Below are positions 1-64,000 of a stretch of DNA of 64,000 nucleotides, piece by piece. The stretch comes from Asterias rubens (taxonomy: Eukaryota): NCBI RefSeq assembly GCF_902459465.1, contig NC_047070.1, positions 12,276,001-12,340,000 of the forward strand, given 5' to 3'. Each line of letters begins with the position of its first letter. Position 1 is the stretch's first letter. Made by a program: the position numbers and the translations under genes. The notes beneath the pieces are model-generated. The model was given only the letters and a program-made list of their open reading frames with translations. It did no database searches and had not been told where the DNA came from.

Positions 1-27
1 TACCGGTAAGTAGAGTGAAGTAGACTC
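1..27 (-). mobile_element. Terminus of a DIRS-type element (left ITR end) extending out of the window
   Basis: 1-25 taccggtaagtagagtgaagtagac is identical to 5999-6023, the outer end of the DIRS ITR-like segment. Confidence 0.5.
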
Positions 28-1519
28 ATTGTTTTCACCATTAAGTCTTTGTTTGGACTAATTGACTGCAATGCCATAAAGTGTAACACTAAAATCAACT
101 ACCGCCATTTAGACTTGACCACACCTCACCATCACTATGCCAGAACTCAAGCTCTTAAACACATGCCAATTCATTCATTCCCTCAGTTAGGCATAATTAA
201 AAAAAACTTTTTATTGCCCTTTTGGCAAAAAAAAAAAAAAAAAGGGCCTACAACAGAGGAGAAAACAAAATCCAAACATTTTTGGATGATCCTATCCCCA
301 AATGTTTGCCCTAAATAATACTTTTTCCAATAAAACCATTTTCATGAATTAGTGATTAGCAGTTCCGGCGTTAAAGATCTTCGTTTGCAATAAAATCATC
401 GAGATTCAACGATCGGTAACAACCATCAGAACAATAATTGTCAATGAACTTTGCCCCGCATCACGCACGCCCTCAATCGGCGAAAGTTATACATGTTTGA
501 ATATGCTTCAAGGCCGAACATTGCACCATTCTACAGGTGTGCGGCACACTGCGTGGCAATTCTTTCTCAGTTCGTGAATGTGCGTTTTGTGTTGGAGTAT
601 ATCAACGGCCAATCACAGCGTGCGGGCTGTTTATGCACTTTGCATGCAGTGGGTATTTCCATGGTGTGGGCGACAGATCGAACCATGTGGACGAGTGCAT
701 ATCGTCGCGTTTTAACATGATGGGCCAGAGTGTGACAAGGATCGGGCTCCCCACCATGAATGGCATGTGCGTGGATTGTGTGGAATTTTGGTGTCAGATG
801 ATCTGAGCTGCCTGGGTGGTGCATGAAGATGTAGCAAGTTCTGGATGTATGTTGGTGCCGTTATGTGGTGTGGTCTCTCTTGAATATAATTTGGAAGTGA
901 GTGAAAATGTGGAAGTGAAGCTTATTAGGGCACAAGTGTAAACAGGTTAATTAGCATAAATAAATGATTCTAAGACGAACTGAATTGGCCGAAGGATAAA
1001 AAGTAAGGTAAGTACATGTAGTACGGTATGTTTACAAATGACAGAAAATAGTACATTTAAATCTGGTTTTGGGTTGAGAGAAAAGTGATATTTGGTATTA
1101 ACAGGCTTTAAAAAATTAAAATAATTTACTTTAAAATGTACCAAGTGGTATCCTGTGGTTTATTATATTTTAAAACTCTGTACTACATACCCAAATATTT
1201 GGAAGATAAATGCTTTTGGACTGTACAACTGTTAAGAACAATGAACTAAAAGAAAATTATTTTAACTAACTGAACTTTTATGAGAAATTGCTTTATGATC
1301 AGATTCACAACCCTCCCAACCTGCAAACAGGGCATGACAAAGAACTGCTCCAAAATCTATCAAAGACCTCTAAAAAACGAACCTGGGGTACACATAAGAT
1401 TTTGCTGCTTAAAATGGTGTTACGTTGTGCCAGAAACATTTCTTTAAAAGAGAATTAAAAGCGGCTTAAACTTTGCAGGTTTTTTTTGTGACTTTTCCTT
1501 TTGGAGCACATTCAATATT

Positions 1520-1860
1520 CCCCCCCCCCCCCACAATAGTGTGGGACGAGTCTATGATTGATACTCAACCTAAATAGCCACTACTTATGCATATTTCATA
1601 GCCGACAGGCTAATTCGCTAGGAAAATTGACAACCAGAGGGCGCCCTCTCGCGCCCACCCAGCATGCTACGCAGTAGCTCTGCCACATACGTCCTTCTTT
1701 TTCTCATCTTACAGGTAACCCTGAACACGAGCCGTTAGTGGGGAAGGAGGGCGGGAAGGCTATTTGGGTATTAATCATTGACTCGTCCCACACTATTGTG
1801 GGGGGGGGGGGGAGTCTATTTCATTCACTTACCCAAATAGCCACTACTTATGCATAGAAT
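1520..1860 (-). repeat. DIRS right ITR plus internal complementary region (ICR)
   Basis: ccccacaatagtgtgggacgagtc (~1528-1553) is inverted at ~1780-1805. aaatagccactacttatgcata is a direct repeat at ~1572 and ~1835, as expected for the DIRS1 ICR/rITR layout. Confidence 0.8.
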
Positions 1861-1989
1861 AGCACCGTAACATGGAGGTTGGGTAGGCGAGGCGCCTTTA
1901 TGAAAAATCAGACATTAGTCGGCAAGTACCCAAGACTTAAAACTACAAACTGATAGGAAGTGCTTATAAGAATCGGAGGACATTTTTGG

Positions 1990-3194
1990 GGCTCACCTCA
2001 AGCTCTGTCCAGGCGGTGCCTGGACAGGTCACTTGCTTGGGGCTCTCTTCTGGGTTGAGATGCTGACAGCACTGCTCTCCCAAAAGCACCTTCGCTCTGG
2101 AGCACATCACGCAGATAGCAGTGGTGAATGAAGGTTGATGGACCCTTCCAGTAAGCTGCTTGTAAGATCTTTGCAAAGGAAATCCCCCTGAAAAACGCCC
2201 AGGATGTGGACACGGCACGGACGTCGTGTGCACGTATGGGTCCCTGACTGCCTGTATCCTTATCCGACAGCCAGTCGGGGTTTGCTGACTTTATTGCTGA
2301 TACAATCCACCGTTTGATTGTATCTTTGGAGGCTGGACCATGCTGGGGAGTAGTCGAGATAAAAAGTTGGTCGCAGGTCCCTCTAAGTGGCTTGGTACGT
2401 TCCAGATACCATTTGAGGGAGCGTATGGGGCACCAGAGCCTGTCTGATCAGACAGATGATATAGAGGCAATTTCAGGAATGAAGATATCAGGCCGGGTAA
2501 AAACTGCCGTCTGGTTCTTAGTAAGGAATGAAGCCTTGGGTACAAGGCGAACCCCTCCCGGTTCTCACCGGATGTGGCCCGGTTGGATCGTAAGTGCCTG
2601 GATTTCACATCCCCTCCAAGCTGAAGCTGCAGCTATGAGGAAGGCCAGCTCGACCGAAAGTTGCAACAGTGATGACCGGTGTGCCGGCTCATAGGGGACC
2701 GCTGCTAAGTTCTCTAGCACCCGCCCCAAGTCCCAGGATGGGACCAGCCTCTGTCTCGGGGGCCTTTCGTTAAACATGGCCCTAAGTATCTGTGTTAGCA
2801 CGGGGCTCGATGAGATTGTGGAGCCATCGGAGAACCCTACATGGACTGCCACAATGGCCGATCTGTAATTCTTAATTGTTGTCACCTTCAGTTGGGAATT
2901 AAAGAGGTGAACCAGAAAATCCGACACCATCGCTAAAGATGCAGTGGTCGGATCCACAGCGTGGTCGTCACACCACCGACTAAAATGTTGAAGTCGTTTG
3001 TCGTAAACCTTTTGTGTGGAGAGGCGACGCCCCTTCGCTGCAAGGGTCGCAGCCTCTTCAGAAAGACCAGCTGTAATGAGGGATCGTTTGACAGTGGCCA
3101 ACACGCTAGGTGGAGGTCTCCCGGCGCCGGATGTAGTAGTCGGGAGTGTGGTTGGTATAGGAGATCGTGTCGATCCGGGAGAAACAGGCCACAA
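1990..3194 (-). pseudogene. DIRS tyrosine recombinase (frameshifted)
   Basis: TQKVYDKRLQHFSRWC...TIKNYRSAI...SWDLGRVL...AFLIAAASAWRGCEIQAL, with C-terminal ILQAAYWKGPSTFIHHCYLRDV in another frame. Confidence 0.9.
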
Positions 3195-3269
3195 CGACTG
3201 CTCCTAGGAAGGTCGGAGACTGGGTTGGTATGAAACGGGATTTCTCTTCATTTATAATAAGCCTACAGC

Positions 3270-5676
3270 CCTCGTCACCTCGCAGGTGGTCTGCAGATAT
3301 TGGGCTGTTTCCTCTTCCGATCTGCCGACATCAGCCAGTCGCCAAGTACATATAGATGTCGGAAGGACGACGTGCGCATGCCAAAGCGTGGCGCTGAGTC
3401 CCTCTTCCCGACTGCCTCTTTCATTTTCCCTTGGGCTTTGTCTGCAAGGGAAATTTGGAAGGAGCTGTACCCCTATCGGCGGCAAGTCTATCTGACGCCG
3501 AGTCTGGTTGAACTGGGTTCGGAAAATATATATCGAAGTCCACCGTGGGGAATTGATAATAAGTCTCCGCCCACTTGGAGTAAGTATTTCCAAATGGTCG
3601 CCAACATAATGCCCTCGATAGGGTCACTGCAGACACGATCGAGTGGCATAGCTGGAAAATTATTTCCGCTCCGCAGAGTCGGGCCTGTCCTCCACTTGAA
3701 TGATTGTCGTTCAGCAGGAGGATCCTCAGATTTCTCGATGGGAAGGCCCGGCATCCGAGTCCTGTCCCGCTTGACAAGGCGCAATTTAGTTTCGGTAATT
3801 GACGGTAATTAACGCGTCCTTTTCCAGGGACGAGTAGCTAGCCGGACTCAAAAAAGGGTCGGAGGCACCCAGCAAAGGCGTGCCACCAAATGGCAGAGCT
3901 ATGCCCAAACCATGATGGTCCGACACGAAGGACCCCGAAGGGTGCAGGCTGATCCCCGGCGGGGATGGTGCTCTTGTACCCAAGTGCGTGACTGTCCATC
4001 CTGCCCCGCGCCACCCCACGTAAGATCGTGTGTGGTAGGTGCAGAGCAGTGGCTGTGAGGGGAGGCCGGTGCACAGCTAACCAAGCCCTTGGGGCCTCCC
4101 TGACCTGAGTGCACACAGTCGTGACCGGAATGGTCGGGCTGGATGTACAGGCCCGGGGGGCAAAATTCTTAACCTCATGTCGGCCGGAAATGTGGCCATG
4201 AGGGTCTGAAAAGCTGTCATGAAATCGTCTCGGGATACTGACTCGTTATCCCGGAGATGCCTGACCCTGTGGGAGCCAAGCAAAAAAAATTGTCGGAGCT
4301 TGACGGAAAATGTCGAGCGTCTTTTTTTTTATTTAATTTTTTTATTTAATTTTATTTGTTTATAATTATTTCACCTGGGTGAACAGGGCGCCCGAACAAC
4401 GGGTAAACCCGAAGACGAGGGCGGGCCCAGTGAGCGGGGTTTGCCGGGGGACTCCCAGCTACCCTGCTCCATGTAAACAATCCTTCAACCCATTACATTG
4501 CAAGTGCCCCACAGCCCATGGCGTGGGCGGGTGTTAATCCGGTAAGGCGGCCCAGCAAAAGCCCGTCAACAACCGTTGTGGGGGAACCCACATGGTCAGA
4601 AAGGGCCGGGTAAGCCGAGCCGTGTGGAGAGGGGGATGCCCTCCGGCTGCAGCAATCCCCGAGGCCGGGTCGAGAGAGGGCACGGTGCGCTCCGGATTGG
4701 AGCCACCCCTAGCCCTACTTCTTCTAGTTACCGCCCCAGCACCAGCTTTCTTTGTCTTGCTTGGGCGTTTAACCTTCGATTGGGTAGACCATGGAGGAAT
4801 AATTAGGAATTAATCTTTCTCCATGGGTAGACCCACGCACACTGCTGACCAGAGAAGTGGAACGGAAGTCTCCCCTCCTTGGGAGGTCCGCCAGCCGGCG
4901 CCGCCAACTGAGGCTACGGGGGCCGGTTGAATGGCTTGCCTTTCTGGGAGCCAGACATAGACGCGTCAGATCGCTTGACGGTGAATGTCGGGCGTGACGG
5001 TCTTTCTTGGTATTCTGTCTCTTGTGCAAATATCTGTCCCGGGTCGAATCTGAGGCCCTCTCGGAGGAAATCTGGGCGACCGGGACGCCCGAGTAACGGG
5101 TAAAACCCGAAAAGGAGGGCGGGCCCTATGAGCGGGGTGTGCCAGGGGACTCCCAGCTACCCGACTCCACGTCACCAATCCTTCTACGTATCGCAAGCGC
5201 ACCACCGCCTATGGCGTGTGTCGATCGGGTAGGGTGGCCTCGCAAAGGCCCATCAACGACCGTCGTGGGGGAACCCACGTGGTCGGCGAGGGCCGGGTTC
5301 ACTGAGCCGTGTGGAGGGGGGGAATCCCTCCGGCTGCAGTGACCCCGAGGCTCGAGAGAGGGCGCGGTGCGCTCCGGAACGGAGTTACCTTTAGCCCTAC
5401 CTCTCTTGGTCACCGCACCGGTACTAGTTTTCTTGGACTTGCCGGGGCGCTTGACCTTAGATTGGGTGGACCCACGTACGCTGATCGAAGAGGGGGAGCG
5501 GGAAGGCTCCCTCCTTGGTCAGTGGATCCCCCAGCCGACGCAGCCGACTGAGGCTGCGGGGGCCGGTTGAAGGGCGAGCCCAGCATTGGAGTGTCACCGG
5601 CGCAGCCCTCCGAGGGCTCCGACTGTCCCGGGGGAATGGACGTACCCCCAGTTCCAACAGTCGGAGCCCTCCCCAA
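3270..5676 (-). pseudogene. DIRS gag-like ORF1 (degenerate, internally duplicated)
   Basis: YYQFPTVDFDIYF...RFGMRTSS aligns with YYQFPQVDFEEFF...RFGMRSTS of the gag at 26520-27479. The N-terminus GTSIPPGQSEPSEGCAGDT matches 34328-34488. Confidence 0.8.
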
Positions 5677-8600
5677 TTTCCATTGAACTACTCATTTATA
5701 ACGATCTTTATCTAAAACACTTCAACTAAACAACAACTCTACTATCTTCAATCTCAGTCTTTATTTTAAATCTCAGCCATAAAGGTAAGGTGTTTTTATT
5801 TCATTCTAAAAACGGTAAACTGTTGGACACAGAATTATTTACGTCCTCACCCAACTGTGGCTAAGAGAAAAGAGGACGACTTCGTGGCAAGCATGTCATG
5901 GGACATTGTGGGTAGGACGGTGGAGGGCGCTATTGTGTGTAAAGTCTTAGCAATATTGCCTGGCGGCATAGGGAATATGCAAATTAGTAATTCGACTCTA
6001 CCGGTAAGTAGAGTGAAGTAGACCATAACGTTTTTATAACGTTGTATTTACTTCATTGTGTAACAAGACCAAACTGCAACCTTTTGGCAACGTTGTAAAT
6101 TAGTTGACAATACGTGTTTGCTGGGATCGCGTTACAAAGGTGATATTTTAAAAACTTTTTAATACTTTTTCTTCACTAAAATATTTATTATTATTAATGG
6201 AACCTGTTATATTTTATTTAGAAATATTTACTTTAGAAATGTTTTCTTTTTTATCCAAAAAATATAAGTTTACTTTTGAGTTATGGACATTTTTGTGAGT
6301 TCATCATGGCGCCTTTTGTTTTGCATCATGTTTTGCACGCACACAGCACTGAGTCATGAGCTAAATATAGTTAAATATCAGCTGACCGCGCTGTCGTTCA
6401 ACTGAAAGCAGGCCTCGACCTCTACAGCGGCCACCAGCGGCCATTGCCGCGATGCCCCAGCCAATTGCCGTGAAGCCCTTTTAAAAATCACGTACCTTAC
6501 GGCCACTTGGCCGTCGTGCCCTTTTCCATTGATTCCATAACATTATTTATTCGAAAAAGTTATTTAATGTTAACATTGTGACCCATTTAATTTATATGGA
6601 GGTAAAATTCGGAGCGTACGATCCCGCACACTAGTTTTTCACAATGCTGCTTCTGTGCAATAAAAAATGTGTCGAGAATGTGGCATGGTAACCATATCAA
6701 ACGTAGTTGAGCTGTTTACTACTAAAAACGCAGCACCAGACTACTCCAATGTATAAACTCGCTACATGTCCCTACATTAAATTACGCATTTTCGCACTGA
6801 TTTTGTCCATTGAGATCTGTATTTGTAGCGGATGGGGCGGGGGAGGCACGCGGCCGGGGGCTGGATACTATGTTTTTCCCCTGGCTATTTCGCTGGTGTC
6901 CAAGGCTTGTACTGGATTAATGTTTGTGACCCACCACTACCAGTGATCTGCCTGCCTTGCGACTTTGTTTTTCATTGCCAAACACATGTTTGTGTACACA
7001 CAAAAAGCGTGGAATTGTAAAACGTCAAACGGCAGAGCCCTAATTTGGCAATCATCATACTCCATCAAGTTCATTATTGATTAATCAGCATGCCATCCCC
7101 ACAAAAGATGCAAAAAATAAGCAGGAAGGCGAAAGGGCTAGAGTGGTAGCAAAGTGCCAACTTAGAAGCATTTTTTAGGGACAGCGTCAAAAATATTTTT
7201 ATTGGCGAGCCGCGGCCCGCCTTGAAGCGCCGAGGGTCGGCGGGCCGCGGCCCGTCAAACCTCGGCTCAGTGCGGCGCATAGAGTATCATGCATAACAAT
7301 GGACCATGATCATTGTCCTATTTTCTAAAGATTGCGGCAAGCCGCAGCGCGCCGCTTGCTAGCTGTGCAGATTAAAAAGCTTCTTTTCACCAATTCCCCC
7401 ACAGAGACGAGGGTCGTAGCAACCACAAACCAGTCCGTGTATGTATCTATGTGGATTGCGGCCGGCTGCGGCCCACCGCAAACAGTCGGCGCTTGCAATG
7501 TACAGTACTTCTATTCTCATTGAGAGATTGTTATTACATGGTGTTACCGCAAACTTTTCTATATCTTACTTCCACCATGCAAAGTTTCAAATCCTACTTA
7601 TTCTATATCTGCTACCCACATGCCTTTTTTCTAACCCCGAAGAACTGCCGTGGGCCAATTGGACAATTAGACCTAGGAACTCCACAGCCAATGGAAACAT
7701 TCGGTTTTACTCTTTGAAAGTTAGACGTTAAAGTCTGTGTCTGTTCGTTCTTCATTCTAGATAAATTTTTTTCATGTCAACATCAATCAATACAAAGTCA
7801 ACGAACAGACAGATCTGTGTACCTTTACTGTGTGGTACGGCAGGTACTACAACACGTCGTCGGGAAAACCCGCCGATCACTCATGATTCCCCGACACAAC
7901 ATACGGATTGTTCTCTCCCTCCGACCACCATAAATTGTACGATGATGTGAAATAATTACCTGTTTTGCCGAAGCATTATTTATTTAACTGTATTTGAATT
8001 TATGAATTGTTTGAAATCTACCTGTAAATTATGTATCAAGCTCGAAGTTCCGTTATATTTTTGTGTTGATTCCTCCGACATCCACATTTTGTGCATGATG
8101 TTTTTTTCCTTTGTGTTTCGCTGGTATTACACGTTGTCATTATTTTCAGTATCTTATTCACGCAAGTTGTTTCATCTGTGGGCAGGTGGGAACTCATAAC
8201 TTCCACCCAGCCGCCCGCCCAGCACAGATTTCTCCCCATAATAGATCAAAATAATGTCCACTGTGTCTTACCATGGAATTTATTCCTCCATGGTCTTACA
8301 TGTCCCAAATAATAAATGCATTGACCTCGGACACAAAGTCTGAAGATATGGAGTCTGAGAGGCCAATGTGTGAGCAGCGGCGTACAAAGCCGAAATGTAA
8401 TACAAGTTCTCGGTTTCAAGTTACAACTTGTATCTTTTTTATCTCGACGGCAGCTAGGGGCGGCACATAAAGGGAATTTTGTCACTGACTGTCTAGGGCT
8501 TGATTAGGCATTCTGTTTTTTTCCCCTTTTAGTAGATGGTCTCGTTTAATGGAGCAATCCTTTTGTGGGCCTTTGATTACTTTTATTACATAAATGTTTT

Positions 8601-9555
8601 TTCCCTATAAACTGGGTGTTTTGCACCAGTACATACTGTTTTCTACTGCCTGTACCGCCCCTGTAGCCCCCACCCCCAACGAATATATATATATATATAA
8701 ATAAATAAAAATATCTGACTTGGTAGGAAAAACGCATTGACTACATTGCAATACTTTCGAAAATTAAGTGTAGTTTATTTCATCGAAATGCACCAACAAA
8801 TAAAATCAATTGCGAATCTTATAAATGAGTAACCACAAGTCATAGGCAATGAATACTATTGCAAATTACTCAAAATAATAGAGGTTGGTAGTATACAAAA
8901 TTGTGAGAAACTGCTCCCACGGAAATAACGTAGTTTTCGCAGGTTAGTTATTTTATGCATATGTTGAGATGCACCAAGTGAGAAGACTGGTCATTGACAA
9001 ATACCAATAGTGTCAAGTGTATTTAAAAAAAAACTAACAGCAAACCAATCATAAGTATGATTTTCGTTAAAAACTTCAACCTGTTCATAAATCCAATATC
9101 AACAAATTATAAATATGAGAAAACATGCGCTCTCATAATGAAAATAATTGAAAATGATGACACTACGAATTATAATATCAGATTTAAAAAGTACCGACAG
9201 CGCCTTTATATATCATGAATGAAATCTGACAAAGAAATGTTGTACAGTTGTAATAAATTAAAAGACACAACCAGCACTTCAACCTCTCCCTCCCTACCAA
9301 CATTTTTTCGAATGCAAAATCAAGTTAAAAAACATATAGGAATCGATTGCAAAAATTGCTATGAAAACTGCTGTAAACAAACAGAACTTTGGTAGTATAA
9401 AGCAGATTTGCTTTATTTTGCGTTTAAATAAAATCCACAACAATCCGATGGAGCATTTAAAATGAACCACAAACAACAAATAGTTCAACCCTACTCGTTC
9501 ATTTATGACAGGGATATGTTAAGATAAATATCTGGTATACCAAAAATGGAATAGA

Positions 9556-10489
9556 TTATCTACGAGGATGAACCTTCTTCCGGTGGTCATCCTTGTCTTT
9601 CTTACTTGTAAATACATATTTACAACCAGCTTCACACCTTCCCAGGTTCTTGTCCTGGAACAAAGGCATGTGTTCACAGGGCAAGTCCCTGGGTTGGTGC
9701 AAAGCTTCAAGAAATGTCAAGAAATGACCAGGATGACTGGAAGAAGGTTTCGGGGTTGGGAAATTCCGTACAAACTGCAGCATTTCATCATTTACAGGTG
9801 GATTGGACACGCAGTGTTGACATGCTGGATCGGTGCATTTAGCAAACAAGACCATGCCAATGCGCCAATCCATATGTCGCATGACGAATTTAAATTCGTC
9901 ATACACTGCGCGGTTCTCTCGCAACCTTGTAGCTGATGACGACACTGCAGCATGTACCTGTCCAAAATCTGAGAATGGTCCTTCATCTGACCCGCTTGGT
10001 ATGGCAGACAAAGTAATACGCTTATCCGCATATTTGGTATTCTCCCAGTAGTGGTTGATAAGGGCCATAGCGTTGTTGAAAACAGTTTTCTCCTTGGCAA
10101 CGCGATCATCAGTACTCAGTTGTCTTTGCTGGCAAGGTGGGAGTTCGCAAGGCAGATTGGCGGGGATTGACACTGACGTCAAAGCCCGTGTGCAAGGAGC
10201 CCACAAACGCTCGACCGGGTTGAGGGCTGAGTGTCCAGGACAATAGCTGGTTACAAGTAGGGCATCCAGCTTGCACTGCTTGAAGAGGCGGCCATAGTAC
10301 ATCTCGTTAACCACATGATTAACGTTGAAGTCTGGGCCACCATCAGCAAGCAGCACAAGCAATGAATGCCCATCTTGCACCTGTTGTTCAACATCCAACG
10401 CGTTGATGATGTTGTTCATGTGTGATGAAATGTGGCAGGGATTATGTGGGCTCCTGTTGACAATGGTGGCCTGACCTCTCACAGGGAGT
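9556..10489 (-). CDS. Zator-type transposase, last exon (second D, E, C-terminal zinc finger)
   Basis: LADGGPDFNVNH...YCPGHSALNPVERLW with 43 residues between D and E. C-terminal CEAGC...HRKKVH. Acceptor ctgcag at 10490-10495. The exon is open to the stop. Confidence 0.88.
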
Positions 10490-11349
10490 CTGCAGAAAAG
10501 GGAAACAAAGTTTGTATAGGGTTTAATATTACAAGCAAAGACTAGACTCTCAAAATCCGGCAATACTTTGGTTTTACAATTATCAGTGCATTTTTTAAAT
10601 GTACACTGTAAAAAAAGGCCGTAAGTTACACGGACTGTCGAGTCCAAATATAGTGGTGCATGTTTACAGAGATGCCAAGTCCAGAGGCCAGCTATGCGTG
10701 AGATTTTTCAAAGCTCACCCCCCCCCCCCCCCCCCCCCCCGGAAAAAACAAATTGCCAGTTTTAGAAGACCTTTAGAAATCGCCGCCCAACTTTTTTGTT
10801 TTTTTTGGTTAATAACATTGCATAAATTTAATTGTGGACCAAAAAGTGATGTTGATGGTTAATGTGGAGGTACCATTGTGTCAGATTATTTCCTTCCAAA
10901 ATAAAAATAAATGTCCAAAATCCTCCGCTCACTTCTTCTGCCTGTTTTGTGTCTTCACTAGTGGAGCGCATTTAACAAATTTGCTTAACGAATCGGGAAA
11001 AACTTGTGCGCAATAAGAGTTTTGCGCTTTGCCGAATTTTAACTTAACCTGCTGGGAGAGCAAAAGCGTGCGCAATCTGCAAATTTGCGCTCTGTTTGTA
11101 CAGCAGCTCAAGTTGATGACTCTGATAAACTGCGTGCAATCTGAAGATTGTGCAAACATTGTAGATTGCGTTTTTATACACACGAGCGCAATTTGGCAAT
11201 GCATTGTCGTTAATTTTTAACGACCTCTTCTTTTTATCCTGAAATTTGTTTTGTTGCCTACAACAATTCTTTATTTTTCACCACATTGAACATGAAGAAA
11301 AAACTTACGTTGAACCAAAGTTGGCTCTGCAAGCAATAAATAAACTTAC

Positions 11350-11750
11350 TCAAACTGTTGTCGCCCAAGATGATCCACTGTCAGCGAGGATGGGGATATG
11401 GGGTCTAGCTTCAGATACCCACAAGGCACTATGTAGTATCCAGGGGTGGGGAAATCGTGGTCAGAGAGGTTGGGCTTGTCCATTGCGGTTGATTTGAATT
11501 CTTCTGTCTACTGCTGCTACTTGACTCCCTAACTTTATTTTGTTCTTATTGTCTACAGAGTAGATCATGGCCGTTGCAGGAAACTTCGCCGCCAACTCGA
11601 GCGCATACCGCACTCGTGCAGAAAAGAAATGGCTATTGGCGTCATCTTTCCTCACCGAGTTTTCCTTGTTCGGGATCCTGGCGTCAATTAGGCCTTGGTA
11701 CATGGATGCAGAGCGGAAGGTCTTGTTGGGCGGCTATGAATATTGGAGTC
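11350..11750 (-). pseudogene. Zator-type transposase, preceding exon (first catalytic D), one frameshift
   Basis: YQGLIDARIP...YSVDNKNKIKLG...AVDRR, then PNLSDHDFPTPGYYIVPCGY. Donor GTAAGT at 11349 splices in frame to 10489 (QQFE/LPVRGQ). Confidence 0.85.
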
Positions 11751-11835
11751 TAACATTTTAAGAAGGAATGGACGTTTGACTTTCGTTCATAAACAATGTT
11801 TTTAATTATGGTTATTTTTTATTTTTTTTTTACAG

Positions 11836-12870
11836 GACAAAAGCGAAGTCTTAATGAGAGCAGCGATGAAAGCGACGAGGACATTCCACTTAACGAGCTG
11901 AGGAAAAAGCGAGTATCACTTGGTTCTCCTCATCCAACTGTGGTGGACTTTGTTCCCCCATCATCTCCGCCTGCTGCCCCAAGCCATCCAACTACGCCTG
12001 CCTCAAGCCGCCCGACTCTGCCTGCCTTCAGCCATCCTATTCAGCCTGCCCCAAGCCATCCCACGCCTGCATCCAGACTCGACTCTGCCTGCCCCCACCA
12101 GCCATCCTATTCAGCCTACTCCAAGACGTCCAACCCCGCCTGCCAGAGGGCGTTCAGCTCCGCCTGCCCCCACCCGTACAGCTCCGCCATCATCTCCGCC
12201 TGCTGCCCTAGCTGCCCCAAGCCGTCCTATTCCGCCTGCTTCCAATTCCAGCCAATCAACTCCGCCTGCCTCCAGCCGCCCGACTCTGCCTGCCCCCACC
12301 AGCCATCCTACATCCGCCACCCGCCAAGCTCCGCCTGCCTCCATCAACCAGTCATGTCAAACAGAACAAGTTGGCGAATGCTGTGGCAGTATAGCCCGTC
12401 AGAACAGAGATATGCTATCAGTTTTGCTCGTGGAGGTTCAGATGCTACGGGAGCAGTTGGGATTAAAGACGGCTGGGAAAGGAGTCCCAAACTACGTCGA
12501 GGTCGATGGTGGAGCAGATGGGGACATCTTAATCGGACATCCGGACATAGCCGTCTATGTGATGTCTAAAACTGTATATTTAGACATTTTTGAGAAGGTC
12601 GACAATCCAAAGGACTTCGTCTTGAAGTTGGTGTCCCGCCTGTTGACGGAAGACGAACTCGCCATCCACAACTACCATGGTGGTGATGTTCTGAGCAAGG
12701 GACGGGGAGTTCAAAAAATGGCGCTAAAAAGAAATCCTACTTTTCAGGCCATAGCGGCCCAGGCTGACTTACAGTGGCCGGTTGCAACGGCACGGGACAG
12801 TTACACCAAAACACTGAAGGATGGATTGAACGGCAAGTGTCGAAAATTAGCTACGAAACTAGGCCTTTAA
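11836..12870 (+). pseudogene. Transposon-borne BEN-domain protein, terminal exon (acidic patch, Pro-rich repeats, coiled coil, BEN); one frameshift in the repeats
   Basis: Acceptor tttacag at 11835. SSDESDEDIPLNELRKK, then DFVLKLVSRLLTEDELAIHNYHG...KMALKRNPTFQAI...LKDGLNGKCRKL, which follows the BEN consensus pattern. Confidence 0.75.
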
Positions 12871-12929
12871 GTATTAACTTTAACTACTTAAATGGCCTTC
12901 ATCAAGTTATATTTATTTATTTAAACTGT

Positions 12930-12984
12930 TGCCTCTGAAGAAGGTCCGGATTGGATCGAAAGCTAAGGCCATCTACCCTATTCA
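12930..12984 (+). ncRNA. Minimal type I hammerhead ribozyme cassette (Penelope-derived) with 17-bp TSD
   Basis: GCCT-CTGAAGA-A-GGTCC-ggatt-GGATC-GAAA-GC-TA/AGGC. Flanked by ttatttatttaaactgt at 12913-12929 and 12985-13001. Confidence 0.8.
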
Positions 12985-13888
12985 TTATTTATTTAAACTG
13001 TCTGATATTTCGGTATAAGTTTTTGATAACTTTATTTGCATCTACCTTAGTTTTGGAATGTTTGACCTACGTGACGTTTGGTAGCAAATGAACTCTCAAA
13101 TTAAGTTATAAATCTACTCTATTGCTCATGTTAACACTCATTTTATGTTAAAAGGTCAATCGTAATAATTATCAAGTTCGAAACACAAGTTTTTTTTTAT
13201 TTTGTCGTATTTTTTCCCAATGCATTTGTTATTTTGTATTCACATCTACTTGCCTATTTATCACCCGTTTCATTTTAAAAGGTCACTCGTGTCAAGTTAT
13301 AAATACTAGTTTTATATTTAGGTAGGTTCTGTCACATAAATAACTGTTAATGAAAAAAACTTGTTTGGCCTTCTTATTTATCAAATAATTTAATATTAAT
13401 AACTTATTGTAATTCTCTTATATTTATTTGTTTTTGTTTGATATTTTGATACGAATTTTCGATAGTTTTCTATTATTTGCATGTACTTAATTTGGGAATG
13501 TTTAAACTTACGTGACGTTTGGCAGCAAATAAACTCTCAAAATAATACCTGTTGAATCACCGGTGTCAGAATCCTTCTATAATGCTTTAATTAATGTTGG
13601 TAAAAGAATCTAGTAGCGATTCACTTGATTTCAAGGGAGAAACAAAAAATAACAATGAAACAACTTGTAGATTTATATACACACAAATGGTACAAAGCGC
13701 TAGGGAAATGCAACCAAAAACCCAAAAGAGAATGAGTGAATAGTAAGCAAACATACAACAAGTGTAGAAAATATCAGAAGAAAATTGTAGAAAATATCAG
13801 TTTAGTTTAAAAGATATACCCAAAATTGCCGTCCTCATCAAACAATGCACACATGTGACTAGACTGTGAGTGTTTTCAAACCATCATG

Positions 13889-14040
13889 GGTGCGTTCGAT
13901 CAGCTTCCCTGGGTCGGCACCGATTTGGCGTGTTTTATTTTTTCCAGGACGAACGTGGGGTAATTATGTGCCCACCTTCGTCTTGAAAAAAAAAATACGC
14001 CACATCGGGGTCGACCAATGGAAGCTAAATCGAACGCACC
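13889..14040. mobile_element. 152-bp MITE inside the Zator element
   Basis: TIR GGTGCGTTCGAT at both ends, CATG on both flanks, internally near-palindromic. Confidence 0.75.
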
Positions 14041-15640
14041 CATGTCTGGTTTTTCTGTAGTACGTCGTCCGGAATAATTCAGTACTACACATGCGTTAGA
14101 AGAATGCCAAAACATTAAAGAGGGTCCTAAATTGGTCCTAGAATGTATTCCAAAATAATTTGAGAGAACAAGAATGGTGTGTTTCATGCTTTCATCCACT
14201 GTTCTGTTGTCAGTTTACAATCACGGCCGGCCGCAGTGCGCCGCACTTCACTTCTTCTCCGGGGGGATTAAACATACGTTCAACAACAAAATGTCTTTTT
14301 ATTAAGAACAAATATTTGTTTATTGATTGTTCTTGTTTTTACAAAGTTATAAAACAAACAATTTCACATTCATAACACCGGAGTATTGTCGCGTACTTAA
14401 ACAAAATTTTAAGGAAAAATAATGGTAAGTTTTATCCTTGCTCTATGGTTTGTCATAGTGAAGGGTTTCATCCATCCGTCTTCCATAGTTACAGGATTCA
14501 GTCTACTGTGACCAGTTTTACAACCTCGGCCGGCCGCAGCACGCCGCGTTCTTCTCCGTCCATTGTTAAGACACACAATAGGCCAAATTTAATGAGTTGC
14601 AAACCCCTCGGCGGCGCCGCAGTCAAAATCTCCTCAGAGGGATGGGTCGGCGCCGCCGCACAGAGCCGCAGCGGGCCGCGGCCCGCCGATAAAAATGTTT
14701 TTGACGCTGTCCCTTAATTAGGTGCGTTTGTTTACTTTTTTTATAGTAATTATTTAGCGCAGTCTAGCATGGCATAAACGCCGGCATGCAAAATACAACT
14801 TACAAGTTTAGCTAAATGCTAGGTCAATTATTTTGTGCTAAGGGGTTGAGGGTTCGTTTTTAATTTTCTTAATCATATTTATATAAAAAAAGAAGGGAAA
14901 AAAAGAAATAAATATTTTTCCAAATCATCGGATTTAGCTGAGCCTCCGGGTTGTTGGTGTATGATGGGGGTTGTTGGCGTGGGGTGGGTTGGGCTCGTTT
15001 GTCTCGCAGAGTTGGGGTAGTGGTGAGCCAGAGACTAATTGATCTTTTTTCTTCAGATTAACACGCAGGGAATTATTTTTCTTAATATTTTTTCTGTATG
15101 ATTTTTTCAACAATTCTTTGTTCTGGAGCAACGATTTGTTTTCAGATGACCAGAAGGGAGTTTAATTAAGTCGATGAACAAGGGTTTTGGGGTAAGTTAA
15201 TTACTGGGGTAATCGTTTGCAATTCGAGCGCTGCAAAAAAACTGTAAATAATTCAGAAACAAATATTTTTAAACTTTTATTCAATTTCAGCGACAATGAA
15301 ATAAATATGGGTTGGAAAGTTGACCACCATCTTGAAATCAGTGGAAAGTATTTTAACATAATCATCAACAAATAAAGGTTTGAAAATGGCCTTGGTGCCC
15401 TTTCAGTTGGCCCCTTTCTTTTTGAGAGCTTTTGAGGCCAAGTGGCCTTGCCCCTCTGAAGCTAAAGGTTGAGGCCTGTGAAAGGACATAATATTTCATT
15501 CCATTTAACAGGGATATTCTTTTTCCCCTGATGAGGATATGACTGGAAAAGAATATTCATATCAACTATGACCCCTGACCCATCTCCAGCCCAGCCCCCC
15601 CCCCCCCCCCATAAAAAAAAAGATATACAAATAGGCCTAC

Positions 15641-15697
15641 CGTCGTTATAATTTACATCATTTTCTCTCAACACAATTTCCTGAATAATGAGATTTT
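15641..15697 (-). CDS. Candidate internal exon, possibly of REC8
   Basis: 57-nt open phase-1/phase-1 exon ENLIIQEIVLRENDVNYND with tttctttccaag acceptor and GTAGG donor. It weakly resembles the kleisin EITLRE-type motif. Confidence 0.3.
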
Positions 15698-15872
15698 CTT
15701 GGAAAGAAAATACACTTGTTGACGGATAACAAGCCATACAACTCGATGAGCATGGTTTCAATAGAACCAATTAATTTGTAATGTATATCCTTTTAAGGTT
15801 ACATGGTACAACAGGCATTATATTTTTGTGAAATTAATCAAACACAACAATTTATAAATATAATTACCGATG

Positions 15873-16247
15873 CAGACCTGCCAACCTTGTAAAAAAAAAT
15901 TGAGTACCACATTATCGCAGCGGCATAAATCAGATCGCCCAGTGCACGTCGGCATATGGCACAATGCTTAGGGTCAGTCAGCAAAAACCATGGACCACTT
16001 CATCTAGATGAACCATTCATTTAATGTAATTATATATCATATTCACACAAAATACAGGCTACTTCATAAAATAAAATAAAGGTGTATCATGATATCAGTG
16101 TTTATCTTAGGGGTGGTTTGTGTGGCCTTTTCTGACTTTTTGTGCTCGTGACCTTAACAGTCTGGAAAAAAAATGAAAAAGAAATAACCAGTTGACTGCT
16201 GAAACTATGTTCCAAATGCCTAGATCAAGGATTTAAAACTGAAGGGG

Positions 16248-16284
<37 letters not shown>

Positions 16285-17257
16285 CACAAAAAAATTGGCC
16301 AGGGGTTTCCCTATGGGCGGTGAGCCCATTTTCACACATTTCTGATCCATAACATATATTAATTTCATTGACAAGCTCTGTTGAACAATGTTCCTAAATT
16401 ATTAGTAACTTAAACTCGGCATGCAAATATTATAACTTGATATCCAGCTTTGGTTGCCCAGTAAACGGACAAACGAAAGCCCACCGTAGAGTTTTCCAGT
16501 TCCACTTCAATTCAGGCATGCTTCAATTCATCATTTGTTTCCCTTATCAGGCTTAAATACAAAGATTACAGGCCATTAAATTCCCATTATTCTCCCCAAA
16601 TTGGGAAAATTCAAGACGTAAATAATAACATGACTACCTCCTGACCTAAACTGCTGCCGCTCATTGAGTGAGATGTCTAAATCAAATGAAGTGTGTGGAC
16701 TGCCGACTGCACGCGTGCATTCTCTTTTTTCCAGGTGGAGGAGTACTTTTTCCCCCATCACTGACACTTGGCCTTCGATCGGCGTCCATGTTGCATAGTA
16801 TAAACACACGGCGACGCCGAACGAAATCGAGCCGAACACGTGCGTTGTGTGCACGTACATGTACATGTACATCCATGCATAAGGCTGTACATGTACTATA
16901 CCAGGTTGACCGAACTGGTATGCGCCATTCCCACCCCCTCTGTTACGCATTGGTTTATTAGTTTTCCAGCGGGAGTAAGAATTTAAACAATAATTCTAAG
17001 CACAACCTCTTTTTTATCGAAGCGCATAATGATCACTCAGATGTGGGGTGTTTTTGATCTGTTGTTTTTGCACTTGGGGTTGAACGAATAACAGTTGATT
17101 GAATTGAGAACAAAATTGTCTGTTCGTGCTGCAGTTTTAAAACACCGCGATATAGATTTAGCTTTTTGCGTACGTGCTGCAGCATATCTCGTACCACTGT
17201 ACTCAGGGGTGAAAATGCGTGCATGGTATGCAAAATGCGTACAGGTTGGCAGGTCTG
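15873..17257. mobile_element. Non-autonomous TIR element, 1385 bp
   Basis: 15-bp perfect TIR CAGACCTGCCAACCT. CCGATG duplicated at 15867-15872 and 17258-17263. Confidence 0.75.
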
Positions 17258-19678
17258 CCGATGTCATTACCGGGAATACCCAGGTGTCAAAGGAGAAGCA
17301 TAGACTTGGTCATATTAAAATTTAAATTATTTGTGTATCAAAGAGTTACAGATTTCAAGTGGGGCTTGATATTAGAGACAAAATCAATCAATGGGTTGGC
17401 CTCGTTGGATGGAATTTGAGTCGGTGGTCTGACTTGTCCTTTTGGCTGGTGTAAACATATTTACAACAGAAGACTTGGCATCTACCGATGCCTTTCTCAT
17501 GGAACCTAGGTAGACGCTCGCACGGAAGTTCACGTGCAATGCCAGTGCCTCAATTAGTGACATGAAGTGCCCTGGGAAGTGTGTCGATGGCTTGGGTGAT
17601 GGGAAGTTCTTCACAGCGTCAAGCATCTCTGCAGCTTTCGCGGGATTCGCAGTGCAGTGGAGGCAGTCGGTAGGGCTAACGCACTTTGAGAAAATGGACA
17701 TTCCAATGCGGCGATCCAGATGTTTACAAGCAAACTTGTATTCATCGTAGGTTGGCTTGTTTGCTTTGAGATGTGTTGCTGAGCTGCTGATGGTCTTGTG
17801 GATAGCTCGGTACTCTGTCGACGGATATGGCTGCTCTGGTTCCCCACTCTTCTTTACTACTGTGCATATGGGCCTCCCAGAAAATGTTGTGTAGGCCCAG
17901 TATCTCTGTTGGATGGAGTCCATTGCAGCATTGAAAACGTTATGTTCTTTAGCTATCTTCTCGTCTAACGACAAACCCGCTTGCGCGCAAGGCGGACGGG
18001 TCTCGTCTTCCAGTACGGCCGGTAGATAGACAGACTTTAGAGCTTGGGTGCATGGTGACCATAGTCGTTCAACAGGATTCAGCGTAGAATCTCCCGGACA
18101 ATAGGATGTCACAACCAATGCATCCAGGTTGCAACAGTCTGCCATAATAAAACTCGTTGACTGCGTGGTTGACGCTGAAGTCTGCTCCACCATCGACAAG
18201 TAAGACTAGTTAAAGCTAGCCCCTTTGCCACCTGCTCCTTCAGACCAAGCTCACCAATCATGTCATTCATGTGTGTAGCTATGCTGCACGGTGAGTGCGG
18301 ACTTCGCAAGATGATTGTCGCCTGATGCTTTTGAGGAAGCCTGTATAAAAGAGAATACGAAAAATATGAAGCAACGTACCATGTTCAAGCAATGAGCGGT
18401 CTATTCTAGCAAAATTTAGCGATGCATGTGGGACTGACGAATATCATTGTTTTGAAATTAGCCTGCCCCCCCTCCACCCCGATATTTTAGCTTATTATTC
18501 ACTACAGTTGCCAAACAAACTATGGCGCCACCGGGGGTTTTTTTTTTTTGGCTTTGACTTGTCAAACTCTTCTACTTAAAAGTGGAGGCTCTTTGATGGA
18601 AATTATTTGTCGAGTGTACTCATTTCTAATGGAGTTCTTATAACGTGTTTAAAAACAATCATCTAGCCTCCCGGTAAATTGATGTAAAATAGAGTTTTAT
18701 TTCAAAATCTTTTAGATCAATATTAGAAAGAAGACGCATATTTTTCTAACGAAAAATAATAGATGTTAAATTTGCATCGGGATGAAGAATATTTATTTTG
18801 GTTTTTACCCATAGACGTACACCGATTTGTGTTAGCGCTGTCTTGATGAAACTATCAAAGAAACAGCGCAGGCGCTTGTCTTTTGAGTGAAGCCAATTAT
18901 AACAAACTGAAACGAAATGAATAACAAACTGTGGACTGCAACCAGAGGCTTAGCACCAGCGGCTTGGTCTTTGAGTGAAGCAAAAGTGTAACAAACTGAA
19001 CAAATGTGTAAACAAACTGAAGAGGGTTAAGATTAGAGTAATTTAATCTCAACAGGAGCGTCAATCATTCTCTCAACCCAGCTGGAAAGTGTCTGGGGCT
19101 TACATTAAATCTACGATTAAATAAAAGGAATGACTAGATTTTTTCTTACTGTCAGCAAAACCTGCCCGCTTCTTTTTTTCCATTTACTCTTGACTTGGAT
19201 CACAATACTTACACGAATCGGTCTCTTCCAAGATCCTCCTTCGTCATATCGGGGGATGGCTGCCACTTGAGATAACCGGATGGCACAATGTTATAGCTTG
19301 GAGTTACCAAGTCATGTCATGGTCATGCTAGTTGGGGGCATCTGTAGTTGGGACAAACTTTCTCACTGTGATGCGACGATCAACTGCAAAAGTCTGTTGA
19401 CCCACTTTCACTTTGTTCTTGTTGTCGCTGGAGTATACCACCGCAACCTTGTTGAATTTGGAGGCTAGTTCAAGGGCATAACGAACCCTGGCAGAGTAGA
19501 AATGGCTGTTGTCGTTGACCTTTCTAGTTGAGTTTTCCTTGGCCGGAACTCGAGCGTCAATCAGCCCCTTGTATTCGGACGCTTTCTTGAGAACTTATTT
19601 GGAGGTTTCATCCACCGTGCAATGGTTCCGAGGCCTGCAGGGAAACAACATGTGTATTTATTATTATTATTGATTTTG

Positions 19679-19741
19679 GGGTTGAACAAAGAATTGACTA
19701 GAGTGGGATTCGAACCAACGACCTCCGGATTAACGTGCCGG
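19679..19741 (-). mobile_element. tRNA-derived SINE fragment in a transposase intron
   Basis: B-box GGTTCGAATCCC followed by a non-tRNA tail (actctagtcaattctttgttcaacc). Confidence 0.7.
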
Positions 19742-19959
19742 TTGTTAATATTAACAGAGACATACTGTATTTATACCACCTCAAAAGGTTGCGAACTTTT
19801 TATAAATTTTATTTTCCTAAAAAACAAAAGACATTTCATGGCCAGAGTATTTAAGCATATACTTAAATTTCACCAGTTTACAACGCAACACAGTCTAGCT
19901 ATTTCCCCCTATAATAAGGCCTGCATTTTAATTTTGCAAAACCCCACACAAAAATTAGT

Positions 19960-20292
19960 GAGACAACTCGACCATTCGGACAACTCGTCTGACGTTTTTT
20001 TTTTTAACCGTCGGACAACTCGACTAAGAAGCAAGACAAGTCGACGGATGACCGTGACGGCGGGGCCTGGAATTTGGGGGGGGGGGGGGGGGGGGGGCGT
20101 GACGTACCGTACTGTACAGACTTATTGTTTTCATTGTTTTTGCTAATAAATTGTGTATCATATAAAATATCAACTGTACATGTGACTCTGATGATTGCAA
20201 TCGTTAGGCCTTAGTGTGTTCAATTAAATAAAATAATGTAAATATTCTTTTAATAGTCGAGTTATCCGAATGGTCGAGTTGTCCGACAACCC
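19960..20292. mobile_element. MITE in a transposase intron
   Basis: Inverted repeat gacaactcgaccattcggaYaactcg at both ends. Confidence 0.6.
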
Positions 20293-21180
20293 ATATGTGT
20301 AGTTTTTTTTTTCTCAATCTATGTATGAGTTTGGGTGGTTCTAAAGAGAACCGTTGGTTTCAGTTCAAAGTATCGATCAGTATGATCTGATCATCTTTTG
20401 GAGAAAGAACTCCACATTTTTAGGTGTAGAAAAGAATATCTGCCAAAAATTCTACTATGCAACACACGACACAATCATCATAATTATAAAATTTACTTAT
20501 CTGTACCTATGTTTGGACGGTTCTCCTGCAGACCTGGGAGAGTATGTAACAGGTGGTGACCTGTTTCAGTAAACGACTTGGCCGATTCCACGATGTTTGG
20601 GTATAAACTGCGCAAAGCAGGTCGTCCCCGTGGTCGCTTGATGCTTGTAGCATTTGTAGGTTCTTGCTCTTTTGCCTTTGGCTTTGGACTCTAAGATTAA
20701 CCTTGGGCCGATTTTGCAAAGCTTCCATCACATCCTTACTCAACACGGTCGCCATGATTGTGTGGATAAATTGAGTTTGGGGTTGTTAATGTTAGTAATC
20801 CTTATCACCATGGAGTCCATGCTATCCCTAAACTATAGCACTATAGAGAAAAAGCACAGCATACACTGTAGGTTACAACACCTTTTACGTGACTTTTCTT
20901 TGTTAAAGTTCCAGTGTTTTAACATTAACAATAATGTGGTAAAGCTTCCATCTGGGCACTACAGATGTACCTTCAGCCAAACAAAAGAGTACCGGCCCCT
21001 TACCACGGTGAAGATCAAACATGCACCGTCACCCATTCAACTAGATGTTTTCTAATAATAGACTGTATTCAAAGAAAATGATGCAGATCGCTTCACACGT
21101 AGGACCCTTGAAAGTTTTACCTCATCCTTCTGCAAGGTTTCAAGAGTACAAGACGTCTTTTTACAAATCTTTGCATGATC

Positions 21181-22317
21181 ATGGCCGTCAGTAAAGTAAC
21201 AATTAGATGGCTGAATAGATGGCAAGATGTTGAAGAAGTTGTTTCTAGGAGCAGGGTGAAAACCCGTGATCCACTTGAGATTGGCATGGAAGTTCAGGTG
21301 AAATACAAGTCCAATCAATTCAAGGCAGCAATTGTCAAAATACATGAAAAAAGTAATACAATATCGGTTATGCTGATTTATTATTTATTGATTATAGCCG
21401 AATTACAGCGTCAACGTTTCTTAACAAATGCAATAAAAATTCATCTGAAAGCAGGACGTAGAGTGTGTCAACATCGATAGTATATTATACTTTAGACACC
21501 CCGTTACATAGCTTGTTGCCCCATAATCACACTTGGTTGTTATAGAAAGAAGCCGTAATACTAGTTCAAGTACAACATCCTGCAATGGTATAATTGAATT
21601 CCATGTAAACAAATATAGAACTAATATTTAATCATTAAAACTTAAGTAAATGATATAGACCTGGTTTTTGTAACAGCTAAACTTAAAAAAACAAAAACAT
21701 TTTTGTTTAAACATATTTTGAGAATATGTTTACTTTTGAAAGTTTTTTCTTCTTCAAAATATTAACAGCACACACCTAAATTCCTAGGGTGAGTCTTGAC
21801 TTAAAATGTTAAGAACTATAAAACCGTCTCACTCTGTCCTTTTGTGGAGTCGGACTATACATACTTAAAGCTGATAGTTAAGTTTTAATCGGTAATTCCC
21901 TTTGAAATTCCTGATGTTCATTACTGTTGATTTCTTTTTCTGTTTCAGAGAGGCCACTTAGCGAGGATAGTGATTCTGAAGACGACATGCCACTTGCTCT
22001 TATTAAAAGGCCTGCAGTTATGTCTGTCCTTGATGAAGCAGCCCTTCCTGCAACCCCTCATCAGCAGCCGACCGAAGTTGTTGCAGATCCCGCAACCGCT
22101 CATCACCGGCCACCGACCGAAGAAGCCGAACCCGCAACCGATCATCACCAGCCACCGACTGAACCCGAAGTCGTTGCTGAACCCGCAACCCCTCATCACC
22201 AGCCACCGACCGAACCCGAAGTCATTGCAGACCCCACAACCCATAATAACCAGCCACCGACAGAACCCAAAGTCGTTGCTGAACCCGCAACCCCTCATCA
22301 CCAGCCACCGACCAAAC
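21181..22317 (+). CDS. Accessory gene of the second Zator-type element, exons 1-2 (small beta-barrel-like domain, acidic patch, Pro/His repeats); BEN exon not found
   Basis: Exon 21181-21352 (MAVSKVTIRWLN...EVQVKYKSNQFKAAIVKIHEK) splices in phase 1 to 21949 (KRPLSEDSDSEDDMPLALIKR), which is homologous to the exon start at 11836. Confidence 0.65.
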
Positions 22318-22693
22318 GTACGTATTTCTCACAACCTGCTTTTAATAATTATTTTTGTTTGTTAGTTTTACAGTTTGTGTAAAAATGGCAGTTAAAAATT
22401 TGAAAAAGACTTGACTGTTTTACATACTTTGTTGTGTCTCTCAGGAATAACAAATAAAATGTTCTTATTCCCATCTAACTTTGCTGTTATAATTATAGTA
22501 CAACTTCCACGGTTTGAAGATATAATGATGAGTAAAACAAGTCATGAAAACGTCTCAGTGAGACGATAATTGTTTTAGCGTGTAAAAATAATTATCGTGC
22601 CCCGTTTCTGAAAACTACATCACCTCGTCAATTAATATTACATGAGAAGCCTCCTATCATTGTCTTCATACTGTGTTAGTTGAAAATAATCAG

Positions 22694-23190
22694 CCGACTT
22701 TGTGTTACAAAAGTATCCCAATCTTTTTAAACAAGAACTCGACCTTCCGAGTTAAACCCGTAACCTGAAGAAAAAAGCCGCCTTAATTTTTTTTTAAGTT
22801 GGGGTTTTTGAGTACCTAACATGCGATGGTCTATTTGGGTAATTATTTTATTCACCATCAAATAATTAGTACACCCAATTGCTAGTTTTGCCACATCGTT
22901 TAACACTGGACAATTGATAGAATATTTCAGAAACGTCCGAGTAAGTCGGCCGACTTTGTGTTATAAAATGTAGGCTACCCCAGTCCTTTTAAACAAGTTG
23001 AACCCGTAACCTGAAGGGGAAAAAAACGCCTTTAAAGTTGGGGTTTTTGAGTACCTCACATGCGATGGTCGTGTGTGGTCATTATTTTATTCACCATCAG
23101 AGAATTATACACCTTAATGCTAGTTTTGCCACATCGTAAAACACTGAAGAATTTACAAAACATTCCAGAAAGATCCGAGAAGTGAGTAGG
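22694..23190. repeat. Tandem duplication of a ~255-bp unit
   Basis: gccgactttgtgtta...aagttggggtttttgagtacct...gctagttttgccacatcgt occurs twice. Confidence 0.8.
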
Positions 23191-23684
23191 AAAATCGTGA
23201 CACTTTTAATAAAAAACGAACTGGGCCCCAGGCTTATGGACTCTGGAGATCGCTGGAGATCGGAAATCTAACAACTATATTTTTTACAAGCCGCGGTCGC
23301 TTGCGAGCACTCGCATTTATAGTTCGATGATTCCATTGATTACGTTCACAATAGCGGTACACAATAGGTGTAGTTAATGAGCTGGCCCATAAACTTAACT
23401 CTGGCAGACGACCGCGAGCTGAAGGTCGGCTTTCTGCCCTATTGTTGTCAGCACTAATCCCGTCCAGGAGCAGTGGGGAATGCGGGCGCTTGCAGGAAAA
23501 CGCTATTTATTGGTGCCTCGCCTAAGTAGATGCAGTCGCTTTCAAAGCATTGATACACCTTCTCCATGGTTAATGCAATACAATGTTCATCTTCATGGGT
23601 TGGGGACTTCTTGAGGGGAGTCTATAACATTGTCATGAAGCTGGCGGGAAGTTCCTGGCTGGGTCGACGCTCTGCTAGCAGCCG

Positions 23685-24700
23685 CTAGAACCGTCCTCCC
23701 CGCTCTGCCCTCTGTCCGGAGTACATCCTCAAATAACAGTCTGTGAATGTATTTGGGGTCTTCCAGCAGGCTGCCTGTGTAATATCACTCAAAGAAACAT
23801 CTTTAAAAAATGCCCATGATGTGGAGGCTGCCCGAATTTTGTGGACGTTAACCCTCTCCGACGTTGGCAGGTTCGCGTCTGAGCGTATCGCTGCGACGAG
23901 CCATCGAGTAATCGTGTCCCGGGACGCCGGGCCATGCGGCGGCGTCAACGTAATGAACAACTGTGGGTGGTTACGCAGCGGTTCCGTTCGGCTGACATAC
24001 CACTTAAGTGCCCTGACTGGGAACCATAGCTTGTCTTTCCGGACCGACGAGTGGGACTTAATGTCTGGCGGCAAAAACGTATCAGACTGGTACTTGGTCA
24101 GAAAACCCGTCGCGGGTATCAGACGAACCCAACTTGGTTCCCACCGGATGTGGCCTGGCTCGGTCGACAGGGAGTGAAGCTCACTGCGACGCCTCGACGT
24201 AGCCACGGCTAACAAGAAAGTCAATTTAATGGATAGTTGCAACAGCGTTGCGCTAGCCATTGGTTCATAAGGCGGTCCCATGCAGGTCCCATGCAGGTAC
24301 CAGCCTCCGTACCGGAGGCCGGGACACAAACATCCCCTTAAGCAGCTGGCCAAGAGCCCGACTGTTGGAGACGGAGGACCCATCCGGAAACCCATTGTGA
24401 ACGGCCGAAATTGCTGACCGGTAGTTCTTAATCTTGAGATTGGCCTCAAAAAGGTAGACCAAGAAATCTGCTACCTCCCCTACATTAGTATTGGGGGGGA
24501 TGTAGAGACCTCTGCCTGCACCGTCGGTAAAAATGTCGTAGCCTGCTGTCATACACCTTTCTGGTGGATGCCCGCCGGCTACATGCTGCAATTTCCGCAG
24601 CTCGTCGTGAAAGGCCTGCTGCGCAGAGTGACTGCGTGACAGCACCCAGCACGTCAGGTGGAGATGTTGGGGGGCTGGGTGCAGTAGGCCCGAGCTGGGT
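23685..24700 (-). pseudogene. DIRS tyrosine recombinase
   Basis: STRKVYDSRLRHF...KIKNYRSAIS...LLAVATSRRRSELHSL...HKIRAASTSWAF...AACWKTPNTFTDCYL; frameshifted. Confidence 0.9.
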
Positions 24701-26520
24701 TGGAACAAGATGTCTGCCCTCTGGGGAAGAACCACCAGGCGGTGCACCAGTAGCCTGGTAAGGCGGGTGAACCACGGTTGGCGGGGCCAAAAAGGGGCTA
24801 TAAGGAGGATTTTGCACTCCTGCTGCTCCAGTTTGGTGAGAGGAGTTTTAGAGAAGCGAGATCGGGGGGAAAGCATACGCTAGAAGCCCGTCCAACTGGA
24901 CAGCCAGAGCGTCCCTCCGAGCAGTACGTCGGGAGTTGGTGGTTGTTGCTTGAAGCGAACAGATCGACGTGTGGGCGGTCGATCAGTTGGAACATTAGTT
25001 GAGCAACCTGAGGACGCAGCGTCCACTCTGTGGGGTGGATCCACCCCCTGGACAGAGCATCCGCTGTGACGTTCTCCTCGCCCGGGAGATGAATCGCCGT
25101 AAGGGAGACCTCGTTGTGCATGCACCAGTGGAGCAACTCCCAGGTGTGTGCGCACAACTGGGGGGACCGAGTCCCCCCCTGGCGGTTGATGTATGACACG
25201 ACGGTGGTGTTGTCGGATTGAACCAACACCACCTGGCCAACCACCACCCTCCGGAAACATTCGAGATCGTAGGTCACTGCTAGCAGCTCGAGTACATTGT
25301 GTGGGCCGAGCTGTGCTCGAGGCCCCAACACCCGGCCACCTGGCGTTGGCCCAGGGTAGCCCCCCAGCCCGACAGAGCTGCGTCCGTTGTGACAGTCAAT
25401 GACGGTCGGGGCTTGCAGAAAGCTCGACCCCCCCAAGAGGTTTGCGTCATCGAGCCACCACCGGAGGTGTGGGTCCAGCCACGCCGAAGTCGGCACCAAA
25501 TGACTGATGGTGTTGCGACTGGGTCGGTAAAAGGAAAGCAGGTGGAATTGTATCGGTCTCATACGAAGCCTGCAAAACTTTATGACGTCCACCATGCTGG
25601 CCATGAGCCCCAACAGTCGGAGCCAGGCCCGAGCCGGGGCCCCCGACGTTGCCAAAAAGAGGGAAGCGCATTGTTTGAGGTTCCTCGAAGGGAGGGCCAT
25701 GCAGCCCGGCCCATAGGTCGAGTGACGCCCCAAGAAAAGTTGGGCACTGGGACGGGGTCAGCTGGGATTTCTCGGTGTTTATGAGAAACCCCAGATCGGC
25801 TACCAGCCGCCACGTTAGCGCGAGAGCTGCTTGTGTGGAGGCCCAGGATTGACCCACGATCAACCAGTTGTCGAGGTAGGTGAACACCGACACCCCCAGC
25901 CTCCGCAAGGCGGCCCCTACCACCTTCACTTATCAGGTGAAGACCCGAGGGGAGGTGGAGAGGCCGAACGGGAGCACTGAGAATTCGTATCGGACATTTA
26001 TGGTATTGAAACCAAAGGAATTTCCAGTGCTCTCGGCAGACGGGAACGTGAAGGTAAGCGTCCTTCAAATCCAGGCTTGCCGCCCACGCCGACGTCCGGA
26101 TGGACTCTAATGTAATTTTGAGAGTGTCCATCCGAAAACGCCTGGGGCGAATAAACCTGTTCACAGGCTTGAGGTTTAGGATGGGACGCCAAGTGCCGGC
26201 CTCCTTCTTGGGGACCAAGAAGAAGGTCGACATAAACCCCGACCTTATTTCGCCCGATGGAAGAACATGAACCGCCCTTTTCTTGATGAGGGATGTAATC
26301 TCCTCTTCGAGAGAAAGGCGTTGTTTTGGGTCGGTCGGGATCAGCGTCGGCCGAACCAACATTTCCGACGGAGGGGTGCCAGTGAACTCGATCGCATAGC
26401 CGCGATCGACTGTACTGAGCACCCATCGGTCGGAGGTTACCTGAGCCCAGGACCCCGCAAAGTCGCGGAGGCGGCCCTCCAATGGTCCGACGATGGGAGG
26501 TCGCCGCGAGTCTGACACGT
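24700..26520 (-). pseudogene. DIRS pol: RT, RNase H, DAM-like methyltransferase
   Basis: STFFLVPKK..WRPILNLK..FRMDTL, LDLKDAYLHVP, YLDNWL (YxDD mutated), HNVLELLAV..SDNTTVVSYINRQGGTRS, HVDLFASSNN; several frameshifts. Confidence 0.92.
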
Positions 26521-28261
26521 CACTTCCGCCAGCCCCCGGGGTAGCGGGGGGCCGGTGCTCGGAAGCCATGACGGGCAGCTGGGCGTTGTTGACCAGCAAA
26601 CGGCTGGGGTTGCGTGGTACGCGTCCCCGCCGAGCTGGCTGCCCGGTTCCGAAAAACACCGCGTGCGGGCTTGAACGGTTTACGCTGAGGGATAACAAAT
26701 GAAGGCTTACCTCGACCCTGAGGTGGCTTGGCGGAGGGGCCCGCCGGCTTCTTGAGGTTAATTTTCTCAGTAGCTTTAAGCCGCTTGGCCTCCGCCTGCA
26801 TTAGATCCTCGAATTTCCCTGCAAATAAATCTCCGCCCGCCAAGGGGAGGGCCTCAAACCTCTTGCGAGCGCCCGGAGACGGGAGAAAAAGGGCGTCGAG
26901 TGCGTTGCACCGACGAGCCCGCGTCGCCAATGTCGTCACTTGTGCGAACTGGTCTAGCGCTGTCTTCAGCCCATGGTCAAGGCACTGAAAAGCCGCCCGC
27001 AACATGTCCGCGGGAACATCACTGTCCTCTTCGCACACCATAGCCAAGTATTCGGTTAAGAGCAGCAAAAATGATGTTGACCGCATACCAAATCTAGAAG
27101 CGACATCAACTTTCTTCAGGGTCTCCTCAAACCTATCTCTCACTTTGTCTGGGAAAGCCCTTTTGGATGCTGTAGCCCCGGCATCGGGGCCTAATTTATC
27201 TTTCACAGAGTCATGTAGCACTGGCATGGCAAAGAACTCCTCGAAGTCCACCTGAGGAAACTGGTAGTATTCACTCTCATGAGATGAATACAACTCTGTC
27301 TCCGTTATGGATAACCGTTGCAGCTGTGCCACCTCATCCTCCCCAGCCGAATCGCCGGAGCGAGATGCATGGGTGGACACCGGGGATCGGGAGCCGTGTG
27401 AACTCGTTGGAGTGGCGTCCCGGCCCTGCACATGAGGCCCCCCCTTGGTCGAAAAAGACGACGATGGGTGGATGCTCAACGCCGGCTAACCGTGTGTGGC
27501 AAATCCTGCTGTACTGCCCCCAACCAACCATGGCCAATGACCTTTGGTTGGGGGGGGGGGGGGTTAAGTAATTTCAATCGGTGGCCCAAACCCGACGGGC
27601 ATCTGCCGGGAGGCAGGGAGGCCAGTCAGGGATGCCGTAAAGGACTGAAATGCTTGGAAGAGATCAGCCCTTGTCATCAAATCTTCCCCCTTACGGCGTA
27701 TGCCGTGGGCAGATTGATCCGAACTCGAGCTTCTCGAGGAAGAGCAGCGCGCACGCCGCGACTTCTTATTCTTTCCACCCCTGTGTGACGTATTGCCTTG
27801 AGTAACCGAAGACACGTCAGATGGCTGAGGAACGGGCACCCCAGAACACCGGAAACCCGATGCCGTGGAGCGCCCGTCCAAGCGTGACACGCTCAGGGGC
27901 AACAGTCCGTCTAGCCCTCCCCCGGCCCGCTGTGCCCCAACACCCATCGGGTTAGCGGGCGCTGCGTGGTCCGGAAACCCGGTTAACTACCCGCCCCGGT
28001 CACCCGTGCTGTATTGCACTGTGCCAGGGGGGCCCCGAGAGGCCAGAACCCATTGAGCCACGACGGGTAGCCACAATGGGCTGTCCGGTGCTCTTGGTTT
28101 GGTCGGTGGCAAGCATCAGATCCGGTACAACGTCTTGCTTACCAACTCGACCCTTCTTAGGCTTAAGTTCCGTCTTTGGGGCTCGGGTAACCCGCCCCTT
28201 GGACACAGCCTTGCGTTTGCCAGCCCCACTATCTTTGGCCGATGCTGGGGACCGAGTACTC
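26520..28261 (-). pseudogene. DIRS gag, 3' part
   Basis: 319-aa ORF ending RRCNALDALFLP..FEALPLAGGDLFAGK, directly upstream of pol. Confidence 0.8.
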
Positions 28262-28374
28262 CACGGTGTTACAATGGGGAAATCTAATTTGGCGCCCTCT
28301 CGTGGTTATATATTGCCAGTCGGACGAAAACGCACGATAGCGCATGCGTGGTAGTTAGGAACGCTACAACAATC

Positions 28375-31300
28375 ATGGCGTCTCGTTCATGCTTTGTTTG
28401 TATGACGAAAAAGAGCTCAAGATTTCACAAAATAGCGACGAATTTAGAGGATATTTTAAATGAAATATGATCGCGAAGATACTGAAGATAGACGGTTGTG
28501 TGCAACGTGCGTGGGCAACGTGGTCACATACAGAAAATGTGGGAAAACCTTCCACCACCGTGTAGCGTCGAAGGGTAAAGTTGGCTTTGTAGGGCACCGG
28601 AAAATCGGGGGGAAACGGCAGAGTAGCGCTAGCGTTAGCGGCGGGGAAGCTGATGATCGTGGGGACCCGATGGACGCTGGGGACGTGGGGGGTGGTGGTG
28701 ACGGCGATCACGATGTCAGACCAGCACCACCAGCAGAAGAAGAACCAGCAGCAGAAGTAAGCCGACCTCCGTCCATATCGGAAGTAAAACTTCAGCGTCT
28801 TTTGACCGTTTCTGACGATATGCCTCTCAACAAAGACCAGGAGCACCTCTTTACCAAAATTCTCAACAAGAAGCAGCAAGCATCCCAAAGTGGCCTCGTT
28901 ACTGCCGTCAATCCCCGAGGTCGTCCGAAGAGATTGCTGCCAATCCCAAGTGCAGAGACGGGGAGTACAACATGTACGCTAAGAACGAAGAGACAAAGAA
29001 GTCAGCTTCTTGAATTTGTTGAGAAGCTGACTAGCTCTCCAAGTGATTCGTTACCATCTACCCCATCTTCGTCGAGAACTCCTTCCCCACTCACCACGAC
29101 AAGCGATGTCAGCAGTCAGCGTTTGTTTCATCTGAAACGCAACAAAGCCCAGTACATGGACATGATGAAATCTGCCGGCTTCAAGGTATTTGGGAAGTTT
29201 TCGAGAGGTGCTGTACAACACATAAAATCTGTTGTACCATTCAACATGTTTCGCCTGTTGAAGAGGGTGTTTCGTTCTGAGGGTTTCGATGTTCTGGGCT
29301 CCGAGGCACAACTTCGTCACGAGCTTCGGGACATCGAATTTGAGTATGAATGTGGGTCGTTCTTCAATAAACATTATAAAGCCACCTGCAACTTCATCAG
29401 GGTGACGGATGTTGCAGATGTTGTCCCACGAATGGGGACCGAAACCAGAGAGGCAGGGGAACTTCACCAACCGTCAAATATCGCCCAAGGTAGGCTAACG
29501 TTATAAGTATTATTACTAGGCCTAGTACTTTAGTAGTCATTATTTACAAAAAATTCATTGATTGAGCAAGTGCATGGATTAAATTTGAAATTTTGGGTCG
29601 CACTAAATACCGACAACTCACGACAACAATTTTGAAATGCACTTTAACTTTGGCTTTTTATTAAAAAAATTATGTTTTACAAGGCAGCTAATTTTGTTTT
29701 GCAACTGTTACAACTTACATGAATCGTGTTTTTAAAAAATTCATAATTCAAATGTATTCAGTGGTTCGTAACAACTAGGCCTGTAGTGGATTTATTTGCA
29801 GAGATGAAGATGGCTAGTCAGCTATTAAATAAGGAAAAACTCAAATAAAACCTATGCCACATATGGCGTTAATTGAATTTTCTTTAAATTGTTCATTACC
29901 GGACCTCAACCCATGAAATATTATTTACTTTTCCCAGGTACATTGGCCTTGCATGTAACCGGTGATAAGGGAGGGTCTTCCACCAAGTTGTTGTTGCAGA
30001 TCCTAAACAGCACCAAGCAGCACTCGGTAACATCTTCAAAGCTCCTTGCCTTTTTTGAGGGATGCCCAGATGACAGGTATGTTCGTTTAAAGGAGCACAC
30101 CAGTTTACCGTTTACCTAAATAGTAATTTAGATGGCCTTTGTGCCTTGTGTATGTGATGGGCGTCTGCCATAAAAAAAAGACAATTAGCTCCATTCTATA
30201 AACTAATTGTTGTCAAAATGTTCTTGAAAATTCATAGAAAAGTTTATTGTTGCACAATTCGCTGTATTCCAACAATGCGCTAAGTTTATTGAAAGCATGA
30301 GGGAGCGTACGGTTCGACCCAAATTTTTTTTTAAAATCTTGTCATGACTGTTCAAGTGTATGTAACATACTCTAATTTTGTTTTTCCCCTGTAGGTTCAG
30401 TATAGAGACTTCATTCCAGCCAGTGTTTGACGCTCTGAAAGAAGTTGCAGACCACATCGAGGACTTCTCGCTGATAGCGCCAGACCCATTGTCTCCACCG
30501 AAGTGTCATGATGATAATCCGCCGAAGAAGCCAGGTATGCTTCATTCTATACTTTGCTGTCAAAGATTTATCAGCATTATTTTGTTAAAGGCAGTGGACA
30601 CTATTGGTAATTACTCAAAATAATAATTAGCATAAAACCTTACTTTGTGATGAGTAATTAGGAGAGGTTGATGGTACATTGTGAGAAACGGCTCCGTCTG
30701 AAGTGACATAGCTTTGGAGAAAGAAGTAATTTTCCATGAATTTGATTTTGAGGCCTCAGATTTAGAATTTGAGGTCTCAAAATCAACCATCTCACTAAAC
30801 GCACACAACTTCGTGTGACAAGGGTGTTTTTTCTTTCATCATTTAATATCTCGCAACCTCAACGACCAATTGGGTGAGCTCAAATTTTCACAGGTTTGTT
30901 ATTCTATGCCTAAGCTAGATACACCAAGTGAGAAGTCTGGTCTTTTGACAATTACATGTACCAATAGTGTCCAGTGTCTTTAAAACAAGTTCAAGTTTTC
31001 AACCCTTTCAGTTTCTTATTCAGTTTTCAATTAAATAAATCATCTTTTGTGATTTTTCACATTTGTCTGTGCAGAAATTTCATGGAACCCTCTGCAACCC
31101 TTCGATGACAGCAACACTACCGTCAGCAAAGAGTGCAGCGACTGCTTGGCTCACCACCATGGCTCATCACTGATGCAGACTAGTGGTGATGGGTCACCAC
31201 ATGCACTAGATGCAAAACCAGATGGGGACATGTCTGCTTGCAATGAAGGTAAAAGTGTTTTTCGTTTGTGCCAGTTGACCTATGGTGGGGATTGGGAGTG

Positions 31301-32609
31301 GCTGGCAAAGCTGTTAGGATTAACAGGCCCAAATGGAAAACATTATTGCCTCCATTGCAAAACGACTCTCCAGGACCTTGAAAAGGGAACTCCTCACGCC
31401 CTTCATATACTTCCTAAGTACAGACAGCCTGAAGGGAATGACGGTATTCAAGCCCCCTTCAGAACACTAAACGAGTGTTGCCAACAAAGCAAGGCTTTCA
31501 TTGACGCTGGAAGAATAACCAAGGACGCATCACAATATTTAAATTGTATATTAACCCAATAATTTGCGGGGAGGGTAATATTTTGGATTGTGTGAGCACA
31601 ACACCACTACACATTAGCTTAGGTTTGGGAAAACAAATAATAGATATATTGGAAAAACAGGTAGGTGAACTGGATGCAGAGGTCAGGGATTCTGGGGTTG
31701 TCTTTTGTGACGAAGTGAGAGATCTTTATTCAAGGAAAGAGGCTCTGTTAGAGGACAAAACTAGGTTGGAAGAGTAAAAACGAGTTCTAGGGGAAGAGAA
31801 GCAGGAGAGAGTGCAGACAATAGAAGCAGTCATACAGGGCAACCTAGATCACTTTGAGCGAGTTAATGGTAGGTTAGTTTGCAACACTGCTGTGGCAAGG
31901 GACTCACGAAAACAAGTTGCTGAACTTAAGAGGGATGTAAAGGAAGTAGAAGTAAGAATCAAAAGTACCGAGAAGGAAGTTGCCGCTGTTGATAAACTGC
32001 AACTTGAAATACAAGAAGCAACATGTAAGGTCAAGGGACCATTTAAAGAGCGGTTTGATGCAGTCATCGATGAATTGAGGTTAAAAAGAGCTGCATACCA
32101 CAGCGGGGCATTTGTGGGATCAGACATCAACAAGGTCTTTAAGCTTAAGAACATCCCAAAATTTGGTCACATTTTCAAACCACTAACTATTCTTGGGGTA
32201 TCTTTCAGCTCATGTACGTTGAGGGTTAAAATTACATGTCTGCTTAATAAATTTAGATTATGTTATAACTTGTATACAGCAAATCGCCCCCTATGTAAAG
32301 CACGAGGTAGAGTTACTGGTACTTCGCTGTTGTAGCTTCGGAAGTTGGTTTCCCGTGAACTTTCCAAACGAAAGTCTCAAACGAAAGTTCCATCTTCTAA
32401 CTGTTGAAGTACCACGTCAAGCTAGACGACTGTGTTCAGTAGGCTTGTACACAGAGCAAGCATCAGAGAGCATTCACCCACATGTGAATAGGCTCGAGAG
32501 AATGTACTCATCGGTTCAGAATATTCCTCAGAGGCAGGCATTAATTGCCAAGCAGCATAACCTTTATTCTGTGGCACGTTCATATGAAAGTGGCCAGCCT
32601 CACCAGTAA
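28375..32609 (+). pseudogene. Four-exon RAG1-core-like DDE transposase with N-terminal C2C2 zinc finger
   Basis: Exons ~28375-29489, ~29938-30078, ~30395-30534 and ~31075-32609 splice in frame (GT-AG). Motifs: CFVC...CATC, VTGDKGGSSTK (D1), YGGDWEWL (D2), CLHC, TPLHISLG, YHSGAFVG, KFHLL, EQASESIH (E). Three frameshifts and one stop. Confidence 0.85.
30589..30979. mobile_element. TTAA-flanked MITE (Kolobok-like AG termini) in transposase intron 3
   Basis: TIR AGGCAGTGGACACTATTGG versus inverted CCAATAGTGTCCAGTGTCT. TTAA on both sides. Same family at 55274-55651, with partial copies near 8860-9025 and 52070-52420. Confidence 0.8.
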
Positions 32610-34327
32610 ATCGAAATTCCTTTAATCTAATGTAATACGTGAAGTATTTCTTTCAAATTTTCAGTAACCAGCCATGATAATTCAAAATGTGGAGAGACGG
32701 TAATGTTCTAATAATGTTTGACGTCAATGAATAAAATGCTGTTTAATCGATTGAATAAAATGTTTAATCGATAAGGAGCTTGTTTTCGTAATTTAAATGA
32801 AATCCTGAATTAATGTCATTACCTGTAACTTGTAAACAAAACTGGAATACATATACATGTATTCGTCTAGCTTGACGTGGTAACTCTTCTCGATTTCGTA
32901 CAAATCATCATGTGATTTATTTTTGTTTGGAACTGAATGTATGTACATAGTTTTTATTTCATTTTCCAATATATTTGTTGATGTTGAATGTTTTTACCAC
33001 AACCGTTTGCCTAATTATTTGCTATTACAGTGGATAATGATGAAGCTAAAAACATGTTATGTTGAAGGAAAATAATTGTGTGGCAAAATCATTGCAGGTT
33101 GGCCTAATAAAACATTGGTCATACATTTCAGAATTTGTCATGTTTGTTATAATTTATAAAAACTGCTAACATTCTCAGTAGTTATTTAAATTTGTAATAT
33201 TGTTGTGAGAAACCGAACAAAATTAAATAATAATCGGTATGAATGTAAATAAAGCAGCTATTCAACATAATGCCATCAAAGACTCCTTTTCCATGTCATG
33301 TTTTCTTAGTCAAAGCAAATTGCAGTTGGGAAATTGGTGAGCCTAGCAGAGCTAGCATGCATGCAGCGCGCGAGCGACGTCCCATGCGAAATGTTGTCAT
33401 GAGGATGCAACCAAAATGGCGACTTTGTTCACATGAAAACGTCTTCCATTGACGCTCAAAAACGTACCATAAGCATGTTTTCCCTTTTACTATTAAATAA
33501 AAGCACTTCGAATATAGGAACTACGGATACTCATCTCTATTATTCTAAAACAACTTTAATGTTAGTTGACCGAGTTATTGATCAAATTCGGGAATTTGGG
33601 TGGGTAATGTTGAGCAAATTCTCCGGCAGCGTAATCTACTTACATTTTCTGAAAAAATACGTCGAGAGACGAAGTACAAAATACCACATTTTGACCAATC
33701 GCCGATGAAAGGGAATGCCTGTCTCTTTCAAGTTAACCTTAATAGTATAATAATGCCACCCATGAGTTCAGTTTTCAAATATACGTTTGTTAAAACGTGA
33801 TTTATGGTGCTTTTTTTACATGAGAAAATCCACCAGGCGAACTATTTCTCTAGGTTTGACCAACTCGACCTGCATACGATTAGATAGGAAAACTACGTAG
33901 CAACCGATTACTTAAGCCATGTAGACCGATCTATTATTTTTAAAGGGGTGTTTGGGGAGCAATAACTGAAGAGAAAGTACTGTTAGTTGATTTGGTTTTC
34001 TAGACAAAGCAACAATTGTACGACATTTGATTGATGACGTCACTGCAATATAGTAAAATATAATCAGAGGTATTCTGGCTCTTTTTTGTTTTGTTTTAAA
34101 GCATTACGGTGAGATGGTACAGCTAGTACCCCCTTTAATATAATAGAACAGTCCAACAGGCCTGGCTCTATAGGGTGTACGTGGTGAGGGTGGTTTTGTT
34201 AGCGAACAATGATCTCATGAATATTCATATGACGCTCAAAGCCAAAACGACCTTCGATCTCAAAGCGCCCTCTATTGTTTTTAAATAGACAAAAGATTTC
34301 CGGTATTAAGCGACCTGAACAGCCGTG

Positions 34328-34488
34328 ACTCGGGCCCCCCCGACATCACCAGTGGACTGGGACTGGGACGGCAACGTAGTGTCGCCGACACAGCCTACCG
34401 AGGACTCTGACTGTCCCGAGGGGATGTAACTTCCCTCAGTTACGACAGACTTTGTCCTCCCAAAACGCTTCATTTTCTTCTCACACAA
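34328..34488 (-). pseudogene. DIRS gag N-terminus, split off by the Chapaev-like insertion
   Basis: MKRFGRTKSVVTEGSYIPSGQSESSVGCVGDT is homologous to 5580-5676. Confidence 0.75.
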
Positions 34489-34688
34489 TTATATCAATCA
34501 AAAAAACACAAACTACGACAGTTCCACGAACCATACAGTGAAAAATCACACGTAAATGTCATTGCTATTTAAAAATACTTTACTTCCGGGTATTGACTGC
34601 CAAAGTAAATGCTTGTACAGACATCATTCTGAATACAAACGCACGCACCTACATCGAGACACTTATTTTAAGTTGTAGGTGTACTTAC

Positions 34689-34831
34689 CACTGAAATAAT
34701 CAATCTGTTTCTCATAGACTTTAGCTACACCAAACATAAGCTGTGAAGATAAGTAGAGAGAAAGACGTGGGTGTGCTCCATGATGTTTCACTGGCTCAGC
34801 CTTCAGGCATACATACTTCATGATATCATCA
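34689..34831 (-). CDS. REC8: Meiotic cohesin kleisin REC8, N-terminal domain exon
   Basis: (C)DDIMKYVCLKAEPVKHHGAHPRLSLYLSSQLMFGVAKVYEKQIDYFS matches the REC8-type RFSLYLSAQLQIGVIRVY motif. Polypyrimidine-AG acceptor and GTAAGT donor. Confidence 0.85.
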
Positions 34832-34879
34832 CTAAAAGAAAAAGAGGGTACGTTAATATTCACAAATTGCTAGGCAGTA

Positions 34880-35130
34880 TGGCACTTATAATTGGCTAGA
34901 AGTACAGGGCAGTGATACTGTTTATGTGCTCGAAGGCTAGCGTCTGGCACTCGGATAGAAGCAGTCAGAAGGCTGATGTGCACACGCCAAAGCGTGATGC
35001 TGAGTCCACCTTCCACTACCTTTTCCACCTTCCCTCAGGCTTTGTCTGCAAAGGGAAGTTTGGAAGAAACTAGGCCCCTATCGTCGGTAAGTTAATCTGA
35101 CGCCGATTCAGGCAGAACTGGGGTTGAAAA
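34880..35130 (-). mobile_element. DIRS gag fragment
   Basis: Nucleotide similarity to 3370-3520 (gccaaagcgtg..gctgagtcc, ggctttgtctgcaa, tctgacgccga). Confidence 0.7.
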
Positions 35131-35898
35131 AAAAAAAAAAGACATTTCTGACCATCCCCCCCCCCCCCCCTTGCCAAAAAGGCAGGCATAGTCTGATTTT
35201 AGTCTTGAATTTTCCGTTTGTATAGTGTCACAAATTTCAAAACGTAAAAAAAAAAAATAAAAAAATAACATAATTCATTTTTGGACGATCTTACCCTCTT
35301 ATTTCTGCCTTTATAGTATTTTTTGTTCTACCATGTTGATGGGTTCGCATTAATGTGAGGATCGGTTGAATAAAAAACTTCTTTTGCATTTAAATTTTTC
35401 GATCGGTGTCAGCATGGCAGTGTCAGCAACGCACATTATTGGGAGGGTCCAATTCAACTCACCGTCAACTAGCTTGGTGCCGCCAACTCGCCCGTTAACT
35501 CCTCCAAAATAAATTTAAAATCCACAAAAGATGCATAAAACTATACAGTATTGGCTAAAAGAGAATATTAAAAGTTTTAGGCTTCATTTCGATTGTAAGA
35601 ATTTTGTTTTTAAATCGTGAAAAAAAAATCTCTACGCTACAAAGCCGTTGGTCGCCATCTATCGCCATCTTTCTTTTCACATGTTTTTACAAAATGGACA
35701 ACAGAGGGCGCTTTCCTGCATTTGGAATAGTCTTGCCACAAGCCGTGAATGATTGGTACTGCATGTGTAGTATGTACTGCAATTTATGCTAGTTGATCGC
35801 TGAGGCGTTAGGTCAAGACTAGTTCATACCTGCCATCTTGGAAGTGGTTGAGTTGGCTAGTTGACAGCGAGTTGACGGCAGCAACATCATATTTTCTC

Positions 35899-36230
35899 TG
35901 GCCAGATGAATAACGGAGCGCCAGAAATTTATTTTCAATAAAATATATTCTCTGGCCAAATGAAATACGGAAATCTTTTTCAAAACTTCGATTTTCTCCG
36001 GCCAGATGAAAAACGGAATGCTGGAAAACTGTTTTCAACAAAAAATATTTTCTCCGGCCAGATGAAATACGGAGCGCCGGAAATTTTTTATTTTTTCCTT
36101 TTTTTTTCCTCCGGGCAGATGAAACACAGAGCGCCGGAAAAAATCGGGGAAAATTTGAAAAAGCTGGAATGCCGGCAATAGCCGGAAAACTGGCATCCCG
36201 GAAAACTGGATGTACAAGCCCGGTGGGGCA
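35899..36230. repeat. Degenerate tandem repeat inside an unclassified insertion
   Basis: About five copies of tctcYggccagatgaaaYacggagcgccggaaa. Confidence 0.7.
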
Positions 36231-36720
36231 AAATTCTGAACCACGACAGCCGAAATGCTGTCATGAAATCATCCAGGGGTAACGACTTGTTACCCCGACG
36301 TGGGCGCCCCTTGTGCGAAGATCAGTCCCAGGTTTAATCCGAGGCCTTCTTGTAGGATTCCTGGGTGACCGGGACGCCCGAGCAGCGGGTAAAAACCCGG
36401 GGTATGCGGGGTATGCCAGGGGACTCCCAGCTATCCGGCCCCACGTCACCAATCCTTCTACCCATCGCAAGCACCCCACAGCCTATGGCGTGGGCGGGTC
36501 CTGATCGGGTATGGCAGCCCTGCGAAAGCCCATCAACGGCCGTCATGGGGGAACCCCTGTGGCCGGCGAGGGCCGGGTAAGCCGAGCCGTGTGGAGGGGG
36601 GATGCCCTCCGGCTGCAGAGGCCCGGAGTCCGGGTCGAGAGAAGGCACGGTGCGCTCCGGAGCCACCCCTAGTCATACTTATCCTGGTTATTGCTCCAGC
36701 ACCAGCTTTTCTTCGTCTTG
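36180..36720 (-). mobile_element. DIRS gag fragment
   Basis: Shares gggactcccagcta, gcctatggcgtg and gagccgtgtggagggggg with 4130-5400. Confidence 0.8.
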
Positions 36721-36900
36721 ACAAATACGCTTTCAATCCTGAGTGAAGTTATGCTTACGTTCCAAGATACGCAGCTACATTTACGTTCCAAGATATGCTT
36801 AAGTTCCAAAAGATATGGTTATGTTCTAAGCTACGCAGCTACGCTCATACATTCCAAGATACGTTTAGGTTCCAAGTTAGGCGCGCGGTCCATTCAGGGC
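36720..36900. repeat. Dispersed repeat with internal ttacgttccaagatacgc units; second copy at ~44690-44870
   Basis: Direct sequence match between the two loci. Confidence 0.65.
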
Positions 36901-37600
36901 CAGTTCCGCAACCATCACACGATTGCCGCAACGATTAATTTCCGGAGGGTCAATCGATTCAGTTTCGGCACGCAATTGGTTCTCGGAGATTTTAAGAAAG
37001 ACTTAATACTCAGGTGAAAAACAAAAGAGCTGGCACTTGACTGGGGTTTACAACTGACACTTCCACCGCTAATCCCTCTCTAATCCCAACCAATCCTCCA
37101 CAGCCAGGAGTACTGGTAACAATGGTTTAGTTTTGGCTAGGTGCGTAACACCCATGTAGTAGCTTTTGTTTAGCATCATGAACGGACAGATTTTGGGGGG
37201 CAAAACACGGCTTTCAACATCTTGTTGTGTAATTCAAGTTGACAAAGTTCGGGATTCTTGATTTTGCGAGGTATGCCTCGCAGGTATTTGATTGAAAATC
37301 ATTATTTATTAAATAAACAAGGCTGTTCCAATTTATAAGTTGGGTGAAATTGAAATTCCCCATTTCGTTTGTTTTTGTCCGGCGACAAACCTTTGGTCAT
37401 ATTATTTAAAATATATAATCTTATTTAATTTGATGTTTGTTATTGAAAAGCAGGTTGTGAAAACCCCTAAAATGATCATACCCCGTACTAAGTAGCAAAA
37501 TCTGATGTGAACCTCTGGTTCATTACACTATTTTTGAGCAGTTCTTTATTGTCACGCACGCCCTGATTGCTGGTCGGGAGGGTTATGAATCGGATCGTAA

Positions 37601-37930
37601 GGGACAGCGCCAAAAATATTTTTATCGGCAGGCCGCCGAGGGGTTAGCAACCCATTAAATTTGGCCTATTGAGTGTCTTATCAGCTGGTGACAATAGACG
37701 GAGAAGAAGCACGGCGCACTGCGGCCGGCCGAGATTGTAAACTGCAGTGGACTGAATCATGAAACTGTATAGAAGGGATGGATGAATAGAGCAAGGCTTG
37801 GTCCTTGCACTATGATTAAATTGACCATTCTTGTTCCCTAAGAGTGTGTTAATTACTGCAAGATTTCGAACTATAAAAACGGTGCTATGAATGTGAAACT
37901 GTTCCGTTTAGAATTTTGTAAAGGATCCAT
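37601..37930. mobile_element. Solitary Zator end (BEN-side terminus, inverted relative to 14340-14713)
   Basis: TAA|GGGACAGCGCCAAAAATATTTTTATCGGC, followed by subterminal sequence matching the reverse complement of 14340-14620. Confidence 0.8.
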
Positions 37931-38229
37931 TTTCTTACCACGAGACAAAGCACAATTGTGACCATCCACCACAAATAGGCTGTAAAGTCGCACTTGCACA
38001 TTGCAGAGCCTATTAAATTGTTTGGGTTTTCAAGAAAACTTTGAGAAATCTGAATAAAAAAATATGTGGCTTTGAGAAATCATAACTTTGTCAAGAAATA
38101 TCTGATTTAAATGTGGATGGTATCATTTTGAAGCTGATTACACACTCTCTCAAAAAATGCATTAATCCCATAACAGTGAAAGTGTCAACTTTACAGCCCA
38201 TTGGTGGTGGATGATCACAATTTATAATT

Positions 38230-39810
38230 TTGTCTAGTCCCTTAATATTTCCCAGTCTATGTTTATTTCCCAGTCCCAGGTTTGTTTCCTCTTCCTGTTT
38301 TGAATTCCCTTAATATTTCCCCGTCCAGGTTTATTTCCCGTCCCAGGTTTATTTCCTCTTTCAATTTTTTTCTCATTCCCTTAATATTTCCCCGTCCATG
38401 TTTATTTCCCAGTCCCAGGTTTGTTTCCTCTTCCTGTTTTGAATTCCCTTAATATTTCCCCGTCCAGGTTTATTTCCCGTCCAAGGTTTATTTCCTCTTT
38501 CCGTTTTTTTCTCATTCCCCTAATACTTTCCCCGTCCCAGGTTTATTTCTTCTTCTCATTTTTTCATTCCCTTAATAATTCCCCGTCCCTTAATATTTCC
38601 CTGTCCCAGGTTTATTTCTTCTTCCCACTTTTTCATTCCCTTAATATTTCCTCATCTATGTTTATTTCCCCGTCCCATGTTTATTTCTTCTTCTCGTTTT
38701 TTTTCATTCCCCTAATATTTCCCCGTCCATGTTTATTTCCCATCAGTTCTTCTTCTCATTTTTTCATTCCCTTAATAATTCCCCGTCCCTTAATATTTCC
38801 CTGTCCCAGGTTTATTTCTTCTTCCCGCTTTTCATTCCCTTAATATTTCCCCATCTATGTTTATTTCCCCGTCCCATGTTTATTTCTTCTTCTCGTTTTT
38901 GTCATTCCCTGAATACTTCCCCGTCAATGTTTATTTCCCCGTCCCAGGTTTATTTCTTTTTTCTTTTTTGTCTCAGTGGATTAATATTTTTCCGTCCCTT
39001 AATATTTCCCTGTCCATGTTCATTTCCCCGTCCCATTTCTTCTTCCCATTTTTGTCTCAGTCGATTAATATTTTCCTGTCCCTTAATATTTCCCCTTCCC
39101 AGTTTTTGTTTTCCCATTCAGGGTTGTTTCTATTTATCTACCCAAAATACACCAGAATGCCCTCATGCCAACAACTCCTGGCATCAAAGGTAAAAATCAC
39201 AAAATTCCCTTAGATGTGCTGCAATTGTAACTATACTGGGGTTCTTACGCAAAATGTTACATTTGTTGTAACTTGATACAAAGTATAACACTTCCACATT
39301 TTTGCTTTGTATGCCCACTGCCCACCTTGACCACACTTAATATTGCCTAGACTCTGCTCATTGGGACAGGGAAATACACATGGGACGGGAAAATATAAAG
39401 GGATGGTGAAATATTAGGGGAGAAAAAAACAGGTAGTAGGAAATTACGGGACTGAGAAAAACTGGGAAGGGAAAATAAACCTGGGATTGGGAAATAAACC
39501 TGGGGCGGAGAATAAACCTGAGACGGGAAATAAACCTGGGAAGGAATAAACCTGGTACGGGAAATGCTAAGGGAGAAAAGAAACAGGAAGTGGAAATAAA
39601 CCTAGGACGGGGAATAAACCTGGGACGGGAACAAACCTGGGACGGGGAAATATTAAGGGACAGAGAAAAAAAGGGGGAAACAACCCAGGACGGCGAAATA
39701 ATTATTATGGGACAGAGGAAAAAAAAAACGGGAAGTGGAAATAAAGTGCGGACGGGGAATAAACCTGGAACGGGAAACAGAGAAAAAAAAACGGGAAACA
39801 ACCCATGACA
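38230..39810. repeat. Minisatellite arrays in inverted orientation (foldback-like)
   Basis: tcccttaatatttccccgtcccaggtttatttc units at 38230-39120, with the reverse complement at 39360-39810. Confidence 0.8.
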
Positions 39811-39819
39811 GCAAAATAT

Positions 39820-40080
39820 TGATGCCATGATGGCAATCAATGCTGAAATCAAATCAGATTTGAAGTGGTGGATTGATAATCTGCACTTGCAAAAAAGACG
39901 CATTGGGCGTACTACAACCCCGACATGATTTTTTCTTCTGATGCTTCTTCTAGAGGTTGGGGAGGTTCCTTAGAAGGGAAAAGATGTGGGGGAAACAGAC
40001 AGACAAGGAAGTAGGACACCATAAAACTATCTAGAAATCTTAGCTGCTTTTTTTTGCACTGAGGTTATTTGCTGCCCACA
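39820..40080 (+). pseudogene. DIRS RNase H fragment
   Basis: SDLKWWIDNL...FSSDASSRGWGG...INYLEILAAFFALR. Confidence 0.75.
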
Positions 40081-41194
40081 TAAAATGTAAACATACCAAA
40101 GTGATTATACTGCTCACAAAAAGTAAGGAAACTTTTTTCAATCCAGTATATTTGTTTTTATTTAATACTCTCTTTGTATATGGTATATATCAATGCAAAG
40201 CTGAACTGTTCCTCTTTAAAATGATACCACAATTGCAATGATTACATGTTGCTGGACTTGAACATGTTAGAAAGAACCAACGAGAAAACCAAGTTTCTGA
40301 TCACAAGCAGTGATGCAAATAATGTGATGCAATCAAGCTAGATGAGTCATATGTCAGCAACTTTATTACGGAGATCGAGTAAAAACTGGACAACAGGGAT
40401 AACATTTTCAACATATTTTTTTTTTGTAGATTCAAGTCCTAAAATGTCTCTATTTTACATTGGTGACTTCCTTTCTGATTAATAACATCATCAAGGGGTT
40501 AAAATTAACATGGTAATAAAGTTTGCTGCTGTACATTGTGAGAGAAAGAAATCAACAAAAGTTTGATTAAATTCACTCATATCACTGTATTCCTCGTTTA
40601 AAAACACTGATAAGTTTATCACCAAAAAGCGGAGATCGCCATTACTGTGTGTACATTGCGCGTGCGAAGCATGGTACATTACCATTACGGTCTGTACTAC
40701 ACAGAGAAACACAGCAACTCGTGCTTCACACGAGTTGAGATGTCAGGCCTTCCGACCTTTGAACCCTTCAGGGGATTTTTGCTATGGGCACCAAGTGCTA
40801 TTTTTAGACTGTTTTCATGTCGAGATTGTGTTCTATCAAAGGCTGTTTGCTGCATGTCAATCGCATGTTTAGAACTAAAATTAGGAATCGTCAAACTTTG
40901 AAAGCATTCGGAGCAGTATTAATAGTAATACGGGCGCCTGTGGGATGCATGTGCTCGCTAAAAAAAGGGTTTAAAGCCATTTCTCTTTGTTTTATTTTCT
41001 CAGATCTCTTGGTGTTTCCCCTTTCACAACTTTTGAACAAAAGGTTATATAAACAGGGAGTTTTCAAAGAAGTAGCTTTTGCTCTTTTCAGATGTACATG
41101 TATAACAAAATAAACAAGAATGGTGTGTTGACAACACAAATGCCCAGCTGAGATTGGAGCTGCTACACCAAGTCTTATTCAAGTTATTGTTTAA

Positions 41195-41250
41195 AGGAAC
41201 ACGTTGCCTTTTTATAGACCAACTCGTCCGATCCAAGGAAACGTGTTCCT
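41195..41250. mobile_element. Tiny TTAA-flanked MITE remnant
   Basis: ttaa|AGGAACACGTTGCCTT...AAGGAAACGTGTTCCT|ttaa. Confidence 0.65.
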
Positions 41251-42802
41251 TTAAGCCGTAGTGAGCTTAATATTTACCTGAGGGGGTCACAAAACATAAG
41301 GCTTTTGGGGGATCCCTAAAGTAATCAACAAACCAAATTTGGAAGAAATACGCCAAATCATTTTTGAGTTATTGCTTGGACAACATTTCTTTTGTTTTAA
41401 CCATAATGAGCTTGATATTTATCTTAAGGGGGTCCAAAAACAATAGGCTTCTGGGGGATCTCATGACCAATCCACAAACCAAGTTTGAAGTTGATACGCC
41501 CAAACCAAGTTTGGAGTTGATACGCCAAGTCCTAATATGTAGACATTAGTTTGTTTTATTTTTAGTACTTGAAGTCTTGTTGTTATTCTATTTTTGACTT
41601 TTGGATTTTATAACTAATTACCAATATGCTAAACAATGGTTGATCTGGTTCAAAACTGCCCATATTTTAGATTGGAGAAGAATTTTTCTTTTGTTGGTTT
41701 TGTTTTATTTAAGTAAACTGTGCCTAAGTAACTATAATTAATGAAAGTTCACACTTCTTAGATCTTATACATTTTAGTTTGGTTTGTTGACTTTTCCAAC
41801 TTGTAACAATTGTCCTATATTAGATAAGTATAGTTTTCTTAGTCGGTGTATTTCACTGTATAAGCTATCAAAGTACACAGGGACCATGTTCTATACCCAG
41901 GGTGGACATTCCATTAGCCTGATACTGAATCAAGGCCTGAAGATTTATTGTTTCTTTTAGTTCTGTGAGCTAGGCTGATGGGGTCCACTGCTAGAAAGTT
42001 AGGTTTTTCTAGTTTGTTTTAGTTAAGTGAATATAAAGTGTGCTTTACATGGAGGAAGGAAATGGATACAGTGTCCGGACTATTTAACTGGGTAATAGGC
42101 CTATTTGATTTAAAGCAATGGCTCAAGCAAATGCCCTGATAATTAAGCGTTTCTTTTGAATGTAAAGATTCATTTCTCTTTTTTATTGTTTGAGAATAAG
42201 TTGTTTGTGTTTCCACTTTTTACTGAGTTGTTTTTATTTTTGTTTTATTTGTTTTTATTCATTTAATCGGATCAATCGGGAACAAGTTGAATAACTAAAT
42301 ATTAATTTCTTATTATGAGGCTTAAGTTTAATTTGATGTTTTTCTTTATAGGATTATAATGTTAGTAAGTGTAAGCTCTTTTGATTTTAGTATAGTTTAA
42401 TAAACTCAGTGCTACTATTCCCATCAATCAAATCGCTGTCTGCTCTCTTTCCTATGGGGCGCCGTTTATGACTTTATTACGAAACCAATATAAATAGAAT
42501 GAACGAGATCAGTATATAGGACAAAATAAAAAATATATAGAACGAAAATAAATATATATAGAACGAAATAAAAATATAGAACAAAATAAAAATATAGAGA
42601 ACGAAATAATATATATATAGTATGAAATAAAAAATATAGAGAATGACAAAATATATAGAATGAAATATATATAGATATAGGACGAAATAAAAAATATAAA
42701 GAACGAAATAATATAGAACGAAATAAAAATATAGAGAACGGAAAAAAATATCATAGTATGACAAAATAAATCAATATATATATATAACGAAATCAATTTT
42801 GT

Positions 42803-43016
42803 TTTGTCCTCGCCACTTTACTCCTATTGGTTCATAGCCACCAATTGTTTCTGAAATAGAAACTTTGATTGGCTGTTATTTTCCCGTTTCTTTCTGGATC
42901 CTTCCCTTAATCCCTTTCCCCTCTCTTTTTCTATAAACGGATTGTATTTGTTTGTACTTGTTTTATGCCTCTGAAGAAGGTTCGGTTTGGATCGAAAGCT
43001 AAGGCCATCTACCCTA
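42803..43016 (+). mobile_element. Penelope-like pseudo-LTR with hammerhead ribozyme (42966-43006)
   Basis: Direct-repeat match to 46492-46709. CTGAAGA...GAAAGCTA core with stem I GCCT/AGGC. Confidence 0.75.
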
Positions 43017-45984
43017 TATTTCCTGTCTGGAAAGTGTGTAAATAATTGATCATGATACCTCATAAGTTTTAAAGACGGCAGATCTTCCAAGATAGAAGTA
43101 TCAAAATTACATTTAAATGATAAACAAAAACATTAGGCCTATACATAAACTTGTTTAAATAGCATTCCCGTTAACAACTTTTGTTCGGTCAAGTAGCTGC
43201 GAGTGTTTACAACTATTGAAAGTTAATACATATGTACTTGAAAATCCTGACAACAAACTTTTCTAATAACTATTACGACGTAAAACCCGACTGTGCCGGT
43301 GTCCACACTAACACCGTCTGCTCTGTTTTCAGGATTCAGTTCAAGTTTTAAGTTACAAATATTGTATGGTAAATGTTTCTTCTCCCGTTGTGCCATGCTG
43401 TTATGTCTGGAAAGTGTGTAAATAATTGATCATGATACCTCATAAGTTCTAAACACGGCAGATCTTCCAAGAAAAGTTTTTCTTCCAGCTGTAAAAAAGC
43501 TAATTCGCTGATTATGGATACAAATCGTAAATAATGGTAAAAAAATCGAACGTAAGATTATCATCCAGAGAGTCCGTGTAACGGAAGCTTGTTCTATGGC
43601 CCCACGGCATGGAGCAATCGGAACGTAAGCCTTGGGGGCATGGACGTACCGCCTTTGCCGTGTCTCGTGGGGGCTGGAGGTGTAATCCCGGGCGCTACTC
43701 CCAGCTTGCGGATCTCCCAGCGTGAGCTTGGGAGGGGTTGGGACATCAAAGTACATGTTTGTCATGGTGGGTTTTTCAGTCAGTACACCTCGCTTGTTGA
43801 ATCCGTTATTTCTAATGATCGCAACGTTCCACGCTCTGTTTTGTTTCCTATTCCTCTCATATTATTTTTGTTAGGAGTTTTATATAATTAAAAAAAAGAT
43901 TGACGTTGTCAAAACGAATATACCGCATTTATAGTTATATAAATGGTCACGTACTGTGTTAATGTGTGTAAAAAAACCTGTTATAAAGCCGAGCCCGTCC
44001 ATTGTAAAAATAAGATCAAACAAAATTCTCTCAAAGTATTATTATTTTGTCAAACAAAATAATATTTTTGAATTCTGTAATGTTAATTTGAAATTTTTGA
44101 GGTAATGATTTTGGCAACTATAATATTATACTCATAATGACTGACAATGAGGTAACTATAGTGTACGTCTTATCCCTCAAGGGACTTGGAGTGACTAGAT
44201 GAGGGATCTATTTCCAGAGGCCACTAGTTACGAATTATGCCAGTCATTATGTGTTTTATAACACCTCGGTCCTTTGTGAAATAAGAACAGAAATCTGGAA
44301 AAGAAAGGAAGTTTTGTAGTTGCTGTTCACGGTTCAAGTCAAGAGAGGGTGCTGTAACCAACCACTATTTTCAAAAAAACACCCAAAAAAAAGCGCGCGC
44401 GATCACTAGATCTAGTACGTGACCATGTTTCAGCCAGCAAGAATACAGAACAAGCACGGTGCATCGCAACATATTGTATGTCGAAGCGCAATAAAGTAAA
44501 ACTCGTGCTGAAAGGAATGAAGGATTGTGTTTTGAAATTCGTGAATACTTGTGAGCGACAAAAGTGTTTAACCAAGCAGGAAATTGATCGCGACTACAGT
44601 ACGTAGTCGTAGCGGCACGATTAATAACCGAGTGAGTTAAATAGCGGTAGTTGCGACTCGACTAAGCAATCAAATGTCGCAGTTTCCCATGAGTTGTTCC
44701 AAAAGATATGGTTACGTTTAAAGCTACGCTTACATTCCAAGATACGCTTACTTTCCTTCCAGTTACGCTATAATTCCATTAAAAGTAACGCTTCAATCGC
44801 GAGTCAAGTTATACTTACGTTCCAAGATACGCAGCAACGCTTACGATGCTTACGATTCGTCCAGTTACCCTTTCATCCCCACTCCATGCCACACTTACCT
44901 GTAGCATAATCGATTCTCCTTCCTTTTTTTTAATTACCATAATATCCTTTAACAATCATCTTTTGTACTATTGTTGCTATTATTTGTTTTTATGCTGATG
45001 TTTTGGTGTGGTAGTTGAAGAAAATACTTGTTTGTTTTATAGTCATAGAGTTCTTCTTGCACCACTTTTGTTATAAATACTATTAATGAACCTATTGCAT
45101 AATTATTTGTCAACCCGGGCGTAATTTACTTCATAGTAGCAGCAATGCCTGCTTCTCAAGGTATTATGGCTTTTGATTTGTAATCTGTTTTAAAAAAACA
45201 TTGGCACCGTGTTCTTGGTTTATTTGATAGTCATGGTTTAGTATTCATAGTTATTGATCTTGAATTTTGCTGGCTGAAGCGAGTTCCCCTAGTGTTTAAT
45301 AGTTGTATTTAAATCATTATTGAAAAGGTTACATAATACTCTGAAAGTTGGATTCCCATACTACACGGTTGTGTTCTTATAACGTATGCTGCATGGCGTG
45401 GTGACCGAAAACAGAAGGAAAAGAAAGGCTTCCATAGTTGTACGTGAAACTCAGCAAGTCTTGAAGCTGCATGCATGCCCTTATTATTTCGTAATTAATT
45501 TCACCTCAAACCAGCCTGAATGTAGTCCCTTTAGTTGCAGTTTGTTCTCCAAAATTGGGAAAAATTCTCTGTGGTTGTGTGATGATCCAAATATCATTGA
45601 AAAATTGTAGTTAACGTGTATGTAGCCATGCGATCGGTAATTCAACGTTTATGCAGTATAAGTAAGTGTGCACGACGACTCTGTTATCTAACGACTTGAT
45701 TTCAAGTCTAGCATACTGGTCCGTCGCGCGGGCGGCGCTTCCTGCTACTATGCTAATGTTCATGCTATTATGCTAATGTTCATGCTATTATGCTAATGTT
45801 GTACAGCTCCGTGGTTGTATAGTGCGGACTGGCCCTTATTTGTCGAAGGGGGCGCTTCGTTCTATATATTTCTGTTTCCTTCTATATATTTCTGATGCGA
45901 TCTAAATGCTAATGTTTCGTTCCATATATTTCTGTTTTGTTCTATTTATTATATTATTTCGTTATATGTATATTTTTTTGGTCG

Positions 45985-46713
45985 CTATCCACTTCAACAG
46001 CCCCCATCATAGTGTCAATGATGTTGAACTTCTGGTGATTGAAGCCTGCAATGGTGATGACACACACCGCAAGCATAGAGAATCACACTGGATTCACCAA
46101 CTCAAGACAGTCAAACCCTTTGGACTAAACATAAACATTGGTGTTAAATAACTACCCATTACCTCCCCCACTTCACTCCTGCCTGAGAACTTATATGTTG
46201 TAATATTCTGTAAATAAAGTATAAATTAAACAATTTTAAGTTGTTCTTATAAATTTGTTACTATAATCTCATGTAAGTAACCCCCCCCCCTTTTTCCCAC
46301 AGGTCCCTCATACCTATTTTTAATACCATCCAACCTTTGATCTTGCTATTCTTATTAATTGACCATTGTTAGTTGCATCATGATGCAACTTGCTCTCTAA
46401 TCCTACCCTTTCATGTCTCCCTGCATTGTTGTCGAACAATACTTTTACCACTTTTATGGTCCAGTAACCCTTCCTTTCATTCTAAACATCCTTTGTCCTC
46501 GCCACTCCACTCCTATTGGTTCATAGCCACCAATATTGTTTCTGAAATAGGAACTTTGATTGGCTGTTATTTTCCCGCTTCTTTCTGGATCCTTTCCTTA
46601 ATCCCTTTCCCCCTCTCTTTTTCTATAAATGGATATGTATTTGTTTGTACTTGTTTTATGCCTCTGAAGAAGGTCCGGATTGGATCGAAAGCTAAGGCCA
46701 TCTACCCTATTCA
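45985..46713 (+). mobile_element. Penelope-like element 3' end: GIY-YIG C-terminus, 3' region and hammerhead (46659-46699)
   Basis: HFNSPHHSVNDVELLVIE...RKHRESHWIHQLKTVKPFGLN is the typical PLE GIY-YIG tail. Confidence 0.85.
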
Positions 46714-46849
46714 TTATATTTATTTCGTTCTATATATATTGGTTTCATTCTATATATTGGTTTCGTAACAAAGTCATAAACGGCGCCCCATATATAGCAT
46801 TGTTTTTTCTCAGAAGTGATTTTGTTAAGGCAGACATCAAAGGAACTAT

Positions 46850-47070
46850 TGAAATTATCAGTTGAAGTACCAGGAGCTCTCTGTTAATATTACCAACAAT
46901 AAGATTACAACCACTGTCACGTTTGATCTCGACAAAAACACATTCAAAGTCTACACACGAAATCATTAGATCATCTCTGGAGCTGAAATTTAGATGATCA
47001 CTGATAAACATGGCAACTCCTCCTCCTGTTTTGTTACTACGTGAAGAATGGACAAGATGGTAATTGTCCA
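46850..47070 (-). pseudogene. LINE (L2/CR1-group) APE endonuclease fragment
   Basis: RSNKTGGGVAMFISDHLNFSSRDDL...FECVFVEI...LIVGNI. Confidence 0.75.
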
Positions 47071-47626
47071 TGTGAACATAAGTGTTTCAAGGTAAAATTG
47101 TTTTAAAGCAATTTTGGCACTATGGAGCTAACTAGACTATTCCTTGCACGGCCGTTTGATGATCGATGAGGATGGTAAAAAAAAAAAAAGCGGACCGTAC
47201 CAGCAATTACTGGAACGACAGAGATAGAAAAAAGCGGAACCCCAAAGAAAACGGCCAAATCGCAGAAAAAAAAGGAAAAACATGGAATTCCACGGAAACG
47301 CGGAAGTCTCACATGCCTGAGTATGGTGAAATCGATGGCTAGATCTTGCTGACAACAAACAATTCTCTCAGTTTTACTAATTACCTAAAAAATCCCAATA
47401 AAAACTCATTATTTTTTACACCAAGGAAGAGGAGAAAAAAAAATTTAAAGTTTAAAGTCTCAATAATTGCCATGTGAACTACTTGCAAATAATGTAAATG
47501 TTTCTTTTATGATAGATAGGTTTTGTACCATCTCATTTAAAAGTTGCAAAGTTAGTTTTCTTGTAAACAATTATTTAAACAAATGAACGGTTAAAAAAAT
47601 AAAGGTATACTTTGCCTGAGTCTTAC

Positions 47627-47701
47627 CATGTCTTGGATATGCTGACAGTGAAGTAATCTCTTTTTGACAGGGAAACTGACCTACATTTTGTGGCAGCAAT
47701 C
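47627..47701 (-). CDS. REC8: REC8 N-terminal exon
   Basis: 75-nt exon (W)IAATKCRSVSLSKRDYFTVSISKT(C), like the WLAAT...KREYL.VNVVKTC motif. It ends in TG and joins T at 34831 to make the conserved Cys in frame. Canonical AG/GT. Confidence 0.85.
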
Positions 47702-48571
47702 CTATTAATAGAAAAAATGATAGCAAAAGTAAGATTTTCACAGAGGTAAAAGTTGGCAATTAGTCTCAAACATACACAAACTTTTGGGATCAAGTTGATC
47801 CTAACCAAATTGAGTTTAAAGTACGTTAACTTTGTTTCTTCATATACTCTAGTTTACTTTTAATTATAGGGCTTTATGGTGTGAAAGCAAACTTTAGCCA
47901 TGAATATACGTCGTCGACTCGGTGTTGTCCAGAAATGTCAGCTCTAGCTGCAGGCTTTTTCACCGGCTACCGAGTCCTTTAAAACAAAATCGTCCAAAGT
48001 TCATAGGTTGCACAAATTAGGGCCTGATCGGCAAATGGTGTTTCTTTAAATTAAGTTCTTGCACTATATCCGAGGACGTAGGGCCTATTGATTGTAAGAA
48101 TTCCTTTTGTAAGTCATTTAGGTTTTTTTTTTTTTTTATAAACTTTGCATTTTCAAAATTCAAGAATGGATGATGTCATCACGACGTTTACAACTTAAAT
48201 GGTTTCCTCTCCTAAAGAATATCTAACTCATTATGAAGTTTGTAGTTATACCAAAATGTGTTCCGGACTGAGTGCCCGAACACTTAAAAAAATATAGCAA
48301 TTCAGTAACAAAAACCAGTGTTCGGCTATCGGTGGGTCAGTGTTTGAATCGATGAAAAGAATAGCTCTCTAAAATGCACAAAAGAAAATCAACATTAAAA
48401 TGTAATTTTGGTGTGATGGTTAAGCATCAAAAGGTGTATACTTTAACATAAAAGCCATTAAAAACACCTTTTCAAGCATTTCTAAAGGCATTTCCGGTTT
48501 AGACAGAAGGTCAAGCAAAGGTCACCGACATATTCATTTTTGTGAAGTACGTGAAGCCCTTTTATTTCATA

Positions 48572-49928
48572 CTAGCGGGATGCCGCGCGAAGCGCGGCAA
48601 CCCCGCTAAAAAGCTTGACGTAAAAATGCTGCAAGTGTAGCGTTGTGTACAGGGGAGGGCTAAAGTGGCTGGGCAGGGTCACAATACAAATCACTGTGGC
48701 AAACAGCCCATCCTAAGTGAAGACGAATCTTAGTGCTTTGTGAAATCGTACACTTGTCCATCTTTTTTCCGTTTCGGCATTGTCGATCCCATCCATATTT
48801 TCCAGTTTCCAGCGGATCCCGATAGTGGTTCTTTCCCAGCATTTATATCCCGTTTTGTTTATTTTGTTCCAGTTCAGTTGATTATTTTCTGTCCTGTGTA
48901 GCTTTCAAACCCCTTTGCTTTTTCCCCCCTCACCAGCCTCGTTAATTTTTTCCCCAGGCTCCCTGTCCCACCGTGTGCCCCTTCCCTATCCTGTCCCATA
49001 TCTAAACCCACGCCCCCGTGCCTCTCCCGTCCATCCCCACGATCCCATGCATTGCAGTGTTCTTTGCTTGCCAATGTTTGCCCATAACTCATATTTTCCA
49101 GTTTCGCGCGGGTCCCGTTTGTGGGGTTTTCCCGTTTTATGGGCTTGATCCCCCCATTCAGTTTAATATTTTCCTGTCCCATGTCCCATACCACGATAGT
49201 CCCTTTTAATTTTGTTCAATACCTACCTATACCCCAGCCCTGTTCATTTTCCCCGTCATTTCTATTTTTGCCGTTCCCCCGTCCCCCGTTCCACAGACGC
49301 ACAACTTTGTGCCCCCACCTCCTATCCACGTCCAAAATCTAACCCGTGCCACCTTCCCGCCATCCCATCCGTGAATTGTTCTTTGCACTTTTTGCCGTCC
49401 CATAATTTTTCCTGTTCCCCGCGGGTCCCACCAGTCAGGTGGTTCTCCGTTTCGTGTATTTTTCTCTGTCCAGTTAATTTTTTCCCTGTCCAATGTCACC
49501 ATTAGTCCCTTTTTTTCTTCCCCTTTCCGTATTATTTGTCTAGCCCTTTTACTAATACTCCCTACATTTTTTGGCGTTCCCCCGCCCTCTTCCAACAGAC
49601 GTAACACTGTATGCCCCTTCCATCTCCCTGTCCACACAACGTGCTCCCCACCAGTCTTCATCCTGTCGTCGTGCTCCCCCCCACCCCATGCATTGTTCTA
49701 TACTGTATGTACGCGCGAAGTTACTGGACGCTCATGCCGTGACTGTGACATCACAAAGGACGCCTGCACTCACGCTCGCGCTTTGACTGTGACGTCACAA
49801 ACAACACATGTCCCAACACGGGTACCCCGAAATTTACCCCAGGACGCATCATTTTAGCAGGGTGCGGGCACCACTTGCCAAACAACAATGGCGGCGCCCA
49901 TGCGATTTAAGCGCTTTTATAATATAGA
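48572..49928 (-). mobile_element. Non-autonomous Helitron
   Basis: 5' TCTATATTATAAAAGCGC, 3' GC-rich hairpin (ccgcgc gaa gcgcgg) plus CTAG, inserted between A and T. Confidence 0.88.
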
Positions 49929-50080
49929 TGATGTAGAGAATATCAATGTGGTTGAGAAAATATGAAATTTTGAAATATTGATGACTTAAGGGAAGACTAA
50001 CTAACCGATTGAGAAATGTATCTTGTTAATGCCTTGAACACATACTGAACAAAAGTTATGATTTATTTAAATATTAACAA

Positions 50081-50156
50081 AAGCCTTTACGACACCCAGT
50101 ATTCCCAGGCGGTCTCCCATCCAAGTACTGAGCGGGCCCGACTATGCTTAACTTCG
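50081..50156 (-). pseudogene. 5S rRNA 3' fragment
   Basis: The reverse complement reads ...GTACTTGGATGGGAGACCGCCTGGGAATACTGGGTGTCGTAAAGGCTT followed by a T-run. The 5' part is missing. Confidence 0.8.
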
Positions 50157-50385
50157 TACCAATCAACGTAACATGGTCGTAGATAAGCCCAAAAATGTAT
50201 TTTTGAAGAAAACATACAATCTGCAAACTTTGACCTTCCCGTACGAACAGAAGGAGGGGTCATATGATTTTGGCATTAACTTTTCAAATGTAGTCCCAGT
50301 CTTGATCTATCAGAAGCTCAAATCTGAATATAAAACCTGTAAAATTCAAAGACTTAATACATGTACAGCAAATAGCAAATGGTCA

Positions 50386-50660
50386 TTTTTTAGCTGTTCC
50401 GACGTAGTGATCGGAGCAGCTATTAAAATCTTCAAGATTTTTATGAGCTGTTCCAATGTAGTTGTCAGAACAGCTATTGTTTTTGTTCAGATTTTTATTA
50501 GCTGTTCCGACGTAGTGGTGGGAACAGCAATTGAAATCACAAGATATTTATTAGCTGTTCCAACCTACCGTCGGAACAGGTATTGTTGTCGTCGAGATTT
50601 TTATTATTTTTAGCTGTTTCGACGTAGTGGTCGGAACATAAATTGTCAAGATTTTTATTT
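50386..50660. repeat. Tandem array of ~55-bp units, each a hairpin
   Basis: About five units of gctgttccgac-gtagtg-gtcggaacagc plus an AT-rich linker. Confidence 0.8.
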
Positions 50661-52429
50661 GTTATAACAATTATTTGTATCCGTCAAAAGCCCATAGGTT
50701 TAACCAGGGCATTTTGTAATGGCCAAAAGTCATACTTGGTCTAATATAAAGAGTCAGATCCTGTATCATATTAAAGCCTACATGTAGGTCTTAAAGTAAC
50801 AGTTAAATGTAACTAGCATAAATTAATTAATTAATTAACTAAGTTATAACAACATGAATATAATTAGGTAATCTTTAGACCGCAATATCTCAAAAACTAT
50901 ACGTCCGATCGTTTTTTTCGCTTCAATTTTATACCTTGATTTCGGGTACTGTTTAACTATTCCATGGCCTTAAATTCTGGACGGCGTCACCATGACGTCA
51001 TGTATTGCACGTTTATTGTCTGTACACAAACACAATGGCTCTTTTCATTTCATTTCATTTTATTTGCCAGCAAACATGAAAAAAAAAAAACATGTATTAC
51101 AAAATTGCACATCAAAGATTTACAAAAAAAAGCAATACAATGGTTATAAAAAGAGAACAACAAAAATCTGTAAAAACAAATTACTGAGAAACCTGGCCTG
51201 GCCGCTGGCAGATATAAGGATTGTGTAGGAAACACCTCCAGTGAGGGTGGAACACAAAACACTACAGACGAAACAAAAGACAAGAACCCTGGCAGGGAAA
51301 GCCAATAGCGACAAAAAGTCACTTTCAAAGTGGCTGACCTTTTGGTTCGAGACAATAACGAGTATTAACAAGACACACCCTCCATAGGAGGAATACGTAT
51401 AACCCACCAGCCAAGCCAGGCAACTCAGATATAAAATATAAGCAAGAAAAAACAATAATACATTAAAAAAAAATTAATTAAATGTGGACCTGATTTCTTT
51501 AAAATGTTTTATGATTCCGCCAACAAAACCAGGAAGGCTAGTTAAAAGTTGGTTCCTAACATGGGAGGGTAAACTGCCAAAGTAGACAGGAAATCTGTTA
51601 AAAACAGTAAATTTACACTATGAACAACTTTACCCTTAAATTGCCGTGAAAATCCGTTTTGCCACGAAATTGGAGATCAAGGTGAATTCAAGGCAATTTC
51701 ACAGTGTCCCTTGTTGCTCAGTTTTTGGTGATGCCATTCAGGGCAATTTCAAGGCAATTTCAGGCAAGCTCAATCTTGTCAGACTGTAAACAACTAATTT
51801 CTGAACTAAGTGGATTTAATTACCCAACACCCCAGGCAATTGAGTGACCTTCAGACCATGACCTAACTTTAGGGACACTCACTCAGTGGCTGATACACCC
51901 ATGTACCCACTCTATGACATACTATGGAGCTTCCCAATGCACACACAGTGCAACTTATGTCCCTGGTTTGAATGTACAATGTATGCATTATTGTCCATAT
52001 AGCGTCTGGTGCTAGTGCAAGCTTTATCATTCCAAGTATGTAGGGAAGCCGTTCCAAGTTGTTTGAAGACACTGGACACTATCGGTAATTGTCAAAGACT
52101 AATCTTCACAGTTCGTGTATCTCAATACATGCACAAAACAACAAACCTGTGAAAATTTTAGCTCAATAGATCGTTGAAGTTGCGAAATAATAATGAAAGA
52201 AAAACCACCCTTGTCACCCAAGTTGTGAGCTTTCAGATGTTTGATTTCGAGACCTCAAAAATTAATTCTAAATCTTAGGTCTCAAAATCATATTCGTGGA
52301 AATAACTTCATTCTCAAAAACTACATTACTTCAGAGCGAGCCGTTTCTCACAATGTTTTATACCATCAACTTCTCCCCATTAATGCATTACTTTCAGTGG
52401 CCAGTTTCTGTGAATAAACTGTGTCATGA

Positions 52430-53680
52430 GCAAGCCAATTGGACGCGCTGAAAACGATCCAAAAGAAATGATGAAATCCATTGCCTCAAGGGGCCACAGA
52501 TGCCATAAAGATGGAGTTTTTTAAAAAGGATTTGATGACTTACTTTATCAAAAGCCTTGCTCCAATCAAGGAAAACAACATCAACATCTGGTGGTGATCT
52601 AGCATCAAGAATCTGCGCCCAATGGTGGCAAACTGAAGTGAGAAGGGTGGTACATGAACGCCCATTGACAAAGCCATGTTGCTGATGAGAGATCAGACCA
52701 ACCGTACGCATGTACTGGGTTATACGGCCAGTAACCACCCTTTCCAGCAGCTTCCCAACCACAGAGCACAGTGAAATGGGTCAATAGTTTTTAATCACTG
52801 GTAAGTCACCTGCTTTATGGATTGGCACAACATTTGCTCGCTTCAAGTCATCAGGTATTCTTCCTTCGCTAAGAGATGAATTGAAAAGCAAGGGAAGAGC
52901 ATGGCAACCTGACCGGCAGTAATCTTTAACATTGTAGATGTTATACTGTCGGGCCAGGGGGCTTTACCTGACTTAAGATAATTAATGAGCTCAAATATCT
53001 TGTTAGCGTTGGTACCAATCGACTCTAGAGGGGAGCCAACGTGTCCATTACAGATGGTAAAAGAAGTGTCAACAAAGTCTTTATCTGTACAATTAGACGC
53101 AAAGAACTTGTTAAAAGACGTAGCAATAGTGGGAAGGTCAGTAACAACAGTATCCTCTTCTTTAAAAGAGATGGAACACTGTTTAGCCTTAGATGCACGC
53201 ACAAAAGACCAGAATTTAGCACCACAGTTAGAATTATCATTGGAAACATCTTTAAGGTACTCATAGTAATCCTTCCGAAACTGAGTATCAAGTTTATTTC
53301 TGAGTTGTTTGTATTTGTTCCATTTAGAGGAATTGTCAGGATCCTTACGACTAGCCCTATACAGGCGACGCTTCCTCTTGGCAAGATTTATAGTTTCAAC
53401 GGTAATCCAAGGCTTTTGTGGCTTCTTTTTAGCTTTCCGTGAAGGCACATAACTTGTGAATACAAGATAAAAATGTATCACGGAAGGGGCACCAGGTATC
53501 GTCTATTGATTTGCCACCAATGACTTTGTGCCAATCAATATTACCCAGATTATTTCTAAGCCCATCAACATCAGTCTTTGAGTACTGAAGAAACGTTCCA
53601 TGAGGAGGGGTCGGTCTAGGAGGAGCAACATGAAGTGTAAAATGAATGCCTGCATGGTCAGAAGTGTAAACAAACCCAGC
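52430..53680 (-). pseudogene. LINE ORF2 fragment (CR1/L2/Jockey-type RT)
   Basis: GKLLERVV...QQHGFVNGRSCTT...VDVVFLDWSKAFDKVSH...WISSFLLDRFQRV, with upstream linker PWITVET...KFWSFV; frameshifted. Confidence 0.9.
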
Positions 53681-54042
53681 TTTCAAAAACAGGATTTATT
53701 TGATTTAAATTAAAATACATATTTGTACACTTCAAAAAATTGTTTTAGATCAAGATATATTTTATTGACGGTCATTTTAAAAGCATCAAAACTTATTGAT
53801 ACAGTGTAATTAAAAAAAAAAACGTGTATTCTATGGGACATTTTTTCATTGATCATGGGTACGGCGTAAAACTAGATTTGAATTGTCAAAATTGTAAAAC
53901 TCTTAACTCGATCAAGTCTTATCCCATTTACGACCGGTGTTATTGCGTTTTTTGTTCAATAGGCCTATACATATGGTCACCAACTAGCACAAGTCTAAAG
54001 TCATTCCCAAAATTTGACAACCTCTGAGCGTGGTGCGTCGTG

Positions 54043-54979
54043 GACCGGGTTCGTTTCAGGCAACAAGCATGGACGACGAAAATAGACCGCCTGGGATTTG
54101 GAATGATTTACGGGTAAAGTCACCTTGTTTGCGCCGGGGACCATTTGCCTAAACTAATTCCAGTATTTCGCTTTATTTTCGGAAATTAGACCATGACAAA
54201 CAAAAACTCTTTGACAGGAAAACAACAGCAGAGATTTTATTAAGCTGACGTTCTTCTGGTGGTTACGTGGCTCAATTTTATAGAGCTGATTATAATAAAT
54301 AGGCAAAACAATTTGCTTTAAAAAATGCAGTAATTGAGCAGAATACCTGGATTCACAACTTGTACATGAGGCATTGTATTTGCTGTGTTATAAGCTGCTT
54401 TTTGTGTTTAAAAAGCTATGTAGTTTGGTCCTGGGCCAATGGCTATTAAAGGAAAGAATCGCAGCGCTTACGTAATCAGGGAATTGTGCTTACGCTACGC
54501 ATAATTAACAGCTGAGCAGGGAATGTGTTTTTGAGCGTCACAATTCGCAACCAAACATTTTCTACGGTTGACTAATTGTGCTCTACTCCTGCGAAACTTT
54601 CACTGCGAAAACAGTGACTTCAAAATTTGATTTGCATACGCAGGTAACCGTGCTAATTACTTGTGCAAAAGTAGGCTGGGGCGACTAGTGTGCTTTAGGG
54701 TTAAAGTTGCGACTACAAATTATTATTCGATCGCGACTACTGTTTTTCTCTACTCCGTTATAATCGTGCCCACACGTTGACTACAAATATTGTACCAACT
54801 ACCTGTTGCTTACTACTATTTGCAACATAATTAATATTTCGCTAGCGGCACATTGCGGCACAAATCTTGAGAATCCGTAATTTATCTCGACAAGTGTCAT
54901 AGTTGGGTTTGAGGTGCGACTAGTGGAGTAGTAAATTTCACTAGTCACCCAGGCCTATCATGACGGGAAACTTGCTTAA
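54043..54979 (+). repeat. ~940-bp repeat, copy A
   Basis: Continuous reverse-complement similarity to 59227-60198. Confidence 0.85.
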
Positions 54980-55273
54980 AGCCATTGGACACTTTTGGTA
55001 CAGAAAAAACATTAAAAGTTCACAGATTCACAAATAACTTAATTACAGGGTTTACAGAAGGTAATGGTGAAAGACTTCTCTTGAAATATTATTCCATGAA
55101 ATGCTTTACTTTTTGAGAAATCACCAAAACAATATCAATTCTCGTTATCGAGAATAACGGATTTATTTTAAACACATGTCATGACAAGGCAAAACGTGCG
55201 GAAATAAGGGTGGTTATTTTCTCCCGACTCCGATGACCAATTGAGCCTAAATTTTCACAGATTTTATATTTAA

Positions 55274-55651
55274 AGGCAGTGGACACTATTGGTAATTACT
55301 CAAAATAATTATTGGCATAAAACCTTTCTTGGTGACGAGTAATGGGGAGAGGTTGATGGTATAAAACATTGTGAGAAACGGCTCCCTCTGAAGTGCCTTA
55401 GTTTTCGAGAAAGAAGTAGTTTTCCACGAATTTGATTTTGAGACCTCAGATTTAGAACTTGAGGTCTTGAAATCAACCATCTTAAAGCACACAACTTCGT
55501 GTGACAAGGGCTATTTTTCTTTTCATCATTATCTCGCAACTTCGATGACGATTGAGCTCAAATTTTCACAGGTTTGTTATTTTATGCATATGTTGAGATA
55601 CACCAACTGTGCAGGCTAGTCTTTGACAATTACCAATAGTGTCCCCTGCCT
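55274..55651. mobile_element. TTAA-flanked MITE (same family as 30589-30979)
   Basis: ttaa|AGGCAGTGGACACTATTGG...CCAATAGTGTCCCCTGCCT|ttaa. Confidence 0.85.
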
Positions 55652-56834
55652 TTAAGTTGTGATACACGAAGTGTGGGCTCTGGACAACACTGTTTACCGA
55701 AAGTGTCAAATGTCTTCAACACGTGAAACACATGGCCAAAAAACGGCCCTCCCCGCGAACTTCCCCCTGCTGGCGAAAAGTGTTGCTATGTACCAAACCA
55801 GATTGCTCAGTATTTGTATAAAACATCCCTTTTCGGTACGATATTTTTTCTTAATTTATGCAACTCTAGAACATCTATAGGGCCTTTTTGGATTGAAGAA
55901 CTGCTAAAAACGCTCAAAAGTGTAAATACCTAAGGAGGTCAACTCAGTTTTCCAGGGGTTTGCTCACTAAATTTAACAGCTCCGCCGTCCATTCATCTTA
56001 CACAACTGGAGCGCATGTCTAAATAAACTAGAGATAATTCTCTTTCCAGTGATATAAGAATAATTTTGATTGGTCATGAGGAATATACAGGGCCTTTTTC
56101 AATCCAATTGTTGAGCTCCTTTCATATCTGAAGATGTGACCCATAATGATGTATTAGTAAGCATAGTCTGACTCCATTGTTTTCCCGTATGCAGGCAATG
56201 AACACACTTGTTGTGCTGGGCAGTATATAGCCCAATAATGCTTCTGGGTTTTTTTTGTCGGCGAAATCGCGAAATATTCGGCTTGAATCTCAGATTTGTT
56301 TACAAGTAAAGGGATTTTATGTTCCGGTTCCTAATATGATCACTGCCATAAGTTAAATATGTCTAAATATCCAGCAATTAAGTGTAAGAATTGACGTCTT
56401 GGCGTTGGATCACCTCATTATTTTTAAGAGGGGTAGACTGTGTGTGATGGTGTATGTGTGCATTATCGACTGTATGAGCCCGATTCCAATGAACAGATCT
56501 TAGATCTGGAGATGGATGGTTTACATGGGATGATCGAGGGAAGAACAGTTGTTTTCTTTGTTTCTTTACACTATGAAAATCTTTGCCGTGAAAACGATGT
56601 GAAACTCGATCTGGCCGTGAAATTGCCGTGAAATAGTTTTTCATGGCGTTTTCACAGCGATAAAACGCCGTGAAAATGCCATGAAAAAAGTCGCCATGAA
56701 AATGCCATGAAAAAAGTCGCCATGAAAACGCTGTGAAAACACAGTGAACTCTGCGAGGCCAGCTCATTAACTTTTCCATTCAAGTTAATCCTTTGCTCCA
56801 TTGTTGACCCTTTTGTATCCACTGTAATCCTACA

Positions 56835-58260
56835 CTAGCGGGATGCGCGGCAATCCCGCTAGAAAACTCTACGTATAAAATGCTGCACGTGTAGCGTTGT
56901 GTACAGGGGAGGGTTAAAGTGGCTGGGCATGGTCACAATACAAATCACTCTGGCAAACCACCCATCCAAAGTTAAGCAAATCTTAGTGCTTTGTGAAATC
57001 GTACACTAACCCCCGCCGTCTTTTTTCCGATTCGGCATTATTTGTCAATCCCATCCAGTGTTTTCCAGTTTCCAGCGGGTCCCAATAGTGGTTCTTTCCC
57101 AGTCCGGTTTATATCCCATATAATTTATTTTGTTCCCGTTCAGTTTATTATTTTCCTGTCCTGTATCGTTTTCAAGTCCCCTTTCTTTTTTCCCCCTCAC
57201 CAGCCCCGTTCATTTTTCCCCACTTCCCTGTCCAACCGTGTGCCCCTTCCCTATCCTGTCCCATATCTAACCCACGCATCCGTGCCTCCCGTACCCGCAA
57301 TCCCGTGCATTGGCATTGTTCTTTGCTTGCCACTGTTTGCCCATAACTCATATTTTCCAGTTTCGCGCAGGTCCCGTTTGTGGTTCTTTCCCGTTTCATG
57401 GGCGCCCATATCATGATAGTCCCTTTTCATTTTTTCAATCCCTACCCCAGCCCTGTTAATTTTCCCCGTTATTTTATCTTTGCCGTTCCCCCACCCGTCC
57501 CCCATTACACAGACGTACCACTTTGTGCCCCTTCCTCTTATCCCCCATCCTAAATCTAACCCGTTCTTCCTTCCCCATCCCGCACATGAATTGTTCTGTG
57601 CAATTTTTTCTCTGGTTCTCCGTTTCGTGTATTTTTCTCTGTCCAGTTTATTTTTCCTTGTCTAATGTCATCATTAGTCCCTTTTTCTTTTTCCCCTTGC
57701 CGTATTATTTTTCCCAGCCCTTTTACTATGTTCCCTTAATTTTTTGCCGTTCCCCCGCCCCTTCCAACAGACATACCACACTGCGTGCCCCTTCCTTCTC
57801 CCTGTCCCACAACTTGCTCTAATAACCCACACCAGCCTTCGTCCTGTCGTCGAGCCTAGCTCGATCCCATGCATTGTTCTTTACTGTATGTACGCGCGAA
57901 GTTACTGGACGGCCGCGCTGTGACTGTGACATCACAAAGGACGCCTGCACTCAATCACAAAGTTAGGCCGTGTCCGAAACGACGACTTCGGCTACAGCTA
58001 CGTCTAGATCAGCGCGTCTACCAGTGTTGAAGAATAGGCAGACGCGCGCGATCTAGCCGTAGCTGTAGCCGAAGTCGCCGTTTCGGACATGACCTTATAC
58101 ACGCTCGCGCTTTGACTGTGACGTCACAAACAGCGCATATCCCCAACCCCCGGGTACCCCAAAATTGACCCCAGGACGCATCATTATAGGGTACGGGCAC
58201 CACTTAACGTGAAAACAACATGGCGGTGCCCATGCGATTTAAGCGCTTTTATAATATAGA
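56835..58260 (-). mobile_element. Non-autonomous Helitron, second copy
   Basis: Same TC / hairpin-CTAG ends, A|T target and internal sequence as 48572-49928. Confidence 0.88.
57966..58094. mobile_element. PIF/Harbinger-type hairpin MITE inside the Helitron
   Basis: TIR GGCCGTGTCCGAAACG versus GGTCATGTCCGAAACG, TTA on both flanks, ~55-bp arms. Confidence 0.8.
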
Positions 58261-59226
58261 TGAATGTATTATATTATAACGGTCTACTCTTGCCAGTTTG
58301 GCAACCATTGGTGTGTAAAACTGTGATGATCATATCAACAAATGGCGCAGTGCTGTAACCCATCAAACATCGACGTCGATCATTTTTGAACTCGGTCGTG
58401 AAGTTCTTGAGATATGATGCTGCAAAGATTTCCTAATTAAATATGCAAATGACTTTTAATATTTTTACGATAATTAAGCTTACATCCTAAACTTCCATTT
58501 GATAATAATTATAATACGTGTTTAAAAACACATAATTTTGTAGGATACTCCTTTCCTATTCCTGCCGATAGGGGGCACTCTCACGAGACATTTCAGTTGC
58601 ACGATTTCTGGACAGTAATGTCTGTATCTGACTCTGTATTTGCATGTGTACGTGGCAAAGGCTAAAACTGGCATAAAATGTCAAGCTATAACTTCCCCTC
58701 ATATAGGCCTCGCTGTATAGAACTCTGCCCCTATACAACCACCATTCTCTGCTACTGACAGTAGTACTGTGCAAGCGCTGAAATAACTGTGCAAGTTCGA
58801 AGCAAAGATTACATACGATGAGTTTCCCTGCGCACAAGCAAAAATGCCCTGCTAAGCTGTGAAATATGCTTTTATGTAAGCGCACAATATCCGCGCGTGT
58901 CAATTCTTTGCTTATGCAGAGTCAAATTGGGCCAGTCTCACAAGATGTCCCCTCATGTACTATGTACTAACAATTTTACATGTTTGAAGTGTAGGCCTAC
59001 TGTATGCCTTACCAAACCTACTTACAGGGCAAAATTCCATGGTACTGATTACCACCAAACTCTGCGCTTATGATCACCTTTTTCCGCACACAAACAAAAT
59101 AAATCCCTGCTAAGCAGTATATTTCGCTTGACGTAAGCGCAGAATTCACTGCTTCTCCTAAGCTCTGAATCTTTGCTTCCAGAGCAGAGCATGACATTGG
59201 GCCCATTTGCACAAGATTATTCATTA

Positions 59227-60198
59227 TTATGCAAGTTCCCACCATGATAGGCCTGGGTGACTAGTGAAATTTACTACTCGACTAGTCGCACCTCAAACCC
59301 AACTACAACACTTGTCGAGATAATTTTGTGATTCTCAAAATTTGTGCTGCAATGTGCCGCAAGCGCATGATACTAACTATGTTGCGAATAGTAGTAAGCG
59401 ACACAACTGGTTCACAAAACAGGTAGTCGGGACTATTTTTGTCAACGTGTGAGCACGGTTATAACAAAGTAGAGAAAAACAGAAGAAGCGACTCGAATAA
59501 TAATTTGTTATCGCGACTTTAACACGAAGCACACTAGTCGCCCCAGCGTACTTTTGCACAAGTAGGTCTAAGGCACGGTTATCCTGCAAATGCAAATCAA
59601 ATTTTTAAGTCACTGTTTTCGCACTGAAAGTTTCACAAGAGTTGAGCACAATTAGTCAACTGAAGCAAATTATTTGTTGCGAATTGTGATGCTCAAGAAC
59701 ACATACCCTTCTAAGCTGTTAAATACGCTTAGCTTAAGCACAATTCCCTGATTATGTGAGCGCTGCGATTCTTTCCTTTAAAAGCCATTGGCCCAGGACC
59801 AAACTACATATAGCTTCACACAAAAAGCAGTAACACAGCAAATTATGCAAGGTAACCAGACACAACACCATGCCTCATGTACATGTACAAGTTGTTACTC
59901 CAGGTATTCTGCTCAATTTCTGCAATTTTTTAAAGCAAAATGTTTTGCCTACTTATTATAAGCAGCTCAACCACAAGAGAAACGTCAGCATACTAAAGTC
60001 TCTGCTTTTTAAAATTTGTACTCCTGTCAAAGAGTTTTTGTTTGACGTGGTCTAATTTCCAGAAGTAAAGCGAAATACTGGCATTAATTTAGGCAAGTGG
60101 TCCCCGGCGCAAAGAAGGTGACTTTACCCGTAAATCAATTCAAATCCCAGGCGGTCTGTTTTCGTCGTCCACGCTCGTCGCCTGAAACGAACCCGGTC
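59227..60198 (-). repeat. ~970-bp repeat, copy B (inverted)
   Basis: Reverse complement of 54043-54979. Confidence 0.85.
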
Positions 60199-60491
60199 AT
60201 TTTTACTCCTCAAAAACTCCAGCACCACAGCAAGTAATATTTTAAGGTAAGCTTTCAACTATCATTATCTTCAAACTGTTTAAGTTTAGTGTACATCTTT
60301 GGACACGATGGTGTGTCGTCGTCGTCGAAAACCCCTATTTAATTACACACGTTCATCTGAACGAAAACCCTAAACCTTCGTACTCACAAAGTAATGGGCC
60401 CGGAAGCCGATTAGAAAGTAATGGGTCCTGAACGCTGGTAGGAAAACAGAATGAGTAGACTCCTCTCAAGAAGTCACAACTCATGATAGGT

Positions 60492-60905
60492 ATATAATAA
60501 TAATAATAATAATAATACAAGGTATTTATAAAGCGCTCTAACTAACAGGGGAAAGTACCACAGCGCTGAACACACAAAATAAACAAAGAGCAAAGAATAA
60601 ATAAAGCAAGCAAATCAGTTGAACAGGTGGGTTTTGAGAGATTTCTTGAAGGCTGCTAGTGAGCTAGAGTGGCGGATGCTGTGAGGTAAATCATTCCAGA
60701 GTTTGGGGGCAGCAGCGTGGAAGCTTTTTTCCCCAGTAGTGGTGCGTGTTTTGGGGATGGCAAGTAGTCTGGTGTCAGTAGATGACCGGAGGTATCTGTT
60801 AGGTTTGTACAACTGAATGAGATCCGTTAGGTATGAAGGCGCAGAGGCAGTATTGAGACATTTGAAGACCAGGGTAAGTATTTTGAAGTTGATACGGTTG
60901 GAGAC
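60492..60905 (-). mobile_element. 5'-truncated L2 LINE 3' end with (TAT)n tail
   Basis: RINFKILTLVFKCL...APSYLTDLI...YLRSS...GEKSFHAAAPKLWNDLP...FKKSLKTHLF*, followed by a short UTR and microsatellite tail. Confidence 0.9.
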
Positions 60906-63900
60906 TGTATTGCATTTACCGTAGAGAATGTTTAACAATAAAATGGAAGTGACTGCATCCAGTTATATTCAAATAAGTAGACTCCTCTCAAGAAGTCACA
61001 ACTCATGATATGTACATCAGTCATGATCGCAACTTTGGTTTAATTGCTAGTTTAACGTAATAATGGATAGTTCACGTTGGCATTCATGGTTTTCGCTTGG
61101 TAGGCAGTGTTGTCAGCATGTTGTGCCCTATGTTTTGGCACAGGCCACTAGGTATGTTGCATTGGCAGGCCTTATGTGCTGTGTGTGGTTTCTTGGTGTG
61201 CGCTGTCGTTTTTCTTGGGGCACGCTGTGCGCGTGTGGCGTTTTTGGTCGAAAAATGACAGGTTTAGTTGGTGATCTAAGGTTATGTCGTAAAATACAAC
61301 AGGTTTTATTGCTTCATTATATCAGCAGTTTAACTTTTAGCAGGTACATGTAATATTAATCTTAAATGATTTTGGCAATTTCATGAACAATGGTAATTCC
61401 AAGTGCTACTTTTACCTGTACCATTGTTCGTGCCAAATTGAAAAAATGCAAATGTTTATTACCGTACAGTCATATTAAATTACACCATTTAATTTATGTA
61501 ATGTTAGATTAGTGCCTCTCCGTATCGTTGGGGTTATATGTGTTTCCTCTTGTGCGTTCCAACTTAGGGCCCGGACGAATTATCTTAAAACAATAAGTAC
61601 TTTAGTTACTTTTTATAGTGCCCTACGGTTTTTTGTTGGGGCTACAGTCGGTGTCCCCTCAGACCAGTGTCTTAGCCAGGAATTTGGAAAGTGGGAGTGC
61701 AAACTGAAAAAGTGGAAGTGCAACCTAAAATCACTACAAAAAATAGAAACGTGTGCGTAGCACACAACAAGAGCGCACAGCGCCAAGTCTGTCTCACCCC
61801 CCCCCCCCCCCCCTCTTAAGGGCCCTGAAGCTCTGGATACTGTAGGTGCTCTCTGGTGGTTTCTGATGCATTTCTGGTACCTATTTCTGTTACAAGTAAA
61901 CTATTTTGATTTAATTTTTGTTTTGTTTTCAACTCGAAAATGAGAGGCTTTAAAGCACAGATATTGTAAAGGTGATCGACGTCCACTATACATTATTAAA
62001 CTCTATAAAATGTTTCTGGGTCAATATTAGGCCAGTTCAAAGCAGTTACTTGGACCATGGAGCTGCGCTTGGACCCATTTAGCCTGAAATGTTTTAAAAG
62101 CGATCAAATAATGCAGTACAAGTTTGCTGTCAACAAAATATTTGTTGGCATGTGTTAATACTCTTGATACAAATTTTTGCTTAAAGACTAAAAAAAAATG
62201 GAGAGGTATTGAAGAAATTAAGAGTTATCATTTACTAATGTAAATTTTCTATCCATTCTTGTCCATTTGATTTCAGAACTATAGGCCTAAGGTCAAGAAG
62301 CTGATAATAGTTGTTGTATTTATTTTAAACACATCTGTAAAATAATGATTCACACAAATATTTGCAACCAACCAAAATGCCAAGAGTGTTTAACATGTAC
62401 CATAATTGTTTGCTTAATTTAAACTGACTGATCATGGTAATTAATATTTTCCTTAGGGTTTCATAACGTTTAAGTCTTATAGGTTGTTTAATTGTTGAAA
62501 CTGGGTCAAAGACAATTTGTAAACTGTCTGCAGAGAATAAAGAACCAACAGTTACGTAAGACAGTGCCATTTAAGTAGTTCCACTGGGCAAAAAAAACGT
62601 ACCATGCATTGTCATGGTCCAGAGTAAATGGTCCAGAGTAAATATCCAGTTTTTTTAAATAAGCGTTGGGATTAAAGTAACAATGGAGTAATGTTTCTTT
62701 ATTTAAGTATTTAATACTATACGTGTAGAATGTTATAGATTTCCTTAGTGGGGCGAGCACACATACTTTAAGTTTGGGGTGAGCAGTCACGCGTGTGTTA
62801 AACTCGTTAATCGATTGGAACTTTTCTTCGTATGCCACAAAAACACCTGTTTTGCAGACATGAACAGAATAATATTGGAATTCGCAGAGTTTGGAGAATG
62901 CTGAGAATTCAGGATTCACTACATAAGGAAGGATTGCGACCATCCTCGTCCCTCACATTTTTATTTCTTCAGTTTCGGGGCGGAGGTCTGCAGAGTAGCA
63001 GAGTTGAGTGGGCGGAGAATTCCCTCTGAGAATGCCCACGTTGGAGCGGCATTTTTAGTTCGACATGTGTTAGTTTCGCCGTTCCTGCACGGATCAATCC
63101 GTGAAGCCTCCAGTAAAGTTCGTCGCTGCCGAAACCATGCAGTAGGCTGCGGTGGCTCTTCAAGGACGGGGAGTTTGCACGTCGACGAGGCGGAGCTGTG
63201 ACTTCCCGAGAGCGTCGAACTTTACGACACACAGACTCATGACTTGGGTACTGTGTGAGTTTTCTTTTCCTCCGAGCTGCGGTCGTCGGACTTTGTTGTA
63301 CCGGTTGCGTGAAGCAACGACGGTACGAAAGCAGAGAGCACCGAGGGGCCGACCATTTTTCCACACCGGGTTTCATCACATCGCGTACCTTGGAAGGACA
63401 ACAATCTACGGGGACATTTTCATCAGAATAGGCGAACACTGGTCTTCAGCTCTCTCCGAGAGAGTCGAGGTATATCAGAGGCTGTTGGGTCTTCAACCCT
63501 ATTTTGCCTAGGCTGCTCGCCCCCCGTTTATATTCAATTCATGTCACAACTGGTTAACTGCCTTTTTTGTATTGCCTTATTTTTGTTTACGTAATGGTTT
63601 ATATTAAATTTAATTGAACATACTTGCTGTTTCATGATGTGCTGGTCTGTTTGACTACTTTTGTTACCCTTATTTCTTTGGGGCGGGGGTATTTTTCGAA
63701 GTCTCTGGCCTTTAGGAATTTGGATCGTAACAGCATTGAAAAATAAATTTGGGAGGTCTATACAGCAAAACCGACTTAAGATTTGAAAAGAAACATGAAC
63801 CAGTTTTTGATCCTTTCGAGCCGAAAATAAACATCGTTTTGTCAACTGCATTAACACCCAAGAGATGCAAACATTGAAATCCAAAAAAGTCTCGATGTTT

Positions 63901-64000
63901 CAAACAAACTCTACAACGAACAAACGATGTGCCCTTGAATTTCCAGAAGGAAAAAAGATCGTCATGTTTGCTGCGGTCGAGTTGGGAAAAACTGCGGAAC

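What the first reader, a model, noticed from the sequence alone, without database searches (positions are those of the whole stretch)
7178..14713. Zator-type transposon carrying a second, divergently transcribed BEN-domain gene
Seen: TIRs and a TTA TSD enclose a spliced DD43E transposase (-) and a plus-strand exon encoding an acidic patch, Pro-rich repeats, a coiled coil and a BEN-like domain. A diverged paralogue at 17384-22317 repeats the head-to-head layout with a homologous SDSEDD.PL..L.K exon start, so this is not a one-off capture. Known: Zator is described as a single-transposase superfamily. BEN domains are DNA-binding and chromatin-repressor modules (BANP, NAC1, Insensitive), and two-gene designs are typical of Harbinger. 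Inference: an undescribed two-component Zator lineage in which the BEN protein binds ends, targets insertion or modulates host chromatin.
Basis: partly seen in the sequence, partly recalled or inferred. Interest (0 to 1): 0.85.

Follow-up and report, generated by a model that had tools for sequence, protein, structure and literature searches.

The report
Two-gene Zator transposon with BEN partner
This is a decayed copy of a cut-and-paste DNA transposon of the Zator superfamily that carries, besides its transposase, a second gene for a Tudor-like/coiled-coil/BEN DNA-binding protein; the same gene pair sits between inverted repeats in another sea star and in an acorn worm, so it is an old, apparently undescribed two-gene transposon design.

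Summary
Inverted repeats of 43-47 nt (91%) at 7178-7220 and 14671-14713, each flanked by TTA, enclose a minus-strand DD43E transposase and a plus-strand exon. That exon encodes an acidic patch, Pro-rich repeats, a coiled coil and a C-terminal domain.

- **Zator:** the catalytic core matches the printed Zator-1_HM core motif by motif. 17-19 of 40 family members hit the bacterial ISAzo13/PF07592 model. The 3-bp TTA duplication matches published Zator-1.
- **BEN:** Pfam misses the window protein. The 13 best structural matches of the predicted domain are all solved BEN domains. A hemichordate orthologue hits Pfam BEN at E 6e-4.
- **New here:** gene 2 has a first exon with a Tudor-like barrel, present in the window's second copy.
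- **Linkage:** a Patiria miniata element (perfect 47-nt repeats, TTA) and a Ptychodera flava element (85-nt repeats, TTA, both genes with intact models) carry both genes. Gene order and orientation differ between lineages.
- **State of this copy:** it is dead. Both first exons are deleted and each gene has a frameshift.

The partner's function is inferred, not shown. The scan's first stage noted another such copy elsewhere in this genome (unchecked). Verdict: a new variant of a known kind.

The parts
7175..7177 (.). Left target-site duplication TTA
   Evidence: Read directly. The same TTA follows the right end.
7178..7220 (+). Left terminal inverted repeat, starting GGGACAGCGTCAAAAA. It contains the palindrome GCCGCGGC at about 7208-7215.
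   Evidence: pair I1, 91% complementary; 0.00 expected by chance. Motif family D8; end sequence.
7205..7477 (.). Left subterminal GC-rich repeats of the GGCGGGCCGCGGCCCG type, at 7205-7221, 7240-7256, 7337-7353 and 7461-7477. Related copies lie at 14529-14545 and 14671-14687.
   Evidence: families D7 and D8; the 8-mer GCCGCAGC occurs 4 times in the terminal 600 nt and 0 times internally.
9556..10489 (-). Transposase last exon, including the stop at 9556-9558. It holds the second catalytic D (10342-10344), E (10210-10212) and C-terminal Cys/His zinc-finger-like motifs.
   Evidence: 51-55% identity to P0005/P0006 over 313-315 aa; zf-C2H2 in 11 of 40 relatives.
10490..11349 (-). Transposase intron (GTAAGT...CAG, frame kept). 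It is filled with unrelated high-copy repeats and a C22 run.
   Evidence: splice sites. (depth peaks at 10610-11214). (poly-C at 10716-10740).
11350..11733 (-). Transposase middle exon with the first catalytic D (11551-11553, in SVDNKNK) and the DHDF motif. The frame is broken near 11480-11490.
   Evidence: two tblastn pieces, 11733-11485 and 11480-11352, in different frames. This is one exon in Lytechinus pictus.
11734..11835 (.). Junction of an internal deletion of about 2.2 kb. The deletion removed the transposase's first exon, the intergenic region and gene 2's first exon.
   Evidence: no N-terminal match in element 1, but one at 20502-20684 in copy 2..
11836..12870 (+). Gene 2, large exon after an AG acceptor. 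It holds an acidic/basic patch (11859-11912), Pro-rich repeats (about 11940-12350), a coiled coil (about 12355-12465) and a BEN-fold domain (about 12484-12867), with the stop at 12868-12870.
12076..12080 (+). Frame change in gene 2: a 2-nt deficit relative to the sister repeat unit at 12262-12316.
   Evidence: the same repeat peptide SRPTLPAPTSHP is read in two frames.
14671..14713 (-). Right terminal inverted repeat
14714..14716 (.). Right target-site duplication TTA
17409..20684 (-). Copy 2: diverged, multiply frame-broken transposase. It includes the N-terminal exon (20502-20684) that element 1 lacks.
21175..21352 (+). Copy 2: gene 2 first exon (ATG to GT donor, phase 1) encoding a Tudor-like beta-barrel.
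   Evidence: 57% identity to the Patiria exon, E 1e-18; pLDDT 84.7; ARID4A/ARID4B/KDM4A Tudor, TM 0.70-0.77, rmsd 1.8 A.
21949..22317 (+). Copy 2: start of gene 2's second exon (acidic patch SEDSDSEDDMPLALIKR plus 17-aa PHHQPPTEPEVV-type repeats). It joins exon 1 in frame. The rest of the gene was not found.
   Evidence: (family D2).
37601..37922 (+). Solo end of a third, related element: TAA followed by GGGACAGCGCCAAAAA, then about 320 nt resembling element 1's right subterminal region in reverse. No coding part was found.

Best explanation
The region 7178-14713 is a real but dead copy of a cut-and-paste DNA transposon of the Zator superfamily. Zator is the eukaryotic relative of the bacterial ISAzo13/'TP36' insertion sequences. 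The family carries two genes.

Gene 1 is a three-exon DDE (DD43E) transposase of about 550 aa. It has its own N-terminal region and C-terminal zinc fingers.

Gene 2 is a protein of about 450-500 aa. In order, it has a Tudor-like barrel (exon 1), an acidic/basic patch, lineage-specific Pro-rich repeats, a coiled coil and a C-terminal BEN domain.

Shown: the pair lies inside inverted repeats with TTA duplications in two sea stars and a hemichordate, so the two genes have travelled together since before these lineages split. This copy lost both first exons in one internal deletion and has a frameshift in each gene. It could move only if supplied in trans.

Inferred, about 35-40% likely: the coiled coil dimerises the BEN domain. 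The dimer then binds short CpG-rich palindromes that sit about 30 nt inside both ends (GCCGCGGC here, GCACGCGTGC in Patiria). The Tudor-like barrel contacts chromatin. The protein would thus act as an accessory factor that recruits or regulates the transposase at the ends, or steers insertion, much as the Myb-like partner does in Harbinger. A role as a repressor of the element's own promoter or of host silencing is about equally open.
For: Ends and target duplication.

Transposase family:
- 12 echinoderm homologues at E down to 6e-168.
- 2342 representative clusters at E<=1e-3 in a profile search.
- 19 of 40 diverse members hit NF033519 ISAzo13 (best E 2.1e-7), and 17 of 40 hit PF07592 (best E 1.6e-7). 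No other transposase family hit more than 2 members.
- Majorek et al. 2014, supplement (PMC3985635), prints the Zator-1_HM core. It shares these blocks with this family: FSxDxKxxVxxG, DHDF, RSxxHxSxxxSHLxD and VDGGPDxN...LDxMxVxxxAPGxSA. In the last block 18 of 42 residues are identical by my count. The supplement also places Zator beside PF07592.
- Zator is related to bacterial TP36 (PMC7386202).
- Zator-1 of amphioxus has 33-bp inverted repeats and TAA/TTA 3-bp duplications (PMC12905397).

BEN domain.

Tudor-like exon.

Linkage of the two genes:
- Patiria L002 has perfect 47-nt repeats and TTA. Gene 2 (-) lies at 8327-5575 and the transposase (+) at 9432-11723.
- Ptychodera L007 has 85-nt repeats (93%) and TTA. 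The transposase (+) lies at 10001-12309 and gene 2 (-) at 17283-14509. Both are annotated as intact genes of 599 and 492 aa.
- In Lytechinus pictus, gene 2 (P0015, 448 aa) lies 7.4 kb from the transposase.
- Phase-1 GT..AG splicing is consistent in both window copies.

Palindromes enriched at the ends.
Against: - No function was tested.
- The window's own BEN region gets no Pfam hit even at E<=10. The Foldseek E-values are modest (1.5e-3).
- Gene order and orientation differ: divergent in sea stars, convergent in Ptychodera, same strand in L. pictus and in Patiria L003.
- 3 of 10 transposase loci examined show no gene 2 within 10 kb (Holothuria, two Diadema loci).
- No inverted repeats were found around the sea-urchin loci.
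- The transposase has its own putative DNA-binding parts, so a second DNA binder is not obviously required.
- RNA evidence is thin. Low-depth contigs appear in runs of uncertain type, no splice joints were seen, and one 210-nt metatranscriptome contig lies on 12436-12645.
- The match to Zator-1_HM was made by eye from the printed alignment, not scored. No tree with Repbase Zator sequences could be built.
- Ptychodera's repeats show no comparable CpG palindrome.
Confidence: 0.8

Rival explanations
1. Gene 2 is a passenger. It would be a host chromatin gene captured once by an ancestral element and carried along, with no role in transposition, comparable to transduplicated genes in other DNA transposons.
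For: - Position and orientation relative to the transposase vary between lineages.
- Some transposase loci lack it.
- The transposase has its own N-terminal region and zinc fingers.
- No functional data exist.
Against: - It lies inside the inverted repeats in three species from two phyla, with the same five-part architecture.
- The folded domains are conserved while the linkers diverge freely, which indicates selection on the protein.
- Searches of 5.8 billion proteins found only three clusters: two fragments, P0013 and P0014, whose genomic context could not be read, and the full-length protein P0015. P0015 lies 7.4 kb from a transposase gene.
Confidence: 0.15
2. The transposase is not Zator. 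It would belong to a separate, unnamed eukaryotic superfamily that arose independently from ISAzo13-like bacterial insertion sequences.
For: - No scored comparison or tree with Repbase Zator sequences was possible.
- Pfam and NCBIfam hits are to the bacterial family only and are weak for the echinoderm proteins themselves (E 0.003-0.05).
- Support for Zator monophyly is reported as only 73% in one broad study.
Against: - Four consecutive catalytic-core blocks match the printed Zator-1_HM sequence. These include DHDF and VDGGPD...APGxSA (one search compared).
- The 3-bp TTA/TAA duplication is the same as in Zator-1.
Confidence: 0.07
3. The plus-strand reading frame is not a gene of the element. 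It would be a chance ORF, or an exon of a host gene in which the element sits.
For: - In element 1 it has no start codon of its own, begins at a splice acceptor and needs a frame change.
- In Patiria, NCBI's gene model starts at gene 2's ATG and runs on into a neighbouring EGF/DSL gene.
Against: - Homologues score E 1e-29 (Patiria), 2e-23 (L. pictus) and 6e-11 (Ptychodera), always near the transposase.
- The predicted folds are confident.
- Complete two-exon models exist in L. pictus (448 aa) and Ptychodera (492 aa).
Confidence: 0.02

Closest known systems
Zator superfamily of eukaryotic DNA transposons (Bao et al. 2009; reference Zator-1_HM of Hydra, Zator-1 of Branchiostoma)
   Same: - DDE transposase with the same core blocks as Zator-1_HM.
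- Kinship with bacterial TP36/ISAzo13/PF07592.
- 3-bp TTA/TAA target duplication and inverted repeats of a few tens of nt.
   Different: The element carries a second, spliced gene for a Tudor-like/coiled-coil/BEN protein. None of the papers that mention Zator in the searched library also mentions a BEN domain. Repbase itself could not be consulted.
PIF/Harbinger transposons (transposase plus Myb/SANT-like DNA-binding partner)
   Same: - Two-gene cut-and-paste design.
- 3-bp TWA target duplication.
- The second protein is a predicted DNA binder, which makes it the best functional analogy.
   Different: The transposase shows no hit to the Harbinger DDE family in Pfam. The partner is BEN plus Tudor-like, not Myb/SANT. 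The resemblance is one of design, not of descent.
BEN-domain chromatin factors (BANP, BEND3, BEND6, NACC1, Drosophila Insensitive/Bsg25A)
   Same: - The C-terminal domain has the BEN fold.
- A preceding coiled coil suggests a dimer. From my own knowledge, not checked here, those factors bind short, often palindromic and CpG-containing sites.
   Different: The protein is encoded inside a mobile element and combined with a Tudor-like barrel and Pro-rich repeats. Sequence identity to solved BEN domains is only 11-23%, and Pfam does not recognise the window copy.
KolobokP (DDE transposase plus His-Me finger nuclease; PMC9587614)
   Same: It is a recently described lineage of a known superfamily that carries a second protein, sometimes on the opposite strand.
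   Different: It belongs to a different superfamily, and its second protein is a nuclease rather than a DNA or chromatin binder.

Membership tests
Zator superfamily | Transposase homologous to reference Zator transposases | tested here: met
   The core of Zator-1_HM is printed in the Majorek 2014 supplement. It shares FSxDxKxxVxxG, DHDF, RSxxHxSxxxSHLxD and VDGGPDxN..LDxMxVxxxAPGxSA with P0006 and the window protein. By-eye count is 18 of 42 identical in the last block. No scored alignment was run, to avoid typing a long sequence.
Zator superfamily | Kinship with the bacterial TP36 (Pfam PF07592 / ISAzo13) transposases | tested here: met
   19 of 40 members hit NF033519 (best E 2.1e-7) and 17 of 40 hit PF07592 (best E 1.6e-7). 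The hits cover the region from the second D to E. That TP36 is the same family as PF07592 is partly from my memory. It is supported, which groups Zator with PF07592.
Zator superfamily | 3-bp target-site duplication (TAA/TTA) and terminal inverted repeats | tested here: met
   TTA flanks the ends in the window, in Patiria and in Ptychodera. The repeats measure 43-47, 47 and 85 nt.
Zator superfamily | Placement inside the Zator clade in a tree with Repbase references | not testable with these tools
Bao et al. 2009 and Yuan & Wessler 2011 are not held.
BEN domain (PF10523) | Sequence match to the Pfam model at its gathering score | tested here: not met
   The window protein has no hit even at E<=10. 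The Ptychodera orthologue scores 20.4 bits against a cut-off of 23.2, at E 6e-4 over profile positions 1-74 of 76. The family profile finds the BEND6 chain at E 0.001, BEND3 at 0.059 and BANP at 0.14.
BEN domain (PF10523) | BEN three-dimensional fold | tested here: met
   The model has domain pLDDT of about 90. The 13 best PDB matches are all BEN domains, with probability 0.94-1.00, TM by target 0.54-0.75 and rmsd 2.9 A to BANP. The three best Atlas feature hits (score 0.91-0.92) are BEN clusters, and all ten of the best hits with a family share it.
BEN domain (PF10523) | Sequence-specific DNA binding | not testable with these tools
   This needs EMSA, DAP-seq or a similar assay. CpG palindromes in the inverted repeats are candidate sites only.
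Tudor / 'royal family' barrels | Five-stranded SH3-like barrel fold | tested here: met
   The model has pLDDT 84.7 and is all-beta. The best PDB matches are ARID4A and ARID4B Tudor (TM 0.70-0.77, rmsd 1.8 A, probability 1.0) and the KDM4A/B hybrid Tudor. E-values are weak (0.04) because the domain is short. Pfam gives only hints: 53BP1 Tudor at E 0.066 and a PWWP model at 0.094.
Tudor / 'royal family' barrels | Aromatic cage that reads methyl-lysine or methyl-arginine | not tested
   Conserved aromatic residues are present (W, W, Y, F/Y), but their geometry was not examined.
PIF/Harbinger | Harbinger-type DDE transposase (Pfam DDE_Tnp_4) with a Myb/SANT-like partner | tested here: not met
   No such Pfam hit appears in the window protein or in 40 relatives, and none in gene 2. 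Only the TTA duplication and the two-gene design are shared.

The most novel reading that the evidence does not exclude
The Tudor-like/BEN protein is an obligatory second subunit of these Zator elements. It would bridge CpG palindromes in the transposon ends to marked chromatin and so control where and when the element moves. Transposon genes of this kind would also be a source from which animal 'BEN-solo' chromatin regulators were repeatedly domesticated, as THAP and BED domains were from P and hAT elements.
Probability: 0.2. Interest if true: 0.8.

Novelty: new variant of a known kind. Interest (0 to 1): 0.6.

Why it matters
Zator is one of the least studied cut-and-paste superfamilies, and no active element has been characterised biochemically. 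Three points make this finding useful:

- **A second design for two-component elements.** A conserved partner with a chromatin-reader-like barrel and a BEN DNA-binding domain gives a second example of this design beside Harbinger. The partner is of a domain class not so far linked to DNA transposons in the searched literature.
- **A concrete experimental system.** The Ptychodera element has both genes annotated as intact between 85-nt repeats. It could be used to ask how an accessory DNA or chromatin binder shapes transposition.
- **A possible origin for host BEN factors.** It suggests a testable route for the many lineage-specific BEN genes of animals.

For annotation: gene 2 is currently labelled 'proteoglycan 4-like' or fused to neighbouring host genes. 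The transposase is labelled 'C2H2-type domain-containing protein'.

Tried and rejected
- **Pfam on the window's BEN region.** Tried on the whole ORF and on two sub-ranges, up to E 10. No hit. One call failed on a frame error.
- **PDB sequence search with the first 4-sequence profile.** It gave only coiled-coil noise and a chance NDH-subunit match. It became informative only after trimming and adding Ptychodera.
- **Homology searches for gene 2.** They returned almost nothing: two fragments and the L. pictus protein itself.
- **ENA contigs.** The contigs of the closest relatives (P0001, P0011, P0013) could not be read because the files are too large.
- **Inverted repeats elsewhere.** None found for copy 2 or around the sea-urchin and Holothuria loci.
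- **A partner for the solo end at 37601.** None found.
- **RNA support.** One read-laying run on 9400-13000 gave low depth and no canonical joints, and the run types were uncertain. It is inconclusive and not counted as evidence of transcription.
- **Original Zator papers.** They could not be read.
- **Harbinger membership.** Considered because of the TTA duplication and the two genes. Rejected because no Harbinger DDE or Myb domain is present.
- **Hammerhead ribozyme at 12913-13001.** Checked against Rfam because another note reports one there. No hammerhead match at the gathering score or at E<=1.

Full report
**1. What is in the window**

The repeat scan finds one outstanding inverted pair, 7174-7220 and 14671-14717 (47 nt, 91% complementary). 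Reading the ends shows TTA followed by GGGACAGCGTCAAAAA on the left. On the right the mirror image is followed by TTA. The element is therefore 7178-14713, with a 3-bp TTA duplication. A 25-nt end pattern is expected 0.00 times in shuffles and occurs three times. The third occurrence is a solo end at 37601.

**2. The transposase**

On the minus strand the transposase is split into two exons, 11733-11350 and 10489-9559. A GTAAGT...CAG intron joins them and keeps the frame. The catalytic residues are D (11551-11553, in SVDNKNK), D (10342-10344, in DGGPD) and E (10210-10212, in NPVE). Exactly 43 residues separate the second D and E.

Full-length relatives are 545-559 aa and have three exons.

- Element 1 lacks the first exon (about 105 aa). 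It also changes frame near 11480-11490, inside what is a single exon in Lytechinus.
- The diverged second copy (17409-20684) keeps the N-terminal exon at 20502-20684, but its frame is broken several times.

**3. Is it Zator?**

Pfam and NCBIfam give the echinoderm proteins only weak hits. The only transposase family hit is ISAzo13 (E 0.003-0.05), and it falls on the stretch from the second D to E.

A profile search of 1.84 billion representatives shows a large family: 2342 clusters at E<=1e-3 and 276 at E<=1e-30. Of 40 diverse members, 19 hit NF033519 ISAzo13 (best E 2.1e-7) and 17 hit PF07592 (best E 1.6e-7). No other transposase model was hit by more than 2 members.

The literature supports the link:

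- The supplement of Majorek et al. 2014 groups 'A.28 Zator-1_HM' with PF07592 and prints its core sequence.
- That printed core shares four successive blocks with this family: FSxDxKxxVxxG, DHDF, RSxxHxSxxxSHLxD and VDGGPDxN...LDxMxVxxxAPGxSA. By my count 18 of 42 residues are identical in the last block. This comparison was made by eye.
- Published Zator-1 of amphioxus has 33-bp inverted repeats and TAA/TTA duplications (PMC12905397). This matches the TTA seen here.

I conclude Zator membership with about 90% confidence. A tree with Repbase references could not be built.

**4. The second gene**

On the plus strand an exon begins after a polypyrimidine tract and AG at 11836. It encodes SSDESDEDIPLNELRKKR and then Pro-rich repeats. 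After a 2-nt deficit at about 12076-12080 it continues in another frame with more of the same repeats, a long helix and a globular C-terminus. The stop is at 12868-12870.

Pfam does not recognise the C-terminus. Three other lines of evidence identify it as BEN:

- Protein-language features put it next to clusters carrying PF10523 BEN (score 0.92, 187 shared features).
- An AlphaFold2 model (pLDDT 80 overall, about 90 in the domain) has BEN domains as its 13 best PDB matches. These are BANP, BEND6, Insensitive, NACC1 and Bsg25A, with BEND3 further down. TM by target reaches 0.75 and rmsd is 2.9 A.
- After I found the hemichordate orthologue, Pfam BEN hit it at E 6e-4 over nearly the whole model. 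A 4-sequence family profile found BEND6, BEND3 and BANP chains by sequence.

The fold assignment is therefore solid. Formal Pfam membership of the window protein is not met.

**5.

The window's copy 2, Patiria, Lytechinus and Ptychodera all have an upstream exon. In the window it is 21175-21352 and begins MIMAVSKVTIRWLNRW. It runs from an ATG to a GT donor in phase 1 and joins the acceptor of the large exon in frame.

Its model (pLDDT 84.7) is a small beta-barrel. The best structural matches are the Tudor domains of ARID4A/ARID4B and KDM4A/B (TM 0.70-0.77, rmsd 1.8 A). E-values are weak because the domain has only 59 residues. Pfam and Atlas give only hints in the same direction.

Element 1 lacks this exon. 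Only about 100 bp lie between its transposase exon 2 and gene 2's large exon, against 2.3 kb in copy 2. One internal deletion therefore removed both first exons and the region between them.

**6. Linkage in other genomes**

| Locus | Species | Ends | Transposase | Gene 2 |
|---|---|---|---|---|
| L002 | Patiria miniata | Perfect 47-nt repeats (GGCGAGGCGTCATAAATA...) with TTA | (+) 9432-11723 | (-) 8327-5575, divergent; large exon split by a 1-kb miniature element with perfect 44-nt repeats |
| L007 | Ptychodera flava | 85-nt repeats (93%, GGGAGGAAATCATAATC...) with TTA; 13.5-kb element | (+) 10001-12309, annotated intact (599 aa) | (-) 17283-14509, convergent; annotated intact (492 aa); same five-part architecture |
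| L001 | Lytechinus pictus | None found | (+) 10001-13089 | Complete gene (P0015, 448 aa, named 'proteoglycan 4-like') 7.4 kb downstream on the same strand |
| L003 | Patiria miniata, second locus | None found | (+) 10385-11885 | BEN piece 3.4 kb downstream |
| L004 | Lytechinus variegatus | None found | (+) 10046-13905 | Exon-1-like piece 9.4 kb upstream |
| L005 | Holothuria | None found | Present | None within reach |
| L006, L008 | Diadema (two loci) | None found | Present | None within reach |

The pair is therefore ancient and mobile as a unit. Its internal arrangement is not fixed, and not every relative keeps it.

**7. How it may work (inference)**

The coiled coil in front of the BEN domain suggests a dimer. 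From my own knowledge, solved BEN domains bind short, often palindromic and CpG-containing sites. I did not check this here.

Both ends of element 1 carry the palindrome GCCGCGGC (the perfect 12-mer GGGCCGCGGCCC in the right end) about 30 nt inside the tip, and more copies lie subterminally. Patiria's ends carry GCACGCGTGC at the same distance. These motifs occur 4-7 times in the terminal 600 nt and 0-1 times internally. Ptychodera shows nothing as clear.

My preferred reading is an accessory factor that binds the ends through BEN and chromatin through the Tudor-like barrel. It would help or gate the transposase, as the Myb-like protein does for Harbinger. I put this at roughly 35-40%. Self-repression or interference with host silencing is roughly 30%. 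A functionless passenger is about 15%.

The transposase has its own N-terminal region and C2H2-like fingers. That weakens the case for an obligatory DNA-binding partner.

**8. Expression**

In contigs of two runs of uncertain RNA status, low-depth pieces lie on both genes, but no splice joints appear. One marine metatranscriptome contig of 210 nt matches 12436-12645 with one difference. This does not establish transcription.

**9. Novelty**

73 held papers mention Zator together with 'transposon' and 'superfamily'. None of the nine papers holding 'BEN domain', 'transposon' and 'transposase' concerns Zator. A combined search found no paper joining Zator with BEN, Tudor or a second ORF.

Repbase entries could not be checked, so 'undescribed' is probable rather than proven. 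The scan's first stage noted another two-gene Zator copy elsewhere in this genome (s1-150185). I did not test that note.

I rate this a new variant of a known kind, with interest 0.6.

Noticed in passing
window 12909-13001: A very high-copy short repeat is inserted just after gene 2's stop. Contig depth there is about 360,000 in a DNA-type run, against about 100-700 nearby. Direct repeats of the ATTTATTTAAACTGT type flank it, and it contains CTGAAGA...CGAAAGC. Another note calls it a hammerhead ribozyme. Rfam gives no hammerhead match at the gathering score or at E<=1; the only hit is a chance mir-217 match at E 0.36.
   Followed up: partly
window 23685-27950 (minus strand): A GC-rich (58%) retroelement with long ORFs lies directly downstream of copy 2's gene 2 fragment. 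Pfam hits to RVT_1 (E 5e-4) and the RNase H-like RVT_3 (E 0.002) are weak. It may have truncated copy 2. My guess is a DIRS-like element, which I did not test.
   Followed up: partly
window 37601-37922: A solo end of a third, related Zator element (TAA then GGGACAGCGCCAAAAA). It points rightwards, and no partner end or coding sequence was found in the window.
   Followed up: partly
L002 (Patiria miniata JADOBP010000013.1) 6164-7166: A miniature element of about 1 kb with perfect 44-nt inverted repeats is nested in the large exon of gene 2. It splits an otherwise continuous reading frame.
   Followed up: partly
L002 1-8327 (minus strand): NCBI's gene model for a 1570-residue EGF/DSL-domain protein starts exactly at the ATG of the transposon's gene 2 first exon. 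This may be a chimeric transcript or an annotation artefact. The element sits between two sets of EGF/DSL exons.
   Followed up: no
L001, L004, L006 (sea-urchin loci): Sea-urchin transposase homologues have intact 549-559 aa gene models with introns, but no detectable inverted repeats within 10 kb. These may be old copies whose ends have decayed, or domesticated genes.
   Followed up: partly
window 10716-10740, 15595-15611, 20076-20097: Long homopolymer C/G runs (16-22 nt) recur in and around the elements, and also in the Lytechinus loci.
   Followed up: no
window 13878-14052: A 175-nt imperfect palindrome (79% self-complementary) lies in the right non-coding part of element 1. Direct repeats lie at 12985-13104 and 13424-13545 (77%).
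   Followed up: no

Follow-up and report, generated by a model that had tools for sequence, protein, structure and literature searches.

The P element and piggyBac carry an internal transposase-binding site at unequal distances from their termini and need one end of each kind. Their transposase folds are unrelated, and the enzyme behind their spacer differences is not of the RAG1 type. Among RAG1-related elements, asymmetric ends are known so far from a minority of Transib families and from RAGL-A. In 2005, several Transib families (Transib5, Transib2_AG and TransibN1-3_AG) were reported that lack RAG2 and combine an RSS12-like 5′ end with an RSS23-like 3′ end (PMC1131882), followed in 2023 by RAGL-A ends with a 10-bp asymmetry (PMC10462144). 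The Chapaev DNA transposons (CMC-Chapaev) are credited to Kapitonov and Jurka (Repbase Reports 2007, as cited in PMC4411706), and Pfam DUF1280 has been identified as the Chapaev transposase family and placed together with RAG1 (PMC3985635). The transposon ends described here bear on how the 12/23 rule arose, an unsettled question in the evolution of V(D)J recombination.

The families analyzed here share with Chapaev a DUF1280 DDE transposase, CAC termini and a 4-bp duplication, occur like it in animals and are likewise distantly related to Transib and RAG1; Chapaev3 elements, unlike them, make a 3-bp TWA duplication (PMC3014272). Like the asymmetric Transib families, they combine a CAC heptamer, a second conserved block, a short 5′ and a long 3′ spacer and a RAG1-fold enzyme without RAG2, whereas Transib has 5-bp duplications and an A-rich nonamer as its second block. 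In most Transib families both ends are RSS23-like; the present Chapaev families are asymmetric in seven of seven cases. PflRAGL-A of Ptychodera flava (PMC10462144) resembles them in its heptamer, a short end-conserved stretch, a spacer asymmetry of ~10 bp and an AT-containing second block. RAGL-A differs in encoding RAG2L, in its 5-bp duplications and in a recognizable nonamer-binding domain with GRPR/K, where the present families have no RAG2L, a 4-bp duplication and only a G-[RK]-P motif in a module without a fold match. V(D)J signals likewise pair a CAC-initiated heptamer with a second element in two spacer classes about one helical turn apart, and are handled by the same core fold; here, however, the spacers are 10–11 and 20–22 bp and the second element is another sequence. 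The present ends moreover belong to a mobile element, and a pairing restriction between them would be a prediction.

Results

A transposon with unequal CAC ends in Asterias rubens

The window (the whole 64-kb stretch of Asterias rubens DNA analyzed) contains a cut-and-paste transposon, which we assign to family A. Its boundaries and terminal features are as follows.

28258..28261, no strand: target-site duplication, left copy, 4 bp, ACTC, identical to 34328–34331
28262..34327, + strand: whole transposon, family A, 6,066 bp, transposase gene on the + strand; bounded by the duplication and CAC ends
28262..28268, + strand: left heptamer CACGGTG, read from the sequence
28279..28288, + strand: left subterminal 10-mer GAAATCTAAT, positions 18–27 from the end; overlaps octamer 28278–28285
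28292..28300, + strand: second shared 9-mer GCGCCCTCT, left copy (repeat search D4)
30585..30990, no strand: nested very high-copy repeat with 30-bp inverted ends, within an intron (inverted repeat I3)
34265..34273, + strand: second shared 9-mer GCGCCCTCT, right copy, direct orientation (repeat search D4)
34291..34300, − strand: right subterminal 10-mer GAAATCTTTT, positions 28–37 from the end; overlaps octamer 34294–34301
34321..34327, − strand: right heptamer CACGGCT, read inward from the sequence
34328..34331, no strand: target-site duplication, right copy, 4 bp, ACTC, identical to 28258–28261

The left end (28262–28285) reads CACGGTG-TTACAATGG-GGAAATCT, with the octamer 9 bp behind the CAC heptamer, and the right end, read inward from 34327 down to 34294, is CACGGCT-GTTCAGGTCGCTTAATACC-GGAAATCT, with the octamer 19 bp behind. 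The asymmetric, RSS-like ends and flanking ACTC duplication of the preliminary description are thus confirmed. CACGG followed by 7–22 nt and GGAAATCT occurs twice in the window, at the two element ends in inverted orientation, against 0.04 occurrences expected from shuffles. The remaining six GGAAATCT sites of the window were rejected, their contexts being unrelated. Within family A, the 9-mer GCGCCCTCT pair is direct rather than inverted.

The right boundary is backed independently by a metagenome contig (L001, ~99% identical) that diverges one base past the terminal CCGTG. Read contigs from sequencing runs give the left boundary no confirmation, because their loose ends are mostly the nested high-copy repeat, whose contig word depth is in the millions (four runs) versus ~300 for the rest of the element. 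The host sequence of the insertion is probably a retroelement. Removing the element and one ACTC in silico leaves 100 open codons on the minus strand spanning the junction, and these lie upstream of ORFs on that strand that weakly match reverse transcriptase and RNase H. This frame is a weak check on the proposal that excision rejoins a DIRS gag: the reading frame does span the junction, and no gag or DIRS assignment was obtained.

Family A is young, and ~99% identical copies of the element are present in contigs L001 and L002. Both carry one extra G in the left spacer (spacer 10), as do contigs from three of the four sequencing runs, while one run matches the window (spacer 9). Most family A copies therefore have octamer spacers of 10/19, a difference of 9 bp; the exact 9/19 spacing and exact octamer of the preliminary description belong to the window copy only. 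Given this 1-bp variation within the family, the tolerance of the left spacer is at least ±1.

An intron-split transposase with a predicted RAG1-type core

The family A transposase is split by introns, and the following segments were identified.

28375..28467, + strand: transposase start, Cys-rich N terminus (C-x2-C ... H); frame severed from the next ORF in the window copy
28778..29485, + strand: exon, conserved N-terminal module (G-R-P-K motif) and equivalent of the RAG1 core start (tblastn to P0087, P0005 and P0062; alignment A7)
29934..30077, + strand: exon, first putative catalytic Asp motif HVTGDKGG, Asp probably at 29964–29966 (DUF1280 match; 50–54% identity to relatives)
31077..31547, + strand: exon, second putative catalytic Asp (GGDWEW, Asp probably at 31290–31292) and C-x2-C zinc motif (tblastn; 69 library matches)
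31556..32299, + strand: exon, PLHISLGLG and long coiled-coil insertion (tblastn; frameshift just before, and internal stop)
32289..32576, + strand: last conserved exon, putative catalytic Glu motif ASESIHP, Glu probably at 32466–32468 (50% identity to P0087 and P0062)

The window exons are 30–54% identical to residues 61–788 of P0087 (tblastn), and alignment A4 shows no variation at GGDW or C-x2-C. Judging from the motif, the Asp of HVTGDKGG would be catalytic. Relatives match a FAM60A-type zinc finger across the N-terminal Cys-rich region in a domain search, which makes this region a candidate for the Chapa zinc-finger domain of Chapaev N termini; a word-indexed protein search with the first ORF returned self-like fragments only. 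The window copy is defective: unlike other copies, it has two frameshifts, an 11-bp gap and a stop codon. Eleven bases present in other copies are missing near 28453–28458, other copies have one more base at the frameshift at ~31551, at the stop at 31775–31777 other copies have C instead of T at 31775, and at the frameshift at ~32297 other copies omit one letter at 32297.

Pfam DUF1280 matches the window at 29889–30119 (E = 4.9e-08, above the curated cut-off) and the homologues P0005, P0062 and P0087 with E values down to 2e-22. We assigned the fold on P0087, a full-length relative of 820 aa, in place of the window's own protein. The top 49 Foldseek matches of its model (pLDDT 76.6) are all RAG1, BbRAGL or HzTransib (E = 1e-15), and model residues 184–798 align with RAG1 459–1008 at Z 25, with BbRAGL at Z 22.8 and with HzTransib at Z 21.6 (all VIA). 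The match covers the RAG1-type core: dimerization/DNA-binding domain, RNase H, zinc-binding regions and C-terminal domain. On this modeling, the family A transposase is an intron-split DDE enzyme with a predicted RAG1/Transib core fold, although Pfam RAG1 models fail to detect the Chapaev-type transposases, which are too distant. The RAG1 fold and Chapaev affinity proposed from the sequence both hold, the latter through the DUF1280 match, CAC termini and 4-bp duplication.

Searching for a RAG2-like (kelch) gene, we found no second long ORF in family A and a single 820-aa ORF in family B, in agreement with the proposed absence of a RAG2 partner; family C ORFs match only DUF1280 and F-box. A canonical Transib is ruled out by the 4-bp rather than 5-bp duplication, and a RAGL transposon by the absence of a RAG2L gene. 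A G-[RK]-P motif is conserved ~75 residues ahead of the RAG1-like core, at a position similar to that in RAG1. Compared with solved structures, the N-terminal module has no sequence match to the RAG1 nonamer-binding domain, and its model, a poor one (pLDDT 66), gave no fold match. Its identification as that domain is kept as a weak lead.

A one-turn difference between ends in seven families

We compared seven families, namely A and six further ones, two from Ptychodera flava and four from marine metagenomes, whose transposases are ~30–45% identical to each other. Alignment A4 worked for locus searches of metagenomes, alignment A3 being too diverse, and viral contigs searched for relatives yielded none. 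CAC begins both ends of all seven families, with a heptamer of CAC[GA][GA]G[CT]. A 10-mer near G[AC]AATCTAAT lies 10–11 bp behind the heptamer at the upstream end and 20–22 bp behind it at the downstream end, a right-minus-left offset of 10–12 bp when spacers are counted to the 10-mer, whose register is arbitrary by 1–2 bp. In 7/7 families, it is the end upstream of the gene that carries the short spacer. Start positions of the 10-mer are given below.

Family A: left 18, right 28
Family B: left 18, right 30
Family C: left 19, right 30
Family D: left 18, right 30
Family E: left 18, right 29
Family F: left 18, right 30
Family G: left 18, right 30

Families B and F carry the identical left 10-mer GAAATCTAAT at an unchanged offset, and C, D, E and G carry similar versions of it. 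The spacers have no sequence common between families. That motif and offset should be conserved while spacers vary was the check proposed in the preliminary description, and this is what the six other families show. Within families, the best ungapped left–right 9-mer match gave a difference of 10 in A, 12 in D and 11 in E, the latter two perfect matches.

A leave-one-out matrix ranked the left 10-mer top in 7/7 left ends, and GAAATCTTTT top in the right end of family A. A cross-family matrix built solely from the fixed left-end columns of the other families placed the top right-end match at 28–30 in 5/7 families (chance 0.036 per family; P about 1e-6). The right-end motif is degenerate in families B (GCATTCTATT) and C (TCAACTTGAA); those of C and E were missed by the cross-family matrix and found only by the family's own left-end motif.

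Ends of families B and C were set from multi-copy contigs, ignoring the motif. Exact 4-bp duplications confirm the ends in D (TGCA), F (TGCT) and G (ATGT), and family C has a CCGT duplication spanning two contigs of one locus. With family A, this makes five families (A, C, D, F and G) with 4 bp, within the 2–4 bp CMC range; one copy of family B fits either a 4- or a 5-bp duplication, and family E has no matching target duplication. Because the left ends of D and F were first located with a motif-containing search, they are only partly independent of the pattern, whereas their duplications are independent. A generic search for CAC ends plus duplication in single-copy loci L006–L008 found none, and ends were located later by family-specific terminal words; neither the Amphiura locus L007 nor contig L028 yielded credible ends.

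Discussion

The one-turn difference is kept in seven families despite wholly diverged spacers, which makes it a selected feature of the clade rather than an accident of the window copy. We consider it likely that the element is a defective copy from a young family of Chapaev-type (DUF1280) transposons, with a RAG1-fold enzyme, no RAG2-like gene of its own and bipartite, unequal ends under selection clade-wide.

Unequal ends are common among DNA transposons, and those described here might serve to mark orientation or to load different numbers of subunits, as in the P element, piggyBac, Mu and Tn7, with no helical-phase rule of the 12/23 type; the extra 10–12 bp downstream might then accommodate another binding site or one for a host factor. 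That the two ends differ beyond 4–13 bp in every family fits this reading, as does the direct family A 9-mer at different distances from the two ends. A conserved extra site within the long spacers is, however, improbable given that they share no sequence between families, and ends that merely differ do not predict an offset clustered so tightly around one helical turn. We judge this explanation unlikely.

Considerably less probable is a neutral relic, in which a longer ancestral inverted repeat lost or gained ~11 bp by one indel and seven families inherited an unselected spacing. One ancestral event would suffice for the shared polarity, with the short spacer upstream, but drift over such a distance should spread the lengths, and these stay at 10–11 and 20–22 bp despite the divergence of the transposases and full turnover of spacer sequence; the 10-mer itself is also conserved at both ends. 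Coincidence could account for the GGAAATCT match taken alone, an 8-mer common to two ~40–60 nt windows having a probability of roughly 0.03, and GC palindromes ~80 bp into the left end are promoter-like, so that the left motif could be a promoter or 5′-UTR element instead of a transposase site. We find this scarcely credible: three families have the same 10-mer at one and the same left offset, four more have close variants of it, related 10-mers lie inverted at 28–30 in right ends, and the cross-family matrix already contradicts it.

In the mechanism we propose, the catalytic core would bind and cut at the heptamer and an N-terminal DNA-binding module would read the 10-mer. Owing to the unequal spacing, the two ends would then not be equivalent within the paired complex, which may favor left–right over like pairs, an effect that the nonamer-binding domain of RAG1 has on 12/23 signals. 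By this analogy, a pairing rule for unlike ends is plausible. These are simple single-protein elements with apparently intact relatives, which offer a way of testing such a rule without RAG2.

Our literature search, which had Repbase outside its range, turned up no report of Chapaev ends with a conserved short/long spacer layout. The novelty is narrower than the preliminary description implies: similar asymmetry had already been published for some Transib families (2005) and RAGL-A (2023), so that the present result extends a known theme to Chapaev. The same polarity and one-turn difference are now found in every family examined of this far more distant branch, which suggests that RAG1-fold transposases have long and generally relied on unequal ends, unless these evolved convergently several times. 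It is possible, though on balance doubtful, that a 5′-short/3′-long layout read by an N-terminal G-R-P module goes back to the ancestor shared by Chapaev, Transib and RAG-like transposons; if so, the physical basis of the 12/23 rule would predate both the capture of RAG2 and the Chapaev/Transib split and would not have originated repeatedly. The stretch after the heptamer in the present families is often GTTT, comparable to TR2 of PflRAGL-A.

A Chapaev-type transposon with a predicted RAG1-fold transposase

Stop-free plus-strand segments of the element at 28262-34327 (family A) bear the motifs HVTGDKGG, GGDWEW followed by C-x2-C, PLHISLGLG, and ASESIHP, and the segment with HVTGDKGG matches the Pfam domain DUF1280. 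Used as query in an exhaustive profile search, the exon at 31053-31559 returned 69 relatives, with proteins from Ptychodera flava and Amphiura filiformis among them; DUF1280 was present in all longer relatives. This domain is that of Chapaev transposases, which have been placed in one group with RAG1 (PMC3985635). An AlphaFold model of a full-length homologue, P0087 (820 aa; pLDDT 76.6), returned RAG1, the lancelet RAG1-like protein, and HzTransib as its best 49 Foldseek matches, and VIA-align matched its residues 184-798 to RAG1 459-1008 with a Z of 25. The window exons are 30-54% identical to residues 61-788 of P0087. DUF1280 and the P0087 fold, together with CAC termini and the duplication of 4 bp, identify the element as a Chapaev-type transposon whose RAG1 fold is predicted from the homologue, not the window protein; the preliminary description had proposed both attributions, as well as the absence of a RAG2 partner. 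Here too our results agree: no RAG2-like gene was found, family A having no second long ORF, family B having a single ORF, and the additional ORF of family C encoding an F-box protein. This last ORF (L013:1585-2436, E 6e-09) lies between the left end and the transposase exons of the 9.5-kb element.

GC-rich palindromes (GCGCATGCG, GCGTGCGC) occur ~70-85 bp inside three left ends and may be promoter elements of the transposase gene:
Family A, window 28338-28352
Family C, L013 about 1560-1575
Family D, L006 about 3100-3115

The two ends of the window element are unequal

The sequence ACTC at 28258-28261 is repeated at 34328-34331, flanking the element. Its left end reads CACGGTG-TTACAATGG-GGAAATCT, and its right end, read inward on the opposite strand, CACGGCT-GTTCAGGTCGCTTAATACC-GGAAATCT, confirming the unequal layout and the duplication as first described. 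CACGG followed by 7-22 nt and GGAAATCT occurs at two sites in the 64-kb window, the two element ends, with 0.04 expected from shuffles; the remaining six GGAAATCT sites have contexts unrelated to the ends. Judged alone, one common octamer near two ends has a chance of ~0.03. A single such match is only suggestive, and weight must therefore rest on relatives.

The two copies of a further exact 9-mer, GCGCCCTCT, at 28292-28300 and 34265-34273, point the same way rather than forming an inverted pair; they lie 6 bp and 20 bp internal to the octamers. Family B has TTTGGCGC in its left end as well.

The end layout is conserved across seven families

We set out the ends of seven Chapaev-type families, whose transposases share about 30-45% pairwise identity, as heptamer, spacer, and 10-mer. 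Families D and F are from Ptychodera flava, and B, C, E, and G from marine metagenomes.

Family loci, left/right spacers (heptamer to 10-mer), location of ends, and target duplications
A: window 28262-34327; 10/20 bp; duplication ACTC
B: L003 398-5812; 10/22 bp; ends from three contigs with differing flanks; one copy with a duplication compatible with 4 or 5 bp
C: L013 1480-10963; 11/22 bp; ends from four contigs; duplication CCGT, over two contigs of a single locus
D: L006 3032-18123; 10/22 bp; ends by terminal-word search; duplication TGCA
E: L008 8671-13642; 10/21 bp; ends by inverted repeat and terminal word; no matching duplication
F: L027 9900-16380; 10/22 bp; ends by motif scan; duplication TGCT
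G: L029 7831-13269; 10/22 bp; right end by scan, left by duplication and CAC; duplication ATGT

The right spacer exceeds the left by 10-12 bp in all seven families, and the end with the short spacer lies upstream of the transposase gene in each. The left 10-mer is GAAATCTAAT in A, B, and F, GCAATCTAAT in D, GCAACTTAAT in C, GCCATTTAAT in E, and CCAATCTAAA in G. The preliminary description had suggested looking in other families for a motif and offset kept while spacers vary; the six further families have this 10-12-bp difference, and spacer sequences have nothing in common between families. A few bases directly after the heptamer (often GTTT) agree between both ends of the same element, a stretch reminiscent of "TR2" in the ends of RAG-like transposons (PMC10462144). 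We conclude that these ends are bipartite and that both their polarity and a spacer difference of about one turn are conserved, in elements with a RAG1-fold enzyme. At the sequence level, the interpretation of the ends as unequal is supported. No ends were found at two further loci, L007 and L028, which are uninformative, not contrary.

The family D copy (L006:3032-18123), which lies within an LDL-receptor-type gene, is 15 kb long, far above the length of other families, and probably contains nested insertions.

When the left and right ends of each family were compared without gaps, the motif pair gave the best 9-mer match in A, D, and E, at differences of 10, 12, and 11, respectively, and this match was perfect in D and E; in C the pair is the joint best match, and in B it is not the best. 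When a weight matrix of fixed left-end columns 18-27 was built from the other six families only, five of the seven families had its top right-end match starting at 28-30. Shuffled right ends gave this position in 3.6% of cases, so that at least five of seven corresponds to P about 1e-6; the 28-30 range was picked post hoc, and a ~30-fold correction keeps P small. For B, C, E, and G, and on the right side of D, ends were located with the motif offset unconstrained. On the left side of D and F the search pattern itself included the motif, but exact duplications verify both of these termini.

A possible basis for end pairing, and its precedents

We propose that the catalytic core would cut at the heptamer and an N-terminal module would read the 10-mer; with spacers of different length, the ends would not be interchangeable in the synaptic complex, and left-right pairing would be favored. 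A G-[RK]-P motif (GRPK in the window, 28910-28925) is conserved in all seven families (alignment A7) and lies in a beta-hairpin/helix module. It is ~75 residues N-terminal of the start of the RAG1-like core, a distance similar to that of the nonamer-binding GRPR motif of RAG1. The module gave no sequence match, and its model was poor and without a fold match; as a counterpart of the RAG1 nonamer-binding domain it is a lead only.

Several Transib families carry an RSS12-like 5' end and an RSS23-like 3' end (Kapitonov and Jurka, PMC1131882), the same polarity as in families A-G. RAGL-A ends have a 10-bp asymmetry, and asymmetric ends have been argued for the first RAG-like transposon (Martin et al., PMC10462144). 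By analogy with 12/23 signals, a functional pairing rule for the unlike Chapaev ends is plausible. The Chapaev branch differs in its 4-bp duplications, its other second block, and its lack of RAG2. The asymmetry had been put forward as apparently undescribed for this group: our literature search found no paper on asymmetric, RSS-like Chapaev ends, but Transib and RAGL-A provide precedents. What is new is its generality in the distant Chapaev branch, a moderately novel extension of a known type of end asymmetry to a clade in which it is apparently universal.

State and surroundings of the window copy

Two metagenome contigs, L001 and L002, hold family A copies ~99% identical to that in the window. 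The right flank of L001 diverges from the window's one base past the terminus, confirming the right boundary. L001 shares its left flank with the window but not its right (AACT...; region L001:6086-6900), and is either a chimeric metagenome contig or a second insertion site. Compared with L001, L002, and contigs from four sequencing runs, 11 bases near 28453-28458 and one base at about 31551 are missing from the window copy, which also has a surplus base at about 32297 and carries T instead of C at 31775, creating an in-frame stop. Given these four differences from ~99% identical copies, we judge the family to have been active recently and the window copy to be broken. An additional G is present in the left spacer of L001, L002, and three of the four runs, so the 9 bp originally counted to the octamer holds for the window copy and one run and becomes 10 in most copies.

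The host of the insertion is a GC-rich retroelement (23685-27947, minus strand) with weak reverse-transcriptase and RNase H-like matches. Once the insertion site is rejoined, a minus-strand frame is open over it for 100 codons.

Within an intron of the transposon lies a further repeat:
30585-30990, nested ~400-bp repeat with 30-bp inverted ends (30580-30609 and 30959-30988)

Its contig word depth reaches millions across the four runs, indicating that it is very abundant in the Asterias rubens genome. Depth is also raised ~100-fold at 29500-29699, and 32 bases (29689-29720) of the window copy are absent from L001 and L002; 29500-29720 is probably another repeat fragment.
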